Part shown: positions 1 to 64,000 of the stretch, piece by piece | How the letters are laid out: each line of letters begins with the position of its first letter | Numbering within the stretch: position 1 is the first letter of the stretch | NCBI GenBank assembly: GCA_965247095.1 | Contig: OZ251997.1 | Span: forward strand, 448,001 to 512,000 | Direction of reading: 5' to 3' | Length of the DNA: 64,000 nt | DNA from: Candidatus Multivorans sp. | GTDB lineage: Bacteria; Acidobacteriota; Thermoanaerobaculia; Multivoradales; Multivoraceae | The notes under the pieces: generated by a model | What the model was told of the DNA's origin: nothing | Seen by the model: only the letters and a program-made list of their open reading frames with translations | Databases searched by the model: none | Made by a program: the position numbers and the translations under genes

Positions 1-1901
1 GGCTGCAACTGCGCGAGGCCGGGGACGAGGACGAAGGCCGCAGGGCTTACCTGGAGCGGCAGATCCGGCGCCTGGAGACGCTCCAGACGTTCGCGCTGCC
101 CCTGATCGAGTTTCTCGACGCCCTGCCCGAGCACGCGGACTGGGGCTGGTGGCTCGAGCGTCTGCAGGAGCTGGCGACGATGGCGCTGCGCCGGCCGGAG
201 ACCGTGCTCGAGGTGCTTGCCGAGCTCCGACCGCTGGCGCAGGTCGACGAGGTGGGCTTGGCCGAGGTGGAGCGGATTCTGGGCGAGCGCCTGCGCTTCA
301 GCCGCAGCCGGCCGCCGAAGCGGCGGTTCGGCCGGGTCTTTGTCGGTGGCGTCGAGGAGGCGGCGGGACGGAGCTTCGAGGTCGTGTTCGTGCCGGGTCT
401 GGCCGAGGGCGTGTTTCCGCGGCGGGCGAAGGAGGATCCGCTGCTGCTCGACGAACGTCGCCGGACGCTGCGAGAGGCGGGCTACCGGTTGACCGAGGAT
501 CTGGGGCGCACCCGGCGGGAGCAACTGCTGCTTCGCCTCGCCATCGGCGCCGCGAGTCGCTGGCTGGTCGTGTCGTATCCCCGGGTCGACCTGGTGCAGG
601 GGCGCGCCCGGGTGCCGTCGCTGTACGCGCTCGATGTGCTGCGGGGCGCCGAGGGGCGCCTGCCGGACCTCGACGCGCTCGGCCGGCGTGCCGCGGCCGC
701 CGGCGCCGCGGTGGTCGGCTGGCCGGCGCCGGCCGAACCCGAGGACGCGGTCGACGAGGCCGAGTTCGATCTCGCCCTGCTGCGGCCGCTCCTGGTCCCG
801 GGCGCCCCGGTCGCGGAGCGCAGAGGACGGGCGCGCTTCCTCCTCGAGTCGAACCCGCACCTCAAGCGTGCCCTGGAGGCGCGCGGCCGGCGCTGGCGGC
901 GACCCTGGTTCCCGGTCGACGGCCTCGTGGACGCGAGCGCCGAAGCCAGGGAAACGCTGGCCGCCCAGCGCATCGGCGCGCGCTCCTACTCGCCGACCGC
1001 GCTCCAGAACTTCGCCGCCTGCCCCTACCGCTTCTTCCTCCAGGCGGTGCTCTACCTCAGGCCCCGCGAGGAGCTGGTCCAGCTCGAGCAGATGGACCCG
1101 ATGACCCGGGGCAGCATCTTCCACGAGATCCAGTTCCGCCTGTTCGGCGCCTTGGAGGCGGCGGACCTGCTGCCGGTGGCGCCGAGTTGCCTGGCGAGGG
1201 TCTTCGAACTGCTCGACGAGGTGCTCGCGCGGAGCGAACGCGACTACCGGGAGGAACTCGCGCCGCCGATCGAGCGCGTCTGGAGGGCGGAGTTCGAGGG
1301 CCTGCGGGCCGACCTGCGCGGCTGGTTGCGGCAGGTGGCGGACGAGGGCGGCCAGTGGAAGCCCATTCACGCCGAACTCTCCTTCGGTCTCAGGCGGTCC
1401 GGGGACCGGGATCCGCGCAGCAAGCGGGCGCCGGCGGAGGTGCTCGACGGGGCGCTGCTGCGCGGCTCGATCGACCTCGTCGAGGAGGACGCGGGCGGTC
1501 GGCTGCGGGTGACCGACCACAAGACCGGTCGCGCCGTTCACGCCGGCGGGGGCCTGGTGATCGGCGGCGGCAAGGTGCTGCAGCCGGTGCTCTACAGCCT
1601 GGCCGCGGAGCACGTGCTCGAGCGGGACGTGGTCTCGGGGCGGCTCTTCTACTGCACCCAGCGGGGTGGCTACAGCACGGTCGCCGTGCCGCTCGACGAG
1701 CGGAGCCGCGGCGCCGCCCGCCGGCTGCTGGACGCGGTGGACGGGGCGCTGGAGGACGGTTTCCTGCCCGCGGCGCCGGCGAAGGACGAGTGCCGGTACT
1801 GCGACTACCGGCGGGTGTGCGGCCCCTACGAAGAGTTGCGGGTCCAGCGCAAGGACGCGACGCGGCTCCACGATCTGCAGGCGATTCGGAGCGAGCGGTG
1901 A
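1..1901 (+). CDS. addB: AddB-like PD-(D/E)XK nuclease subunit of a helicase-nuclease complex (5' truncated by window edge)
   Basis: Frame is open from position 3. Motifs: SYSPTALQNFAACPYRF, LRGSIDLVE..VTDHKTG, LQPVLY and ECRYCDYRRVC (Fe-S staple cysteines). Stop overlaps the next start (GTGA). Confidence 0.85.
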   Translation, partial: LQLREAGDEDEGRRAYLERQIRRLETLQTFALPLIEFLDALPEHADWGWWLERLQELATMALRRPETVLEVLAELRPLAQVDEVGLAEVERILGERLRFSRSRPPKRRFGRVFVGGVEEAAGRSFEVVFVPGLAEGVFPRRAKEDPLLLDERRRTLREAGYRLTEDLGRTRREQLLLRLAIGAASRWLVVSYPRVDLVQGRARVPSLYALDVLRGAEGRLPDLDALGRRAAAAGAAVVGWPAPAEPEDAVDEAEFDLALLRPLLVPGAPVAERRGRARFLLESNPHLKRALEARGRRWRRPWFPVDGLVDASAEARETLAAQRIGARSYSPTALQNFAACPYRFFLQAVLYLRPREELVQLEQMDPMTRGSIFHEIQFRLFGALEAADLLPVAPSCLARVFELLDEVLARSERDYREELAPPIERVWRAEFEGLRADLRGWLRQVADEGGQWKPIHAELSFGLRRSGDRDPRSKRAPAEVLDGALLRGSIDLVEEDAGGRLRVTDHKTGRAVHAGGGLVIGGGKVLQPVLYSLAAEHVLERDVVSGRLFYCTQRGGYSTVAVPLDERSRGAARRLLDAVDGALEDGFLPAAPAKDECRYCDYRRVCGPYEELRVQRKDATRLHDLQAIRSER

Positions 1902-4900
1902 CCCCGATGGACAGGCACGCAGGCGCCCCGCCGCCGGCCGACGAAGCCGCCCGCCGGCGCATCCGCGAGGCGCTGGACGAGAGCCAGTTGGTGGAGGCGG
2001 CCGCCGGTACCGGCAAGACGACGGTGCTGGTGGAGCGTCTGGTGGCGATCCTGGAGGCGGGCCGCGGCTCGGTCGACGGGCTGGCGGCGGTGACCTTCAC
2101 CCGCAAGGCGGCCGGCGAACTCAAGCTCCGCCTGCGCCAGGCGCTCGACGCCCGGCTGATCGAGTTGCGCGGCAGCGGCGCGGCCGGCAAGCGGACGGCG
2201 AACCTCGAAACCGCGATTTCCCGCCTGGAGCAGGCGGCCATCGGCACGATTCACTCCCTCTGCGCCGACATCCTGCGCGAGCGTCCGGTCGAGGCCGGGG
2301 TCGATCCGGGGTTCGGAGAGCTGGCGGAAGACGAGGCGCCGCGCCTGTTCGCCCGCACCTTCGGACGCTGGATCGAAGAGCAGCTCGAGGCGATGCCGCA
2401 GGGCCTGAGGCGGGAACTGGCCCGCCTGACGGTGGGGCCGTGGTCGCCGCACCAGTCGGCGCTCGACCGGCTGCGCGAAGCGGCGTGGAGACTGGTCGAC
2501 TGGCGCGACTTCGCGGCGCCCTGGCGGCGCCCCGAGTTCGATCGGGAGACGGAGTTGGAGGAACTCTCGGCCGTGGTCGAGCGGCTCGGGGAACTGGTCC
2601 TCCACGGCCGGCCGGGCGACCTGCTGCGCCGGGGCCTTACGCCCGTCGTCGAGCTGTCGAACTGGATTGTCCGTACCCGGCAACTGGGTGGGGCGGGTCC
2701 CGGGCCGAATGGCGGGGATCGGGCCGACGGCCAGGAGGCGTTCCAGGACCAGTTGGAAGCAAGGCTCGTCAAGCTGCTGCGAGACCTGAGTGGGTTCAGG
2801 AGTCCGCGCAAGGGCCGCGGCGGCTTTGCGGAGGGCGTCGCCCGGGAGCAGGTCTTCGAGCTCTGGCGCCGGCTCCTGGAGCGTCTGCGCCGTTTCGAGC
2901 AAACCGCGAATGCCGACCTTGCCGCGCTGCTGAAGGACGAACTATCCGTCGCCGTCGAACGCTACGAGCACGCCAAGCGACTGCTGGGGAAGCTCGACTT
3001 CCACGACCTGCTGATCAAGGCCCGCGACCTGCTTCGCCGCGACCGGGAGGTGCGGCGCCACCTGCAGGCGCGCTACCGGCACCTGTTCATCGACGAGTTC
3101 CAGGACACGGATCCGCTGCAGGCCGAGATCCTGCTGCTGCTCGCCGCCGACGACCCGGACCAGGACGACTGGACGCAGGTCACTCCGGCTGCCGGCAAGC
3201 TGTTCCTTGTCGGCGATCCGAAACAGTCGATCTACCGTTTCCGCCGGGCCGATGTCGTGCTCTACCAGGAGGTCAAGGAGAGGCTCGCGGAGCGCGGCGT
3301 CGAGGTCCTGCACCTTGTGACCAGTTTCCGGTCCGTGGCGCCGATCCAGCGGCTGGTCAACGCGGCCTTCGCGCCGCACATGACCGGCGACCGGACCGCC
3401 GGCAGCGCCGACTACATCCCGCTGGGCGAGCACCGGCAGGCGATCCCCGGCCAACCCCAGGTCGTCGTGCTGCCGCCGCCCAAGCCCTACGGTTACCGCA
3501 ACGTCACCCAGCGGGACATCGAGGCGTGCCAGCCGTATGCGACGGTCGAGTTCGTGCGCTGGTTGATCCAGGACAGCGGTTGGAAGGTCGAGGTCCCCGA
3601 TCCGGACAATCCGGGTCGCTTCATGCGGACGCCGGTGCAGCCGCGCCACATCTGCCTGCTCTTCCGGCGCTTCCTGAGCTGGAACCAGGACACGGCCCGG
3701 GACTACGTCCGCGGCCTGGAGGCGCTGGGCATTCCGCACCTGCTGATCGGCGCCCGCTCCTTCCACGAGCGGGAGGAGGTGGAGGCGTTGCGATCGGCTT
3801 TGACGGCGGTCGAGTGGCCCGACGATCGACTCTCCGTCTACGCGACGCTCCGGGGATCCCTGTTCGCCTTCGACGACGATCTGCTCCTGCGCTTCAAGAC
3901 GCGCTACGGGAACTGGCACCCCCTGTTCTCGCCGCGCAAGGCGCGGGAGTGCGGCGAGCCGCCGGAGGAGTTCGCCTCCCTCGTCGATGTCCTCGACTTC
4001 CTCGGCACGCTCCACCGGCGGCGGAACTACCGGCCGATCGTGCAGACGGTGCAGGAGATTCTGGCCAAGCCGCGCGCCCAGGCGGCGATGGCGCTGCGGC
4101 CGGCAGGCAACCAGGTGCTGGGCAACGCCCAGCGCGTGTGCGATCTGGCCCGCCGCTACGAGGTTGCCGGCGGCCGTTCGTTCCGTGGCTTCGTCGAGCA
4201 GTTGGACGAGGAGGCGGAACGGATCGGAGGCGCCCAGGCCCCGGTAGTCGAGGAGGACGCCGAGGGAGTCCGCGTGATGACGGTTCACACCGCGAAGGGA
4301 CTGGAGTTCCCGGTCGTCATCCTCGCGGACATGACGGCGAAGCTCTCGCGCGGCGCCGAGCGAACCGTACGCAGTGGGGACGAGCTCTGTGCGATGAAGC
4401 TGCTTGGACTCTCGCCTCAGGAACTGCTCGACGCCTCGGAGGTCGAGGACAAGAGGGAGGAAGCGGAAGGCATCCGGGTCGCGTACGTGGCCGCCACGCG
4501 GGCCCGGGATCTGCTCGTGGCGCCCGCGGTCGGCGACGTGAAGCGGCCGGGCTGGATCGAATGCCTCAACGACACCGTGTACCCGGGATCGGACGGTTGG
4601 CGCGGCTCGGCGCCCGCCGAGGGCTGCCCCGAGTTCGGCGACAGGTCGGTCGCCGCGCGCCCGTCGGACTACGACCGCATGCCGGAGCGGTCCGTGAGAC
4701 CCGGCCGGTACCGGTTCCCGCAGGCGGCTGGAACGGACGGCGCGGCCGACGACGCTCCGGACTACGACGTGGTCTGGTGGGATGCGGACCTTCTGAACCA
4801 GGAGCCTCCGGCCACCTACGGCCTGCTGGGCGAGGATCTCCTGGTCGAGGGCGGTGGCGCCGCCGCCGATGCGAGTCGCGAGCGGTTCGAACGGTGGCGT

Positions 4901-5545
4901 CGCCGGAACCAGGAACTGCTCGCGTCCGGCGGGCGTCCCTCGGTGCGGCCTGAAGCGGTCACCGGGCTCGACTTCGAGCCCCCCGGGCCAGTGGCCGAGG
5001 TCTTGGTCGAGGAACTGGAGCGTCGCCGAGACCGCCCGGGCGGCGTCCGGTTCGGCAGTTTGGTGCACACCGTGCTGCGGGACGCCCCTCTTGCCGGCGA
5101 GCCGGACCGGATCCTTGAGTTGGCCCGGCTGCACGGTTCCCTGCTGGCGGCTGATGCGGCGGAGATCGAGGCCGCGGTCGCGGCGGTGTCGGCCGCCCTT
5201 GCGAGCCCGGCCGCGCGCGCCGCGCGGGACTCGCCGCGGGTGCTGCGCGAGACCCCGTTCGTGTTGCCTCTACCGGCCCCGGAAGGTGGCAGCGAAGACG
5301 GTGAGGATGGCCGCGGAATCGTCGAGGGGACGGTCGACCTCGCCTACGTCGACGAGGACGGCCGCTGGATCGTCGTCGACTGGAAGACGGATCTGGGCGA
5401 TCTCGACGCACCGGCCGGCGGCGGCGACCCCGGCGCCGAGGACGTCCCGCGGGGCGAGGCGTACCGCCGCCAGGTGCGCTGGTACTGCTACGCGTTGGAG
5501 CAACTGACGGGCGCGCCCGCTTCGGGGCGGCTGGTGTTGCTGTAG
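1898..5545 (+). CDS. addA: AddA-like UvrD-family helicase with C-terminal PD-(D/E)XK nuclease
   Basis: Motifs: VEAAAGTGKT, VTFTRKAAGEL, IDEFQDTD, VGDPKQSIYRFR, MTVHTAKGLEFP, YVAATRAR and C-terminal EGTVDL..VDWKT. True start is GTG 1898 or ATG 1907, not 149. Confidence 0.9.
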   Translation: MTPMDRHAGAPPPADEAARRRIREALDESQLVEAAAGTGKTTVLVERLVAILEAGRGSVDGLAAVTFTRKAAGELKLRLRQALDARLIELRGSGAAGKRTANLETAISRLEQAAIGTIHSLCADILRERPVEAGVDPGFGELAEDEAPRLFARTFGRWIEEQLEAMPQGLRRELARLTVGPWSPHQSALDRLREAAWRLVDWRDFAAPWRRPEFDRETELEELSAVVERLGELVLHGRPGDLLRRGLTPVVELSNWIVRTRQLGGAGPGPNGGDRADGQEAFQDQLEARLVKLLRDLSGFRSPRKGRGGFAEGVAREQVFELWRRLLERLRRFEQTANADLAALLKDELSVAVERYEHAKRLLGKLDFHDLLIKARDLLRRDREVRRHLQARYRHLFIDEFQDTDPLQAEILLLLAADDPDQDDWTQVTPAAGKLFLVGDPKQSIYRFRRADVVLYQEVKERLAERGVEVLHLVTSFRSVAPIQRLVNAAFAPHMTGDRTAGSADYIPLGEHRQAIPGQPQVVVLPPPKPYGYRNVTQRDIEACQPYATVEFVRWLIQDSGWKVEVPDPDNPGRFMRTPVQPRHICLLFRRFLSWNQDTARDYVRGLEALGIPHLLIGARSFHEREEVEALRSALTAVEWPDDRLSVYATLRGSLFAFDDDLLLRFKTRYGNWHPLFSPRKARECGEPPEEFASLVDVLDFLGTLHRRRNYRPIVQTVQEILAKPRAQAAMALRPAGNQVLGNAQRVCDLARRYEVAGGRSFRGFVEQLDEEAERIGGAQAPVVEEDAEGVRVMTVHTAKGLEFPVVILADMTAKLSRGAERTVRSGDELCAMKLLGLSPQELLDASEVEDKREEAEGIRVAYVAATRARDLLVAPAVGDVKRPGWIECLNDTVYPGSDGWRGSAPAEGCPEFGDRSVAARPSDYDRMPERSVRPGRYRFPQAAGTDGAADDAPDYDVVWWDADLLNQEPPATYGLLGEDLLVEGGGAAADASRERFERWRRRNQELLASGGRPSVRPEAVTGLDFEPPGPVAEVLVEELERRRDRPGGVRFGSLVHTVLRDAPLAGEPDRILELARLHGSLLAADAAEIEAAVAAVSAALASPAARAARDSPRVLRETPFVLPLPAPEGGSEDGEDGRGIVEGTVDLAYVDEDGRWIVVDWKTDLGDLDAPAGGGDPGAEDVPRGEAYRRQVRWYCYALEQLTGAPASGRLVLL

Positions 5546-5574
5546 TTCGCTCGAATCCCCCCGCGCGGAGACGC

Positions 5575-6378
5575 CTACAGCCAGCCGGCCGGCGCCGGCT
5601 CTGGCAAGGCCGGTGAGTTGCCGAGTAGCCACTCATAGGCCGGCTGGGCCTCAATGTCCTGCGGTATCTCGGAAGGGAGGGCTGATCGCCCCAGAGTCAG
5701 CACCAGCTTGCGCGCGTTGGGAAAGCGGCTCTCAGCGGCGACCAGCGCCCGGATCTCCCGGTTCGCGGCGCCGGCGTCGGACGCATCGGCGCACACCTGG
5801 ATCAGTTCCGTCTCGCCGCTGGGCGACCGGGCCAGGAAGTCGACCTCGTAGCCCTCCGGCGTGCGCACATAGGTCACTTCGCACCCCCGGCGCTCCAGCT
5901 CGATGAGGACCGTCGCGATCTCTCGGGAGAGGAGACCGGCTGAGGATCCTGAGATGTACAAGTCGGCGTGTCGGGAGTCCAGCAGGCGCCTCACGAGGCG
6001 CTCCCAGCCGGGCACGACCTGAATCTCGTCGAGGAACCAAGCTTCGGGCGCGGCCTCCACGCCGTCCAGGTAGCGGCTCGGGTACTCGTCGATCAAGACT
6101 CCGAGGGACAGGGCGTCCAGTCCCGCGAACCGCTCTTCTTCGAGCCTGAGGAACGGTAGCTGCCAGGGTGCTGCGCCCCGCGCAATGCTCTCGGCTCTCA
6201 ACTGGTGCAGGAACGTGGTCTTGCCCGCGCGCCGCATGCCGATGACGGACGTGACCTTGCCCGGCAGCCCGATGCGGCCAAAGACTCGACGCCTCGTAAA
6301 GGGCGGACCGGCGTCTTCCAACCCTTCGGCAAGCTGCGCGTCGAATGCGCGTCGGAGGCGCTCGAGGTCCGGGGTCAT
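5575..6378 (-). pseudogene. AAA+ ATPase/DUF4143-family protein with a large in-frame internal deletion
   Basis: Walker A GMRRAGKT and Walker B FLDEIQ are present. SGSSAGLLSREIAT then jumps straight to the C-terminal VLIELERRG..YVRTPEGYEVDF..LIQVC, so the usual middle region is missing. Confidence 0.7.
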
Positions 6379-6417
6379 GGCGCTAGGATTTCTCCTCGCC
6401 AAGGGGAGAAATCGACC

Positions 6418-7155
6418 TCACACCTTTGCTCTGAGCGGAACGCGTGGACGCCATTTGACCGTCCCCTTGCCGTTCACGAAGACCTCGCCCAAGGAGCACT
6501 TCTCCCTGACATATATGGCGAATCCCTCCTCTGCGATCGTCCCCACAACCTCGCGGTCCACGACGAGGTCGAATACCTCCCGCCTTCGGAGTGTCGCCCC
6601 CTCGCGGGGAAGAATGAGCCGAAAGCCGGGAGGAGCATCGCTCGGTACTTGACCGACGTTGGATAGCTCCTTCGCAGCGCGCTCCCACGCGTCTCGGGCC
6701 GATGTCGGGTCGGGCGCCAAGCCGGATCCGCGTGCGGCATCCTCGGCTTGAGTCGCCGAAGCGGCGGTTCCTGCCGGCTTCCGCTTGTCTACTGGAACAG
6801 CGCGCCCAAGGTCAGAGCTGGCTGCGTCATTGGCGGTGGGGAGAGTGGACTTGGCGTCAGGGTCGCTATTGCCTGCGCCGCCGGGTTTGTCCGGTTCGCT
6901 GTCAAGTTTGTAGACGACCTGCCCTTCGGGAACGCCGGCTCTCATCTCGTCCTCCAACCGGTTCACGAGCGCCGGAGGCCACCCGTAGTAGCGGGCCGCT
7001 TCGCGCAGATTCACGAATCGGACAGCGGTGCGCTCGGCCTGCGCCAGCGTAACCGCGTCCAGCCGGCCTCGACGGATCGCCGCCCTGACCGCCGGCACCG
7101 TCACACCGGCCAGTCGCGCGGTGAGCTTGATTGAGAGAAGAACGATACCGGCCAC
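6418..7155 (-). CDS. Hypothetical protein with an N-terminal excisionase/MerR-like HTH
   Basis: LSIKLTARLAGVTVPAVRAAIRRGRLDA resembles a winged HTH, followed by a low-complexity linker and a small C-terminal domain. GGAGG and a TATAGT -10 lie upstream on the minus strand. Confidence 0.55.
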   Translation of the reverse strand: MAGIVLLSIKLTARLAGVTVPAVRAAIRRGRLDAVTLAQAERTAVRFVNLREAARYYGWPPALVNRLEDEMRAGVPEGQVVYKLDSEPDKPGGAGNSDPDAKSTLPTANDAASSDLGRAVPVDKRKPAGTAASATQAEDAARGSGLAPDPTSARDAWERAAKELSNVGQVPSDAPPGFRLILPREGATLRRREVFDLVVDREVVGTIAEEGFAIYVREKCSLGEVFVNGKGTVKWRPRVPLRAKV

Positions 7156-7212
7156 TGTTCTTGTTGTCCTCCGTCAACGTGTGACGAGAGGTTACTATAT
7201 GTCGCATCGTAA

Positions 7213-8343
7213 CTACAGCACCTCGCCGATGTAGCGCTCCCTCGCCAGACGCCAGAAGACGACCAGGAAGGCGGTCAACGGAATCGCCAGGATCATGCCG
7301 GCAATGCCGTTGAGGGCCGAGCCCCAGAAGAAGACGGCGACGATGATCGCCATCGGGTGCAAGCCCGTGCGATCGCCCATGATCCGCGGCGTCAGCACGT
7401 AGGCCTCTATGAGCTGGACGAGCACGAAGACGACCAGCACCCAGATCACCAGACCGATCCCGCCGCCCTGCTGCCAGTACGCGATCGGCAGCGCCACTGC
7501 CAGACCGACGATGCTGCCGAGGTAGGGGATGATGTTGAGGAAGCCCAGCATGAGTCCGAGGACCAGGCCGTAGCGCAGACCGGCGATGGAGAAGCCGACG
7601 GCGAACAGCGCGCCCTGGAGGAAGGCGATGACGAGCTGGCCGCGGAAGAACGCGACGAGGATGTCGATGAACTCCTGGATGAGATAGATCACGTCCTCAC
7701 GGGTCCTCGGCTTGAGGAAGGGGAAGAGGTGGTCCAACTTGCGGAAGCGGTCCGGCTCGACCATGAGGAAGAAGCAGAGGTAGACCGGCAGCACGGCCCA
7801 GGCGAAGAGGGAGGCGAGGCCGGCGGCGATGCTCTGGAGTACCTCCACTGCCGTATCGCCGACGATGCCGAAGCTCGAGAGCAGGTTCGAGTCTCCACCC
7901 TCGAACGCCTCCCGCACCTGGATTGCGACCGGGTTCGTTTCCAGGAACTCGGTCACGACAGGCGAGATCTCGGCCGTCCAGTCGACGATGCGGTCCCACG
8001 CGCCGGGGAGCGCATCGAGGAGTTCGTCGATCTGTGACGCCGCCATGGCGCCGAAGAACCAGGCGAAGCCGACGACGGGTACGAGCAGGGACAGCAGCAC
8101 AGCGGCCACAGCGAGGATCTTCGGGAACCGCAGCCGTTCGTTGAGCAACTCATAGTACGGCCGGAGCACGAACGCCAGCACGGCCGCGACCGCCAGCGGC
8201 AGAAAGACGCTCGAGAAGGCGGCGAAGAAGGTGCCGATGGCCCAGAACAGCGCCACCACCGCGGCCAGGATGACGGCGGCCGCGGCGATCGTCGCCGCGG
8301 CAGCGACGGTGGCGCGCTGGCGTTCCGAGAGTTCGATCTGCAC
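7213..8343 (-). CDS. AI-2E family transporter
   Basis: Multi-TM protein with FFRGQL, LNIIPYLG and LTPRIMGDRTGLHP..GMILAIP. Start set at GTG 8343, downstream of GAGGA. Confidence 0.9.
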   Translation of the reverse strand: MQIELSERQRATVAAAATIAAAAVILAAVVALFWAIGTFFAAFSSVFLPLAVAAVLAFVLRPYYELLNERLRFPKILAVAAVLLSLLVPVVGFAWFFGAMAASQIDELLDALPGAWDRIVDWTAEISPVVTEFLETNPVAIQVREAFEGGDSNLLSSFGIVGDTAVEVLQSIAAGLASLFAWAVLPVYLCFFLMVEPDRFRKLDHLFPFLKPRTREDVIYLIQEFIDILVAFFRGQLVIAFLQGALFAVGFSIAGLRYGLVLGLMLGFLNIIPYLGSIVGLAVALPIAYWQQGGGIGLVIWVLVVFVLVQLIEAYVLTPRIMGDRTGLHPMAIIVAVFFWGSALNGIAGMILAIPLTAFLVVFWRLARERYIGEVL

Positions 8344-8430
8344 GGGTGTTCGTCCTCGGCGGGACGCTACCACCTGGCCACCGGCAGCTTGAGCGAACGC
8401 CGCGCGCGGCCGCTCCGTATACTCCTTCGC

Positions 8431-9027
8431 ATGACCGTGACGCTGCTCGACCGGCCGCCGCGGACGCTGACGCGCAGTTTGGGGCCGTACCGCCGCTGCG
8501 ACTACATGGCCCTCCCCGATGAACCCCGCTGCGAGTTGATCCGCGGGAGGTTCTACCTGAGTCCCAGCCCTATTGTTCTCCATCAGTTGATCGTCGGGCA
8601 CCTGTTCCGCCTGTTCTTGGATGTGGCCGATCGCACCGGAGGAACCGCGATCGTGGCGCCGATGGATGTCCACCTGGCGGATCACTCGGTGGTCCAGCCC
8701 GACGTGATCTACGTCTCCCCGGAGCGCGGCGAGATCGTTCAGGATTGGATGGAAGGCGCGCCGGACCTCCTGGTCGAGGTGCTGTCGCCATCGACCGCGT
8801 CGCGGGACCGGGTCCACAAGCTCGACCTCTACGCGACGGCCGGCGTGCGGGAGTACTGGATCGTCGATCCGCGGCAGCGCCGGATCACGTTCCTTGTTCA
8901 CGACGGCGAGGGCTTCGCCGAGGGGGTGCCGGAAGGCGCTGGCTACGAGTCGCGCGTCGTGCCGGAGATCAGGCTGAACATGGACGAACTCTGGGCGGCG
9001 GTCGACCGGAAGTTCGCGAACGCCTGA
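8431..9027 (+). CDS. Uma2 family restriction-endonuclease-fold protein
   Basis: Motifs: ELIRG, SPSPIVLHQ, QPDV, GAPDLLVEVLSPST, KLDLYATAGVREYWIVDP. TATACT lies 7 nt upstream of ATG 8431. Confidence 0.9.
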   Translation: MTVTLLDRPPRTLTRSLGPYRRCDYMALPDEPRCELIRGRFYLSPSPIVLHQLIVGHLFRLFLDVADRTGGTAIVAPMDVHLADHSVVQPDVIYVSPERGEIVQDWMEGAPDLLVEVLSPSTASRDRVHKLDLYATAGVREYWIVDPRQRRITFLVHDGEGFAEGVPEGAGYESRVVPEIRLNMDELWAAVDRKFANA

Positions 9028-9061
9028 GGGCCGCGCCGTAGAGCGGCCTGCTGTTCAGGTT

Positions 9062-9090
9062 CCTGGGAACGCGGGCATCCTGCCCGCATC
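9062..9090 (+). repeat. REP-like palindromic repeat, copy 1
   Basis: CCTGGGAACGCGGGCA-TCC-TGCCCGCATC hairpin. Near-identical copies at 16448, 16504 and 48172. Confidence 0.8.
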
Positions 9091-9174
9091 CGGGCCGAGG
9101 CCCGGCTCGGCTCGCGCTCGAAGCTCCGTTCAGAGCGCCCCCGCATTGCGGCTGGATGGATACGATCGGCCCCC

Positions 9175-10449
9175 ATGGCTGCGAAACACCGATTCCAAAG
9201 CGTCAAGGGGATGCGCGACCTCTTGCTGGACGAGGCCGCGGCCTTCGCGGCCGTAGAGGACACGGCGCGCCGGGTGTTCTCGCTCTATGGCTACCGCGAG
9301 GTGCGCACACCGGTGGTGGAAGAGACAGAGCTGTTCGTGCGCGGAGTCGGCGAAGGCAGCGAGATCGTCGGCAAGCAGATGTACACCTTCGACGACAAGA
9401 AGGGGCGCAGCCTGACGCTCCGGCCCGAGAGCACGGCGGCGGTGGCGCGGGCCTATCTGCAGCACGGCATGGCGTCCTGGCCCCAGCCCGTCAAGGTCTT
9501 CTACATGGGGCCGCACTTCCGCTACGAGCGGCCGCAGGCGGGCCGCTACAGGCAGTTCCACCAGATCGGCGCTGAACTGATCGGCGATCCGGGGCCCTAC
9601 GGCGACGCGGAACTCCTGGTCATGCTGCTGCGCTTTCTGGAGGAACTCGGCTTTGAGGACCTGGAGGTGGGCCTCAACTCCGTGGGCGATCCGGACTGCC
9701 GCCGGCGCTACTCCGGGCTGCTGCGCGAGTACCTCGAACCGCATCGGGACGAGTTGGGCGCCGACAGCCGTCGCCGCCTCGAGACGAATCCGCTCCGCAT
9801 CCTCGATACGAAGGCGCCGGTGGAGCGGAAACTGCTCGAGAGGGCGCCGCGCCTGCTCGATGTGCTCGGGGACGGGGCCCGCCGGCACTTCGAGGTAGTG
9901 CGCGAACAGCTCGAACGGTTCGGCGTCGCCTACCGGGTCGACGATCGGCTGGTGCGCGGCCTCGACTACTACACGCGGACCGTGTTCGAGATCACCTCGG
10001 CGGCACTGGGCGCGCAGAACGCGATCCTGGGCGGCGGCCGCTACGATGGCCTGATCGGCGAGCTCGGCGGTCCGAGCGTGCCCGGGATCGGCTTCGCGAT
10101 CGGCGAGGACCGGCTGGTCGATGTGCTGCCGGCGGCGTCGCCGGCGCGGGCCGCCGGCGCGCCGCCGGTGAGTGTCCTCATCGTCGGCGAGGCCCACCTG
10201 CGGCAGGGTCTGGAGCTCACCGAGGAGTTGCGCGCGGCCGGTGTGCCGGCGATCTGCGACCTGGCCGCCGGCACGCTGAAGGCCGGTCTGCGCAAGGCGA
10301 ACCGCCGCGGATGCCGATGGGTCGTGCTGTTCGGGGAGGACGAAGAGGCCGCCGGGACGGTGGTGCTGAAGAACTTCGAGAGCGGCATCCAGGAGACGAT
10401 CCCGCGCGAGGGTTTCGCGGCCGCGATAGCGGCGAGGATTTCGCCCTGA
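9175..10449 (+). CDS. hisS: Histidine--tRNA ligase
   Basis: Motifs: LRPESTA, FRYERPQAGRYRQFHQIG, LVRGLDYY, GGGRYD. Confidence 0.97.
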   Translation: MAAKHRFQSVKGMRDLLLDEAAAFAAVEDTARRVFSLYGYREVRTPVVEETELFVRGVGEGSEIVGKQMYTFDDKKGRSLTLRPESTAAVARAYLQHGMASWPQPVKVFYMGPHFRYERPQAGRYRQFHQIGAELIGDPGPYGDAELLVMLLRFLEELGFEDLEVGLNSVGDPDCRRRYSGLLREYLEPHRDELGADSRRRLETNPLRILDTKAPVERKLLERAPRLLDVLGDGARRHFEVVREQLERFGVAYRVDDRLVRGLDYYTRTVFEITSAALGAQNAILGGGRYDGLIGELGGPSVPGIGFAIGEDRLVDVLPAASPARAAGAPPVSVLIVGEAHLRQGLELTEELRAAGVPAICDLAAGTLKAGLRKANRRGCRWVVLFGEDEEAAGTVVLKNFESGIQETIPREGFAAAIAARISP

Positions 10450-10505
10450 GTTGTGCGAGGATCGGCGGTTCGGGCCAAAGGTGGCCCGCCGCGAAGGACA
10501 AGCAC

Positions 10506-12272
<1,767 letters not shown>

Positions 12273-12279
12273 GGTTGCC

Positions 12280-13455
12280 TTGGCCGACCACGCCGCGGAC
12301 GGCCCGCACCGTCTGACTCTCGCCCATCCCCGGGGCGTGAGCGAGATCCTCGTCGGCCCGGGTCTGCTCGCCGCGGGCGCCGAGGGCGCGCTCGGCGGCG
12401 TGTTGGACTGGTGCCGGGGCCGGGTCGTGTTCCTGGTCACGAGCGAGGCGCCTGCTCGTCACTGCGGCGCGGCGGCGCGGCGGTTGCTTGAGACCGCGGG
12501 CGCTGCGCGGATTGAGACGATCGAGGTTCCCGACGGCGAGGCGGCCAAGACAGTCGAGTGCGCAGCGTCCGTCTGGCGGGAGATGCTCGAGCGCGGCGGC
12601 AAGCGGGACAGTCGCCTGGTGACCCTCGGCGGCGGCGCGGTGGGCGATCTCGGGGGCTTCGCCGCCGGTTGCTTCCTGCGCGGCATCGACTACATCCAGA
12701 TCCCGACCACGCTGCTGGCCCAGGTCGACGCCTCGGTCGGCGGCAAGACCGGGGTCGACCTGCCCGGCGGCAAGAACACGGTCGGCGCCTTCCACCATCC
12801 CCGCTTCGTGCTCGCCGACATCGACTGCCTGCGCACGCTGCCGGTCGGCGAGCTGCGGTCCGGGTTGTTCGAGGTGGTCAAGATGGCGGCGCTGCTCGAT
12901 CTCCGTCTGTTGACGGTGGTGGAGGAGTCGCTGGAGCGGCTGCTCGCCGCCTGTGCCGAGTCGCTGACGCCGGTCGTCGCCGCCTCGATCCGGGCCAAGC
13001 TGGGCGTCGTCGAAGCGGATCTCGAAGAAGGGGACCGCCGGCGGCTGCTCAACTTCGGCCACACCCTGGGGCACGCGATCGAATCGGAGTTCGGCTACCA
13101 GGGCCTGCGTCACGGCGACGCGGTGGCTCACGGCATGAGGTTCGCCCTGCGTTTGGCGCTTCGGCGTGGGCTGGATCCGGAGTTCGCGGCGCGCCTGGAG
13201 CGGATGATCGACCGGCTGGCGCCGCCCGGACTCGGCGCCGTGGAGCGGCAGGGTGGCGTGCGCCTGGACGTGGACCGGCTCATCCAGGCCATGGGCCGGG
13301 ACAAGAAGGCGCGCGAGAGCGGTCTGGTCTGGATCCTGCCGGCCGCGCCGGGCCGGGGCGAGATCGTTGCCGATCTCGATCCGGCGCTGGTGCGGAGTGA
13401 ACTCCGGGCGTTTCTCGACGACTCCCGTGCCTCGTCGTCCGGGGACGCGCAGTGA
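12280..13455 (+). CDS. aroB: 3-dehydroquinate synthase
   Basis: Motifs: GGGAVGDLGGF, PTTLLAQVDASVGGKTG, LNFGHTLGHAIE, DKK. Start uncertain (12259 or 12280). Confidence 0.95.
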   Translation: MADHAADGPHRLTLAHPRGVSEILVGPGLLAAGAEGALGGVLDWCRGRVVFLVTSEAPARHCGAAARRLLETAGAARIETIEVPDGEAAKTVECAASVWREMLERGGKRDSRLVTLGGGAVGDLGGFAAGCFLRGIDYIQIPTTLLAQVDASVGGKTGVDLPGGKNTVGAFHHPRFVLADIDCLRTLPVGELRSGLFEVVKMAALLDLRLLTVVEESLERLLAACAESLTPVVAASIRAKLGVVEADLEEGDRRRLLNFGHTLGHAIESEFGYQGLRHGDAVAHGMRFALRLALRRGLDPEFAARLERMIDRLAPPGLGAVERQGGVRLDVDRLIQAMGRDKKARESGLVWILPAAPGRGEIVADLDPALVRSELRAFLDDSRASSSGDAQ

Positions 13456-14447
13456 GCGTGGAAACCGGCGGTAGCGGCGCGGCTACGCCGGCGGTCGAGG
13501 GCGAAGCGCGCGAATCGCTGGAATCCGGAAGGGGCGGCCTGTGGAACCGGCTGCGGCGGGGCCTCGGCCGTACCCGGAAGGGACTGGTGGGCCGGATCAG
13601 CACCGCGCTTGGAGGCGCCGCGCGGATCGATGAGGACGTGCTGGAGCGGATCGAGGAGACCCTGATCGAGTCGGACCTCGGCGTCGAGACCTCGCTCGAG
13701 CTCGTCGAACGGCTGCGTCAGGCGGGAGATTCGGGGCCGATCGCCGCCGGCGACGAGTTCGCCCTACGGCAACTGCTGGTCGACGAAGTGGCGGTGCTGC
13801 TGCTCGACGCACCGCCTGCCGCGTTGCCGGCGACCCCGCGCATCACGCTGATGGTGGGCGTCAACGGTTCGGGCAAGACGACCTCCGCCGCCAAGCTGGC
13901 GCAGGCGTCCCTGGCCCGGGGCGAGAAGGTCCTGTTCGCGGCCGGCGACACCTTTCGTGCCGCGGCCGCGGAGCAGCTCGAGGTCTGGGGCGAGCGGCTG
14001 GGGATCGAGGTCGTCCGTCGCCCGTCGGGCGGCGACCCGGCGGCGCTCGTCTTTGACGCCGTTCAGGCGGCCGGGGCGCGCGGCGTCGATCATCTGATCG
14101 TCGACACGGCGGGCCGCCTCCACACCCGCGGTCAACTGATGGACGAGCTGTCGAAGGTCCACCGGGTCACCCGGCGCGCGGCCGGCGACGCCTGGAACCT
14201 CTTCACCCTCCTGGTGGTCGATGCCGGCAACGGCCACAACGCGCTGGTGCAGGCGCGCGAGTTCGGGGCGACGGTCCCGATCGACGCCGTGTTCCTGGCC
14301 AAGCTCGACGGCACGGCAAAGGGCGGCATGGCGGTGGCGATCGCCCGCGATCTGCGCCTGCCGGTCGCCTACCTGGGTGTGGGCGAGGGGGTGGAGGACA
14401 TCGTCGACTACAAGCCGCGGTCCTTTGCGGCCGCCCTGTTCGGGTGA
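13452..14447 (+). CDS. ftsY: SRP receptor GTPase FtsY
   Basis: Motifs: GVNGSGKTT, GDTFRAAAAEQL, DTAGRLH, KLDGTAKGG. Confidence 0.96.
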   Translation: MSVETGGSGAATPAVEGEARESLESGRGGLWNRLRRGLGRTRKGLVGRISTALGGAARIDEDVLERIEETLIESDLGVETSLELVERLRQAGDSGPIAAGDEFALRQLLVDEVAVLLLDAPPAALPATPRITLMVGVNGSGKTTSAAKLAQASLARGEKVLFAAGDTFRAAAAEQLEVWGERLGIEVVRRPSGGDPAALVFDAVQAAGARGVDHLIVDTAGRLHTRGQLMDELSKVHRVTRRAAGDAWNLFTLLVVDAGNGHNALVQAREFGATVPIDAVFLAKLDGTAKGGMAVAIARDLRLPVAYLGVGEGVEDIVDYKPRSFAAALFG

Positions 14448-15631
14448 GCGCCGTGGGCGCTGAGACCGCCGGACGTTTCGACGACGCCGATCGGCGGGCG
14501 ATGGGGCGGGCCCTGGCGCTGGCGCGGCGGGGCCGCCTGACCACGGCGCCGAACCCCATGGTGGGCGCGGTGGTCACGAAGAGCGGCGAGATCGTCGGCG
14601 CCGGCTGGCACCGTCGGGCCGGCGGCGAGCACGCGGAGGCGATGGCGCTCGACGCCGCCGGTGGCCGCGCCCGTGGCGGCACGATCTACGTCACGCTCGA
14701 GCCGTGCACCCATCACGGCCGGACCCCGCCCTGCGCGGGACGGATCCTGGAATCGGGGGTTGAGCGCGTGGTCTTCGCCCACCGCGATCCGAACCCCGAG
14801 GTGATCGGCGGCGGTGGCGAACGGCTGCGGGCCGCGGGCCTCCGGGTCGAGAGCGGGCTCCTGGCCGAGCAGGCGGTCGAGATGAATGTGCCCTTCCTGA
14901 CCCGCGTCCTTCACGAGCGGCCCGCCGTGACCCTGAAGTGGGCGATGAGCCTGGACGGCCGCATCGCGACGGCGACCGGCGACAGCCAGTGGATCTCGTC
15001 GCCGCGCGGCCGCCGTTGGGCGCTCGAACTGCGCGAGGAGCACCAGGCGATCGTGGTCGGCAGCGGCACCGCGCTGGCCGACGATCCGCGTCTCGACCGG
15101 CGACTGGGCCGGGCCGAGGGACCGATCGTGCGGGTGGTGCTCGATCGGCGGTTGCGGCTATCCCCGGGGGCGCGGATGTTCGAGGTCGAGGGGCCGGTTG
15201 TCGTCTACACGGCGGCGCCGGAGGGCGGCGCGAACGAGGGCGCGGACGAGGGCGCGGTGGAATGGGCCCGGCGGCGAGACCGTCTACGTGATGCGGGCGC
15301 CGATGTCGTCGTGATCGAGGCCGTGGCGCCGCCCGCGGTGCTGGCGGACCTGGCCGGGCGCGGCGTGTCGAACGTGCTCGTCGAGGGCGGTGCCGGGGTG
15401 CTGGAGGCGTTTGCGTCCTCGGGTGTCTGGGATCGGGCCGCGGTGTGCTGCGCGCCCCTCCTGATCGGCGGCGCGGCGGCCCTGGGCCCGATCGGCGGCG
15501 CCGGCGCGGAGAAGTTGGCTGACGCCTGGCGCCTCGATCGGCTGCGGGTTCTAAGGCGTGGCGCGGACGTGATTCTTGTAGGGTACCGGCAGGGATGTAT
15601 ACCGGAATTGTCACGGAGTGTGGCCGGGTAG
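14444..15631 (+). CDS. ribD: Bifunctional riboflavin deaminase/reductase RibD
   Basis: Motifs: PNPMVGA, HAE, TLEPCTHHGRTPPC, KWAMSLDG, VEGG. Confidence 0.96.
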   Translation: MSAVGAETAGRFDDADRRAMGRALALARRGRLTTAPNPMVGAVVTKSGEIVGAGWHRRAGGEHAEAMALDAAGGRARGGTIYVTLEPCTHHGRTPPCAGRILESGVERVVFAHRDPNPEVIGGGGERLRAAGLRVESGLLAEQAVEMNVPFLTRVLHERPAVTLKWAMSLDGRIATATGDSQWISSPRGRRWALELREEHQAIVVGSGTALADDPRLDRRLGRAEGPIVRVVLDRRLRLSPGARMFEVEGPVVVYTAAPEGGANEGADEGAVEWARRRDRLRDAGADVVVIEAVAPPAVLADLAGRGVSNVLVEGGAGVLEAFASSGVWDRAAVCCAPLLIGGAAALGPIGGAGAEKLADAWRLDRLRVLRRGADVILVGYRQGCIPELSRSVAG

Positions 15632-16344
15632 TCGAGGCCCCCAAAGCCCCCAAAGCCCCGACGCGCCACGGTGCCATCCGACCGCCCGAAGACGGGCGCT
15701 CGGACTGGGTCGCGTGTGGCGCGAGCACGCGCCCCACGGGTTCCCGCATGGTGATCGGGCACTCGGCGGAGCTTGCGTCGCGGCTGGAGCCGGGCGCCAG
15801 CCTCTCGGTCGCCGGGGTCTGCCTGACCGTGGTGGAGCAGGGCGGCGCGAACGGAGTGTCGGGTAACGGCGCAGAGGGCGCCATCCCGGCCTGGTCCGCC
15901 TTCGATCTGTCTCCCGAAACGCTCAGCCGCACGACTCTTGGCGCTCTGGTTGACGGCGATGAGGTGAACCTGGAGCCGCCGCTTTCTGCCGGCGACCCCC
16001 TTGGCGGCCACTGGGTCCAGGGCCACGTCGACACGACGACCCGGGTGGCGAAAGTCGAGGAACTCGGAGACAACCGGGTCATCACGTTCGAAGTCCCCGC
16101 CGAGCTCGAGAACGGCCTCGTCCTCAAGGGCAGCGTGACGATCGACGGCGTCAGCCTGACGATCGCGGCGCTGGACGAAGAAACCTTCGACGTCGCCCTG
16201 ATTCCGCACACGCTCGAGGTCACCACCCTCTCGGAGCTGAAGCCCGGCGACCCGGTCAACGTCGAGGGCGACGTCCTCGCCCGGTACGTCCAGAAGTCCG
16301 TCGAGGCGGCCGTCGCCGCCGCCCTCGAGTCGGCCCGGCGTTGA
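15595..16344 (+). CDS. ribE: Riboflavin synthase (alpha chain) with a repeat-derived in-frame insertion
   Basis: MYTGIV N-terminus, SVAGVCLTV, VNLE, GGHWVQGHVD, GSVTIDGVSLT, IPHT. About 35 extra residues near the N-terminus. Confidence 0.93.
   Translation: MYTGIVTECGRVVEAPKAPKAPTRHGAIRPPEDGRSDWVACGASTRPTGSRMVIGHSAELASRLEPGASLSVAGVCLTVVEQGGANGVSGNGAEGAIPAWSAFDLSPETLSRTTLGALVDGDEVNLEPPLSAGDPLGGHWVQGHVDTTTRVAKVEELGDNRVITFEVPAELENGLVLKGSVTIDGVSLTIAALDEETFDVALIPHTLEVTTLSELKPGDPVNVEGDVLARYVQKSVEAAVAAALESARR
15671..15745 (-). repeat. Intragenic copy of a REP/BIME-like element inside ribE
   Basis: The reverse complement aligns by eye to 16378-16449, sharing GTGCCATCCG, CGCCCGAAGACGGGCGC and GTGGCGCG. 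Confidence 0.85.
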
Positions 16345-16374
16345 GAGGGCATCGCGGGGCCCTTGAGGCCCGCC

Positions 16375-16532
16375 CCTGGGAGCCCGGGTGGCGCCCCGCG
16401 CCACCCGTGAACCACTCCGTGCGCCCGTCTTCGGGCGCGCGGATGGCACGCGGGCATCTTGCCGGCATCTGCGTGAGGGCCGTCCGCGACATGAGCCGTC
16501 CGTCCTGGGAACGCGGGCATCTTGCCCGCATC
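16375..16532 (+). repeat. BIME-like mosaic of palindromic repeats downstream of ribE
   Basis: Hairpins CGGGTGGCGC-CCC-GCGCCACCCG and GCGCCCG-TCTT-CGGGCGC, then two GCGGGCATCTTGCC(C/G)GCATC REP copies. Confidence 0.8.
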
Positions 16533-16552
16533 TGGGTCAGGATCGTCGCCCC

Positions 16553-17560
16553 GTGACTCCACTCAACCTCCGCGAACACGTCGCCGAACCGGCGAACCTC
16601 TGGATCCGTCACAGCTTCCCCCGTTGGCCCGCGGCCGGCAGCGGCAAGCTCTGGTGCGACTTCGCCACCGGCGGCCTGCCGCCATCGACCGTCGGGCCCT
16701 TGCCGGCCGCCGCCGAGGCCGCCGAAGGGGTGCACTCGGTGACCGATGTTGTGTACGTTCCCCCGCTACCGGCGGATCACGAGCACCTCCGTGCGCGCAT
16801 CGTCGAGGCCGCGGCTGGCGCCGGAGTGCCGCTCCTGATTCAAGTGGTGGCGAACATCCCGGTCGGCGGGTCGAGCCTCGGCGAGCTGGCCGCGCCAAGA
16901 CTTGCCGACCTGCCCCCCAACGCCGTCGTCGCAGTCGACCTCCTCGACGCCCTGGTCCGCCACGCTGCCGCGCTGCGAAGCGAGTTCAGGGAGCGTCGGC
17001 AGCCTGGCCTCCCGTTCGAACCGCGTCCGCTGGCCGGCGCGACCGTCGTCTGGCCGCTCGTTGCCGACTGGACCGACCAGCCGGGCCTCCTGGCGCCGGC
17101 GATGGCCCGACTCGCTGCCGCCGGCGCCCGCCGCGTCGTACCGCGCGCGATGCAGCTCGGCGCCCGCGAGCGGCGCCTGCTCGCCGAACGCCTGCAATCC
17201 ACCTGGCCCGAAGCCCTCGACGCCCTGTTTCACGGCGGCGATATACCACCCGACGTCGCGGCGTTCCAACGCGCCGCCGAAGCCGCGGGTCTCCAGCCCC
17301 GCCTGCCCCGGCCCCTGCCCGTGCCGCCCCTGCCGCCCAGGCTCCGCCGCACGCGCGAACTCGCCGGCCACCTGATCGAACTCGGCGACGCCGCCGGCGC
17401 CGAGCGTCCCGTGTACTACCGTGCCGCCCGCTTCCTCGACCGCGGCGAAGTCGACATCGACGCCGCCGCCCGCGAAGGCAACCTGAGCGTCTTGCCCTGG
17501 CTGGAGGAACTGGCCAGGGTGGCCGTGGAGGAGTGGCTGGCTACGAACCGCGGAAGCTAG
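16553..17560 (+). CDS. Hypothetical protein: degenerate SplB/PA0069-like radical SAM C-terminal half plus PolX N-terminal-like helical/HhH domain
   Basis: VWPLVADWTD..LAAAGARRV resembles PA0069-type APVIPGLTD..AAEAGA. The tail YYRAARFLD..DIDAAAREGNLSVLPWL resembles PolX AYRRAA..L..IPGIG. No CxxxCxxC motif. Confidence 0.55.
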   Translation: MTPLNLREHVAEPANLWIRHSFPRWPAAGSGKLWCDFATGGLPPSTVGPLPAAAEAAEGVHSVTDVVYVPPLPADHEHLRARIVEAAAGAGVPLLIQVVANIPVGGSSLGELAAPRLADLPPNAVVAVDLLDALVRHAAALRSEFRERRQPGLPFEPRPLAGATVVWPLVADWTDQPGLLAPAMARLAAAGARRVVPRAMQLGARERRLLAERLQSTWPEALDALFHGGDIPPDVAAFQRAAEAAGLQPRLPRPLPVPPLPPRLRRTRELAGHLIELGDAAGAERPVYYRAARFLDRGEVDIDAAAREGNLSVLPWLEELARVAVEEWLATNRGS

Positions 17561-17567
17561 GAAGTCC

Positions 17568-18251
17568 ATGCACCTGATCGTCTTCGACGTCGACGGGACG
17601 CTGGTCGAGTCGGACGAGTTCGATGGGGTCTTGTACGCCCAGGCGGTTCGGGACGTGCTCGACGTCGCGGTTGATGAGGACTGGTCCAGCTACCGGCACG
17701 TCACGGACAGCGGCATTCTGGACGAGATCCTCGATCGGCACGCCCTTGAGATGGACCGCTCCGTTGCCCATGCCTCAGTCAGGAAGGCCTTTGTCGCCCT
17801 GGTCCGCGACTATCTCAGCGATCGTAGTGGTCGACTACCGGAGGTCCCCGGCGCCAGAACCTTCGTGAACCGACTCATCGCGCACCCCGAAGTCACCGTA
17901 GCCGTTGCGACGGGCGGCTGGCGTGAGACCGCGGCGATGAAACTGCAAGCGATCGGCCTCGATCCCGAGGCGCTGCATCTGTCCTCCGCTTCGGATGCCA
18001 TCCGCCGGATCGAGATCATGCAGATTGCGGAGCGACGAGCGATGGCCGGCAAACCAGCCGACCGGAAGTTCTACTTCGGAAACCAGCCGTGGGACAGGGC
18101 AGCGAGTCGGAAGTTGGGTTGGGAGTTCATCGGGATCGGCGAACAGGTTGAGCATGTTCCTCGGTTTGAGGACTTTCTCGACCATGAGTCCATACTTGAG
18201 GTATTGGAGTTACCGCCGGCTTCGGCGCCGGCCCACGATGGGGGGACGTAG
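17568..18251 (+). CDS. HAD-family hydrolase
   Basis: FDVDGTL motif I and ATGG motif II. The motif IV region reads FGNQPWD instead of the usual GDxxxD. Confidence 0.85.
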   Translation: MHLIVFDVDGTLVESDEFDGVLYAQAVRDVLDVAVDEDWSSYRHVTDSGILDEILDRHALEMDRSVAHASVRKAFVALVRDYLSDRSGRLPEVPGARTFVNRLIAHPEVTVAVATGGWRETAAMKLQAIGLDPEALHLSSASDAIRRIEIMQIAERRAMAGKPADRKFYFGNQPWDRAASRKLGWEFIGIGEQVEHVPRFEDFLDHESILEVLELPPASAPAHDGGT

Positions 18252-18335
18252 GGGCCTGGGAAGTTGGTCCCCCTTCCGGTGAGATGGCGCCACTTGGCCA
18301 GGGCGCCTGCGTCACTGGTTTGGCGTGCGGACGCC

Positions 18336-19761
18336 TCAGGCGGCTTGCGGCTGGCGTTGGTCTCGCCTGATGACGCCCAGTCGCTCGCGAGCCACCACGG
18401 CCTCCAGGTGCGGCGGCGGTCGCCACAGGGACTCCATGACATAGCGCAGGTCCATCGGCCTGCCGTCCCAGGTGGGCATGGACTCCTTGCCGGTGACAGA
18501 ACGCCTGCGTCCTCCAGGTGCCGGACGAGCTCCTGGGCGGCGTAGGGGCCATGGACGGCGGCGCCGGGCAGTGCTCAAGCGGCCTGCCGCGACTGTCGAA
18601 GAACTGGGCGGCGCCCTCGTCGTTCATTCGCACGCTGCAGCCGCCTTCGTGGAGCAGGCGGTGGTGCCGCCGGCATAGGAGCACGAGGTTCGAGAGCTTC
18701 GTCTCGCCTCCGTCGGCCCAATGATGGACGTGATGGGCGTCGCAGTGCTGTGAAGTGCAGCCAGGGAAGCGGCAACTGCGGTCGCGGAACTCCAGGGCGC
18801 GCCGGATGGGGGGCGGAATGGTGCGGGTTTTGCGGCCAACGCTCAGGATCTCGCCATTTCGGTGGGTCATGCGCACCCTGCCGGCTTCGCAGGCGATCCG
18901 CCGGACTGTTTCCGCGGAAACAGGGACGCTGGAGGTGCCGAGCCAGGCGCTATGCGAGCAGGCGCCGTTCACCGGCGTTTCCGCGGAAACGCGACCGCCA
19001 CCTGCTTCCGCGGAAGCGCTTCCCGTCTGCGGCGCCGACGGCGTTTCCGCGGAAACGTGCGGCCCGTGGTCGGCGGACGTCGGTTCGGGTGCCTTGAGCT
19101 CTTCCTCGTTCACATGGACGACCACCTGATAACGGTCGCCGCTCTGTCCCGGCTCCAGCCCGCCTGCGAGCGCGCTCTCGGCCACCAGTGTCAGCGCATC
19201 GGCGCGCTGTTTGCCGACAGGCGGGCGGTCGTCGCGGCTCCTGTCGTACAGCTTCTCCCTCGCAGCCTTGAGAGCCTTCATCAGGACCTCGCCGGCCTCA
19301 GGCGCCAGCCGGCCCCGGATCACGAACGTGCCGTTCTCGTCGACGTGCGTCGTCAGGTGACTGGAGGCGTCGCGCAGGTCGTCGTCGTGGGTCTCAATCG
19401 TGCGGTCGATCCTCCGCCATGATCGGACGACTCGCTCGATGTGCGCCGCGGTGCCGGCCTTTCTGAGCTCCACGAGCGACTTCTCGGTGTCGGGCCGGGC
19501 GACGCGGGTCAGCGCCCTGACCTTGGACTACGAGAGTTCGCCTCGCCTCATCGCCTCGCTCAGGAGGGGCAGTTCGCTCAGGGCGCGAGCAACGCGGACC
19601 CGCTCGCGCGAGGCGCTGGGCGCCAGTCCGATGCGCCATGTGAGCCAGTGGGCGCAGGTCAGGAAGCCTTTACTCCAGCCCTCCTGCTCATCGAATCTGC
19701 GGATCAATACGAGGAGTTCGTAGGTCGCGGCGTCGATGCGCGTTGCGAGCGTGGCGATCTC
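18336..19761 (-). pseudogene. DUF222/HNH endonuclease (13E12-repeat-like) pseudogene
   Basis: CAHWLTWRIG and GELS*SKVRALTRVA (in-frame TAG at 19528-19530 where Tyr is expected). HNH core RDRSCRFPGC..CDAHHVHHWADGGETKLSNLVLLCRRHH. Frameshifted C-terminus (PTWDGRPMDL in another frame). 5' end cut by IS3. Confidence 0.88.
18906..19057. repeat. Four perfect palindromes with core TTCCGCGGAA inside the HNH gene
   Basis: 18906-18923 CTGTTTCCGCGGAAACAG; 18975-18992 GCGTTTCCGCGGAAACGC; 19004-19017 GCTTCCGCGGAAGC; 19042-19057 CGTTTCCGCGGAAACG. Confidence 0.95.
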
Positions 19762-19802
19762 TGGAGTTGCCCCGTTTTCGTGGACGGTTTGTGTTTGGAA
19801 AA

Positions 19803-20081
19803 TCAAGCAGCTTCGCGGTAGCTCTTCTCGAAGTTGACGGGTGATCGCTGTCCGATCGCGGAGTGACGACGATGGGTGTTGTACCAGCCCTCGATGTACC
19901 GGAAGAGCTCCGCCTTCGCTTCGGCATGATTCCGAAACCTGGTCCGGTCGAGCAGTTCGCACTCGAGGCTGGCAAAGAAGCTCTCCGCCATGGCGTTGTC
20001 GTAGCAGTCTCCGACGGAGCCCATCGAGAGCGCGATGCCGGCGTCGCGGCAGCGCTTCCCGAAGGTCAGGGAAGTGTACTG
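19803..20081 (-). pseudogene. IS3 orfB transposase, 3' fragment
   Basis: QYTS..SMGSVGDCYDNAMAESFFASLECE..YIEGWYNTHRRHSAIGQRSP. Confidence 0.92.
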
Positions 20082-20170
20082 CTTGGGTTCAAGGGATCGT
20101 CGCAACGCTTGGACGTCCAGGTCCGGTTCCGGTCCTCCTACGGGCGGAGTCTATTGGTTAGCCGTCGCCG

Positions 20171-20348
20171 GGGCTGTGGGAGGTGTGGGAAACGCGGAGG
20201 TCCTCCGGAGCGTTTTCCAAGCGGCTGCGGAAATCGCCTCAGCGATTTCCGAGGGGCCTGTGGGAGAGCTGTGTGAAGCGGGCGGGGGCCCGGGGGCTTT
20301 GCACAGCTCTTCCACCAGACCCGGCAGACGCGACACCTTCCACAGCCC
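20171..20348. other. Multi-stem structured non-coding element (candidate ncRNA or MITE) inside IS30
   Basis: A 15/16-matched closing inverted repeat GGGCTGTGGGAGGTGT / ACACCTTCCACAGCCC encloses three internal hairpins. Confidence 0.65.
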
Positions 20349-20431
20349 TCCGGGACCGGCCGGGCGCATGGATCGAAGGCGTGCTCCCTGGCGGTCAGAT
20401 TCGATTGGAATCCCCGGTCGTTCTCAGCCGC

Positions 20432-21802
20432 CTACGTGTGTACGAGCTCCTCAAAGACTTCGGCAGGCGTTCTCCAGCCGAGTGTCTTGCGGGGTCGGCT
20501 GTTGAGGGCGAGCGCGACCGCGGAGAGGTCGTCGCTGGAGTATCTGACCAGGTCAGTGCCCTTCGGGAAGTACTGGCGTAGCAGCCCATTGGTGTTCTCG
20601 TTGGTGCCCCTCTGCCAGGGGCTTTGCGGATCGCAGAAGTAGATCGCGATTCCGGTGTCGACGCGGAGTTGAGCGTGTTGAGCCATCTCGGCGCCCTGGT
20701 CCCAGGTCAAGGATCGCCGGAGGTGCTCGGGCAGCGTCGTGATCGACGCCGCGATCGCGTCACGGACGGCTTCTGCGCCGTGCCCGGCGAGCGCCGGCCC
20801 GTTCTTCACCCTCGATTCGTTGCCGTGGCCTTCCATACGGGGCAGGTGCAGCAGCATTGTGAAGCGCGTAGTCCGTTCGACGAGGGTGCCGATCGCTGAG
20901 CTCTCGAGCCCGACGATCAGGTCACCTTCCCAGTGGCCCGGTACGGCCCGGTCGCCGGCTTCGGCGGGGCGTTCGCTGATCATGATTCCCGGGGTCACAA
21001 ACTTCTTGCCTGACCTCCGAGTACGCGCACGCGGCACACGTAGCGCTCGCCCGGTTCGCAGGCACGCGACGAGCTCGCGCTTGAGGGCTCCTCGACCTTG
21101 GATGTAGAGCGCTTGGTAGATCGCCTCGTGAGAGATCCGCATCGACTCATCATGAGGAAAATCGATGCGAAGCCGATTCGAGATCTGCTCCGGGCTCCAC
21201 GACTTCGCCCAACGCCGATCCTGGCGGCGACCGTGCCGACGGCCAATCCAACGCACAGCCGGACCGGGTACCGGCTCCCCGTCAGGCCTTGCGATCAAGC
21301 CGGCGAGGCGGTCCTGCACGTACTCACGCAAGGCGTCGTTCGCGGCAAGCTTGGAGACCTTCGGCCGGCTGGCGCGCCGCTCCGCGTGCCACTGGGCAGT
21401 CGTCGCTCGATAGGCGACGCCACCACTTCGAGTCGACGCGTTGCGGCGCAGCTCCCGCGAAATCGTCGACGGTGAACGGCCCATGCGTCGGGCGATTTCA
21501 CGTACCCCAATGTGCTGAGCGTGAAGGATGGCGATCTCTTCCCGCTCGGCCAACGACAGATAACGCCCCGACACTGGAGCCAACGAAATAGGCGGCATTC
21601 CGCCAGCTTCCCTGAACCATCTCGATCCGACTGCCTGCGACACTCCAGCTTCCCGTGCAGCATCCTCGGTGGACGCCCCACGAACGATCGCCTCCCAGAA
21701 GCGGACCCGATCCTCGCGATGCGCTGTCGAGGGACGGCCCGGCGACCACATCTGCCCACGCATCTCACGAATCGCACGCCTACGCTTACCAACTCCCATC
21801 AC
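20432..21802 (-). CDS. IS30-family DDE transposase, apparently intact
   Basis: Motifs: YLSLAEREEI, STISRELRRN, WSPEQIS, ISHEAIY, GHWEGDLI, SLTWDQGAEM, PWQRGTNENTNGLLRQYFPKG. Confidence 0.96.
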   Translation of the reverse strand: MMGVGKRRRAIREMRGQMWSPGRPSTAHREDRVRFWEAIVRGASTEDAAREAGVSQAVGSRWFREAGGMPPISLAPVSGRYLSLAEREEIAILHAQHIGVREIARRMGRSPSTISRELRRNASTRSGGVAYRATTAQWHAERRASRPKVSKLAANDALREYVQDRLAGLIARPDGEPVPGPAVRWIGRRHGRRQDRRWAKSWSPEQISNRLRIDFPHDESMRISHEAIYQALYIQGRGALKRELVACLRTGRALRVPRARTRRSGKKFVTPGIMISERPAEAGDRAVPGHWEGDLIVGLESSAIGTLVERTTRFTMLLHLPRMEGHGNESRVKNGPALAGHGAEAVRDAIAASITTLPEHLRRSLTWDQGAEMAQHAQLRVDTGIAIYFCDPQSPWQRGTNENTNGLLRQYFPKGTDLVRYSSDDLSAVALALNSRPRKTLGWRTPAEVFEELVHT

Positions 21803-21848
21803 GAAACACCTCCATCACGAGATGTTGCGACGACCAGTTGAATCCACC

Positions 21849-22421
21849 CTGGCTGCCTTGATCCGAGTGGTGGATCACGTCCTCGGGTCTCCGCTGGGCG
21901 ATCGCCATCTTCAGCGCGCCGACCACGAGGTCGGTTGCCAGAGACGAATCCATGGCCCAGCCGACGATGCGCCGACTGAACGCGTCAAGGACGATCGCCA
22001 GGTACAGGAAACCGGCAAGGGTCGGCACGTAGGTGATGTCCGCGAGCCACAACCGGTCGGGGCCTTCGGCTGTGAACTCCCTCTCGACGAGGTCCGGCGC
22101 CGGGCGAGCTGACGGGGCGCGGCGCGTCGCCTTCGGCCGCTTGCGGCGGCTGATGCCCGCCAGACCGGACTCTCGCATGAGTCTGGCGACCCGCTTGCGG
22201 CTCACTGGGAACCCCTCGTCAGCCAACTCGGCCTGAATCCTCGGCGCACCGTAGGTCCCGCGGCTGCGTTCGTGGATCGCCCGCACGCGCTCCGCCAGAG
22301 CGCTGTCCGACTTCTCCCTGGCCGACCGCTCTCGCTTCAACCAGGCGTAGTACCCGCTCGTGGAGACCCCGAGCACTCGGGCCATCGTCGTGATCCGGAA
22401 CTCGGCCTGGTGCGCTCTCAT
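21849..22421 (-). pseudogene. IS3 orfB transposase, 5' fragment
   Basis: Motifs: VSTSGYYAW, YGAPRI, WLADITY, LDAFSRRIVGW. Ends at HHSDQGSQ at the IS30 junction. Confidence 0.92.
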
Positions 22422-22726
22422 GAACCTGAAGACCGCTTCGGGCCCGTCTCCCGAGCGAACCAGGCCGTTGCTTTTGCCAGGATCTCCCGCTCCTCGCGCA
22501 ACCGGCGTACCTCCCGGCGCAGACGGCGCAACTCCTGGCGCTCCGCCGTCGTAGTGCCGTCCTGGCGGCGACCTTCGTCGCGGTCCGCCTGGGCCACCCA
22601 GTTACGCATCGACTGTGCTGAAGGCTCGAACTCGCGGGCCAGTTGGTCCGGGCTCCGCCCGGACCGGACCAGATCCACCATCTGCTGCCGGTACTCTGCC
22701 GGGTACCGACTCCTCTTTCTCGACAT
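22418..22726 (-). CDS. IS3 orfA (HTH protein)
   Basis: RYPAEYRQQMV..LAREF..MRNWV..ELRRLRREVRRLREEREILAKATAWFA. GGAGGT SD upstream. Confidence 0.92.
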   Translation of the reverse strand: MSRKRSRYPAEYRQQMVDLVRSGRSPDQLAREFEPSAQSMRNWVAQADRDEGRRQDGTTTAERQELRRLRREVRRLREEREILAKATAWFARETGPKRSSGS

Positions 22727-22780
22727 CGTGGATACCTCCTCCGACAAGGATGTAGTGTCCACGAAACCGGGGCAAGCTCA

Positions 22781-22828
22781 TACCTCCTCTTCCAAAAATG
22801 AGGTGTCCACAAAAAGGGGTCAAGCTCA
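22781..22828 (-). mobile_element. Orphan second IS3 left end, abutting the first
   Basis: TACCTCCT..GTGTCCACAAAAAGGGGTCAAGCTCA is a diverged tandem copy of 22733-22780. Confidence 0.8.
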
Positions 22829-23034
22829 GAGCCTCCAACGCGGCAAACAGGAACCACATAGAGGCTCCGCGAACAGCACTCGCAGCAGGGGAGGGGAGGC
22901 GAACGCGAGAGGCGCTCGACCCGCCTGAATCGTCCGACTCGCGTGCCCTGATAGCATTCGCCAGTACGCGAGGGCCGAGTAACCGCCAGATCGGTCGGTA
23001 CTTGGTTCAACGAAACGCGAGATGAGGAAAGCGA

Positions 23035-23667
23035 ATGACCAAAACCGGTACGGTGGCTCCGCCCTGGAAACAGCATTCCGACAAGCGAGGGGCTGACTTC
23101 CGCATTATACGTCCGGGTGAAGGCGAAGGTCCCAAGGTCAACGATCATGCGTTCTTGGAGTCGCTAGAGGACCGCTGGCCGCTGCCGTCGCCTTTGCGAT
23201 GGGCTGTAAGTATGGGCAGTCAGTTGGCGATAATCGAGTGGGAGAGACAAGATAGAAGGCGCTGGCGTGTGGTCGAGTACAAGTTCATTCTGCAGAGCCT
23301 AGAAAGTGACACAAGATCCGTCATATAGTTTTGGTTTCTTAGTAGGATATGCGACACGAGTCAGTTTTTTCCGTGTGAACACGAATGGATTCGATCTCCA
23401 AACGACGACTTGGAGTCTAAGAGGATTGTCACGCTCAAGTGTGCCAAGTGCATGACCAAGGACTTTGTGCGACTGGACGTCGCGGCGGAGGTATTGCCAG
23501 AAGTCGATCTTCCGCGCCACGCTGGGGCGGATCGTCCGCATCGCGACCCGCTGACCTGCCAAGCGGCTGGTCGGCGAGCCGCAACAGCGTGTCCAACGAG
23601 GCCGCGCAGAGTGAGGGTCAGTGCCACGGCGAGAGTCCAGCACCTAGAAGTCAGCCATGGCAGCTAG
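23035..23667 (+). pseudogene. Hypothetical gene: two in-frame ORFs separated by a single TAG, with possible Zn-ribbon residues
   Basis: GAGG SD before ATG 23035. After TAG 23326-23328 the same frame stays open to 23667 and contains CEHEW...CAKC. Confidence 0.35.
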
Positions 23668-23718
23668 CTAACTCGGGTAATGCTCGCCCCCTCATTCGTG
23701 CCAAACCGGAGGAAACCG

Positions 23719-24555
23719 ATGGCCACAGTTGACGACCTTCAAAGCGATGTCCAAGTAGTTCTGAATTCCATTCGACCATATATTGAGAGCATTAGCAGTC
23801 TGCGGTGGGGCCCGTCAGACGGGGCACTTACCATAGTGTTTCGATCTATGCTCCGTAGGCAATACGAGGCACTTGGCGTCACTTCTCATCTGATCGCCAA
23901 CTGGCAAGGATTCCCCGTACCCCAACTTCTGCGTCCCGCGTGCGAGGAATTTGTTTGGGCCAAGTACTTAACATCCATCCCGACTGCCGCTGCGGAAGTG
24001 CTTGTCAGGTGCGTCAATTCCAAGGAAGTACGTGATAGCTTGCGCGCTCAAGACCAGTGCGCCGGTAGATCTGCTACAAGGACTCTCGGACTACTCCCCT
24101 TTCTGGAAGAAGCAAACAATCGTGAGGCTTCCGAGCTTGAACTCTTGCGTTCCCTTGCAAGCAATCTGGATTGGCCGCCGGGAAGCAGAAAGACGGGGCG
24201 GATGCCCTCACTAAAGTGGCTTGCTAAGAAGACCAACGAGCTGGATACCTACGAGTTGATCTATCACTCGACGTCACGCTTCGTACATTTCAGCGCGGCC
24301 GAACTTACTCGAGGAGCTTGGTATGATCCGAACACAGGCGCCACGAGGATTAGTTATGCGCAGTTTCGGGAAGTACACGGTCACTTGGGCTTGTACTGGG
24401 GCCTGCTCTTGCTTGTTCAAACTTGGAACGAGGTGGACGAGTTCCTAGATGTGCGAGTTGAGATTGACGTTGCTAGGATTACCGAAGCGGTTTGTCGCAT
24501 TGGAGAGGCTGGTATACCTCCAATCATCACAGCAAAGGAGCTAGAGCGATCCTAG
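23719..24555 (+). CDS. DUF5677-like (HEPN-like helical) protein
   Basis: GGAGG SD, then LLRPACE and LAKKT..YELIYHSTSRFVH, the pattern of DUF5677-type proteins. AT-richer codon use than the core genes. Confidence 0.65.
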   Translation: MATVDDLQSDVQVVLNSIRPYIESISSLRWGPSDGALTIVFRSMLRRQYEALGVTSHLIANWQGFPVPQLLRPACEEFVWAKYLTSIPTAAAEVLVRCVNSKEVRDSLRAQDQCAGRSATRTLGLLPFLEEANNREASELELLRSLASNLDWPPGSRKTGRMPSLKWLAKKTNELDTYELIYHSTSRFVHFSAAELTRGAWYDPNTGATRISYAQFREVHGHLGLYWGLLLLVQTWNEVDEFLDVRVEIDVARITEAVCRIGEAGIPPIITAKELERS

Positions 24556-24947
24556 TGAGGATTCACAGTTGTTTTGCGGGTCCGACCGTGACGTAGCGGA
24601 ATTCTCTACTAATGCCTTCGACAAGAATGTCAAGCATATCATAGAGTATTGAAGATAGCGAAGTGGATTTAGAGGTTTGGCAGACCAGCAGTCACGATCG
24701 CTGGAACTGATTGGGAGAGGGATAGGCTCGAGTCGAGGAGCGCAGACGGCCCTCGGCTGGCGCGCTACCGTAGATGCGCACGAGATACTCGCCGGTGAAT
24801 GTCTGCAGGAACGAACGTTCGTCACGCTGCGCAGCGCCAGTTCGGCGACGAGGCTCGCGGCCTTCCCGCTTGGCCGTTCCTCGGCCTGAAGTCCGCCGGC
24901 ACGGAGGAACTCATCGGCATCGTCGGTAGACACTTGGGGTTGAGCTG

Positions 24948-25646
24948 ATGTCTTCCCAGGAGGAGTTCCTTGCACAAGGCGATACGGCGCCGTACTTCAA
25001 GTGTTGCTGCGGCGCGAGCGCCTTCTATGAAGCCGCAAAGCTCCTTGAACGGCAGATCCAATGTCGGGGCCTTAGGCCCAACGACAGGACGCTGGAAGGA
25101 GGTTCAGGCCCCATGCGGAAGTGGCAGGTCTGGGAAGCTCTCAAGGGCGCCAGCCACTTCAATGTGAGCGTCTCGTTGGAACTAGCCCTCAAGAGCCTCC
25201 TCATCCTGAACGAGCTGGAATGGCCGAAGGGTCCCAAGGGCCATCGGTACGAGGTGCTGTACGACAAGCTCAAGGAGAAGCGCCCAGAAATGGCGGCTTC
25301 AGCGGAGCAGTGCTACGACCGTGCGAAGAGTGAAGCGATGCACGTCGACTTCGTCCAACTTGTAACGGTCGAAATACTCCCGGGTTCTGAACCACAGGAA
25401 CTGCGGGTTCCAGATACTCCGGACTCCCTGCGGGAGTTCTTCTCGTACCTGAACGACGAGGTGGAGATCCAGGTGATACGGTACTCGTTCGAGAATGTCG
25501 GTCTCGGCGAGGCCCCGCGCCATTACTTACTGGACTTGGGAGTCGTCCTTTCTTTGGTCCGCGAGCTTCTTCACTTGAGTCTCAAGGCGGCACAGCAAGC
25601 CGGACTTCGCTTCCCCTGGCCGCCGAACCACCGGCCGCCGGCCTAG
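24948..25646 (+). CDS. HEPN-like domain protein
   Basis: HFNVSVSLELALKSLL...KGHRYEVLYDKL..IRYSFE matches the HEPN pattern ELxLKxL..GH..L..RY. Confidence 0.55.
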   Translation: MSSQEEFLAQGDTAPYFKCCCGASAFYEAAKLLERQIQCRGLRPNDRTLEGGSGPMRKWQVWEALKGASHFNVSVSLELALKSLLILNELEWPKGPKGHRYEVLYDKLKEKRPEMAASAEQCYDRAKSEAMHVDFVQLVTVEILPGSEPQELRVPDTPDSLREFFSYLNDEVEIQVIRYSFENVGLGEAPRHYLLDLGVVLSLVRELLHLSLKAAQQAGLRFPWPPNHRPPA

Positions 25647-25751
25647 GGCCGGTCGCCTTGCCGGGGGGGGCAGGAGATGGTGCCGCCGAATCTCGGCAGA
25701 TCCCGCGAGCTCCCGTTAACGGAGTGTTGGCTCTGGCGTCGCTACTGCTGA

Positions 25752-25792
25752 TTGCGCAGATTTCTCGCACGCTCTTGCGCGGATCTTTCGCA
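25752..25792. promoter_or_regulatory. Pair of 18-bp imperfect direct repeats (candidate protein-binding sites)
   Basis: TTGCGCAGATTTCTCGCA (25752) and TTGCGCGGATCTTTCGCA (25775); 15/18 identical, 23-bp period. Confidence 0.45.
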
Positions 25793-25811
25793 TCTCTCTA
25801 CATATCTGGCC

Positions 25812-25837
25812 GCTTCCGGCGAGAGCCGGCCGGAAGC
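25812..25837 (-). terminator. Hairpin downstream of lysS, between convergent genes
   Basis: GCTTCCGGC-N8-GCCGGAAGC. No U-tract, so terminator function is uncertain. Confidence 0.4.
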
Positions 25838-25866
25838 CTGGGCACCCGGAGCGACGGCACCCACCG

Positions 25867-27351
<1,485 letters not shown>

Positions 27352-27354
27352 GGC

Positions 27355-28227
27355 TCAGTTTGACTCCGAGTCCCAGAGAACGCCATCGGCGAGCAGGCGG
27401 GAGGTCAGGCGCGCGAGGCCGGCCGCAGCGTTGCTGCCGATCCGCAACACGTCCTCGTGGTCGACGGGGCCTTCCTCGAGGCCGACGCCCATGTTCGTGA
27501 CCAGGGAGAAGCCGAGCACGCGGAGGCCCATGTGACGGGCCGCGATCACTTCCAGCACCGTCGACATGCCGACCAGGTCGACGCCGAGCGCCTGGTAGGC
27601 GCGGATCTCGGCCGGGGTCTCGTACGAAGGCCCGAGCAGGCCGAGGTAGACCCCTTCACCGACGGGAATCCCCGCGTCGCGGCCGAGTTCGGCGAAACGG
27701 CGGCGGAGGGCCGGGTCGTAGGCACAGGCCAAGTCGGGAAACCGGGGCCCCCAGCCTCCCGGCAGGCGGCCGCGGAGCGGGTTCAGCCCGGTGAGGTTCA
27801 CGTGATCGGAAATCGCCGCGATCGATCCCGGCGGCAGATCGCGCCGCAGCGAGCCGGCCGCGTTCGCGACCACGAGCGAACCGGCGCCGAGCAGGGCCGC
27901 GAGACGCACGATGTACACGACCTGCGCCGGCGTGTAGCCCTGGTAGGCGTGGAGCCGGCCGCGGCAATAGAGCACGACCCGTCCGTCCCGCGTTTCCACT
28001 ACTTCGGCGGTGGCGGCGTGGCCTTCGATCGCCTCGACATCGAACGGGAGCAGGTCGCCGAACGGCCACGGGCCGGCGGCAGGCGCGCCCAGATCGAGGC
28101 TGAGACCGGAGCCGGTGACCAGGAGAGCGTCAGGCCGGGGCCACCCCGCGTCGAGCCAACGCTTCCGGCTCTCCTCCAGTTCGGCGGAGAGACCCGTGTC
28201 CGGCCCTGTATCCTTGCGCAGATTCAC
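27355..28227 (-). CDS. punA: Purine-nucleoside phosphorylase (trimeric type)
   Basis: Motifs: TGSGL, GRLHAYQG, NAAG, GPSYETPAE, VGMSTVLE, SLVTN. Confidence 0.92.
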   Translation of the reverse strand: MNLRKDTGPDTGLSAELEESRKRWLDAGWPRPDALLVTGSGLSLDLGAPAAGPWPFGDLLPFDVEAIEGHAATAEVVETRDGRVVLYCRGRLHAYQGYTPAQVVYIVRLAALLGAGSLVVANAAGSLRRDLPPGSIAAISDHVNLTGLNPLRGRLPGGWGPRFPDLACAYDPALRRRFAELGRDAGIPVGEGVYLGLLGPSYETPAEIRAYQALGVDLVGMSTVLEVIAARHMGLRVLGFSLVTNMGVGLEEGPVDHEDVLRIGSNAAAGLARLTSRLLADGVLWDSESN

Positions 28228-28304
28228 TCCCTTGATCCCCCGTCGCGGAGTGCGGGAGACGATACACGACCGGCCTGTCGTTCGGCGGCGGCGCGAGGTG
28301 ATCC

Positions 28305-28853
28305 ATGACCGAGAACGGAATGCCCCGGGAGCTCATTTCGACTGAGGCTCTGCAACGCCGGGTCGACGAATTGGCGGCCGAGATCGAGCGCGACTACGCC
28401 GACAGCAAGGATCTCCTCTGCGTGGGCGTGCTCAAGGGCTCGGTGTTCTTCCTCACCGATCTGGTGCAGCGACTGTCGCGGCCCCTGGTGGTCGACTTCT
28501 TCCAGACCTCGAGCTACCGGGGCGAGACGACCTCGCACGGCGAAGTGCGGATCCGGCGCGACCTCGACCACTCGTTGGCCGGGCGCGACGTCCTGCTGAT
28601 CGAGGACATCGTCGACACGGGCTACACGATGCGCACGATCATGGCGCTGATGGGTTTCCGCGGCGCCCGCTCGGTTCGCCTCTGCGTATTGCTGGACAAG
28701 GCGTGCAAGCGGAAGACGGCGGTCCAGATCCACTACCGCGGCTTCGAGGTCGACGACGTGTTCGTGGTCGGCTACGGCCTCGACTACAACGACCGCTACC
28801 GCAACCTGCCGTACATCGGCGTGCTGGACGAGGTGGAGGTGGAAGCGGAGTAG
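28305..28853 (+). CDS. hpt: Hypoxanthine phosphoribosyltransferase
   Basis: Motifs: GVLKGS, SSY, IEDIVDTG, FVVGYGLDY..YRNLPYI. Confidence 0.96.
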   Translation: MTENGMPRELISTEALQRRVDELAAEIERDYADSKDLLCVGVLKGSVFFLTDLVQRLSRPLVVDFFQTSSYRGETTSHGEVRIRRDLDHSLAGRDVLLIEDIVDTGYTMRTIMALMGFRGARSVRLCVLLDKACKRKTAVQIHYRGFEVDDVFVVGYGLDYNDRYRNLPYIGVLDEVEVEAE

Positions 28854-28874
28854 CTGGTCTGCGGATAGCCTCGC

Positions 28875-30083
28875 GTGGTCGTGGGGTTTGTCTGGCATGT
28901 CGCGCTGAGGTATTTCCGCTCGACTCGCGCTGACGCGCACATCCGCGTTCTGTCCTCGCTGACCGCCGGCGGCCTGGCGGTGGGCACGGCGGCGCTGGTC
29001 CTGGCTTTGGCGGCGCTCTCGGGTTTTCAGAGCCACCTGCTGCGAGACCTTGCGCAACACACCCCGGCGCTGCAGGTGGAACTGGGAAGCGGCGCGGATG
29101 CCGCAGCCGGTGGGGCCGGGTCGACCGTCTCGCTTGTCGACCGGGTGATTGCCGTGGACGGCGTCGTGGCGGCGCAGGAGTTGCTCTACGCCCGCGGCTG
29201 GCTGGCCGACAGGACGGGGGTGTTGGCGGTCGAGGTGGTGGGCTACGAGCAGACGCCGCCGGCCTGGATCCCGGTCGAGAGCGCTGCTGTTCCGGGCCTG
29301 ATCGTGCCGGTCTCGGTTGCTCTGCGGATGGGGCTGGCGGTCGGCGGCACGGCGCGGGTGGTGTCGCCCCGGCCTGGACTGACGCCGGTGGGGCCGCGGC
29401 CGCGTATGCGGACGCTGCCGGTGGCGGCGATCTACGACTCCGGCCGCGCGGAGTACGAGGAACTGCCGGTGCTGCTGCCGCTCGAGCAGGCGGCCGCACT
29501 GTTCGCGGGCGGTGATCGGCGGCTTGATCTGACCCTGGCCCCGGCCGCCGATCCGGAGGACGTGGCCGCCGACCTGCGCCCGGCGATTGGTGCGGGCGAG
29601 GGCACGGTGACCACCTGGCGGCAGGCCAATCGGGCGTTGCTGTTCGTCCTCCGGCTGGAGAAGGGCCTGGTGTTCTCGGCAGTGGCGCTGATCGTCGCGG
29701 TTGCGGCCTTTGCGCTGCTCGCCGCGCTGTCCCTGGTGCTGTCGAGCAAGCGCTCCGAAGTCGGCGTCCTCGCGGCGATGGGGGCGCCGCCGGCCCGGCT
29801 GCAGAGACTCTTCCTGGCGCTCGGCGCGCTGCTCTCGGTGGGCGGCGCCGGTCTCGGCGGCGCGGTGGGCGCGAGCGTGGCCGTGTTTCTGGACCGCTTC
29901 CGGGTCCTTTCGCTCCCGTCTGACGTGTACATCGTCGACTATGTTCCGTTCCTGGTTCGGGGCAGGGACGTGCTCGTCGTGGTGGTGTCCACGATCGTGT
30001 TCACGGGCGCGGCCTCGCTTTTGAGCGCGCGCAAGGCGAGCCGCCTGGATCCGGTCGAGGCGATGCGGAGCGCCCGGACGTGA
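28875..30083 (+). CDS. lolC: Lipoprotein-releasing ABC transporter permease (LolC/E family)
   Basis: GTAALVLALAALSGF, TWRQANRAL..LRLEK, KRSEVGVLAAMG, ARKASRLDPVEAMR. Adjacent to lolD. Confidence 0.85.
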   Translation: MVVGFVWHVALRYFRSTRADAHIRVLSSLTAGGLAVGTAALVLALAALSGFQSHLLRDLAQHTPALQVELGSGADAAAGGAGSTVSLVDRVIAVDGVVAAQELLYARGWLADRTGVLAVEVVGYEQTPPAWIPVESAAVPGLIVPVSVALRMGLAVGGTARVVSPRPGLTPVGPRPRMRTLPVAAIYDSGRAEYEELPVLLPLEQAAALFAGGDRRLDLTLAPAADPEDVAADLRPAIGAGEGTVTTWRQANRALLFVLRLEKGLVFSAVALIVAVAAFALLAALSLVLSSKRSEVGVLAAMGAPPARLQRLFLALGALLSVGGAGLGGAVGASVAVFLDRFRVLSLPSDVYIVDYVPFLVRGRDVLVVVVSTIVFTGAASLLSARKASRLDPVEAMRSART

Positions 30084-30748
30084 TCTCCGTCTCCGGAGTC
30101 GCCAAGGCCTACCGCGACGGCGAGGTCCGGCGCGAGGTCCTGCGCGGCGTCGATCTCGAGCTCGGCCCCGGCGACACGGCCGCCATCGTCGGACCTTCGG
30201 GTTCGGGGAAGTCGACGCTGCTGAACGTCCTGGGGGCGCTCGATACCGCCGATGCCGGCACGGTCCGTATCGACGGTGTGGATCTGATGGCGTCCAGGCC
30301 GGCGGCGCTGGCCGGGTTCCGCAACCGCTCCATCGGCTTCGTGTTCCAGTTCCACCAGTTGCTGCCCGACTTCACGGCGATCGAGAACGTGATCATGCCG
30401 GGCCGGATCGCGGGCCGCCCCGCGGCGTCGCTGCAGACTCAGGGGCTGGAGCTGCTCGACCAGGTCGGACTCAGGGACCGCGCCGCCGACTTTCCCCAGC
30501 AGCTCTCCGGCGGCGAGCGGCAGCGGGTGGCGATCTGCCGCGCGCTGGTGCTCGAACCCCCGGTGCTGCTTGCCGATGAACCGACCGGCAACCTGGATGC
30601 GGCCAGCGGAGCGCAGGTGCTGGAGCTGCTGAGCGACCTTCAGCGGCGGCGCGGAACCACCATGGTGCTGGTGACGCACAACCCCGATGTGGCCAGTCGC
30701 TGCGGCAGGGGGCTGCGACTGGACCGGGGGCGGTTGGCGCCGGTTTGA
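30080..30748 (+). CDS. lolD: Lipoprotein-releasing ABC transporter ATPase
   Basis: Motifs: GPSGSGKS, GFVFQFHQLLPDF, LSGGERQRVA, ADEPTGNLD. Confidence 0.9.
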   Translation: MISVSGVAKAYRDGEVRREVLRGVDLELGPGDTAAIVGPSGSGKSTLLNVLGALDTADAGTVRIDGVDLMASRPAALAGFRNRSIGFVFQFHQLLPDFTAIENVIMPGRIAGRPAASLQTQGLELLDQVGLRDRAADFPQQLSGGERQRVAICRALVLEPPVLLADEPTGNLDAASGAQVLELLSDLQRRRGTTMVLVTHNPDVASRCGRGLRLDRGRLAPV

Positions 30749-30829
30749 ATGCTGGAACGCCCGGCGGACCGGCCGCGTCGATAGACTGCGGGCAGAGCCG
30801 GGCGCGCAGCGCCATGAGCAGGTAGTTCC

Positions 30830-33355
30830 GTGTTCGAGAAATACAACGAAAAAGCGCGCCGGGCCCTCTTCTTCGCCCGCTACGAGGCGAGCAAGCTGGG
30901 CAGCCGGGTCATCGAGTCGGAGCACATCCTGCTGGGCATCCTGCGGGAGGGCGAGGATTCGATCACCGAGCTGTTCCAGCGGCTCGAGGTCAAACCGGAG
31001 GACCTCCGCCGCGAGATCGAGGGAGAGCGGGTATTTGTCGAGCGCATCTCATCGACCGCGGAGCTGCCGCTCTCGGAGGTGTCGAAGAAGATCCTCGCGT
31101 TCGCCTCGCACGAGGCCGAGAGCATGGTCCACTCCTCGGTCGGTTCGGAGCATCTGCTGATCGGCGTGCTGCGGGTCGAGGACTGCCTGGCGCAGCGCAT
31201 CCTGGTTCAGCACGGCTTCGAGGTCGCGACGGTGCGCGAAGAGGTCGCGCAGGTGGCGCGGGAGCGCGCCAACCGGCGCGGCAAGCAGGAACTGCCCTAC
31301 CTTGACGAGTTCGGCCGCGACCTGACCGCGCTGGCCCAGCAGGATCAGTTCGACCCGCTCATCGGTCGTGAGGAGGAGGTCGGGCGGATCGTTCAGATCC
31401 TCGCCCGGCGAACGAAGAACAATCCCATCCTGCTCGGCGAGCCGGGGGTCGGCAAGACGGCGATCGTCGAAGGGCTGGCGCAGCGCGTGGTGCAGGGCCG
31501 GGTGCCGAGGTTCCTGGCGGCCAAGCGCATCGTCGCTCTCGACCTGTCGTTGATCGTCGCCGGCACGAAGTACCGGGGCCAGTTCGAGGAGCGCCTCAAG
31601 GGCATCCTCAAGGAGTTGGAGGAAGGCGACGACGTACTCGTCTTCATCGACGAGATTCACGCCCTGGTCGGGGCGGGCTCAGCCGAGGGGTCGCTCGACG
31701 CGGCGAACATCCTCAAACCGGCCCTGTCGAGGGGCGACATCGCCTGCATCGGCGCCACGACGCAGCGGGAGTACCGGCGCTACATCGAGAAGGACCGTTC
31801 CCTGCTGCGGCGTTTCCAGGCGGTCCAGGTCGAGCCGCCGACGGCCGATGAGACGTACGACATCCTGGTGGGGCTCAAGGAGCGTTATCAGGGCTTCCAC
31901 AGGGTGGCCTACGATGACGGCGCTCTGCGGGCCGCGGTCGCCGGGTCGAACCGCTACATCCCCGACCGCTACCAGCCGGACAAGTCGATCGACGTGATCG
32001 ACGAGGCCGGCGCCCGGGTCAAGCTGCGCCGGGGGAGAGACACGCGGCAGACGCGCCGGATCGAAACGGAGATCCGGCAGGTGGTGGCCGAGATGAAGGC
32101 GGCGATTTCCGACAAGGACTTCGACTGCGCGGTCCGCTACAGGGAGCGCGAAATCGAACTGCGGGAAGATCTGGAGAGCATGGAGCGGTTGCATGACCAA
32201 GGCGAGGGAGATCAGGTCGTGACTGCTCAGGATGTGGAGGAGGTGATCGCCTCCTGGACCGGCGTGCCCGTGGCTGCTCTGCGCAGCGACGAGGCCCAGC
32301 GTCTGATGAACATGGAGGACGTGCTGCGGCAGCGGATCGTGGGCCAGGACCGGGCGATCCGTGCGATCAGCCGCGCCATCCGCAGGTCGCGGCTCGGCGT
32401 CTCCGATCCCCGGCGCCCGGTGGGTTCCTTCGTCTTTCTGGGGCCGAGCGGCGTCGGCAAGACGGAGGTGGCGCGGCGGCTTGCCGAGTTCCTGTTCGGC
32501 AGCCAGAACGCCTTGCTGCGATTCGACATGAGCGAGTACATGGAGAAGCACGCGGCGTCCAAGCTGATCGGCTCCCCACCCGGCTATGTCGGCTACGAGG
32601 AGGGCGGCCAGTTGACCGAGAGGGTGCGGCGCCAGCCGTACTCGCTGATCCTCTTCGACGAGATCGAGAAGGCGCACCCGGACATCGCGGGTCTGCTCTT
32701 GCAGATCCTGGAGGAGGGGACGTTGACGGACGCCTACGGCAACCATGTCGACTTCCGCCACTCCCTCGTGCTCCTGACCTCGAACCTGGGCAGCAAGCTG
32801 GTCCTCAAGGGGGGGCGGATGGGCTTCGGCGGCGTCTCCTCGGACGACGACTTCGCCGAGGTGCGGGAGGAGACCCTTGCCGAACTCCGGCGTTCCTTCA
32901 GCCCCGAGTTCATCAACCGGATCGACGAGACGATCGTGTTCAATCCGCTGGGCCGGGCGGAGCTGCGGGCGATCGTCGATCTGCTGCTGTCGGACGTCAA
33001 CGAGACCCTCGCCGAACGTGGCCTGGCCGTCGATGTGAGTCCCTCCGTTCGGGAATGGCTGCTCGAGCAGGCGGGAATCGACCCGTCGACCGGCGCCCGG
33101 CCGCTTCGCCGGACGATCCAGCGCCACGTCCAGGATGCGGTGTCCGACCTGCTGATCCAGCGCACCGGCACGGAGATCAACCGGATCCGGGTGGATCTGG
33201 CGCCGATCGAGGGGCAGAACCCCGGTGGCGAGGGTTCGCTCGCCGAGCGGGAACTGGTCCTGGAAGTGGTCCCGGGCGGCGGCGGTGAGCAAGTCGCCGC
33301 AGCCGGCAAACATCTAGCAGCCCGTGAGGAGGAACCTGCCCTTGCCGAATCCTGA
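30830..33355 (+). CDS. clpC: ATP-dependent Clp protease ATPase ClpC
   Basis: Clp-N repeats ([19 protein letters not shown]), [11 protein letters not shown]-like middle region, [20 protein letters not shown] loop, GARPLRR. Confidence 0.93.
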
Positions 33356-35801
33356 TCGAAGCCGCCTCCCGGCGCTGGCGTTGCTGGGGTTGTTCCTGGC
33401 CGCGCTCCTGCTGGCGTCGCCGTCCGCGGCGCAACTCCTGGTCGGTCGTCCGATCACATCGGTGGAGTACACCGGCGTGGAGACGCTGAGCGAGGAGAGC
33501 CTGAGCTACTACCTGGATCTGGAAGCCGGCAAGCCCTGGGATCCGGGCCGCCTGAACGACCGGATCAAGGAGCTGTGGGAGCGGGAGTTCGTCGACGACA
33601 TCTCCGTCGAGGCCGTGGCGGAGGGTGAAGGTGTCGGGGTTCGGGTGACGATCACCGAACGGCCGCTCCTGACCTCGCTCGACTACGACGGGCTGAAGAA
33701 GCTGAAACGCAGCGACATCGGCGACATGACGGATCGGGAACGCATCTCGGTCTACGAGGGTCTGCCGCTCGACCTTGGCGAGGTGGCCCGTCTCGAGCAG
33801 GCGATCAAGAAGCTCTACGAAGAGCGGGGCTTTCGCTTCGCCGGGATCCACGTCGAGGTGCAGGACGCGGGTCTGGGCGAGAAGCGCGTTCTCGTCACCG
33901 TCGACGAGGGCGGCCGGGTCAAGATCGGCCGGGTCGACTTCGAGGGCAATGAGGTCTTCTCCGCCGGCAAGCTCCGCCGCCAGATGGAGAAGACGAAGAA
34001 GTCGAATCTATTGACCCGGATTCGCAAGCGCGACGTGTTCAACTCGGCCACCGTCGAGGAGGATCTCGACAAGGTCAAGGATCTCTACCGCCGCTTCGGC
34101 TACAAGGATGTCGAGGTCGGCGAGCCGGAACTCGAGGTGATCGAGCGCAAGCCGAACGCGGAGCGGCTCGAGGGCCGCAAGAGGCAGCTCGCCCTGGTCG
34201 TGCCGATCGAGGAGGGGCCGCGCTGGAAGCTGGGCGAGATCGACGTCGAAGGCGCCGAGGTGTTGCCGGAAGGGCTGCTGCGCCAGATGTTCAAGGAGCC
34301 CCAGGGCGGTTGGCTGCGGTCGGACCTGATCGACGAGGGGGTCGAGCAGATCGGAGAACTCTACCGCAACAGCGGCTACATCTTCGCGGACGTGAAGCTG
34401 GAGATCGTCGAACGCGAGGATCTGGTGGCGGACCTGCTGGTGACGGTGGAGGAGAACGACCAGTTCCGGGTCGGGCGGCTCGAGTTCACCGGCAACGAGC
34501 GCACCCGGGACCGCGTTCTCCGGCGCCAGATGCTGCTGAAGGAGGGCGACGTCTTCAACTCGGGCATGCTCCGCACCAGCCTGTTGCGGCTCAGTCAGCT
34601 CGAGTACTACGTGGTCAACGAGGACGATCCCGTCGAGGTCAACTACGACACCGGCCACCAGAAGGTCGATCTGGTCGTCAAGGGCACGGAAGCGGGCCAG
34701 ACCGAGGTCCAGTTCGGAGGCGGCTACAGCGAGCTGGACGGGTTCTTCGTCCAGTCGGCTCTGCGCACCCGCAACTTCCTCGGCCGCGGCGAGACCGTCG
34801 GCGTATCGATACAGACCGGGCGCTACCGCGACATCTTCGACGTCTCCTACTACATGCCGTGGGTCAAGGACCGGCCGCAGAACGTCGGCATCCAGTTGTT
34901 CAACCGCGAAACGGACTTCGATCTGCTGGCCGACCAGCGCTACCGCAGCAAGGAGGCGGGCGGCGTGATCTCGTTCGGACGGCAGTTCCGGCGTTGGGAG
35001 CTCGTCCAGTTGGCCTACAGCAACATGGACATCGAGAGCTACCAGTCGCAGACGTTCTACTTCTTCGAGAATCCGGAGGAGCAGGAAGACACGATGAGCG
35101 ACACGATCGAACAGGCGTTCGAGTTCAACCGGAGTTCGATCACCGCGACCTACCAGTACGACAGCCACAACAGCCGGCTCGAGCCGACCCAGGGCAAACG
35201 TCTGATCGCCTCGCTCGAGTACGCCGGCGGCCTGCTCGGTGGCGAGTCGTTCTTCATCCGGCCTTCGCTGACGGCCGCGATCACCGTGCCATTGACGCGG
35301 GGGGCGTGGCGTTCGGTGGGCCGGGTGAACCTTCAACTCGGCTACATCAAGCCCTTCGGCACGGACGACGCGGGCGGCCTCCGCCAACTGTTCTTCCTCG
35401 ACCGCTATCTGCTCGGCGGCGAGAACAGCCTCCGCGGCTTCGCCTTCCGGTCGATCTGGGTGCGCGATCCGGAAACCGGGCGGACGCTGCTCGACGCGAA
35501 CGGCTTCCCCCAGGGCGGCAGCAAGAGCGTCGTGATCAACCTCGAGCACCACACGCTGGTCAACGGCCCCTTCCGCGTGGTCGCGTTCTTCGACGCGGGT
35601 AACGTGTACGGCGACGACCAGGACGTCGACTTCAACCACATGAGGATGTCGGCTGGAATCGAACTCCGGGTTAACGTGCCGATTCTTGGAGCGCCGCTCC
35701 GGTTCATCTACGCTACGAACCTGAATCCTCTCGACAGCCTCGCCGGTCTCGACCGGGAACGCTTCGACAGCTTCGACTTCAGCATCGGGACCAGCTTCTA
35801 G
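33324..35801 (+). CDS. bamA: Outer membrane protein assembly factor BamA
   Basis: Signal peptide, POTRA repeats (GNERTRDRVLRR), NFLGRG, GGENSLRGF, FFDAGNV, terminal Phe. Followed by skp. Confidence 0.95.
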   Translation: MRRNLPLPNPDRSRLPALALLGLFLAALLLASPSAAQLLVGRPITSVEYTGVETLSEESLSYYLDLEAGKPWDPGRLNDRIKELWEREFVDDISVEAVAEGEGVGVRVTITERPLLTSLDYDGLKKLKRSDIGDMTDRERISVYEGLPLDLGEVARLEQAIKKLYEERGFRFAGIHVEVQDAGLGEKRVLVTVDEGGRVKIGRVDFEGNEVFSAGKLRRQMEKTKKSNLLTRIRKRDVFNSATVEEDLDKVKDLYRRFGYKDVEVGEPELEVIERKPNAERLEGRKRQLALVVPIEEGPRWKLGEIDVEGAEVLPEGLLRQMFKEPQGGWLRSDLIDEGVEQIGELYRNSGYIFADVKLEIVEREDLVADLLVTVEENDQFRVGRLEFTGNERTRDRVLRRQMLLKEGDVFNSGMLRTSLLRLSQLEYYVVNEDDPVEVNYDTGHQKVDLVVKGTEAGQTEVQFGGGYSELDGFFVQSALRTRNFLGRGETVGVSIQTGRYRDIFDVSYYMPWVKDRPQNVGIQLFNRETDFDLLADQRYRSKEAGGVISFGRQFRRWELVQLAYSNMDIESYQSQTFYFFENPEEQEDTMSDTIEQAFEFNRSSITATYQYDSHNSRLEPTQGKRLIASLEYAGGLLGGESFFIRPSLTAAITVPLTRGAWRSVGRVNLQLGYIKPFGTDDAGGLRQLFFLDRYLLGGENSLRGFAFRSIWVRDPETGRTLLDANGFPQGGSKSVVINLEHHTLVNGPFRVVAFFDAGNVYGDDQDVDFNHMRMSAGIELRVNVPILGAPLRFIYATNLNPLDSLAGLDRERFDSFDFSIGTSF

Positions 35802-35819
35802 TCCCACGGAGAACACCCC

Positions 35820-36371
35820 ATGAAAGTCAACACACTCGTTACCCGCGCCGCCCTCGTCGCGGGCGCCGTCCTCCTGGGGGCCATGACCTCGGGACCGGCC
35901 CTCGCCCAGAGCAAGATCGCGGTAATCGAGGTCGAGCGGCTGCTGCAGGAATCGGGTCGAGGTCAGGTCGCGGTCCAGGAACTGACCAAGCTCAGGGACG
36001 AGATGCAGACGGCACTCCAGGGTCGGCAGGAAGAGTTGGCGGCACTGCAGAAGCGGTACACCGACGGCCGCCTGACCCTGGCTGAGGATCGCCTGGCGGA
36101 GATGGAGAAGCAGCTCGAGGACATGACCATCGGGCTGCAACGTTCCCAGGACGACGCGAACCGCGAGATGCAGAAGCTCCAGGGCGAGAAGTTCGGCGAG
36201 ATCGAGCAGGCGGTTCTGCCGATCATCTCCCAGGTCGGCCGGGAGTTCGGCTACACCGCCATCTTCAACAAGTTCCAGGGCGGATTGCTGTACTCGGCCG
36301 ATGCCGCCGACATCACGAACCTGATCATCGAGCGTTACAACTCCGCCTATCCGGCGACGCCCGCCGAGTAG
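35820..36371 (+). CDS. skp: OmpH/Skp periplasmic chaperone
   Basis: Signal peptide, KIAVIEVERLL, coiled coil, LLY...DITNLII. Confidence 0.92.
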   Translation: MKVNTLVTRAALVAGAVLLGAMTSGPALAQSKIAVIEVERLLQESGRGQVAVQELTKLRDEMQTALQGRQEELAALQKRYTDGRLTLAEDRLAEMEKQLEDMTIGLQRSQDDANREMQKLQGEKFGEIEQAVLPIISQVGREFGYTAIFNKFQGGLLYSADAADITNLIIERYNSAYPATPAE

Positions 36372-36378
36372 TGGCCGG

Positions 36379-37776
36379 CTACTCGTTCCGTATGCTGTAG
36401 AGCTTCGACCGGGTGCGGATCAGCAGCCGGTCGCCCGCGACCGCCGGCGACGCCATCGCCATCTCGTCGAGGCTGTTGATGTGCAGCACTTCGTACTCGG
36501 CGCCGGCGCGGATCACGTAGGTGTCGCCCTGCTCGCTCAGCGCGAACACGCGGTCGTTGTAGGCCCACGGCGATGAGGTGAAGCTGGCGCCGCCGCGCGG
36601 TGCGACCCGCTGGCGTCCGTACACCGGTTCGCCGGTCAGCGCGTCGTAGGCCTCGAAGAAGCCGCGGTCCAGCAGGCTGTAGTAGATGCCGTTGTAGACC
36701 AGGGGCGAGGTGTTGTAGTTGCCGGCCTTCGGCTGGTGCCAGGCGACGAACTCGCTCTCGGTCGCGTCCTCCTCCAGGGTGATGTCGCCCAGGGCGCCCG
36801 GACGGATGGCGAACACCGGCCGGCGCTGGTCCTGGAAGTAGCCGGAGTTCACGTAGACCATGTCGTGCGCGGCGAAGGGTGTCGCAATCGCGGCCCACGA
36901 CATGCGGCCGTTCATCTCCCACAGCAACTCGCCGTCGAGGCCGTAGGAGCGGATGCGGTTCTTGCCGTTGGTGACGATCTCGGTACGGACTTCGTTGGTC
37001 CACACCAGGGGCGTGGCCCAACTCGAGACCTCGTCGCGGTCGGTGCGCCAGCGCTGCTCGCCGGTGACTTTGTCGAGGCCGGCGATCCAGGACTCCTCCT
37101 CGTTGTCGTAGAGGATGATCAGCAGGTCGTCGTGCACCACCGGCGAGGACGCGGCGCCGTAGTCGTACATCGTTTGCCGGTGCGGGGTGTCGGAGCTCCA
37201 CACCGAGGCCCCGTCCATCGTGAAGGCGTAGACACCGAGGTCGCCGAAGCGGACGTAGACTCGCTCGCCGTCGGTGGTGGGGGTTTCGGAGGCGTAGGTC
37301 TGCTTCTGGTGACGCGGGAACTCGGGGATCCCCGTCTTGACGGAGCGGTGCCAGACGATCTCGCCGGTCGTAAGATCCAGGCAGTAGACCCGCCAGTCGT
37401 GGATGGCCTGGGGTGGTTCGCTTCGCCCGCGCGCGGCGTAGAGCCCGGCCTGCGGACGTTCGAAGTCGCCCTCGGCGACCGCCGCGGTGAGGAACACCCG
37501 GTTGCCCCAGACGATCGGACTCGACCAGCCGAGACCGGGCACCTCGGCCACCCATTCGACGTTCTCGGTCTGGCTCCAGCGGTCCGGCAGATTCGGATTG
37601 TCCTCGACCGCCGGGTTCGCGCCTGGCCCGCGGAACTGGGGCCAGTTGTCGGAAGCCCGGGCCGGTGCGGTGACGCAGAGAACGGCGCAGGTGAGGATCG
37701 CTGCTGCGCTCGCTGCACGGCCGGCCGGGGAGGGCGAGAGTTCGCGACGGGGTCGCGAGGTGGTCGGTGCATCCAT
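36379..37776 (-). CDS. PQQ-like beta-propeller repeat protein (secreted)
   Basis: NWPQFRGP, WSSPIVWGNRVF, TPTTDGERVY, ASSPVV, SPAVAGDRLLIRT. GGAGG SD and TACGAT -10 upstream. Confidence 0.9.
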   Translation of the reverse strand: MDAPTTSRPRRELSPSPAGRAASAAAILTCAVLCVTAPARASDNWPQFRGPGANPAVEDNPNLPDRWSQTENVEWVAEVPGLGWSSPIVWGNRVFLTAAVAEGDFERPQAGLYAARGRSEPPQAIHDWRVYCLDLTTGEIVWHRSVKTGIPEFPRHQKQTYASETPTTDGERVYVRFGDLGVYAFTMDGASVWSSDTPHRQTMYDYGAASSPVVHDDLLIILYDNEEESWIAGLDKVTGEQRWRTDRDEVSSWATPLVWTNEVRTEIVTNGKNRIRSYGLDGELLWEMNGRMSWAAIATPFAAHDMVYVNSGYFQDQRRPVFAIRPGALGDITLEEDATESEFVAWHQPKAGNYNTSPLVYNGIYYSLLDRGFFEAYDALTGEPVYGRQRVAPRGGASFTSSPWAYNDRVFALSEQGDTYVIRAGAEYEVLHINSLDEMAMASPAVAGDRLLIRTRSKLYSIRNE

Positions 37777-37867
37777 CGAAGGAACCTCCAGAAGTCGTCG
37801 AAGGGAGTGCCGGCATCGTATCGCCGCCGCGACCGGCGTCCCACCCGGATTCCGGTAGTCTCGCTTC

Positions 37868-38973
<1,106 letters not shown>

Positions 38974-38977
<4 letters not shown>

Positions 38978-39444
38978 GCGAAGAGCAGACCGGGAGCGGG
39001 GCACCCCTGGGCCCGTTCGATTCGCGTTGGGTCGCGAGCGTGCTGCCGCACCGCTATCCGTTGCTCCTGGTCGACCGGGTGCTGGAGTTGGTGCCGGGCC
39101 GGCGGGTGGTGGCGATCAAGAACGTGACGCGCAACGAGCCCTTCTTCGACGGCCACTTCCCGGGCAACCCGATCATGCCCGGCGTCCTGGTGATCGAGGC
39201 GATGGCGCAGACGGCGGCGCTGCTGCTGCTGCACGACATGGAAGATCGCGAGCAGAAAGTGCTCTTCCTCTCCGGTATCGAGAAGGTTCGCTTTCGCAGG
39301 CCCGTGGTCCCCGGCGATCAACTGCGGATGGAGGTGGAGTCCTTGCGCATGCGGACCGTCCATTCACGCTTCCGGGGCCGGGCGACCGTGGACGGCGAGC
39401 TGGCGGTGGAGGCGGTCTGCACGTCCACCATGGCCAGGGCCTGA
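38974..39444 (+). CDS. fabZ: 3-hydroxyacyl-ACP dehydratase
   Basis: Motifs: LPHRYPLLLVDR, FFDGHFPGNPIMPGVLVIEAMAQ. GTG start overlaps the lpxD stop. Confidence 0.96.
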
Positions 39445-39466
39445 AAGACCGGCGTTTGCTGATGCC

Positions 39467-40291
39467 GTGGCACGCACGATGACGGCCGAACTCCACCCGA
39501 CGGCGATCGTCGACCGCGGGGCCGAGTTGGGCGAAGACGTGGTGGTGGGTCCCTTCGCCGTGATCGGCGCCGGCGTCCGGGTCGGAGACGGCACGAAGGT
39601 CGGCGCCCACGCGACGATCTACGGCAATACGGTCCTCGGCCGGGCGAACCGGGTCTTTCCCCATGCGGCGATCGGCTTCGACCCGCAGGACCTCAAGTAC
39701 AAGGGGGGAACCAGCCGGCTGGCGATCGGCGACCGGAACCAGTTCCGGGAGTTCTGCACGATCAACCGGGGAACGGAGTTCGGCGGCGGCGAGACCCGGA
39801 TCGGCGATGACAACCTGTTCATGACCCAGACGCACGTCGGCCACGACAGCCAGGTGGGCAGCCGCACCGTGTTCACGAACGGCGGCACCCTGGCCGGGCA
39901 CGTGGTGGTCGAGGACGACGCGACGATCGGCGCGTTCTCGGGTGTCCACCAGTTCTGCCGGGTGGGCAGGCACGCCTACATCGGCGGCTTCTCGGTGCTC
40001 ACCATGGACGCGCTGCCGTTCTGCATCACGGTCGGGATCAAGCCGGCGTGCATGGGCGTCAACCGCATCGGCCTGGAACGCAAGGGGAAATCGACCGAGG
40101 ACATCCTGGCGATCGAGCGCGCGATCCGGGTCGTCACGCGCTCGCGACGGAACAAGACCCAGGCTCTGGAGGAACTGGACACCGATCATGCCGGACACGC
40201 CGACGTGGACGCGCTGATCGCGTTCATTCGCAGTTCCGCCAGAGGCTTCATTCGCTCGGCGCGCCGCGGCTCGCGAGGCGCGGGCGACTAG
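39467..40291 (+). CDS. lpxA: Acyl-ACP--UDP-GlcNAc O-acyltransferase
   Basis: Motifs: PQDLKY, REFCTINRGT, HVGHD, LAGHV, VHQFCRVG. Start could be ATG 39479. Confidence 0.95.
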   Translation: MARTMTAELHPTAIVDRGAELGEDVVVGPFAVIGAGVRVGDGTKVGAHATIYGNTVLGRANRVFPHAAIGFDPQDLKYKGGTSRLAIGDRNQFREFCTINRGTEFGGGETRIGDDNLFMTQTHVGHDSQVGSRTVFTNGGTLAGHVVVEDDATIGAFSGVHQFCRVGRHAYIGGFSVLTMDALPFCITVGIKPACMGVNRIGLERKGKSTEDILAIERAIRVVTRSRRNKTQALEELDTDHAGHADVDALIAFIRSSARGFIRSARRGSRGAGD

Positions 40292-40300
40292 GGCGCGCCG

Positions 40301-41284
40301 ATGGGGAGCGGACTCCGCGTCGGTGTGGTCGGGGCCGGCGTGATGGGCCGCCATCACGTTCGCCTCCTGACGGACCTGCTGGGACCCCGGTCGGTGTTCG
40401 TGGTCGACGTGGATCCGGCAAGGGCCGAGAGCGCGGCCGAGGAGCGTGGCGCTGCGGTGGCGGCCGGACTCGGCGAGCTCGCGGAGGCCGTCGACGCCGC
40501 CGTGGTCGCCGTGCCGACGGTCGATCACCTCGAGGTGGCGGGACGTCTGATCGAGGCCGGCGTCCACGTCCTGGTGGAGAAGCCGATCGCGGTCGACCTC
40601 GCCCAGGCGGACGCGCTGGTTGCGACCGCGGCGGCGCGCGGTGTGGTTTTGGCGGTGGGCCACGTCGAGTTCTACAATCCTGCCGTTCAGGCACTGTTGG
40701 CTTCGGGTCGTGGGCCGCGCTTCGTCGAAGTCGAACGGATGTCGCCCTTCAGCCCTCGCAGCCTGGATGTGGATGTGGTGCTGGACCTGATGATTCACGA
40801 CCTGCAGATCCTCCACGCCCTCGATCCGAGTCCGGTGCGCGAAGTACGGGCCGTCGGGATCGATGTCCTGTCGGACCGGGTCGACATCGCCGACGCCCGG
40901 ATCGAGCTCGAGTCGGGCTGTGTCGCGAATCTGACCGCGTCGCGGGTGTCCGCGGAGCGGGTGCGGCAGTTGCGCGTCTTCTTCGGGGATCGGTACCACT
41001 CGCTGGACTACCAGGAGCAGACGGTGCGGGGATTCCGGAGAGTGCGGGGCGCTGACGTTGCGGCGCCGGCCACGGCGTCCGCCGCCTCCGCCGGCGGACC
41101 GGCCGGGCGCATCGTGCCGGCCGATCTCGAGGTGGAGCAGGGCGAACCGCTGCGCCGGGAACTGGAAGCGTTTCTCGACCGGTGCGCCGGCGGCGGGGCC
41201 GCGCTCGTCGACGGCGAGGCCGGACGGCGGGCGCTCAAGACGGCGCTCCTGGTGAACTCGAAGATCGCCGGAACCGGAACATGA
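40301..41284 (+). CDS. Gfo/Idh/MocA oxidoreductase (GnnA-like)
   Basis: Motifs: GAGVMG, LVEKP, VGHVE, DVVLDLMIHD, ANLTASRVS. Position directly after lpxA. Confidence 0.85.
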   Translation: MGSGLRVGVVGAGVMGRHHVRLLTDLLGPRSVFVVDVDPARAESAAEERGAAVAAGLGELAEAVDAAVVAVPTVDHLEVAGRLIEAGVHVLVEKPIAVDLAQADALVATAAARGVVLAVGHVEFYNPAVQALLASGRGPRFVEVERMSPFSPRSLDVDVVLDLMIHDLQILHALDPSPVREVRAVGIDVLSDRVDIADARIELESGCVANLTASRVSAERVRQLRVFFGDRYHSLDYQEQTVRGFRRVRGADVAAPATASAASAGGPAGRIVPADLEVEQGEPLRRELEAFLDRCAGGGAALVDGEAGRRALKTALLVNSKIAGTGT

Positions 41285-42174
41285 GCGCGGACGCCTGCAG
41301 GGTAGGGATCATCGGCGGCTCCGGCCTCTACGGCATGGAGGAGCTCGAGGTTCACGAGGAACGCGCGATCGAAACGCCGTTCGGCCGTCCTTCCGAGGTC
41401 TTCGTGCTGGGTGAGCTGAGCGGTCGGCGGGTCGCTTTCCTGGCTCGTCACGGCCGCGGTCACCGCATCCTGCCCGGCGAGTTGAACTTCCGGGCCAACA
41501 TCTATGCCTTCAAGACGCTGGGTGTCGAGAGGTTGATCTCGCTGTCGGCCGTCGGCTCGCTCCGGCGCCGCTACCAGCCGACCCACATCGTGGTGCCGGA
41601 CCAGTTCATCGACCGCACGCGGCACCGGCCCGACACCTTCTTCGGCAACGGGCTGGCTGCCCATGTCTCCTTCGCCGACCCGATCTGTCCGGTGCTGATG
41701 GAGGTCTGCGCCGAGCAGGCGGCCGCGGCCGGCGCCGTGGTCCACCGCGGCGGCACGTACGTGTGCATGGAGGGACCCCAGTTCTCGACCCGCGCCGAGT
41801 CGTTCATGCACCGGAGTTGGGGCGCGGACGTGATCGGCATGACGAACCTGCAGGAGGCGAAGCTCGCGCGGGAGGCGGAGATCTGTTACTCGACGCTCGC
41901 CCTGATCACGGACTACGACTGCTGGCACGAGGAGGAAGAGGACGTCACCGTCGATGCCGTCCTCGCCGTGCTGCAACAGAACGCGCGCACCGCCCAGGCC
42001 GCGGTGGCGCGGATCGTCGGGGCGCTGCCGGCGGAACGGCCGGAGGGATCGTGTCCCTGCGCCGATGCGCTGGAGCACGCGCTGATCACCGATCCGTCGG
42101 TCATCCCGGCGTCCGTGCTGCGCGACCTGGCCCCGATCGTCGGCAGGCGCCTGGGCCGCGGCGACGACAGTTGA
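41281..42174 (+). CDS. mtnP: S-methyl-5'-thioadenosine phosphorylase
   Basis: Motifs: GIIGGSGLY, RHGRGH, PDQFIDRT, EGPQFSTRAES, GMT..EAKLARE, TDYDCW. Confidence 0.95.
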   Translation: MSADACRVGIIGGSGLYGMEELEVHEERAIETPFGRPSEVFVLGELSGRRVAFLARHGRGHRILPGELNFRANIYAFKTLGVERLISLSAVGSLRRRYQPTHIVVPDQFIDRTRHRPDTFFGNGLAAHVSFADPICPVLMEVCAEQAAAAGAVVHRGGTYVCMEGPQFSTRAESFMHRSWGADVIGMTNLQEAKLAREAEICYSTLALITDYDCWHEEEEDVTVDAVLAVLQQNARTAQAAVARIVGALPAERPEGSCPCADALEHALITDPSVIPASVLRDLAPIVGRRLGRGDDS

Positions 42175-42197
42175 GCGGCGAAGAGCCAGGGCCCTAA

Positions 42198-42974
42198 GTG
42201 ACGCGACTGCTGCTGACGAACGACGACGGTGTCGGTGCCCAGGGCCTGGTCTGTCTGGCGGCGGCGCTGGACCAGGCGGTGACGTCGAAGGGGCCGATCG
42301 ACTACCAGGTGGTGGCGCCGCTCCACGAGCAGAGCGGATGCGGACAGGCCCTGACGCTGTTCCGGCCGCTGCGCGTCAAGTCGGTGCGGGAGGGTTGGTT
42401 CTCGGTCGACGGCACACCGTCCGACTGCGTCAACGTGGGCGTCCACGCGCTGCTGGACCGGCCCCCCGATCTGCTCGTCTCGGGCGTCAACTACGGGGTC
42501 AACCTGGGCGACGACGTGACGCACAGCGGCACGGTCGGCGCGGCGCTCGAGGGCCGGCTGCTCGGCATCCCGGCGATTGCCTTCTCCCAGGAGTACCGCA
42601 AGGACCAGCCCGCCGACATGGAACGGGCCGCGTCGCTGGCCGCGCGGGCGATCGTGTCCCTGCTCGAGCAGGGGATTCCCGACCGCATGCTCCTCAACGT
42701 GAACTTCCCGTTCGATCCGCCGCGCGGCGTCAAGGTCGCGAGGCTCGGCCGCCGTCCGTATCGCAACTCCGTGGTGCAGCAGGACGATCCGCGCGGCGGC
42801 TCGATGTACTGGCTGGTGGGGAAGCCGGAGCCTGAACGCCTCCACGACACGGACGCCGCGGCGGTTCGCGACGGCTACATCTCGATCACGCCGCTCAGCG
42901 CCGACCTGACCGATCGCCGGGCGGTCGCCGAGGGCGACGGTGTGTTGCCGGGCCTCGTCGGAGCGCTCCAGTGA
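42198..42974 (+). CDS. surE: 5'/3'-nucleotidase SurE
   Basis: Motifs: LTNDDG, DGTPSDCV, SGVNYGVNLG, SGTVGAALEG. Confidence 0.96.
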   Translation: MTRLLLTNDDGVGAQGLVCLAAALDQAVTSKGPIDYQVVAPLHEQSGCGQALTLFRPLRVKSVREGWFSVDGTPSDCVNVGVHALLDRPPDLLVSGVNYGVNLGDDVTHSGTVGAALEGRLLGIPAIAFSQEYRKDQPADMERAASLAARAIVSLLEQGIPDRMLLNVNFPFDPPRGVKVARLGRRPYRNSVVQQDDPRGGSMYWLVGKPEPERLHDTDAAAVRDGYISITPLSADLTDRRAVAEGDGVLPGLVGALQ

Positions 42975-43651
42975 AGACGGATGGGCTCCGGCCGGACGGC
43001 GCCTACCGCTTTCCGCGCCGGCGCATGGTCGCCAAGCTGGTCGAGCAGTACGGCCTGCGGGACGAGCGGGTGCTCGCGGCCCTGGAACGCGTGCCGCGTC
43101 ACCTGTTCGTGCCGGATCACCTGGTCAACGACGCGTACAGCGACCGCGCGTTGCCGATCGGTTGCGAGCAGACGATCTCCCAGCCCTACATCGTCGCGCG
43201 CATGACCGAAAGGCTGGATGTGGGGGCCGAGGATTCGGTGCTCGAGATCGGCACCGGATCGGGCTACCAGACGGCGGTCCTGGCCACGCTCGCGCGCCGC
43301 GTCTACAGCATTGAGAGGGTGGGGCAGTTGGCCCGGGAGGCGATCGGCAGAGTACAGGCGCTCGAACTGCCCAACGTCAAGATTCAGGTCTTCGACGGCA
43401 CGGTCGGCTGGAGCAGCGCCGCTCCCTTCGACCGCATTCTTGTCGCCGCGGCCGCGCCCCGGGTTCCCGACGCGCTTCTCGATCAACTGGCGCCGGGCGG
43501 CCGCCTCGTCATTCCCGAGGGGGACCGGCACGAGCAACGGCTGATCGACTACCAGAAGCACCGGAACGGCGTGGTGACGCGCGAGGTCGGCGAACCGGTT
43601 CGCTTCGTGCCCCTGATCGGCCGGCACGGCTGGAAGACGAAGGTCGAGTAG
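42971..43651 (+). CDS. pcm: Protein-L-isoaspartate O-methyltransferase
   Basis: Motifs: VPRHLFV, QTISQPY, VLEIGTGSGYQ, APFDRI, FVPL. Confidence 0.96.
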   Translation: MKTDGLRPDGAYRFPRRRMVAKLVEQYGLRDERVLAALERVPRHLFVPDHLVNDAYSDRALPIGCEQTISQPYIVARMTERLDVGAEDSVLEIGTGSGYQTAVLATLARRVYSIERVGQLAREAIGRVQALELPNVKIQVFDGTVGWSSAAPFDRILVAAAAPRVPDALLDQLAPGGRLVIPEGDRHEQRLIDYQKHRNGVVTREVGEPVRFVPLIGRHGWKTKVE

Positions 43652-43672
43652 GCGGAACTGGAGAACGCGGCG

Positions 43673-44215
43673 ATGGCAGCAGACGGTACGACCCGACTGA
43701 AGGAACTGAAGGACTGGATCCGCGAGGTGCCCGACTTCCCGAAGCCGGGGATCCTGTTCAAGGACATCACCACCCTGCTCAAGGAGCCGGCGGCGCTGCG
43801 AGAGGCAGCCGACCGGCTCGCCGAACGGTTTGCGGACCGTCGGATCGACCAGGTGGTCGGGATCGAAGCGCGCGGCTTCATCTTCGCGCCGCTCGTGGCG
43901 TATCGACTGAACGCCGGTTTCGTGCCGGTGAGGAAAGCCGGAAAGCTGCCGGCCGAGACGGCCGCCCGCACCTACGAACTCGAGTACGGCAGCGACACGC
44001 TGGAGATGCATGTCGACGGTCTCTCCTCCGGTGACCGGGTGGCCCTGGTCGACGATCTGCTGGCCACCGGCGGCACCGCGAGGGCGGCCGCCGGCCTGAT
44101 CGAGTCGGTCGGGGCCCGGGTCGAGGCCGTCGGATTCGTCGTCGAACTGACGTACCTCGAAGGCCGGCGACGCCTCGAAGGCTACGACGTGGTTGAATCG
44201 CTGGTCCGATACTGA
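43673..44215 (+). CDS. apt: Adenine phosphoribosyltransferase
   Basis: Motifs: [40 protein letters not shown]. Confidence 0.97.
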
Positions 44216-44255
44216 GATCCTTGGCGGCCGGCCACCGGGCCGGCCCGATTGGTCA

Positions 44256-44332
44256 GCGCCTGTAGCTCAGCGGGATAGAGCGGTGGATTCCTAATCCGCA
44301 GGTCGGGGGTTCGAGTCCCTCCAGGCGCACCA
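44256..44332 (+). tRNA. tRNA-Arg(CCT)
   Basis: Acceptor stem GCGCCTG/CAGGCGC, D-arm AGCTCAG..GGATAGAGC, anticodon loop TTCCTAA, T-loop GGTTCGAGTCC, encoded CCA. Confidence 0.96.
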
Positions 44333-44333
44333 C

Positions 44334-44433
44334 CCGCCCGCATCTCAGGGGATGACGCGGTAGGGATTCCCAATCAACAGGCAAGGGGGTTCGAGTCCCT
44401 CCAGGCGCACCACCGCCCTCCAGGCGCACCACC
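44334..44433 (+). pseudogene. Decayed tandem tRNA copy plus a third copy of the 3' end (att-like)
   Basis: 44385-44414 is identical to 44305-44334. 44334-44384 aligns loosely to the tRNA 5' half. 44416-44433 repeats CCCTCCAGGCGCACCACC. Confidence 0.8.
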
Positions 44434-44483
44434 CCCGCTCCCCCGTAGTTTTTAGTGCATTTGACCGCAAGAACTAAAAGCAA

Positions 44484-44512
44484 TTGACCGCCTCGGAGCA
44501 CGCGACTAGGCT
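44484..44512 (+). promoter_or_regulatory. Sigma70-type promoter
   Basis: TTGACC-N17-TAGGCT immediately upstream of the PKD gene. Confidence 0.6.
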
Positions 44513-44523
44513 GCGCGACCGTT

Positions 44524-45240
44524 GTGTTCCTTTCGGTGGCGCTCTTCACACAGTCTGGAGCGGTCGCGGCCGCAAACGAGCCGCCGCGGTCGCCGCCGGG
44601 ACCCCCGGTAGCCGGTTTCAGGACACGGAACGTGTTTTGCGAGGACGGTCTCTGTTTCGCGAAGACCGGCTTCGCGGTGGTCTTCGAAGAGACGAGCACC
44701 GGCACGATCACTTCGCGGAGCTGGGACTTCGGCGATAGTGGCCCGAGCCGTGTGCGAGGAGAGGAGTACGCCTGGTCGGCGCCGGGTTTCTACACGGTGA
44801 CGCTGACCGTGACGGATGGCGTGGTGGAGTCGACGGCCTCCCAGGTGTTCCTGGTGGAGGTGAGCCTGCCGGCGGGAAGCTGTGTGCCGGACGATGTGAC
44901 GCGGTGCCTGTTGGACTCTCGCTATGCGGTGCGGGTGAACTGGTGGACGCTGCGCGGCGAGGCCGGCGCCGGCAAGGTGGTCCGTGAGGGGACGAACGAC
45001 TCCGGTCTCTTCTGGTTCTTCAATCCGGAAGACTGGGAAGTGCTGCTCAAGGTGCTGGACGGCTGCGCCATCAACGGCCACGTATGGGTGTTCGGAGCGT
45101 CTACGACGGACGTCGGGTACGCGATCGAAGTGACGGACACCGTGATCGGCGGGGTGCGGGAGTACCGGAACGAGGCGGGGCGACCCGCGCCGGCAGTGGT
45201 GGACACGGCGGCCTTCGCCCTGGGTTGCGCCATTCCCTGA
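44524..45240 (+). CDS. Secreted PKD-domain protein with a Thermoanaerobaculia-type C-terminal domain
   Basis: PKD motif SWDFGD..PGFYTVTLTVTDG, then CLLDSRY..NDSGLFWFFNPEDWEVLLKVLDGCAINGHVWVFGASTTD. Confidence 0.75.
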   Translation: MFLSVALFTQSGAVAAANEPPRSPPGPPVAGFRTRNVFCEDGLCFAKTGFAVVFEETSTGTITSRSWDFGDSGPSRVRGEEYAWSAPGFYTVTLTVTDGVVESTASQVFLVEVSLPAGSCVPDDVTRCLLDSRYAVRVNWWTLRGEAGAGKVVREGTNDSGLFWFFNPEDWEVLLKVLDGCAINGHVWVFGASTTDVGYAIEVTDTVIGGVREYRNEAGRPAPAVVDTAAFALGCAIP

Positions 45241-45293
45241 GGCCGGTGAGGGCGCGCGAGGCGCGCTACGGTGCGGAGGGGACGGCTTCTACT

Positions 45294-45329
45294 CTCGCGG
45301 CGCTCGCGGCGCTCGCGGCGCTGGCGGCG
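45294..45329. repeat. 9-bp tandem repeat
   Basis: (CTCGCGGCG)x3 plus CTGGCGGCG, between convergent genes. Confidence 0.85.
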
Positions 45330-45343
45330 CCAAGGGCGACAGC

Positions 45344-45529
45344 CTAGTCCTCGATCTCGCGCTTCGGCTTGTCCTCGTCCTCGTCTTCGCCGGGCTCGTT
45401 CAGGCCGCGCTTGAAGTTCCGGATGCCGGCGCCCAGACCTCCCGCCAGCTTGGGTATTCGGCTGGCGCCGAAGACCAGGATGATGATCGCGAGAACGATC
45501 AGCAGTTCGCCAAATCCCAGGGTCGGCAT
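45344..45529 (-). CDS. tatA: Twin-arginine translocase TatA
   Basis: MPTLGFGELLIVLAIIILVFGASRIPKLAGGLGAGIRNFK. Confidence 0.95.
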   Translation of the reverse strand: MPTLGFGELLIVLAIIILVFGASRIPKLAGGLGAGIRNFKRGLNEPGEDEDEDKPKREIED

Positions 45530-45678
45530 CGCGGGTGCTCCAGGTGGTTGAGTGGCGTCGCCGGTTGACGGGTTCTGCGGCGGCAGGCGCCTGAGGGCAA
45601 GTTTGCCACAGCTTGGGCGTGGAGACGTTTGGTGCGGGTCAACGGTGGTAGGGTTTGCGCCGCTCAGGGAGGTCTTGA

Positions 45679-46518
45679 ATGAGCCGTTTGACACGAGACG
45701 AAATCCGGCGGGATGAGGTGCGCGAGGCGGTTGTTACGGCCTCCACCTGGTTCGCCGACCACGTCCGGCAGATCCTGCTCGGGGTCGCGGCAGCGATCGC
45801 CCTCGTCATCGGCGTCGTGGTCTTCCTCAACTACCAGGACCGCCGGGAAGCGGCGGCGAGCTTCCAACTCAGTGAAGCTCTGAAGGTCTACCGGGCGCCG
45901 ATCGATGTGCCGGAGACGGACGCCATCGACGATCTCTTCGGCACGCCGCCGGACAGCGCGCCGGGCGAGGACGACGCCGGGGCGCCGGAGACCCCCGTTG
46001 CGGAAGACGACGGCGAAGACGAGAGCCTGAGTTTCGCCTCCGAGGCGGAACGGCGCGCGGAGGCGCGGGTGGCGCTCGAAGCGGTCGAGGAGAGCTACGG
46101 ATCGACCGCCTCGGGTCGGCTGGCTTCGGTCTATCTGGGCCAGATTGCCGCGGCCGAGGGAGACACGGCGACGGCGCGTGAGCTGTGGACGGAGTATCTC
46201 GAGACGGACGGCGACGACCATGCGCTGGCCGTGAGCCTGCAGTTGAACCTTTACAGCCTCGACCGCGCCGAGGGCCGGGGGGAGCAGCTTGCCGCCGAGC
46301 TCCGCGGCGCGGTGGCGACCGAGACGTCCGCGCTGCCGAAGGATGCACTGCTGTTCGAACTGGCCGCGACCCTGGAGCAACTCGGCGACGCGGATGGCGC
46401 TCGGGAGACCTTCCAGCGCATCGTCGACGAGTACCCGGACAGCGGCTACGCGATCAGGGCCCGGCAACAGCTCGGGCCCGACCCCGCCGCCGCGAGTCCG
46501 TTCAGTTTCGGCGGCTAG
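45679..46518 (+). CDS. Membrane-anchored TPR protein (YfgM-like)
   Basis: RLTRDEIRRDE N-terminus, one TM helix, TPR helices ending FQRIVDEYPDS. GGAGG SD. Confidence 0.8.
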   Translation: MSRLTRDEIRRDEVREAVVTASTWFADHVRQILLGVAAAIALVIGVVVFLNYQDRREAAASFQLSEALKVYRAPIDVPETDAIDDLFGTPPDSAPGEDDAGAPETPVAEDDGEDESLSFASEAERRAEARVALEAVEESYGSTASGRLASVYLGQIAAAEGDTATARELWTEYLETDGDDHALAVSLQLNLYSLDRAEGRGEQLAAELRGAVATETSALPKDALLFELAATLEQLGDADGARETFQRIVDEYPDSGYAIRARQQLGPDPAAASPFSFGG

Positions 46519-46538
46519 CAGCGTAGGGCGCCGCCCGC

Positions 46539-47822
46539 ATGGTCACGCCCTACGGCATTCTGAACCGGATGCGTCAGGGGCGGACGCTGACCCGGGACGA
46601 GGTGCGGTCGGTGGTCGCGGGAGCGGCCGACGGAAGCTGGACGGATGTGCACCTCGCCGCCTTCCTGATGGCCGCCGCGATGCGGGGCCTGGACGCGGAC
46701 GAGACGCGGGAGCTGACCCTGGCGATGCTCGATTCCGGCGACCGATGGGCGCTTGCCGCGGACTTCGGCCCGCTCGTCGACAAGCACTCGACCGGCGGAG
46801 TCGGCGATACGGTCAGCCTGATCGTTCTGCCCGTGCTGGCCTCGTGCGGGGTGCCGGCGGCCAAGCTCACCGGCCGCGCCCTGGGCCACAGCGGCGGCAC
46901 CGCGGACAAGCTGGAGAGCATCCCCGGCGTGCGGTTGGAGTTGGACCGGGGCAGGACCCTCGGTCTGCTCGAACGCTTCGGCATGGCGATCGGCATCGCG
47001 ACCGCCGGCATCGCACCGGCCGACAGGCGTCTGTACGGCCTGAGGGACCGGACCTCGACGGTGAGTTCGATCCCGCTCGTCGTCGGCAGCATCCTGTCGA
47101 AGAAGCTCGCGCTGGGTGCGTCCGGGATCGTGTTCGACGTCAAGACCGGCAACGGCGGCTTCTTTCCCGATCCGGAGGACACCCGCACCCTGGCGTCCAG
47201 GCTGGTTGAGATCAGCGCCGCCTGCGGCACGCCGGCGGACTGCGTCTTGAGCGACATGAGTCAGCCTCTTGGCCGCTGGGTCGGTCACGCGGCCGAAGTG
47301 CGTGAAGCCCTGGACTGCCTGGCCGGGGACGGCGACGCGCGACTGGTCGAAGTGGTCGCTGCGATCTGCCGGAAGGCCTCGCGCCTGGTCGGCAGGGAGA
47401 TCTCCTCGAAGGACATCGAGGCCGCCATCGCATCGGGCGCCGCCCGCCAGAAGCTGATCGACTGGGCCGATGCCCAGGGCGCCGTATCAGGCTGGATCGA
47501 CTCTCTGGAGCTGGCGCCGATCGAGGCCATCGTCACCGCCTCCGAGTCGGGCTTCCTCTCGGCCGTCGACTGCCGGCGGATCGGCAACGCCTTCGCGGAC
47601 GCCTGCCGCCCGGACCGTGACCCGAACAGGATCGACCACGCCGTCGCGCTCCGGTACGACGTGCGCCTCGGCCAGGAGGTCGAACGCGGCCAGGAACTCG
47701 CGCGCCTGTACGTGCGCCGGGATCCGGAGACGCTGCAGCGCGAGGTCGCGGCTGCGCTCGTCATCGGCGAAGAGATCGAGCCGCCGCCGCCGGTGTCGGA
47801 GTACAGGGCTCGGGAAAGGTAG
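46539..47822 (+). CDS. pdp: Thymidine/pyrimidine-nucleoside phosphorylase
   Basis: Motifs: DKHSTGGVGD, GRALGHSGGTADKLESIPG, APADRRLYGLRD, SILSKKLA, DVKTGNG. Confidence 0.94.
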   Translation: MVTPYGILNRMRQGRTLTRDEVRSVVAGAADGSWTDVHLAAFLMAAAMRGLDADETRELTLAMLDSGDRWALAADFGPLVDKHSTGGVGDTVSLIVLPVLASCGVPAAKLTGRALGHSGGTADKLESIPGVRLELDRGRTLGLLERFGMAIGIATAGIAPADRRLYGLRDRTSTVSSIPLVVGSILSKKLALGASGIVFDVKTGNGGFFPDPEDTRTLASRLVEISAACGTPADCVLSDMSQPLGRWVGHAAEVREALDCLAGDGDARLVEVVAAICRKASRLVGREISSKDIEAAIASGAARQKLIDWADAQGAVSGWIDSLELAPIEAIVTASESGFLSAVDCRRIGNAFADACRPDRDPNRIDHAVALRYDVRLGQEVERGQELARLYVRRDPETLQREVAAALVIGEEIEPPPPVSEYRARER

Positions 47823-47830
47823 GGAACGAG

Positions 47831-48070
47831 GTGGAGATTCCTCAAGTCGAAGTCGACCTGTTGCGCCGGTGGGTGGAAGAGCGGGACGAGGATCCCGAGA
47901 TGAGCGGCTCCTTCGAGGAGCACCGGAAGAAAGAGCCCGAGCGAGTCGCGCGCCTCAGAGAGGCTGTCGTGAGCTTCGTCGGCGGTGGCGGACTTGGGAA
48001 GTTCGCCGACGAGTATGTGTCGCCTTTCAACGCCGTTAGGAGTCGAGTCGCGGCGTCCGCGCCGCGCTGA
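47831..48070 (+). pseudogene. Short ORF, possibly the N-terminal remnant of mcrB
   Basis: GAGG before GTG, protein-like composition, directly upstream of McrB/McrC fragments. Identity is inferred from context only. Confidence 0.35.
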
Positions 48071-48171
48071 CGCACAGGGAACAGGGATTGTTCCATGCAA
48101 GTACCCACAGCGGTATCGCTGCGCTGTCGCGCAGGGAACACCGTAAGAGCGTGGTCGCTACTTCGGTCCGC

Positions 48172-48200
48172 CCTGGGGAACGCGGGCGTCTCGCCCGCAT
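48172..48200 (+). repeat. REP-like palindromic repeat between 14-bp direct repeats
   Basis: CCTGGGGAACGCGGGCG-TCT-CGCCCGCAT. TTGTTCCATGCAAG occurs at 48088-48101 and 48232-48245. Confidence 0.75.
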
Positions 48201-48238
48201 TAGGCACGAAGGGCCGGCCAGGACGAGGAGTTTGTTCC

Positions 48239-48718
48239 ATGCAAGCTTTGTTGGGGGAGTACTGGTTCGATCAGCCGGATGAAGCGTCGAAGAGGGTTAG
48301 CAACCTGCTTGCGGGCGCCCTTCCGAAGGGTGAACTGGATGACGGACTCAGAGGCAAGCTGGCCCGCTCGGCGCGACTCATGCCCGAGGTCGCTGAGGTG
48401 GAACTGCGCGACGACTTGTTTCGTCGCGTCCAGATCCACCGGAACAATGCCGACTACGGGTTTCTCCTCAGCGTTTGCCGGCTACTGAGCGGCCGCCTGT
48501 TCTCTGAGGGGCGCCCAGGGGTCGTCCGCTTCCAGCAGTTCGATGCCGATGACCCGGAGACGGGAAATCTGTTCGAGGCATTCGTCCGCGGCGGGTACCC
48601 GCTGAGAGTGCGGTCGCTCGACTTGGGCCAAGCGTGGCCCGACCTGCGCGACGACCTGCTCAACTTCGCCGACGAACTGGCCGACGCGACCGGCGCCAGG
48701 GTGCGCTCCGCGGCCTGA
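48239..48718 (+). pseudogene. Collapsed McrB/McrC remnant
   Basis: LLGEYWFDQPDEA is an McrB-type C-terminus. FRRVQIHRNNADYGFLLSVCRL and LFEAFVR are McrC middle motifs. LRVRSLDLGQAW is the McrC end. The PD-(D/E)xK core is absent. Confidence 0.7.
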
Positions 48719-48870
48719 ACCGCGTTCCGGTCCCGCCGATTGCCGGTGGCGCCACGGTCGGTCCGACTGCCCGGCGACCTCCAGCCTGCTGCGGGCCCTG
48801 GGACCCTCCCCCCGGCCCGCAGCAGGCGGGTGCGTGTCTTCGTGCAAGCAGCCTCGTTACACTGCGGCCG

Positions 48871-50193
48871 GTGAAGGCTTCGATACTCGCCGTTGGCGCC
48901 GAGTTGCTCGGCACGGACCGGCTCGACACGAACTCGCTGGCGCTGACGGAGGTGCTGAGGCGGCGGGGAGTGGAACTGGTCTCGAAGGCGGTCGTCGGCG
49001 ACGATGTGGCCGAGATCGCGGAGACCCTGGGTGGACTCCGGGAGCGGGCGGACCTGCTGCTCGTGACCGGCGGGCTGGGCCCGACCCGGGACGACCTGAC
49101 GCGCGAGGGGGTGGCGCGGCTGCTGGGACGCGGTGTCGCCGTCGACGAAGGCGTCTGGGAGGAGATCGAGCGCGGGTTCAGAAAGCTCGGCCGCAAGATC
49201 CCCCGGGTCAATCGCAAGCAGGCGGAGCGGGTCGATGGCGCCGAGATGCTGCCGAACCGCGCCGGCGTGGCGCCCGGGCTGCGGATCGAGGATCCGGCGC
49301 CTCTGCCCCGAGGCACGACGTACTTTCTGTTCCCCGGCGTGCCGCGGGAGCTGAAGGCCCTGGTCGTCGATGCGCTGGATCCATGGCTGGCCGAACGGGC
49401 CGAGGACGGCGCCGGCTTCGATCAGGTCGAGGTGCGGGTCGCCTGCCTGCCGGAGTCGGTGGTCGAGGAGCGGATTGCGCCGGTCTACGAGCGTTTCGGC
49501 GACCATATGGTGTCGCTGCTGGCGCGGCCGGGCGAGATCCGGCTCCGCCTGCGCGCCGACGGCCCGATCAGTGGCCGGGGGCCCCGGCTCCTGGCGATGG
49601 AAGAGGGGGTGCGGGACGCCCTGGGCGAGGCGGTCTTCTACGTCGGCCCGATCGAGGACGGCATCGAGTTCGAGGCCGCGGTCGGCGACCTGCTGGCTGC
49701 GCGCAGCGAGACGGTCGCGGTCGCCGAATCCTGTACCGGGGGTCTGCTCGGCCAGCGCTTCACCGCCACCGCGGGCAGCAGCGCGTACTTCGTGGGCGGT
49801 TTCCTCACCTACTCGAACAAACTGAAGATGCGCCTGCTCGGCGTGCCTCGGGAGACCCTGGTGGCGCACGGCGCGGTGTCCAAGGCGACGGTGCTGGCGA
49901 TGGCCAGGGGCGCCCGGGAGCGCTGCGGCAGCGACTACGGGATCGGGATCACGGGCGTTGCGGGCCCTGGCGGCGGCAGCGAGGCGCTGCCGGTTGGGAC
50001 CGTTCACATCGCGGTCGCCGGACCGGCAGCCGCCGCCTCGCACTTCGAGGCGCGATTCCCGGGCGATCGGGCGCGGGTGCGGCAGCTCTCGACCCAGTTC
50101 GCGCTCGAGCTGCTGCGGCGGATGCTGCTGCCGGCTGAGACCGGGCGAGACCTGCTGCCCTGGGCGGCGCCGCGCGGGGACGGGGCGTCGTGA
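48871..50193 (+). CDS. cinA: CinA competence/damage-inducible protein (NMN deamidase domain)
   Basis: Motifs: VGAELL..DTN, TGGLGPTRDDLT, PGVPREL, AESCTGG, HGAVS, ITGVAGPGGG. Confidence 0.94.
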   Translation: MKASILAVGAELLGTDRLDTNSLALTEVLRRRGVELVSKAVVGDDVAEIAETLGGLRERADLLLVTGGLGPTRDDLTREGVARLLGRGVAVDEGVWEEIERGFRKLGRKIPRVNRKQAERVDGAEMLPNRAGVAPGLRIEDPAPLPRGTTYFLFPGVPRELKALVVDALDPWLAERAEDGAGFDQVEVRVACLPESVVEERIAPVYERFGDHMVSLLARPGEIRLRLRADGPISGRGPRLLAMEEGVRDALGEAVFYVGPIEDGIEFEAAVGDLLAARSETVAVAESCTGGLLGQRFTATAGSSAYFVGGFLTYSNKLKMRLLGVPRETLVAHGAVSKATVLAMARGARERCGSDYGIGITGVAGPGGGSEALPVGTVHIAVAGPAAAASHFEARFPGDRARVRQLSTQFALELLRRMLLPAETGRDLLPWAAPRGDGAS

Positions 50194-50843
50194 CCGCGAC
50201 CGGTCCTGTCGCCGTCCTTGTGGCGTACCTGCTGGGGTCCGTGCCGTTCAGCTATCTGATCGTGCGGATCCACCGGCGGATCGACCTGCGCACGATCGGC
50301 AGCCGAAGCGCCGGCGCCACGAACGTGCTGCGCGCGTCGGGCAAGTGGGCGGCCCTGCTAGCCCTGCTGCTCGATGTGGCCAAGGGCTCGGCGGCGGTGG
50401 TCGCAGCGCGCACGCTCGAGGTCGGGAGCTGGTGGCTCGCGGCTGCCGCGGCGGCGGCGGTCGTGGGGCACGTGTTTCCCCTCTTCCTCGTCTTTCGCGG
50501 CGGCAAGGGCGTGGCCACGGCAGCCGGCGTGCTGGCCGTGCTCGTGCCCTGGGCCGGGCTTGGCGCTCTGGCCGTGTTCATCCTGCTGGTGGCCTGGAAG
50601 CGCTACGTCTCCCTGGGGTCGATCTCGGCGGCGGCTTCCCTGCCGGTGCTGGTCTCGGCCCGCTGGTGGGGGGGCGCGTTCACGGATGCGGACGGCCTGG
50701 ACTACGGCCCGGCGCTGCTGGCCGGTGTGTCCGCGATCGCCGTCCTGGTGATCGTCAAGCATCGGGCCAATCTGGTCCGGCTGCGCGCGGGAACGGAGTC
50801 CCGGCTAGGTCGGAAGCCGGCGCCGCCAGAGGCGGCCGAGTGA
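50190..50843 (+). CDS. plsY: Glycerol-3-phosphate acyltransferase PlsY
   Basis: Motifs: YLLGSVP, GATNVLR, GHVFP..FRGGKGVAT, KHRANLVRL. Confidence 0.95.
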   Translation: MTATGPVAVLVAYLLGSVPFSYLIVRIHRRIDLRTIGSRSAGATNVLRASGKWAALLALLLDVAKGSAAVVAARTLEVGSWWLAAAAAAAVVGHVFPLFLVFRGGKGVATAAGVLAVLVPWAGLGALAVFILLVAWKRYVSLGSISAAASLPVLVSARWWGGAFTDADGLDYGPALLAGVSAIAVLVIVKHRANLVRLRAGTESRLGRKPAPPEAAE

Positions 50844-51901
50844 CGATCGCGGACACAGGCAATGGAGTCGCCGTGCTCGGCGCCGGCGCCTGGGGCACCG
50901 CGCTCGCGGTCCATGCGGCCCGGGCGGGTTCGCCGGTCATCCTCTGGGCCCGGTCCGCCGAGTTCGGCGCGGTTCTGGCGGCGGAGCGGGTGAACGAGCG
51001 TTACCTGCCAGGTGTGGAGTTGCCGGCGCAGGTGCGGGTCACCTGGGATCTGCGGCAGGCCGCCGCCTGCGACACCGTGCTCGTCGTCGTGCCGTCCCAC
51101 GGCTTTCGGGCGGTGGTGCGGTCCTTCCTTGTGGCGCGGCGCGGTCTCGGCGAGGGCGCGCCGCTGCCCGAGCGGGTCACCTTCGTTTCCGGCGCCAAGG
51201 GCATCGAGTCGGACCACCGCGGCGGTTTCCGGTGCATGAGCGACATCTGCCGGGAGGAGGCGGCGGAAGCCGGCACCGACGTCGACTTCGCCACCGTCAG
51301 CGGACCCTCGTTCGCGGCCGAACTCGCCGCCGAGCTGCCGACGGCCTGCGTCGTCGCGGCGGAGTCGGAGGCGGTGGCCGAGCGGCTGCAGGCGCTGTTC
51401 TCGGCCGGAGCGCTGAGGCTCTACACGTCGACCGACGTGATCGGGGTCGAGATCGCCGCCGCGGCCAAGAACGTGATCGCGATCGCGGCCGGCGTCCTGG
51501 ACGGCCTGCGCTACGGATCGAATACGCGCGCGGCGCTGATCACGCGCGGCCTGCACGAGATGATGCGGCTCGGTCTGGCCTGTGGCGGCCGGCCGGCGAC
51601 CTTCGCCGGCCTCGGCGGCCTCGGCGATCTCGTGCTGACGTGCACCGGCGACCTGTCGCGCAACCGGAACACCGGCATCGAGCTGGCCCGGGGCCGCACC
51701 CTCGAGGAGATCGAGGCGGACCGCCCGGGAGTCGCCGAAGGGGTGCGCAACTCGCTCGCCCTGCTCGAGTTGGCGACCGAGAAGAAGGTCGAGTTGCCGA
51801 TCACGGAGCAGATGGTCGAGATCCTCTACCGGGGCAAGGAACCGGCCGCCGCGATCCGGGATCTGATGCAGCGAGAGCCCAAGGTAGAGTCTGCCCTGTG
51901 A
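50840..51901 (+). CDS. gpsA: NAD(P)H-dependent glycerol-3-phosphate dehydrogenase
   Basis: Motifs: GAGAWGTALA, SGPSFA, KNVIAIAAG, GLGDLVLTC..SRN. Confidence 0.96.
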   Translation: MTIADTGNGVAVLGAGAWGTALAVHAARAGSPVILWARSAEFGAVLAAERVNERYLPGVELPAQVRVTWDLRQAAACDTVLVVVPSHGFRAVVRSFLVARRGLGEGAPLPERVTFVSGAKGIESDHRGGFRCMSDICREEAAEAGTDVDFATVSGPSFAAELAAELPTACVVAAESEAVAERLQALFSAGALRLYTSTDVIGVEIAAAAKNVIAIAAGVLDGLRYGSNTRAALITRGLHEMMRLGLACGGRPATFAGLGGLGDLVLTCTGDLSRNRNTGIELARGRTLEEIEADRPGVAEGVRNSLALLELATEKKVELPITEQMVEILYRGKEPAAAIRDLMQREPKVESAL

Positions 51902-51986
51902 TGGTGGAGAGACTGATACGGCCTGCCGCGTGCAGGGATGATTGCTGGCGCGGGGCTCGTGAGCCGCGCGTCGCTTCCGCGCTGTG

Positions 51987-53603
51987 ATGGCTGAACCGGC
52001 GAGCGCACCGCCGTCCCCGGTCGAGCCCGCCGCCGCCGGGGAGCACGAGACGGTTCTGGTGCTCGATTTCGGCGGCCAGTACACGCAGTTGATCGCCCGC
52101 CGGATCCGGGAGCTCCAGGTTTACTGCGAGATCCATCCCTTCGACCTGGACGTCGACCGGATCCGGGCTCGGCGGCCGATCGGCATCGTGCTCTCGGGAG
52201 GGCCGGACAGCGTCTACGAGCGGAACGCGCCGCAGGCCGACCCGGAGGTTCTCCGGCTGGGCATTCCGGTGCTCGGCATCTGCTACGGGATGCAGTGGAT
52301 GGCTCAGGTCCTCGGCGGCCGGGTCGCGGCGTCGGGCCTGCGGGAGTACGGTCGCACCCAGATCACGCTGCTGGCCAGGAGTGGCGACTTCTTCTCGGGA
52401 CTCGAACCGGAGCAGAACGTGTGGATGTCCCACGGCGACCGGGTCGAGCGACTGCCGCCGGGCTTCGAAGCGACGGCGTCGACGTCCACCGTGCCGGTGG
52501 TGGCGGCTCAGGACCGTGAGCGGTCCCTGTTCGGTATCCAGTTCCATCCCGAGGTCACCCACACCGACAGCGGTCGCGAGATGCTCCGCAACTTCCTGCT
52601 CGACGCCTGCGGCGCCGCGGGGGAGTGGCGCATGGCCTCCTACGCTGACGAGGCGACAGCCGCGATCGAGGCCCAGGTGGGGCCCACGGACCGGGTTCTC
52701 TGTGCGATCTCCGGTGGCGTCGACTCGGCGGTGGCGGCCAGCCTGGTGCAGCGCGCCGTGGGGAAACGGCTGACCGCGGTGTTCGTGGACAACGGGCTGC
52801 TGCGCAAGAACGAACGCAGCGAAGTGGAGCGGCGCCTGCGTCGGGAGCTCGACCTGCGGCTGGTCGTGGTCGACGCCGCCCGGGAGTTTCTCGGCGTCCT
52901 CGCCGGGGTCACCGATCCGGAACAGAAACGCCGGACGATCGGCCGCGTCTTCATCGAGGTGTTTCAGCGCGAGGCGGAGAAGCTGGAGCGGGCCGGGGAA
53001 GGCGCCGGCGCGATTCGCTTCCTGGTTCAGGGCACCCTCTATCCGGACGTGATCGAGTCCGTCTCCGCCTTCGGCCCGTCGGCGATGATCAAGAGCCACC
53101 ACAATGTCGGCGGCCTGCCGGAACGGCTGGGCTTCGAGTTGATCGAGCCGCTGCGCTTCCTGTTCAAGGACGAGGTGCGCAAGCTCGGCCGGGAACTCGG
53201 CCTCGGTTCGGAGTTCGTGGGCCGGCATCCGTTCCCCGGTCCGGGCCTCGGCGTCCGGATTCTGGGCGACGTGACCGCCGATCGGGTGGCGGTGCTGCAG
53301 GAGGCCGACGCGATCTTCATCGAGGAGTTGCGCGCGGCGGGGTTCTACGACCGCGTGAGTCAGGCGCTGGCGGTGCTGCTGCCGGTCCACAGCGTCGGGG
53401 TGATGGGGGACGGCCGCACCTACGAGAACGTCGTCGCCTTGCGGGCGGTCGAGACCGAGGACTTCATGACCGCCGACTGGAGCCAGTTGCCGCACGAGTT
53501 CCTGGGCGGCGTGGCGGGCCGGATCGTGAACGAGGTCGCCGGCGTGAACCGGGTGGTCTACGACCTGACCAGCAAGCCGCCCGGCACGATCGAGTGGGAG
53601 TGA
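51987..53603 (+). CDS. guaA: GMP synthase (glutamine-hydrolysing)
   Basis: Motifs: LDFGGQYTQLIARR, GICYGMQ, QFHPEV, SGGVDS, IKSHHNVGGLP, KPPGTIEWE. Confidence 0.98.
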   Translation: MAEPASAPPSPVEPAAAGEHETVLVLDFGGQYTQLIARRIRELQVYCEIHPFDLDVDRIRARRPIGIVLSGGPDSVYERNAPQADPEVLRLGIPVLGICYGMQWMAQVLGGRVAASGLREYGRTQITLLARSGDFFSGLEPEQNVWMSHGDRVERLPPGFEATASTSTVPVVAAQDRERSLFGIQFHPEVTHTDSGREMLRNFLLDACGAAGEWRMASYADEATAAIEAQVGPTDRVLCAISGGVDSAVAASLVQRAVGKRLTAVFVDNGLLRKNERSEVERRLRRELDLRLVVVDAAREFLGVLAGVTDPEQKRRTIGRVFIEVFQREAEKLERAGEGAGAIRFLVQGTLYPDVIESVSAFGPSAMIKSHHNVGGLPERLGFELIEPLRFLFKDEVRKLGRELGLGSEFVGRHPFPGPGLGVRILGDVTADRVAVLQEADAIFIEELRAAGFYDRVSQALAVLLPVHSVGVMGDGRTYENVVALRAVETEDFMTADWSQLPHEFLGGVAGRIVNEVAGVNRVVYDLTSKPPGTIEWE

Positions 53604-53646
53604 CGGCGACCGCTGGCTGAGGGGCCGTCCTGGAGCGGCGCCCGGT

Positions 53647-54687
53647 TCAACGGTTCGCGATCGGCGCGATCCGGGCCGGGTCCTTGCGCAGCATGCTGGC
53701 GAGCCGCGCCTCCAGGCGGTCCTGCTGGCGCGGCACGGCCTCGGCGCCGCCTCGGGCGACCGGGAGCCAGCCGCCGGCGATCATGCCGTGGCCGCCGCCG
53801 CGGCCGCGGCGCCCGACCAGGCGGCGCATGACCCGGGAGGCGTCCGCTCGGGTGTTCGTGGTGCGGATCGAGCAGTAGACCCGATCCTCGTAGAGGCCGC
53901 TGCACAACGACCAGGTTCGGCCCTCCATGCGCAGCAGCAGATCGGCGATCTCGGGCACGATGTCGGGCTGGGAGACCGCACCGAGCCGGCTCATGACCAG
54001 GGTGTCCACGCCGCGAAGGTTGGCCAGGGCCTCGCGCAGAGTCTCGAAGTAGTTGAGCGGCAGCCGCGGGTTCTGAATCCGGCCCAGCAGGCGGGGCAGG
54101 GCGCGGGCGTTGAAGTGATCGTGGATCAGCCGGTCCGCCTCGTCTGCGCCGCGGGAGAAGTCGAGGGTCTCGCTGCGTATCGCGTAGACGATGGCGGTCG
54201 CTTCGCGGCGGGTCGCCGGAATCCCGGCGGCCAGCAGGTACTCGGCGACGATCGTGGCGGCGGCCGCGTAGTCGTTTCGCAGGTCGCGGAAGGGCGATGC
54301 CGACGTGCGCTTGCGGGGAGGGTGGTGGTCGACCACGACCTCGGGCGCCAGATCGTGAGGGACGGGGCTGTTGCCGGTCGCCGGCTGGCAGTCGACCAGC
54401 GCCACGTAGCGATAGTCCTCCAGTTTCACCTCGCGCGCCGGGGTGAACTGCATGCGGAGCGAGCGCACCATCTCCTGGTTCTCGGCCCGGCCGATGATGC
54501 CCCGGTAGGCGGCGGTGGCGCGGCGCTGGAACCCGGAGTGGAGGACCTTCGCCAGAATCGTCGCCGCGGTCAGGGCGTCCGGGTCCGGGTTGTCATGGGT
54601 GAGGACGAGCCAGCGCCCGCGCGGATCCGTGCTCTCGATGTGGCTGCGGAACGCGGCGAAGCGGTTTCGGGCCAGCTCACTCAGCAT
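53647..54687 (-). CDS. DHH/DHHA1-family phosphoesterase
   Basis: Motifs: THDNPDPDA, VD, VDHH, GGGH. Start at 54687 (TAGCAT 7 nt upstream) or 54696. Confidence 0.9.
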   Translation of the reverse strand: MLSELARNRFAAFRSHIESTDPRGRWLVLTHDNPDPDALTAATILAKVLHSGFQRRATAAYRGIIGRAENQEMVRSLRMQFTPAREVKLEDYRYVALVDCQPATGNSPVPHDLAPEVVVDHHPPRKRTSASPFRDLRNDYAAAATIVAEYLLAAGIPATRREATAIVYAIRSETLDFSRGADEADRLIHDHFNARALPRLLGRIQNPRLPLNYFETLREALANLRGVDTLVMSRLGAVSQPDIVPEIADLLLRMEGRTWSLCSGLYEDRVYCSIRTTNTRADASRVMRRLVGRRGRGGGHGMIAGGWLPVARGGAEAVPRQQDRLEARLASMLRKDPARIAPIANR

Positions 54688-54770
54688 CCCATCCATGCTA
54701 GCGCCGCGGGTCGCCGGGCGCGCCGGCCCGCTGGCCGGCATCGAGGCGATGCAGCGTAGGATGCCCACCC

Positions 54771-55571
54771 ATGATCTCGGAGTTGTTCCATGTCGGCCCG
54801 CTGTCGGTTTCGCCCTTCGGGCTGATGCTCGTGGCCGCTCTGTTCATCGGCCACCTGCAGTTGCGGTGGGGCCTCCGGCGGGTGGGCTCGAGCGCGGCGC
54901 GGGCCGCCGACGACGCCGCGGCGATTCTGCTGGCGGCCGCCCTCGGCGGCATCGCCGGCGGCAAGGCCTACTACGCGTTGCTCTACGGCGATTGGCGTCT
55001 GCTCTACAGCCGCGCCGGCCTGGTCTGGTACGGCGGCTTCCTGGTCGGGGCGGCGGCGGTTCTGTTCGTCATCCATCGTCGCCGGATGCCTGCGTGGCGG
55101 ACCGCCGATGCCGCGGCGCCGGCGCTGGCGCTGGGCTACGGCATCGGCCGCATCGGTTGCCTGCTCGTCGGCGACGACTACGGCGCGCCGACGGACCTGC
55201 CCTGGGGAATGACCTTTCCGGAGGGCCCCATCCCCACGGTGGCGAGCGCCCTGCAGCGGGAGTTCGGCGTCGATCTTCCCGCCGGCGTGGCGCCGGACGC
55301 CCTGGTCGCGGTGCATCCCACCCAGCTCTACGAGACTCTGACCGCGCTGTTCATCTTCTGGTTGGGCCGGATGCTCCTGGTGCGGGGCACCGCCGCCGGC
55401 GGCGTCGTGCTGCCGGTCATCGGACTGCTGTCGGTGGAACGCTTCCTGGTCGAGTTCCTGCGCGCCAAGGACGATCGCTTCGTCGGAGCGCTGACCCTGG
55501 CGCAGTTGATCGCGGCCGCGCTCCTGCTTCTGGTCGTTCTGTTATGGCTGCGCCGCCGCCGCGCGTCCTGA
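54771..55571 (+). CDS. lgt: Prolipoprotein diacylglyceryl transferase
   Basis: Motifs: GLVWYGG, GRIGCLLVGDDYG, HPTQLYE, RFLVEFLR. Confidence 0.94.
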   Translation: MISELFHVGPLSVSPFGLMLVAALFIGHLQLRWGLRRVGSSAARAADDAAAILLAAALGGIAGGKAYYALLYGDWRLLYSRAGLVWYGGFLVGAAAVLFVIHRRRMPAWRTADAAAPALALGYGIGRIGCLLVGDDYGAPTDLPWGMTFPEGPIPTVASALQREFGVDLPAGVAPDALVAVHPTQLYETLTALFIFWLGRMLLVRGTAAGGVVLPVIGLLSVERFLVEFLRAKDDRFVGALTLAQLIAAALLLLVVLLWLRRRRAS

Positions 55572-56386
55572 CCATCGCCGGCTCGGACTCCGGGGGCTGC
55601 TCGGGGGTGCCGGCGGATCTGCGGACCTTTGCGGCCTACGGGGTTCACGGCATGTGCGCCCTCACCGCGGTCACGGCCCAGACCGCGGGCGAGGTGCGGG
55701 CTGTTGAACCGGTGGGTACCGAGCTGCTGCGCCGGCAGTTGGAGGCGGCTGCCGAGATCGGCATCGACGCGATCAAGATCGGCATGCTCGCCGATGCGGC
55801 TACCGTCGAGGCGGTCGCGGACTGGTTGGAGACGCTGCCGCCGACGCCGGCGGTGTTGGACCCGGTGTTCCGGTCGACGTCGGGCGCGGCGCTTCTGGAA
55901 GCGGCTGCTCTCCCCCTGGTCGTGGAGCGGCTGCTGCCGAGACTGCTGCTGGTGACGCCGAACTTGTTCGAAGCGGAGAGGCTGAGCGGCATGGCGATCG
56001 GGGGCCCGGAGGATGCCCGCGTTGCCGCGCGGCGCATCGAGCGGATGGGGCCGTGTGTCCTGATCACCGGAGGCCACGGCTACTCGGCCGCGGCGGGGCC
56101 GCCTGACTGCGGCAACGGCGGCGAACTGACCGATCTCCTGTTCGACGGGAATCGGTTCGAGGCTTTCGTCCACCCCAGGATCCGAACCCCCTGGCGGCGC
56201 GGCACGGGCTGCACGCTGTCGGCGGCCATCGCGGCGGGTCTTGGCTGGCACATGCCGATCGAGCGGGCGGTGCGGCGGGCGGTCGCCTTCGTCGAGCGGG
56301 CGCTGCGGGGATCGTACCCTCTGGGCCGGAGCGATCGCCACGGCACTCTCGACCCGATGGCGGGGCATCGGGGCCGTCGCCTATAA
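55544..56386 (+). CDS. thiD: Hydroxymethylpyrimidine/phosphomethylpyrimidine kinase
   Basis: Motifs: LTIAGSDSGG, KIGML, LDPV, TPNLFEA, GTGCTLSAAIAA. Confidence 0.93.
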   Translation: MAAPPPRVLTIAGSDSGGCSGVPADLRTFAAYGVHGMCALTAVTAQTAGEVRAVEPVGTELLRRQLEAAAEIGIDAIKIGMLADAATVEAVADWLETLPPTPAVLDPVFRSTSGAALLEAAALPLVVERLLPRLLLVTPNLFEAERLSGMAIGGPEDARVAARRIERMGPCVLITGGHGYSAAAGPPDCGNGGELTDLLFDGNRFEAFVHPRIRTPWRRGTGCTLSAAIAAGLGWHMPIERAVRRAVAFVERALRGSYPLGRSDRHGTLDPMAGHRGRRL

Positions 56387-56396
56387 TCGGCAGTCC

Positions 56397-58181
56397 ATGG
56401 ATCGACCATTCCACCAGACGCCGCTTCTATCCACCGTCGCCTTGACCGCCGGGTTGCTGCTGATCGGGGCGGTCGCCGTTCCGGCGCAGGAGAGTCCCTC
56501 CCAGGCGCCCTCTCAGACGCCTCGCGCCACCTTCGAGGAATCCGTCCACGTCAAGGTCGTGAACGTCCAGGTCTTTGTCCGCGACAAGGAGGGCAACCCG
56601 GTCACCGGCCTGACCCGGAAGGACTTCGTTCTGCGGGAGGAGAAGGACCCGGTCGCGATCACGAACTTCTACGAAGTCCAGGATCGGGTCAAGGTAAGCG
56701 ACGTTCCCGGCCTGGTGCTGGACGAACCCGAAGTCCGGTTCGTCGATCGGCCGGGACTGGAGCGCCGCGGTCGCGTGGTGCCCGAGGACGAGCGCCTCAG
56801 CCTGGTGATCTACATCGATCACCTGAACATCCGGCCCCAGAACCGCAACCGGGTGTTCCGGTATGTGCGCGAGTTCCTGCGCAAGGACGTGACGCGAGAC
56901 GACCGGGTCATGCTCTTGAGCTACAACCGCTCGGTGAAGGTCGAGCGGGACTTCACCACCGATCCGCAGATGATCGCGAACGCTCTCTATGAACTCGAGA
57001 GGCACACCGGCGGCAGGACGCAGTGGGACTCGGACCGCGCCGACATCATCCGCGACATCGGCGAGGAGGACCGCCACTACGAGTACGTGCAGGGCCGCGT
57101 TCGGATCTACGCGCAGTCGATCTTCAACGACATGCAGTTCACCATCGACGGGCTGAAGGACACCGTCATCTCGCTGGCCGGCCTGCCCGGCCGCAAGGCC
57201 TTCATGTACGTTTCGGACGGTCTGCCGATGCGGGCGGGCGCGGACATGTTCGAGGCGCTCGATCAGCGTGGCCGGTCGGTGGACTCGGGGAGCTACAACC
57301 AGAACTTCTTCCTCGATTCGCTCCAGTACGACTCGAGCCGGCGCTTCTCGGACCTGGTCGACGCCGCGAACGCGAACGAAGTCTCCTTCTACACCGTCGT
57401 CGCGGCGGGGCCGATGGGCATCAACTCGCGCGACGCCTCCATGCAGGGCATGGCGTTCTCGTCCAACATCGACTCGGTGGCCAGGGACAACGTGCACTCG
57501 TCGGTCATGTACATGGCCGATGAGACCGGCGGTCAGTACATCGTGAACACGAACAACTTCCGCGACGGCCTGAACCGCATCGCCCTCGACTTCACGAGCT
57601 ACTACTCGCTCGGCTTCCAGCCCGGTCATGCGGGCACCGGCCGAAAGTACAGGCTCAACGTCGAGTTGACCGACGAGGCGAAGAGGCGGCTGGGGTTGAA
57701 ACGGGACCGGTTCGTGAGGCATCGGCTGAGCTATCGCGACAAGTCGATCGATATGGAGATGACCGAGGGGACCCTGGCGGCGCTCAAGCTCGGTTACGAG
57801 AAGAACGATCTGGACATCACACTGGTCAAGGCGGACGAGATTCGTCGTGAGGAGCAGGGGCTCTACACCGTCCACCTCGATGTGCGGGTGCCGATCGGCG
57901 AGATGACGCTGGTCCCGGTGGGTACCGTCGGAGACCACCTCCTGCGGGCGCGGGTCTGGGTGCAGGCCCTGGCGTCGAACGGCGACATCTCGTCTCCCCA
58001 GGTCGAGCCGTTCGAACTCACCATCCCGGCCGAGGATCTGGAGCGTGCGCGGGAGAGCTTCTACACCTACACGTTGCCGTTGATCATGAAGGAGGGCGAT
58101 CAACGCCTGACGATCGCGGTGCGGGACGAGGTGGCCGGCCAGACTTCCTTTATCACCCGAACCCTGCGAATCGGCGCCTGA
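56397..58181 (+). CDS. VWA domain-containing protein (acidobacterial VWFA-related)
   Basis: Signal peptide, VNVQVFVRDKEGNPVTGLT..DF, LPGRKA..VSDG, ADETGG, YYSLGF. TATAAT 9 nt upstream. Confidence 0.88.
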   Translation: MDRPFHQTPLLSTVALTAGLLLIGAVAVPAQESPSQAPSQTPRATFEESVHVKVVNVQVFVRDKEGNPVTGLTRKDFVLREEKDPVAITNFYEVQDRVKVSDVPGLVLDEPEVRFVDRPGLERRGRVVPEDERLSLVIYIDHLNIRPQNRNRVFRYVREFLRKDVTRDDRVMLLSYNRSVKVERDFTTDPQMIANALYELERHTGGRTQWDSDRADIIRDIGEEDRHYEYVQGRVRIYAQSIFNDMQFTIDGLKDTVISLAGLPGRKAFMYVSDGLPMRAGADMFEALDQRGRSVDSGSYNQNFFLDSLQYDSSRRFSDLVDAANANEVSFYTVVAAGPMGINSRDASMQGMAFSSNIDSVARDNVHSSVMYMADETGGQYIVNTNNFRDGLNRIALDFTSYYSLGFQPGHAGTGRKYRLNVELTDEAKRRLGLKRDRFVRHRLSYRDKSIDMEMTEGTLAALKLGYEKNDLDITLVKADEIRREEQGLYTVHLDVRVPIGEMTLVPVGTVGDHLLRARVWVQALASNGDISSPQVEPFELTIPAEDLERARESFYTYTLPLIMKEGDQRLTIAVRDEVAGQTSFITRTLRIGA

Positions 58182-58209
58182 CCAGCGTCTGACCGGGGCG
58201 TTACGGGTA

Positions 58210-58249
58210 GGCTGCCTGGAGGCTGACCCGGGGGCTGCCTGGAGGCTGA
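58210..58249 (+). repeat. 17-bp direct repeat containing GGAGG
   Basis: GGCTGCCTGGAGGCTGA at 58210-58226 and 58233-58249. Confidence 0.85.
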
Positions 58250-58253
58250 GCCG

Positions 58254-58721
58254 TTGAAGACCACGAAGATCGTCGAGTCGTTGAGCGTGTTGAGTGGGCT
58301 GGGAGGTGCTCTGGCGCGTTCCGCCGCGGCCCTGCTCGAAGCGGAAGTGGATCAACTGCGCTTCGACCTGGCGCGGAACTGGCGCCGTTTTCTGGGCCTC
58401 GTTCTGCTTGCGGGACTGGTGTTCGGCGTCGTCTTCTGGGCCCTCGGCGCGCTCCTCTTCGCGGCCGGCGCTGCCCTCGCGAATGTGCTGCCACTCTGGG
58501 CGGCCGCGCTGGCGGTCGCCATCGGCCTGCTGGCGCTGGCGCTGATTCTGCTCTGGATCGTCCGTGTCAGGGCGCGCCGTCTCGAATCGCCCGTCGGTAC
58601 CGTGAAGCGCCGCGTCGGCAGTCAACTGGCGTTCTGGCGGGACCTTCTGGATGAGGCCCTCGGCAAGAGCGACACGGCTTCGGATCGGGATCCCGACGAG
58701 TCGTCGGGAGGCGGATCGTGA
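58254..58721 (+). CDS. Phage_holin_3_6/YhjD-YqjE-like membrane protein
   Basis: LLEAEVDQLRFDL followed by two TM helices with LPLWAAAL. Confidence 0.7.
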   Translation: MKTTKIVESLSVLSGLGGALARSAAALLEAEVDQLRFDLARNWRRFLGLVLLAGLVFGVVFWALGALLFAAGAALANVLPLWAAALAVAIGLLALALILLWIVRVRARRLESPVGTVKRRVGSQLAFWRDLLDEALGKSDTASDRDPDESSGGGS

Positions 58722-58936
58722 GCCGCCGGTCGGAGGCGCGCCAGAGGGCGGCTCTGCTGGCGCGCCGGCGTGACGACACGAGAGAGGCCCTGGGGCAGGT
58801 CCGCAGGGCTCTCGGTGACGTGGGCGGGACCGACCTGAGCCGGGTCCGCACAGGGACAGCCTGGGTGTTTCTCGTGGCGGCCGGGGCTGTCGGGATCGCG
58901 ATCGCGTGGTCGCTCAGACGGTTCAGGAACAGGTGA
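58718..58936 (+). CDS. Small tail-anchored hypothetical protein (YqjK/DUF3618-like)
   Basis: GTGA coupling to the upstream gene, helical N-terminus, C-terminal TM segment with basic tail. Confidence 0.6.
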   Translation: MSRRSEARQRAALLARRRDDTREALGQVRRALGDVGGTDLSRVRTGTAWVFLVAAGAVGIAIAWSLRRFRNR

Positions 58937-58951
58937 GGACCCTGTCGGGCG

Positions 58952-59722
58952 ATGGTCGCGCATCCTGTCGACTGCGCGGGTGTCCGGGGGGCGCCTGACC
59001 TGCGGTCCGCCGGCGCGTCTGCACGGCGGCTGCTGCTCTTCGCCAAGGCGCCGGTTCCCGGCGACGTGAAGACCCGGTTGGTCGTTCCAGGCGGTCTGAC
59101 CGCCAGTCAGGCCGCTTCGCTGCACGCCGCCCTGGTTGCCGACCTGAGCCGGCGACTCGAAGCCGGCCGCTGGGATCTGGTTCTGATGTGGTCGTTGTCG
59201 CGGGGGGATGATCCGCCTGCGGGCCTGGCGCCTGCGCGCGTGCCCTGGCGGCGGCAGCGCGGTGGCGACCTGGGCGAGCGGCTCTACCGCGGGCTGAAAT
59301 GGGCGGCGTCCGGCGCCGGATACGCGGCGGCGGTCGGCAGCGACCACCCCGACCTCGATCCAGCGCGGGTGGAAACGGCGTTCGATCTTCTTGCAGCCGG
59401 GCGCGACGCGGTCCTGGGTCCGGCTCGGGACGGTGGCTACTACCTGATCGCCCTGCGGCGCGAGGCGGTAGACCGTCGGTTGTTCGATGGACTGGCCTGG
59501 AGCACGCCGGCGGTGCTTCCCGAGACCCTGTCGCGCTGCCGCGAGTTGGGGCTGGATGTGGCCCTCCTGCCGGAAGGGGAGGACCTCGACACGGTGGACG
59601 ATCTGGCTCGATTTCAGGACGCTGTCGAACGCCGGCCCGAGTTGCGGTCTCTGTGCCCGCGAACCGCCGAGGTGGTCGCGTCCTGGTCCCGGTGTCCACC
59701 GGCAACGGAGGGCCAGGGGTGA
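58952..59722 (+). CDS. DUF2064/TIGR04282-family glycosyltransferase-like protein
   Basis: Motifs: FAKAPVPGDVKTRL, QRGGDLGERL, GSDHPDL, LGPARDGGYYLI, DLDTVDDL. Confidence 0.9.
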   Translation: MVAHPVDCAGVRGAPDLRSAGASARRLLLFAKAPVPGDVKTRLVVPGGLTASQAASLHAALVADLSRRLEAGRWDLVLMWSLSRGDDPPAGLAPARVPWRRQRGGDLGERLYRGLKWAASGAGYAAAVGSDHPDLDPARVETAFDLLAAGRDAVLGPARDGGYYLIALRREAVDRRLFDGLAWSTPAVLPETLSRCRELGLDVALLPEGEDLDTVDDLARFQDAVERRPELRSLCPRTAEVVASWSRCPPATEGQG

Positions 59723-61272
59723 GAGTCGTCACCACCGAGGAGATGCGGTCGGTCGAAGCCGCGGCGATCTCCAGCCTGAGCGTGCCGGCGCTGGTCTTGA
59801 TGGAGAACGCGGCCCGCGCCACTGCGGACGCCATTGCCGAGTGCTATCCGCGCGCGCGCCGTGTGGCCATCGCCTGCGGCCGGGGCAACAACGGCGGCGA
59901 CGGTCTGGCCTTGCTGCGCGATTTGACGACGCGGGGGTACGAAGCGACCGCCTTCATCGCCGGGCCGCTCGACAGGCTCAGCCTCGAAGCGACGCAACAG
60001 TTCGTGTCCTGCGAACAGCTCGGGCTGTCACTACGAGTGGTGACCGAGCCCGCCAAGTGCGACGCGGTGGGTGGAGAGGTCGACCTCTGGGTCGACGCGC
60101 TGCTCGGCACAGGGCTGAATCGGCCCGTCGAGGGCCCGGTGGCCCGCTGGGTCGACTGGCTGTGCAAGCGGCGCGGAGACGTTCCACTGGTCTCGGTCGA
60201 CCTGCCGACCGGGCTCGACGCCTCCGCGGCCGCGCCGCCTGGACCCCACGTCGTCGCCGACCTCACCGTGGCTCTCGGCTTTCCCAAGGTTGCGAACGTG
60301 CTGGCGCCCGCCTCCGACGCTGGCGGCCGGCTCCGGATCGGCGATCTCGGTGTGCCGCTGCCCGAACCGCCGCCGGGGCCCGAGGCTCTCTACCAGTCGC
60401 GGCGGGAGGATCTGGTGGGCCGCCTCGGAACGCGCCCGCTCGATGGCCACAAGGGAACGTTCGGCCATGTCGTCGTTGCCGGCGGAGCGAGCGGCTACAG
60501 CGGGGCCGTGGTCCTGGCGGCGCGCGCGGCGGTCCGGAGCGGCGCCGGGCTGGTGACGGCGGCCGTGCCGGAACACCTCGTCCATGTGGTCGACGCCGGG
60601 TCGATCGAGTCGATGACCCTGGGCCTGCCCTCGGAGCGCGGCGGCTGGTCGCGGGACGCGGTGGAGCCGTTGCTGCAGGCGATCGTCGAGCGCGCTTCGC
60701 CGGGCGCGTTGGCGCTGGGCCCGGGCCTCGGCCTGAGCGACGATGCCCGTGTTCTTGCCCGGCAGGTCCTGGCCCGGAGTGGAGCGCCCGTCGTCCTCGA
60801 TGCGGACGGCATCTCTGCCTTCGCCGGCGACGCGCGGGCGCTCCAGGCGCGCGACGCGGACCTCGTGATCACACCCCATCCCGGTGAGCTGGCGCGCCTG
60901 TTGGGCGTCGCGACCGATGCCGTCGTGAACGACCGCTGGGGACATGCGCGGCGGGCGGCTCGAGAAACCGGCGCCGTGGTCGTCCTCAAGGGCCGCCAGA
61001 CGCTGATCTCGGACCCCGCCCTCGGCACCTGGGTGAACCCGACCGGCAACCCGGGCATGGCCTCAGGGGGCAGTGGCGACGTGCTGACCGGCGTGGTTGC
61101 GGCGCTTCTCGCCCAGGGACTGGAACCGCCTTCCGCGGCGAGGTTGGGCGTCTACGTTCATGGCCTGGCGGGCGACCGGGCCGCCGCAACCTGGGGTGAG
61201 ACGTCGATGGCCGCTTCGGACCTGGTGGATGAACTCGGCTCGGCGTTCAAGTCGCTGGCCGGCCCGGAATGA
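59719..61272 (+). CDS. nnr: Bifunctional NAD(P)H-hydrate epimerase/dehydratase
   Basis: Motifs: LMENA, CGRGNNGGDG, DALLGTG, HKGTFG, LDADG, TPHPGE, GMASGGSGDVL. Confidence 0.95.
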   Translation: MRVVTTEEMRSVEAAAISSLSVPALVLMENAARATADAIAECYPRARRVAIACGRGNNGGDGLALLRDLTTRGYEATAFIAGPLDRLSLEATQQFVSCEQLGLSLRVVTEPAKCDAVGGEVDLWVDALLGTGLNRPVEGPVARWVDWLCKRRGDVPLVSVDLPTGLDASAAAPPGPHVVADLTVALGFPKVANVLAPASDAGGRLRIGDLGVPLPEPPPGPEALYQSRREDLVGRLGTRPLDGHKGTFGHVVVAGGASGYSGAVVLAARAAVRSGAGLVTAAVPEHLVHVVDAGSIESMTLGLPSERGGWSRDAVEPLLQAIVERASPGALALGPGLGLSDDARVLARQVLARSGAPVVLDADGISAFAGDARALQARDADLVITPHPGELARLLGVATDAVVNDRWGHARRAARETGAVVVLKGRQTLISDPALGTWVNPTGNPGMASGGSGDVLTGVVAALLAQGLEPPSAARLGVYVHGLAGDRAAATWGETSMAASDLVDELGSAFKSLAGPE

Positions 61273-61709
61273 TCGTCCGCACCGGGAGCGCCGACGAGAC
61301 CCGGAGGTTGGGGGTCGAGCTCGCCGAACGGCTGAGGCCGGATGGCATCGCACTCCTGTTCGGCGACCTGGGTTCCGGCAAGACGGTCCTGACCCAGGGT
61401 ATAGCCGAGGGCCTGGGGCTCGACGCGGGGCAGATCCAGTCGCCGACCTTCACGCTGATTCACGAGCACGACCGCGGCCCGGCGCGGCTGGTCCATGTCG
61501 ACCTCTATCGACTGCAGCCGGAGGAGGTCGAGGGGATCGGGTTGGAGGAGTTGTTTGCAGGGGACGGCGTCAAGGTCGTCGAGTGGGCCGAGCGCCTGCC
61601 GTACCGCGTGCCGGCGATGGACGTCCGGTTGGAGGTCGGTCGTGAACCGGGGCAGCGGAGGATCGAGGTAACCGTTGCTAGAGTCCCGCCCCGGAGCCAG
61701 GGCGGCTGA
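61269..61709 (+). CDS. tsaE: tRNA threonylcarbamoyladenosine biosynthesis ATPase
   Basis: Motifs: GDLGSGKT, SPTFTL, HVDLYRL, VEW. Confidence 0.96.
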   Translation: MIVRTGSADETRRLGVELAERLRPDGIALLFGDLGSGKTVLTQGIAEGLGLDAGQIQSPTFTLIHEHDRGPARLVHVDLYRLQPEEVEGIGLEELFAGDGVKVVEWAERLPYRVPAMDVRLEVGREPGQRRIEVTVARVPPRSQGG

Positions 61710-61747
61710 CGCCGCGGACCTACAAGAGGAAGCGAGAAGAGAGTTCC

Positions 61748-62599
61748 ATGGAAGTGCAACGCGTTGGCATCGTCGGCTGCGGTCTCATGGGCCGGGGCAT
61801 TGCAGAGATCTGTTCGCGGGCCGGCATCCCGGTCACGGTCAGGGAGATCAACCAGGAAGTGCTCGATGCCGGGCTCGGCGCGGTGCGCGCGTCCCTGGCC
61901 AAGAGTCTGGAGAAGCGGCGTATCGACGCCGAGGAGCACGACCGGGCGATCTCGAACCTGAGCGGCACGGTCGACCTTGCGGATCTCGCCGGTTGCGATC
62001 TGGTCGTCGAGGCGATCGTCGAGGACCTGGAGACGAAGCGCGAGCTGTTCGTCGCCCTGGACGACATGGTCGGTGACGACACGATCTTCGCGAGCAACAC
62101 GTCTTCGCTGACCCTGACGCAACTCGCCGCTTCGACATCGAGGCCGGACCTGTTCGTGGGGCTCCACTTCTTCAACCCGGTGCCGGCGATGCGGCTGGTT
62201 GAGGTCGTTCGCACCCTGATGACGTCGGACGAGGCGTACGACGCCTGCTGGCGTCTCGCCGAGAGGATCGGAAAGACGCCGGTTGGGTGCAAGGACAACT
62301 CCGGTTTCATCGTCAACCGGCTGCTGGTTCCTTACCTGCTCGATGCAATCCGCGCCTATGAGAACGGCATCGGCTCTCTTTCGGACATCGACACCGCGAT
62401 GAAGCTCGGCTGCGGCTATCCGATGGGGCCGTTCACCCTGTGCGATTTCATCGGCCTGGACACGATGTACTACGTCGCCAACATCATGTTCGACGAGTAC
62501 CGGGAGACCCGCTTCGCCCCGCCGACACTGCTCAAGCAGATGGTCCAGGCCGGGCGCCTGGGACGCAAGACCGGCAAGGGGTTCTTTGACTACCGCTGA
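61748..62599 (+). CDS. hbd: 3-hydroxybutyryl-CoA dehydrogenase
   Basis: Motifs: GCGLMGRGIA, EAIVE, ASNTSS, GLHFFNP, GFIVNRLL, YPMGP, GRLGRKTGKGFF. Confidence 0.92.
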   Translation: MEVQRVGIVGCGLMGRGIAEICSRAGIPVTVREINQEVLDAGLGAVRASLAKSLEKRRIDAEEHDRAISNLSGTVDLADLAGCDLVVEAIVEDLETKRELFVALDDMVGDDTIFASNTSSLTLTQLAASTSRPDLFVGLHFFNPVPAMRLVEVVRTLMTSDEAYDACWRLAERIGKTPVGCKDNSGFIVNRLLVPYLLDAIRAYENGIGSLSDIDTAMKLGCGYPMGPFTLCDFIGLDTMYYVANIMFDEYRETRFAPPTLLKQMVQAGRLGRKTGKGFFDYR

Positions 62600-63590
62600 A
62601 CCGGCGCAGGCCAGAGCGCAGTTGATCCTGCCCGAGGGGTCGGTGCAGGCGATCTGCGGCGCCAACGACGAGAATCTGCGACGGGTCGAGAAGGCGCTTC
62701 AGGTGACCCTCGGCGTGCGCGGATCGGCGGTTCAGATCCAGGGTACGGCGAAGGCGGTGGGCCAGGCGGAGCGCCTGCTCACCGATCTCGGCGCGCTGGC
62801 CGCGAGTGGCCGCCGTCTGAGCGGCGGCGATCTGGCGACCGCGCTGCGAGTGGTGGCCGAGGAGCCGGCGGCCTCGCTGGTCGACTTCTTCAAGACCGGG
62901 GCGTTGATCCAGGCCTCGCATCGCCTCGTCGCTCCTCGGAGCCTGAACCAGAAGCGCTACCTGCGCGCTATGCTGGACCACGATCTGGTCATCTCGACCG
63001 GGCCGGCGGGCACGGGCAAGACCTACCTGGCGGTGGCGGTGGCGGCTTCCGCGCTCAAGCAGGAAAAGGTCCGGCGCATTGTGCTGGCCCGGCCGGCGGT
63101 CGAAGCGGGCGAGAAGCTCGGGTTTCTGCCCGGCGACCTGGCGGAGAAGGTGAATCCCTACCTGCGGCCGCTCTACGATGCTCTCTACGACATTATCGGC
63201 TTCGACAAGGTGTCGCGGATGATGGAACGCGAGGTGATCGAGGTGGCGCCGCTCGCCTTCATGAGGGGTCGCTCGCTCAACGACAGCTTCATCATCCTCG
63301 ACGAGGCGCAGAACACGACGCCGGAGCAGATGAAGATGTTCCTGACCCGCATCGGCTTCAACTCGAAGGCGGTGGTCAACGGCGACATCACGCAGGTCGA
63401 CCTCCCGCCCGGCCAGCAGTCGGGGCTGAAGCATGCACTCGAGGTGCTTCGCGGCGAGGAGGGCATTGAATTCGTGCGCTTCGGGCGGTCCGACGTGGTC
63501 CGCCACGAACTCGTACAGCGGGTCGTCGGCGCCTATGACCGCTGGGAGGCTCGTTTCGGTCCCGACTCGGGGCGGCAGGAGGCTCGGTGA
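62586..63590 (+). CDS. phoH: PhoH-family ATPase
   Basis: KH-like N-terminus, GPAGTGKTYLA, RPAVEAGEKLGFLPGD, APLAFMRGR, LDEAQN, DVVRH. Confidence 0.95.
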   Translation: MTTAEPAQARAQLILPEGSVQAICGANDENLRRVEKALQVTLGVRGSAVQIQGTAKAVGQAERLLTDLGALAASGRRLSGGDLATALRVVAEEPAASLVDFFKTGALIQASHRLVAPRSLNQKRYLRAMLDHDLVISTGPAGTGKTYLAVAVAASALKQEKVRRIVLARPAVEAGEKLGFLPGDLAEKVNPYLRPLYDALYDIIGFDKVSRMMEREVIEVAPLAFMRGRSLNDSFIILDEAQNTTPEQMKMFLTRIGFNSKAVVNGDITQVDLPPGQQSGLKHALEVLRGEEGIEFVRFGRSDVVRHELVQRVVGAYDRWEARFGPDSGRQEAR

Positions 63591-64000
63591 GCCCGTCGGC
63601 GAAGACGCCGCGGCGACGCCGGACCGGGCGTCGGCGGGAGGCTCGCAAGCGGCTGCGGCGCAGCATGTTCCGGCGCCACGGCGAACGGCTGACCGTCGCC
63701 GGCCTGTGGCACTGGTTGCTGGAGCTCGATGTCGTCTGGGTCGTGTTCATGGTCGTGGCAGGCACCTGGATCATGGCCCCGGCCGGCGTCTTCTTCGGTC
63801 CGGATCTGAGCGAAGGCGACATCGCGAACCGCGACCATCACGCGACGCGCGATGTCCTGATCCTGGATGAGGCGACCTCGGAGGAGCTGAAGCAGCGGGC
63901 CCGTTCGGCGCTCCGGCCGCTGTACGACTTCGACGCCGCCTTGGCTGAGGAGGTCGAGGGCCGGATCGGGCGGCTGTTCGAGATCGAGCGGGGGTTCGAC
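63587..64000 (+). CDS. 7TM-HD (HDIG) phosphohydrolase, PgpH-like, 3' truncated by window edge
   Basis: My translation from GTG 63587 gives a TM helix then GDIANRDHHATRDVLILDEATSEELKQRARSALRPLYDFD, like the 7TMR-HD extracellular domain. This is the usual position after phoH. Confidence 0.75.
   Translation, partial: MSPSAKTPRRRRTGRRREARKRLRRSMFRRHGERLTVAGLWHWLLELDVVWVVFMVVAGTWIMAPAGVFFGPDLSEGDIANRDHHATRDVLILDEATSEELKQRARSALRPLYDFDAALAEEVEGRIGRLFEIERGFD

Follow-up and report, generated by a model that had tools for sequence, protein, structure and literature searches.

Tn21-family transposons carry, in their terminal inverted repeats, the target of the insertion sequences IS4321 and IS5075 (IS1111/IS110 group), whose insertion is orientation-specific, and the TnsD/attTn7 pathway of Tn7, homing endonucleases and inteins recognize DNA that is fixed by essential residues, so that their targets are conserved across taxa. 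Conserved, repeated and largely harmless landing sites are also described, in the accessible parts of the respective reports, for the res-site hunters Tn5053/Tn402 and for REP-targeting insertion sequences (PMC7765201, PMC1525189). Within the IS30 family, the available text on IS30 itself describes a target choice made by the transposase, which uses hot-spot sequences and the element's own inverted repeats (IRs), and copy-out-paste-in transposition via an IR-IR junction; the hot spots are nearly palindromic natural sequences, and the duplication is 2 bp (PMC9333248). For the IS30-family elements ISLxc3 and ISLxx5 of Leifsonia xyli (IRs CTTGGGTTCTAACGGTCGTTGCAACA and GGCGGATTCTAGTGGTCGTTGCAACA; 1511 bp), a conserved target was not detected by their authors, according to the accessible portion of their report (PMC2516522). 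In the full-text literature searched, insertion of IS30 elements into IS3 orfB as a preferred target was not described.

We analyzed an IS30-family element nested in an IS3-family element within a 64,000-nt stretch of bacterial DNA (hereafter, the window). The IRs of about 25 bp, the 3-bp duplication and the intact transposase listed in the initial annotation were all found (Table 1), with the IRs pairing over 23 nt (20084–20106 with 21824–21846, 83% complementary), or 25 nt when counted from the tips. The layout of the element is that of the IS30 family, namely, a single long ORF with an N-terminal helix-turn-helix, IRs of 23–25 bp and a 3-bp duplication, and the transposase, in which HTH_38 (residues 78–121) and rve domains were detected, matches the IS30 profile NF033563 with 252.8 bits (cut-off 80). 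Sequence motifs, rather than a structure, assign the catalytic triad to D294, D368 and E402; the D2-E spacing of 33 fits the value quoted for the family in the accessible part of the Leifsonia report, whereas the D1-D2 spacing of 73 exceeds the 54–61 quoted there (PMC2516522). A single-sequence AlphaFold model of the transposase was too poor for use (mean pLDDT 38.9, above 65 at residues 31–60 only).

Table 1. Features of the nested locus (positions in the window; a slash marks the insertion point)
Feature	Position	Strand	Details
DUF222/HNH endonuclease gene remnant	18127–19761	minus	two ORF pieces, 18127–19473 and 19528–19761
IS3 right terminal IR	19762–19785	minus	repeat 19767–19785 with 22757–22775, 19 nt, 95%; ends shared by other genomic copies
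IS3 orfB 3' part, from Tyr of Q/YTS to stop	19803–20078	minus	Pfam rve_3 and rve_2; NF033516 positions 286–369
Target-site duplication, copy 1	20079–20081		CTG on plus strand, i.e. CAG Gln codon of orfB
IS30-family element	20082–21848		1767 bp
IRR of IS30 element	20082–20106	minus	inverted-repeat search; conserved in homologues (consensus from 78 IRRs)
Non-coding 3' tail of IS30 element	20107–20431	minus	exceeds that of most relatives by about 300 bp
IS30 transposase ORF	20432–21802	minus	456 aa, DDE, uninterrupted
IRL of IS30 element	21824–21848	minus	inverted-repeat search; homologue alignment
Target-site duplication, copy 2	21849–21851		CTG on plus strand, i.e. CAG in IS3 sense
IS3 orfB 5' part, ending HHSDQGS(Q)	21852–22421	minus	Pfam HTH_21 and rve positions 2–77 of 102
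IS3 orfA	22418–22762	minus	114 aa, HTH_Tnp_1, intact
IS3 left terminal IR	22757–22780	minus	same 19-nt repeat; left-end alignment of genomic copies
Solo left end of another IS3 relative	22781–22828	minus	48 bp: IR and leader up to ribosome-binding site

The host element belongs to the IS3 family, with overlapping orfA and orfB (the orfB start overlaps orfA by ATGA, with an A-AAA-G run upstream), IR tips TG and CA, and transposase pieces that match NF033516. The 5' part of orfB, which carries both Asp residues of the DDE triad, covers profile positions 95–286 (227.3 bits, cut-off 160), and the 3' part, with the Glu, resumes at position 286. The proposed splitting of orfB at HHSDQGSQ/Y holds; the junction peptides read VIHHSDQGSQ/GGFNW (ORF 21786–22421, minus strand) and LEPK/QYTSLTFGK (ORF 19803–20105, minus strand). 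The split separates the second Asp of the triad from its Glu, and this IS3 copy is thereby inactivated, as had been suggested. The observation in the initial annotation that removal of the element and one CAG copy restores orfB also finds a counterpart in the same genome, where four IS3 orfB copies with an empty site read HHS(D/A)QGSQYTS and contain the CAR codon only once, and thus the empty-site state exists in nature. The IS3 was further said to keep both IRs and orfA, and indeed the 19-nt IRs (95%) and orfA are in place; its proposed role as a carrier moved in trans is hypothetical.

The surroundings of the IS3 are more complex than the three-layer nest of the initial annotation. Its right boundary does cut the 5' end of the DUF222/HNH gene, with position 6 of the DUF222 profile lying exactly at the boundary (positions 6–81 are the last 77 residues of ORF 19528–19962), and to this extent the described truncation stands. 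Its left end, however, adjoins not the rest of the DUF222 gene but a solo IS3 end, recognized through alignment with three other IS3 copies of the genome over their left ends. The DUF222/HNH gene itself has an internal break between 19473 and 19528, and ORF 18127–19473 contains both Pfam DUF222 and HNH. No target duplication flanks the host IS3 (atc vs tac, in place of a 3–4 bp repeat), and this absence, together with the adjoining solo end, points to a later rearrangement rather than to non-membership of the IS3 family. The present IS3 lies within or next to the 48-bp solo end, and the nest thus comprises at least four layers and is rearranged.

The genome contains one other copy of the IS30 element, identical at 1767 of 1767 bases. 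In both, the insertion point in IS3 orfB is identical to the nucleotide and a CAG duplication is present; their orientations relative to orfB are opposite, and their two host IS3 elements are only 87–88% identical to each other. A third interrupted IS3 in this genome (L113) turned out not to be an IS30 event: its interrupter, at a different position, is a different element of about 1.5 kb with a 423-aa ORF and a weak rve/IS481 match.

The initial annotation proposed that this IS30 subgroup targets the conserved IS3 motif, an idea that would have fallen had other copies and homologues occupied unrelated sites without enrichment for orfB. To survey the group, here clade 1, we collected 82 copies, comprising the two above and 80 foreign homologues from several phyla whose transposases show 63–91% amino acid identity. 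This was not the case: 48 of the 80 foreign homologues adjoin IS3 orfB halves at the HSDxGxQ/Y codon, in both orientations. Among all 82 copies, 26 are flanked by both orfB halves (18 in the same orientation, 8 opposite) and in another 24 one or both ends adjoin IS3 sequence, for a total of 50 with any IS3 flank at the fixed site; 30 lack an IS3 flank and 2 are not assessable. Loci were classed with a single IS3 query and a regular expression, and some one-side calls rest on a short peptide motif, that of L035, which has an in-frame stop, being doubtful. In the homologue flanks, matches to the N-terminal half of orfB stop at residue 189 or 190, and those to the C-terminal half begin at residue 1.

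Five multi-copy genomes, in which the copies are kin to one another, provided 30 further copies, 17 of them with orfB sequence at one or both ends, and both IS30 orientations occur within a single such genome. Clade-1 specificity is thus a strong preference but not absolute, with about 40% of copies (30 of 82 and 13 of 30, respectively) at non-IS3 sites. Many of the surveyed loci come from metagenome bins. With homologue loci and within-genome copies pooled, 55 host N-terminal halves fall into 44 clusters at 80% identity, with a median pairwise identity of 46%, and host IS3s are as little as 30% identical over orfB. No bias in orientation relative to orfB was apparent (22 same vs 14 opposite, p = 0.24, a count from which the duplicate filter left out L106, a separate copy in the same orientation). 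In some genomes (L083 and L106), identical 33-bp flanks and orientation are common to several composites. The targeting also points to recombination substrates, and several loci have mixed N/N or C/C flanks.

At the DNA level, the target is CAY CAY TCS GAY CRN GGN NNN (CAR) TAY AC, encoding H-H-S-D-x-G-x-Q/Y, and the positions that carry information coincide with the bases that do not vary in the codons for His, Asp, Gly, Gln and Tyr. The insertions outside IS3 follow the same pattern. The flanks of these sites are unrelated genes. When each of the 24 non-IS3 sites whose duplication is perfect was scored against random positions from its own flanks, 13 reached the top 1% and 19 the top 5%. The logo of 31 non-IS3 sites rises above 200 random controls at −19C, −17A, −12G, −11A and −8G, at duplication bases 1 and 3, and at +1T, +3 and +5C; the matrix that oriented these sites was built from IS3 sites, a bias controlled only by treating the random sites alike. 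Because non-IS3 insertions sit at DNA look-alikes of the motif, recognition takes place at the DNA level. The possibility that the target mimics the element's own IRs was rejected by matrix comparison at all offsets on both strands, which did no better than shuffles, as 0.89 (IRL) and 0.88 (IRR) of 500 column shuffles matched as well.

A second group of IS30 transposases (clade 2), represented by a 519-aa protein 47% identical to the window transposase and matching NF033563 with 286.4 bits (cut-off 80), also inserts into IS3 orfB: of 41 assessable copies, 40 sit just after W-x-T-D-I-T-E-H-x-T, shortly past the first catalytic Asp. In a tree of 58 sequences (L001, 24 random clade-1 members, 20 random clade-2 members and all 13 others), clades 1 and 2 are sisters with an SH-like support of 93. 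By comparison, among more distant IS30-family elements (28–42% identity), all 12 copies lacked orfB matches in their flanks. Insertion at a fixed position in many unrelated hosts was accordingly seen in both clades, with 50 of 82 copies in clade 1, 40 of 41 assessable copies in clade 2, and 44 host clusters, and a site-selective targeting of the second-Asp motif by clade 1 is well supported.

We conclude that the window element very probably belongs to an IS30 lineage that chooses its target by DNA sequence and prefers the DNA of the IS3 second-Asp motif. A sequence preference that is real, but linked to IS3 only by accident, would account for part of these data: the target would be a degenerate CA-N4-GA-N2-G-N7-CAG-T of which IS3 is simply the commonest carrier, with no adaptation to hunting IS3. 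The 30 of 82 copies at look-alike sites in ordinary genes agree with such an accident, as does the view of the ISLxc3 authors, in the accessible part of their report, that its sites have no common target (PMC2516522). Yet the sister clade uses another conserved IS3 motif with hardly an exception, two accidents of this kind in sister lineages would be unlikely, and the coincidence of informative positions with invariant codon bases likewise speaks against chance; we consider an accidental link improbable.

Still less plausible is near-random insertion, with the enrichment reflecting survivorship in harmless DNA such as other insertion sequences. Although insertion sequences are often nested, and the unrelated interrupter at L113 provides an example in the very same genome, survivorship explains neither the single-nucleotide precision and identical 3-bp duplication in at least 44 different IS3 hosts nor why insertions into ordinary genes outside IS3 fall on look-alikes of the motif. 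We give similarly little credence to the spread of one ancestral IS3::IS30 composite through IS3 transposition in trans, gene conversion or vertical descent. The retention of both IRs and orfA by the interrupted IS3 would permit such a spread, and the shared flanks and orientation at L083 and L106 are in line with it, but the two copies in the genome of the window are identical in their IS30 parts while opposite in orientation and placed in hosts that differ by 12–13%, both orientations occur overall, and hosts down to 30% identity over orfB are too diverged for recombination; the incongruence observed between IS3 and IS30 thus speaks against a single composite.

Under the preferred reading, that of sequence-based choice of the IS3 motif, the window IS30 would be an active or recently active member of its lineage. 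Its transposase would pick the DNA of about 25–30 bp that encodes the second catalytic-Asp motif of IS3 transposases, reading it, possibly, through its long N-terminal helix-turn-helix region. Integration at the Gln codon through a staggered cut of 3 bp would then, whichever way round the element lies, split orfB and kill the IS3 copy. The insertion site, its duplication, the independent recurrence of hits, the preference at the level of DNA and the sister clade with its own IS3 target are demonstrated by the data above. By analogy with IS30, as described in the available text, transposition would proceed by copy-out-paste-in via an IR-IR junction (PMC9333248). The selective gain might be a landing site that is harmless, multi-copy and horizontally travelling, and because the conserved target bases are those of catalytic codons, the site cannot easily mutate away. 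We infer the "safe harbour" of the initial annotation in this sense, as an evolutionary reading of IS3 targeting.

The window element resembles the IS30-family members studied for target selectivity, IS30 of Escherichia coli and IS1655 of Neisseria, in its single-ORF DDE transposase with an N-terminal helix-turn-helix, in the length of its IRs (about 25 bp) and in having a short duplication. Unlike IS30 of E. coli, it uses a non-palindromic coding motif of another element, with a 3-bp duplication and in both orientations, and as the target bears no likeness to its own IRs, this is not IR-targeting. Like IS4321/IS5075, it targets a fixed position in another mobile element, but the transposase class is different, and their target is the end of the host element, in contrast to catalytic codons here. 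As with Tn7, homing elements and inteins, the target is coding DNA that cannot drift and is conserved across taxa; however, Tn7 inserts harmlessly beside the gene and homing elements splice out, whereas here the recognized gene, itself that of a selfish element, is destroyed. Tn5053/Tn402 and the REP-targeting elements, as far as the available accounts describe them, use resolution sites or extragenic palindromes, as opposed to a coding motif of a rival transposase. The printed IRs of ISLxc3/ISLxx5 closely match those of the window element, with the same non-complementary CTT and GGC tips, and their NTG duplication is the reverse complement of CAN, as here, according to the part of the report that was accessible (PMC2516522).

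A broader proposal, which we put forward tentatively and rate at somewhat below even chances, is that a monophyletic IS30 branch consists of specialized IS3 hyperparasites, in which recognition of catalytic-Asp-motif DNA evolved and re-evolved at least once, the clades differing in the motif. If this is true, IS3 could not escape without dying, since it needs the motif for a working active site; the landing pad would do the host no harm, occur in most bacterial phyla and be plasmid-borne; and an IS30 hunter would be, in effect, a natural suppressor of IS3 activity. This would be a phylum-spanning case of one bacterial transposable-element family preying on another at its catalytic codons. Two sister clades that use different motifs of one victim gene also constitute a natural pair for studying how DDE transposases read long asymmetric targets.

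Relatives of the IS30 element are found on 153 plasmid records, 35 typed conjugative and 61 mobilizable, so that the IS30-IS3 interaction can travel between hosts, and the data suggest that the expansion of IS3 within genomes may be curbed by IS30 hunters. The targeting makes the landing sites of these elements predictable and accounts for many annotated pairs of IS3 family transposase pseudogenes on either side of IS30 genes; on a Streptomyces plasmid, for instance, the order, as independently annotated, is integrase-core fragment, IS30 transposase, IS3 transposase fragment.

The length of the window element sets it apart from most of its IS30 homologues, which are about 1450 bp long, and the difference resides in the non-coding 3' tail. 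A captured piece of IS3 and an independent repeat were both rejected as readings of the tail, which showed no similarity to other tails except for the IRR and whose sequence is confined, within this genome, to the two IS30 copies. The only Rfam match in the region is sub-threshold (32.1 bits vs 43) and lies within the transposase gene. Just past the transposase stop codon, the tail contains a degenerate remnant of an inner IRR, and a long imperfect hairpin spans approximately 20171–20348, with a fold z-score of −6.3.

The initial annotation placed an IS30-family element inside the HSDQGSQ motif of an IS3 orfB, and this arrangement was confirmed by the inverted repeats (IRs), the 3-bp duplication, the intact ORF and the two orfB halves. 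The triplet CTG flanks the IS30 element in duplicate, reading CAG, a Gln codon, in the sense of the IS3, and the IS3 reading frame is destroyed in the stretch that separates the second Asp from the Glu. By profile (252.8 bits for its transposase against the IS30 family model NF033563, cut-off 80), architecture, IRs and duplication length, the element belongs to the IS30 family. Its catalytic residues (D294, D368, E402) have a D1-D2 spacing of 73, longer than the 54-61 quoted for the family (PMC2516522).

Coordinates of the nested elements in the window (NF033516, IS3 transposase model)
Feature	Position	Strand	Details
IS30-family element	20082-21848	minus	1767 bp; inverted repeats 23-25 nt
IS30 transposase	20432-21802	minus, same as IS3	456 aa, uninterrupted; HTH_38 + rve
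IS3-family element	19762-22780	minus	terminal repeats 19 nt, 95% complementary
IS3 orfA, intact	22418-22762	minus	HTH_Tnp_1
IS3 orfB 5' piece	21852-22421	minus	C-terminal ...VIHHSDQGS(Q); NF033516 positions 95-286
IS3 orfB 3' piece	19803-20078	minus	starts YTSLTFGK; NF033516 positions 286-369

The sequence at both ends of the IS3 contains no target duplication, and a 48-bp solo left end (IR and leader) of an IS3 relative lies directly outside its left IR (22781-22828); together, these features suggest that the IS3 struck an older IS3 and that a deletion followed. On its right, the IS3 borders a DUF222/HNH gene at position 6 of the DUF222 profile. The nest is less simple than the three layers proposed, given the extra solo IS3 end and an internal break in the gene, whose two ORFs are separated by a stop within 19473-19528, a lesion separate from the IS3 that cuts off its 5' end. 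The annotated neighbors are housekeeping genes (His-, Asp- and Lys/Asn-type tRNA synthetases, FtsY, riboflavin genes, a ClpB-like ATPase and a BamA-type Omp85), with no resistance genes beside the nest.

The genome, one 4.6-Mb contig, carries the IS30 element just twice, and the two copies match at 1767 of 1767 bases. The second copy occupies the same orfB nucleotide and also has a CAG duplication, but it points the other way with respect to orfB, and its host is a different IS3, 87-88% identical to that in the window. Because the IS30 elements are identical while their hosts have diverged and their orientations are opposite, composite duplication and gene conversion are excluded as the source of the two copies, which, judging from these comparisons, represent independent insertions at one position. 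Four more orfB sites in this genome are unoccupied, reading ...GGCAGC CAR TACAC..., where the Gln codon is present once.

A transposase scan in which each species was represented by one genome yielded at least 600 confirmed stretches, of which we kept the best 80 loci (63-91% identity), originating from Acidobacteriota, Actinomycetota, Alpha- and Gammaproteobacteria (including Burkholderiales), Gemmatimonadota, Chloroflexota, Nitrospira and others. Element ends were placed by alignment of the window IRs, and the flanks of 82 copies (80 foreign, 2 own) were classed using tblastn with the two orfB pieces from the window and a junction-peptide rule. Both orfB halves were found at the ends of 26 copies, of which 18 run in the direction of orfB and 8 against it. 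In a further 24, at least one flank was IS3 sequence, the other end being not assessable in 5; the one-side call for L035 is doubtful because its motif contains an in-frame stop, and several one-side copies have a recognizable Q-Y/F start on the other side, under the tblastn threshold. IS3 sequence was absent in 30 copies, 3 of them not fully assessable, and in 2 the ends lay outside the locus, including L057, where an orfB N-half (5' piece) extends to residue 189, ~50 bp before the transposase. Matches to the N-half stop at residue 189 or 190 and those to the C-half (3' piece) begin at residue 1, and the target duplication in these loci, which together with the window element we denote clade 1, is 3 bp, CAR in most. 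The host IS3s vary widely: clustering of 55 N-halves at 95, 80 and 60% identity gives 47, 44 and 29 groups, and their median pairwise identity is 46%. In five multi-copy genomes (3 to ~40 matches each), orfB was present at one or both ends in 17 of 30 sampled copies (3 of the 30 are also in the 82-copy count), and both orientations occur inside single genomes. Overall, orientation bias was not significant (22 same vs 14 opposite, p = 0.24). Independent annotation of a Streptomyces plasmid lists an integrase-core fragment, an IS30 transposase and an IS3 transposase fragment in that order. Integration is sequence-selective and proceeds in either orientation, the cut at the Gln codon being staggered by 3 bp.

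Three loci (L052, L055, L058) have N/N or C/C flanks, and such unlike flanks are expected if IS30 copies in different IS3s recombine to give inversions or deletions. L007, L046 and L049 also have unlike flanks; the patterns among such copies are two C-halves, two N-halves, or a single orfB half combined with unequal triplets.

The IS3 sites conform to the consensus CAY CAY TCS GAY CRN GGN NNN [CAR] TAY AC. We scored 24 non-IS3 insertions with a perfect duplication using a matrix of the IS3 sites (positions -21 to +9): relative to all positions in their own flanks, 13 reached the top 1% and 19 were within the top 5%. Examples of these sites are ...caccacattgacggacgctacCAC and ...cgccactttgatcacgggattCCG, and the flanks code for unrelated proteins, among them radical SAM, ISL3 transposase, Band 7, TIR-STAND NTPase, GGDEF, MscS and tyrosine integrase. 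A logo re-estimated from 31 non-IS3 sites alone exceeded the 99th percentile of 200 identically processed random-site controls at -19C, -17A, -12G, -11A and -8G, as well as at duplication bases 1 and 3, +1T, +3 and +5C. The look-alike sites outside IS3 and this logo argue that the transposase reads DNA, approximately CA-N4-GA-N2-G-N7-CAG|T as deduced from these alignments; the positions read are those that stay invariant in the codons for His, Asp, Gly, Gln and Tyr. The target is non-palindromic, and comparison with the element's own IRs revealed no resemblance. Tabulating homologue flanks, as the initial annotation had proposed, uncovered orfB halves at IS30 ends in many hosts, not unrelated and unenriched sites, and its reading that an IS30 subgroup targets a conserved IS3 motif is supported by the own-genome copies, the homologue junctions and the DNA-motif look-alikes. 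Two pairs of non-IS3 insertions from different genomes (L019 and L025; L042 and L045) share nearly the same target. For the first pair this is a short palindrome, ...cgcccggctYgaccgggcgaccCAG|ta. Such pairs may reflect inherited insertions, or extragenic repeats that mimic the IS3 motif.

At locus L072, a single IS3 bears a clade-1 element and a second interruption ~60 codons upstream. This second interrupter (L072:4058-5689) is an IS30-family element with a 519-aa transposase, 47% identical to that of the window (NF033563, 286.4 bits), and scanning with it gave 56 loci (L116-L171), predominantly from Actinomycetota. In 40 of the 41 loci with at least one assessable end, including the query's own place, an end adjoins DNA for W-x-T-D-I-T-E-H-x-T | x-E-G-K-L-Y-L-C, the region just 3' of the first catalytic Asp of IS3 orfB; the 41st, L154, has a D-I-T-Y variant, judged by eye. 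Both ends were assessable in 25 loci, with complementary halves in 16 and an equal 3-bp duplication in 14, and both orientations were seen. A FastTree phylogeny of 58 transposases (midpoint root, long branches, SH-like supports only) recovered clade 1 (support 99) and this second lineage, clade 2 (support 100), as sisters (support 93), with ten more distant IS30-family proteins outside. These comparisons support IS3 targeting by IS30 as a family-level phenomenon with two target sites.

As a negative control, a sample of 201 genomes from the same phylum as the window was searched with the IS30 model, and 11 had a match. No orfB was found in the flanks of 12 copies of distant IS30s (9 genomes, 28-42% identical to clade 1), some of these flanks being short; one genome carried three copies, 90-93% identical to the window's, that belong to clade 1. 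The two same-genus genomes (G191, G201) had no IS30-family match, and the nearest copies among the matches listed (~91%) belong to other lineages, a pattern that suggests the window element was gained recently by horizontal transfer.

The target reader is probably the long N-terminal region of the transposase. The IS30 profile begins at residue 198 in clade 1 and at residue 226 in clade 2, and Pfam detects HTH_38 in both clades, alongside one weak HTH in clade 1 and two HTH_Tnp_1 stretches in clade 2. Hot-spot targeting by E. coli IS30 depends on the first HTH. As targets, IS3 elements would be abundant, harmless when hit and plasmid-borne, and the recognized bases would be held constant by IS3's own catalytic requirement. 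Such a hunter strategy would resemble the logic of homing endonucleases, turned on a rival transposon. Other hunters of mobile-element sites include IS4321/IS5075, which hunt Tn21 ends, res hunters and REP-targeting insertion sequences. By analogy with IS30 biology as outlined in PMC9333248, where hot-spot and IR targeting are described for IS30 proper, transposition would proceed by copy-out-paste-in via an IR-IR junction, with the transposase choosing the target. Among named relatives, ISLxc3 and ISLxx5 from Leifsonia xyli come closest in IR sequence, with matching printed IRs, non-complementary tips and NTG duplication, and their authors reported no conserved target (PMC2516522). A full-text literature search, with ISfinder outside its coverage and earlier notice thus possible, found no description of IS30 targeting of IS3 catalytic motifs.

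A third IS3 in the window's genome (L113, G000:C1:1858800-1862600) has its orfB interrupted near the start by a different ~1.5-kb element (~1329-2873) with 18-nt inverted repeats and a 423-aa ORF weakly matching rve and IS481 models. At L033:4800-5830, an IS30-like gene of a third kind (39% identical) lies just past the left end of an IS3 already holding a clade-1 element. A 1944-bp derivative (L003:320-2263, L004:2454-4397; also L182, L186, L188), with a transposase 91% identical to the window's, consists of the IS30, an inner IRR, ~455 bp headed by the 3' portion of an IS3 orfB and, outermost, another IRR; 3-bp duplications (CAA, CAC) surround the whole unit, so the derivative has taken along part of its target. 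In the window element, the 3' non-coding tail (20107-20431), with no Rfam match and no copies in its own genome beyond the two IS30s, is ~300 bp longer than in most relatives, contains a degenerate inner IRR remnant and a hairpin (~20171-20348), and has a highly stable predicted fold (-119.7 kcal/mol, z = -6.3).
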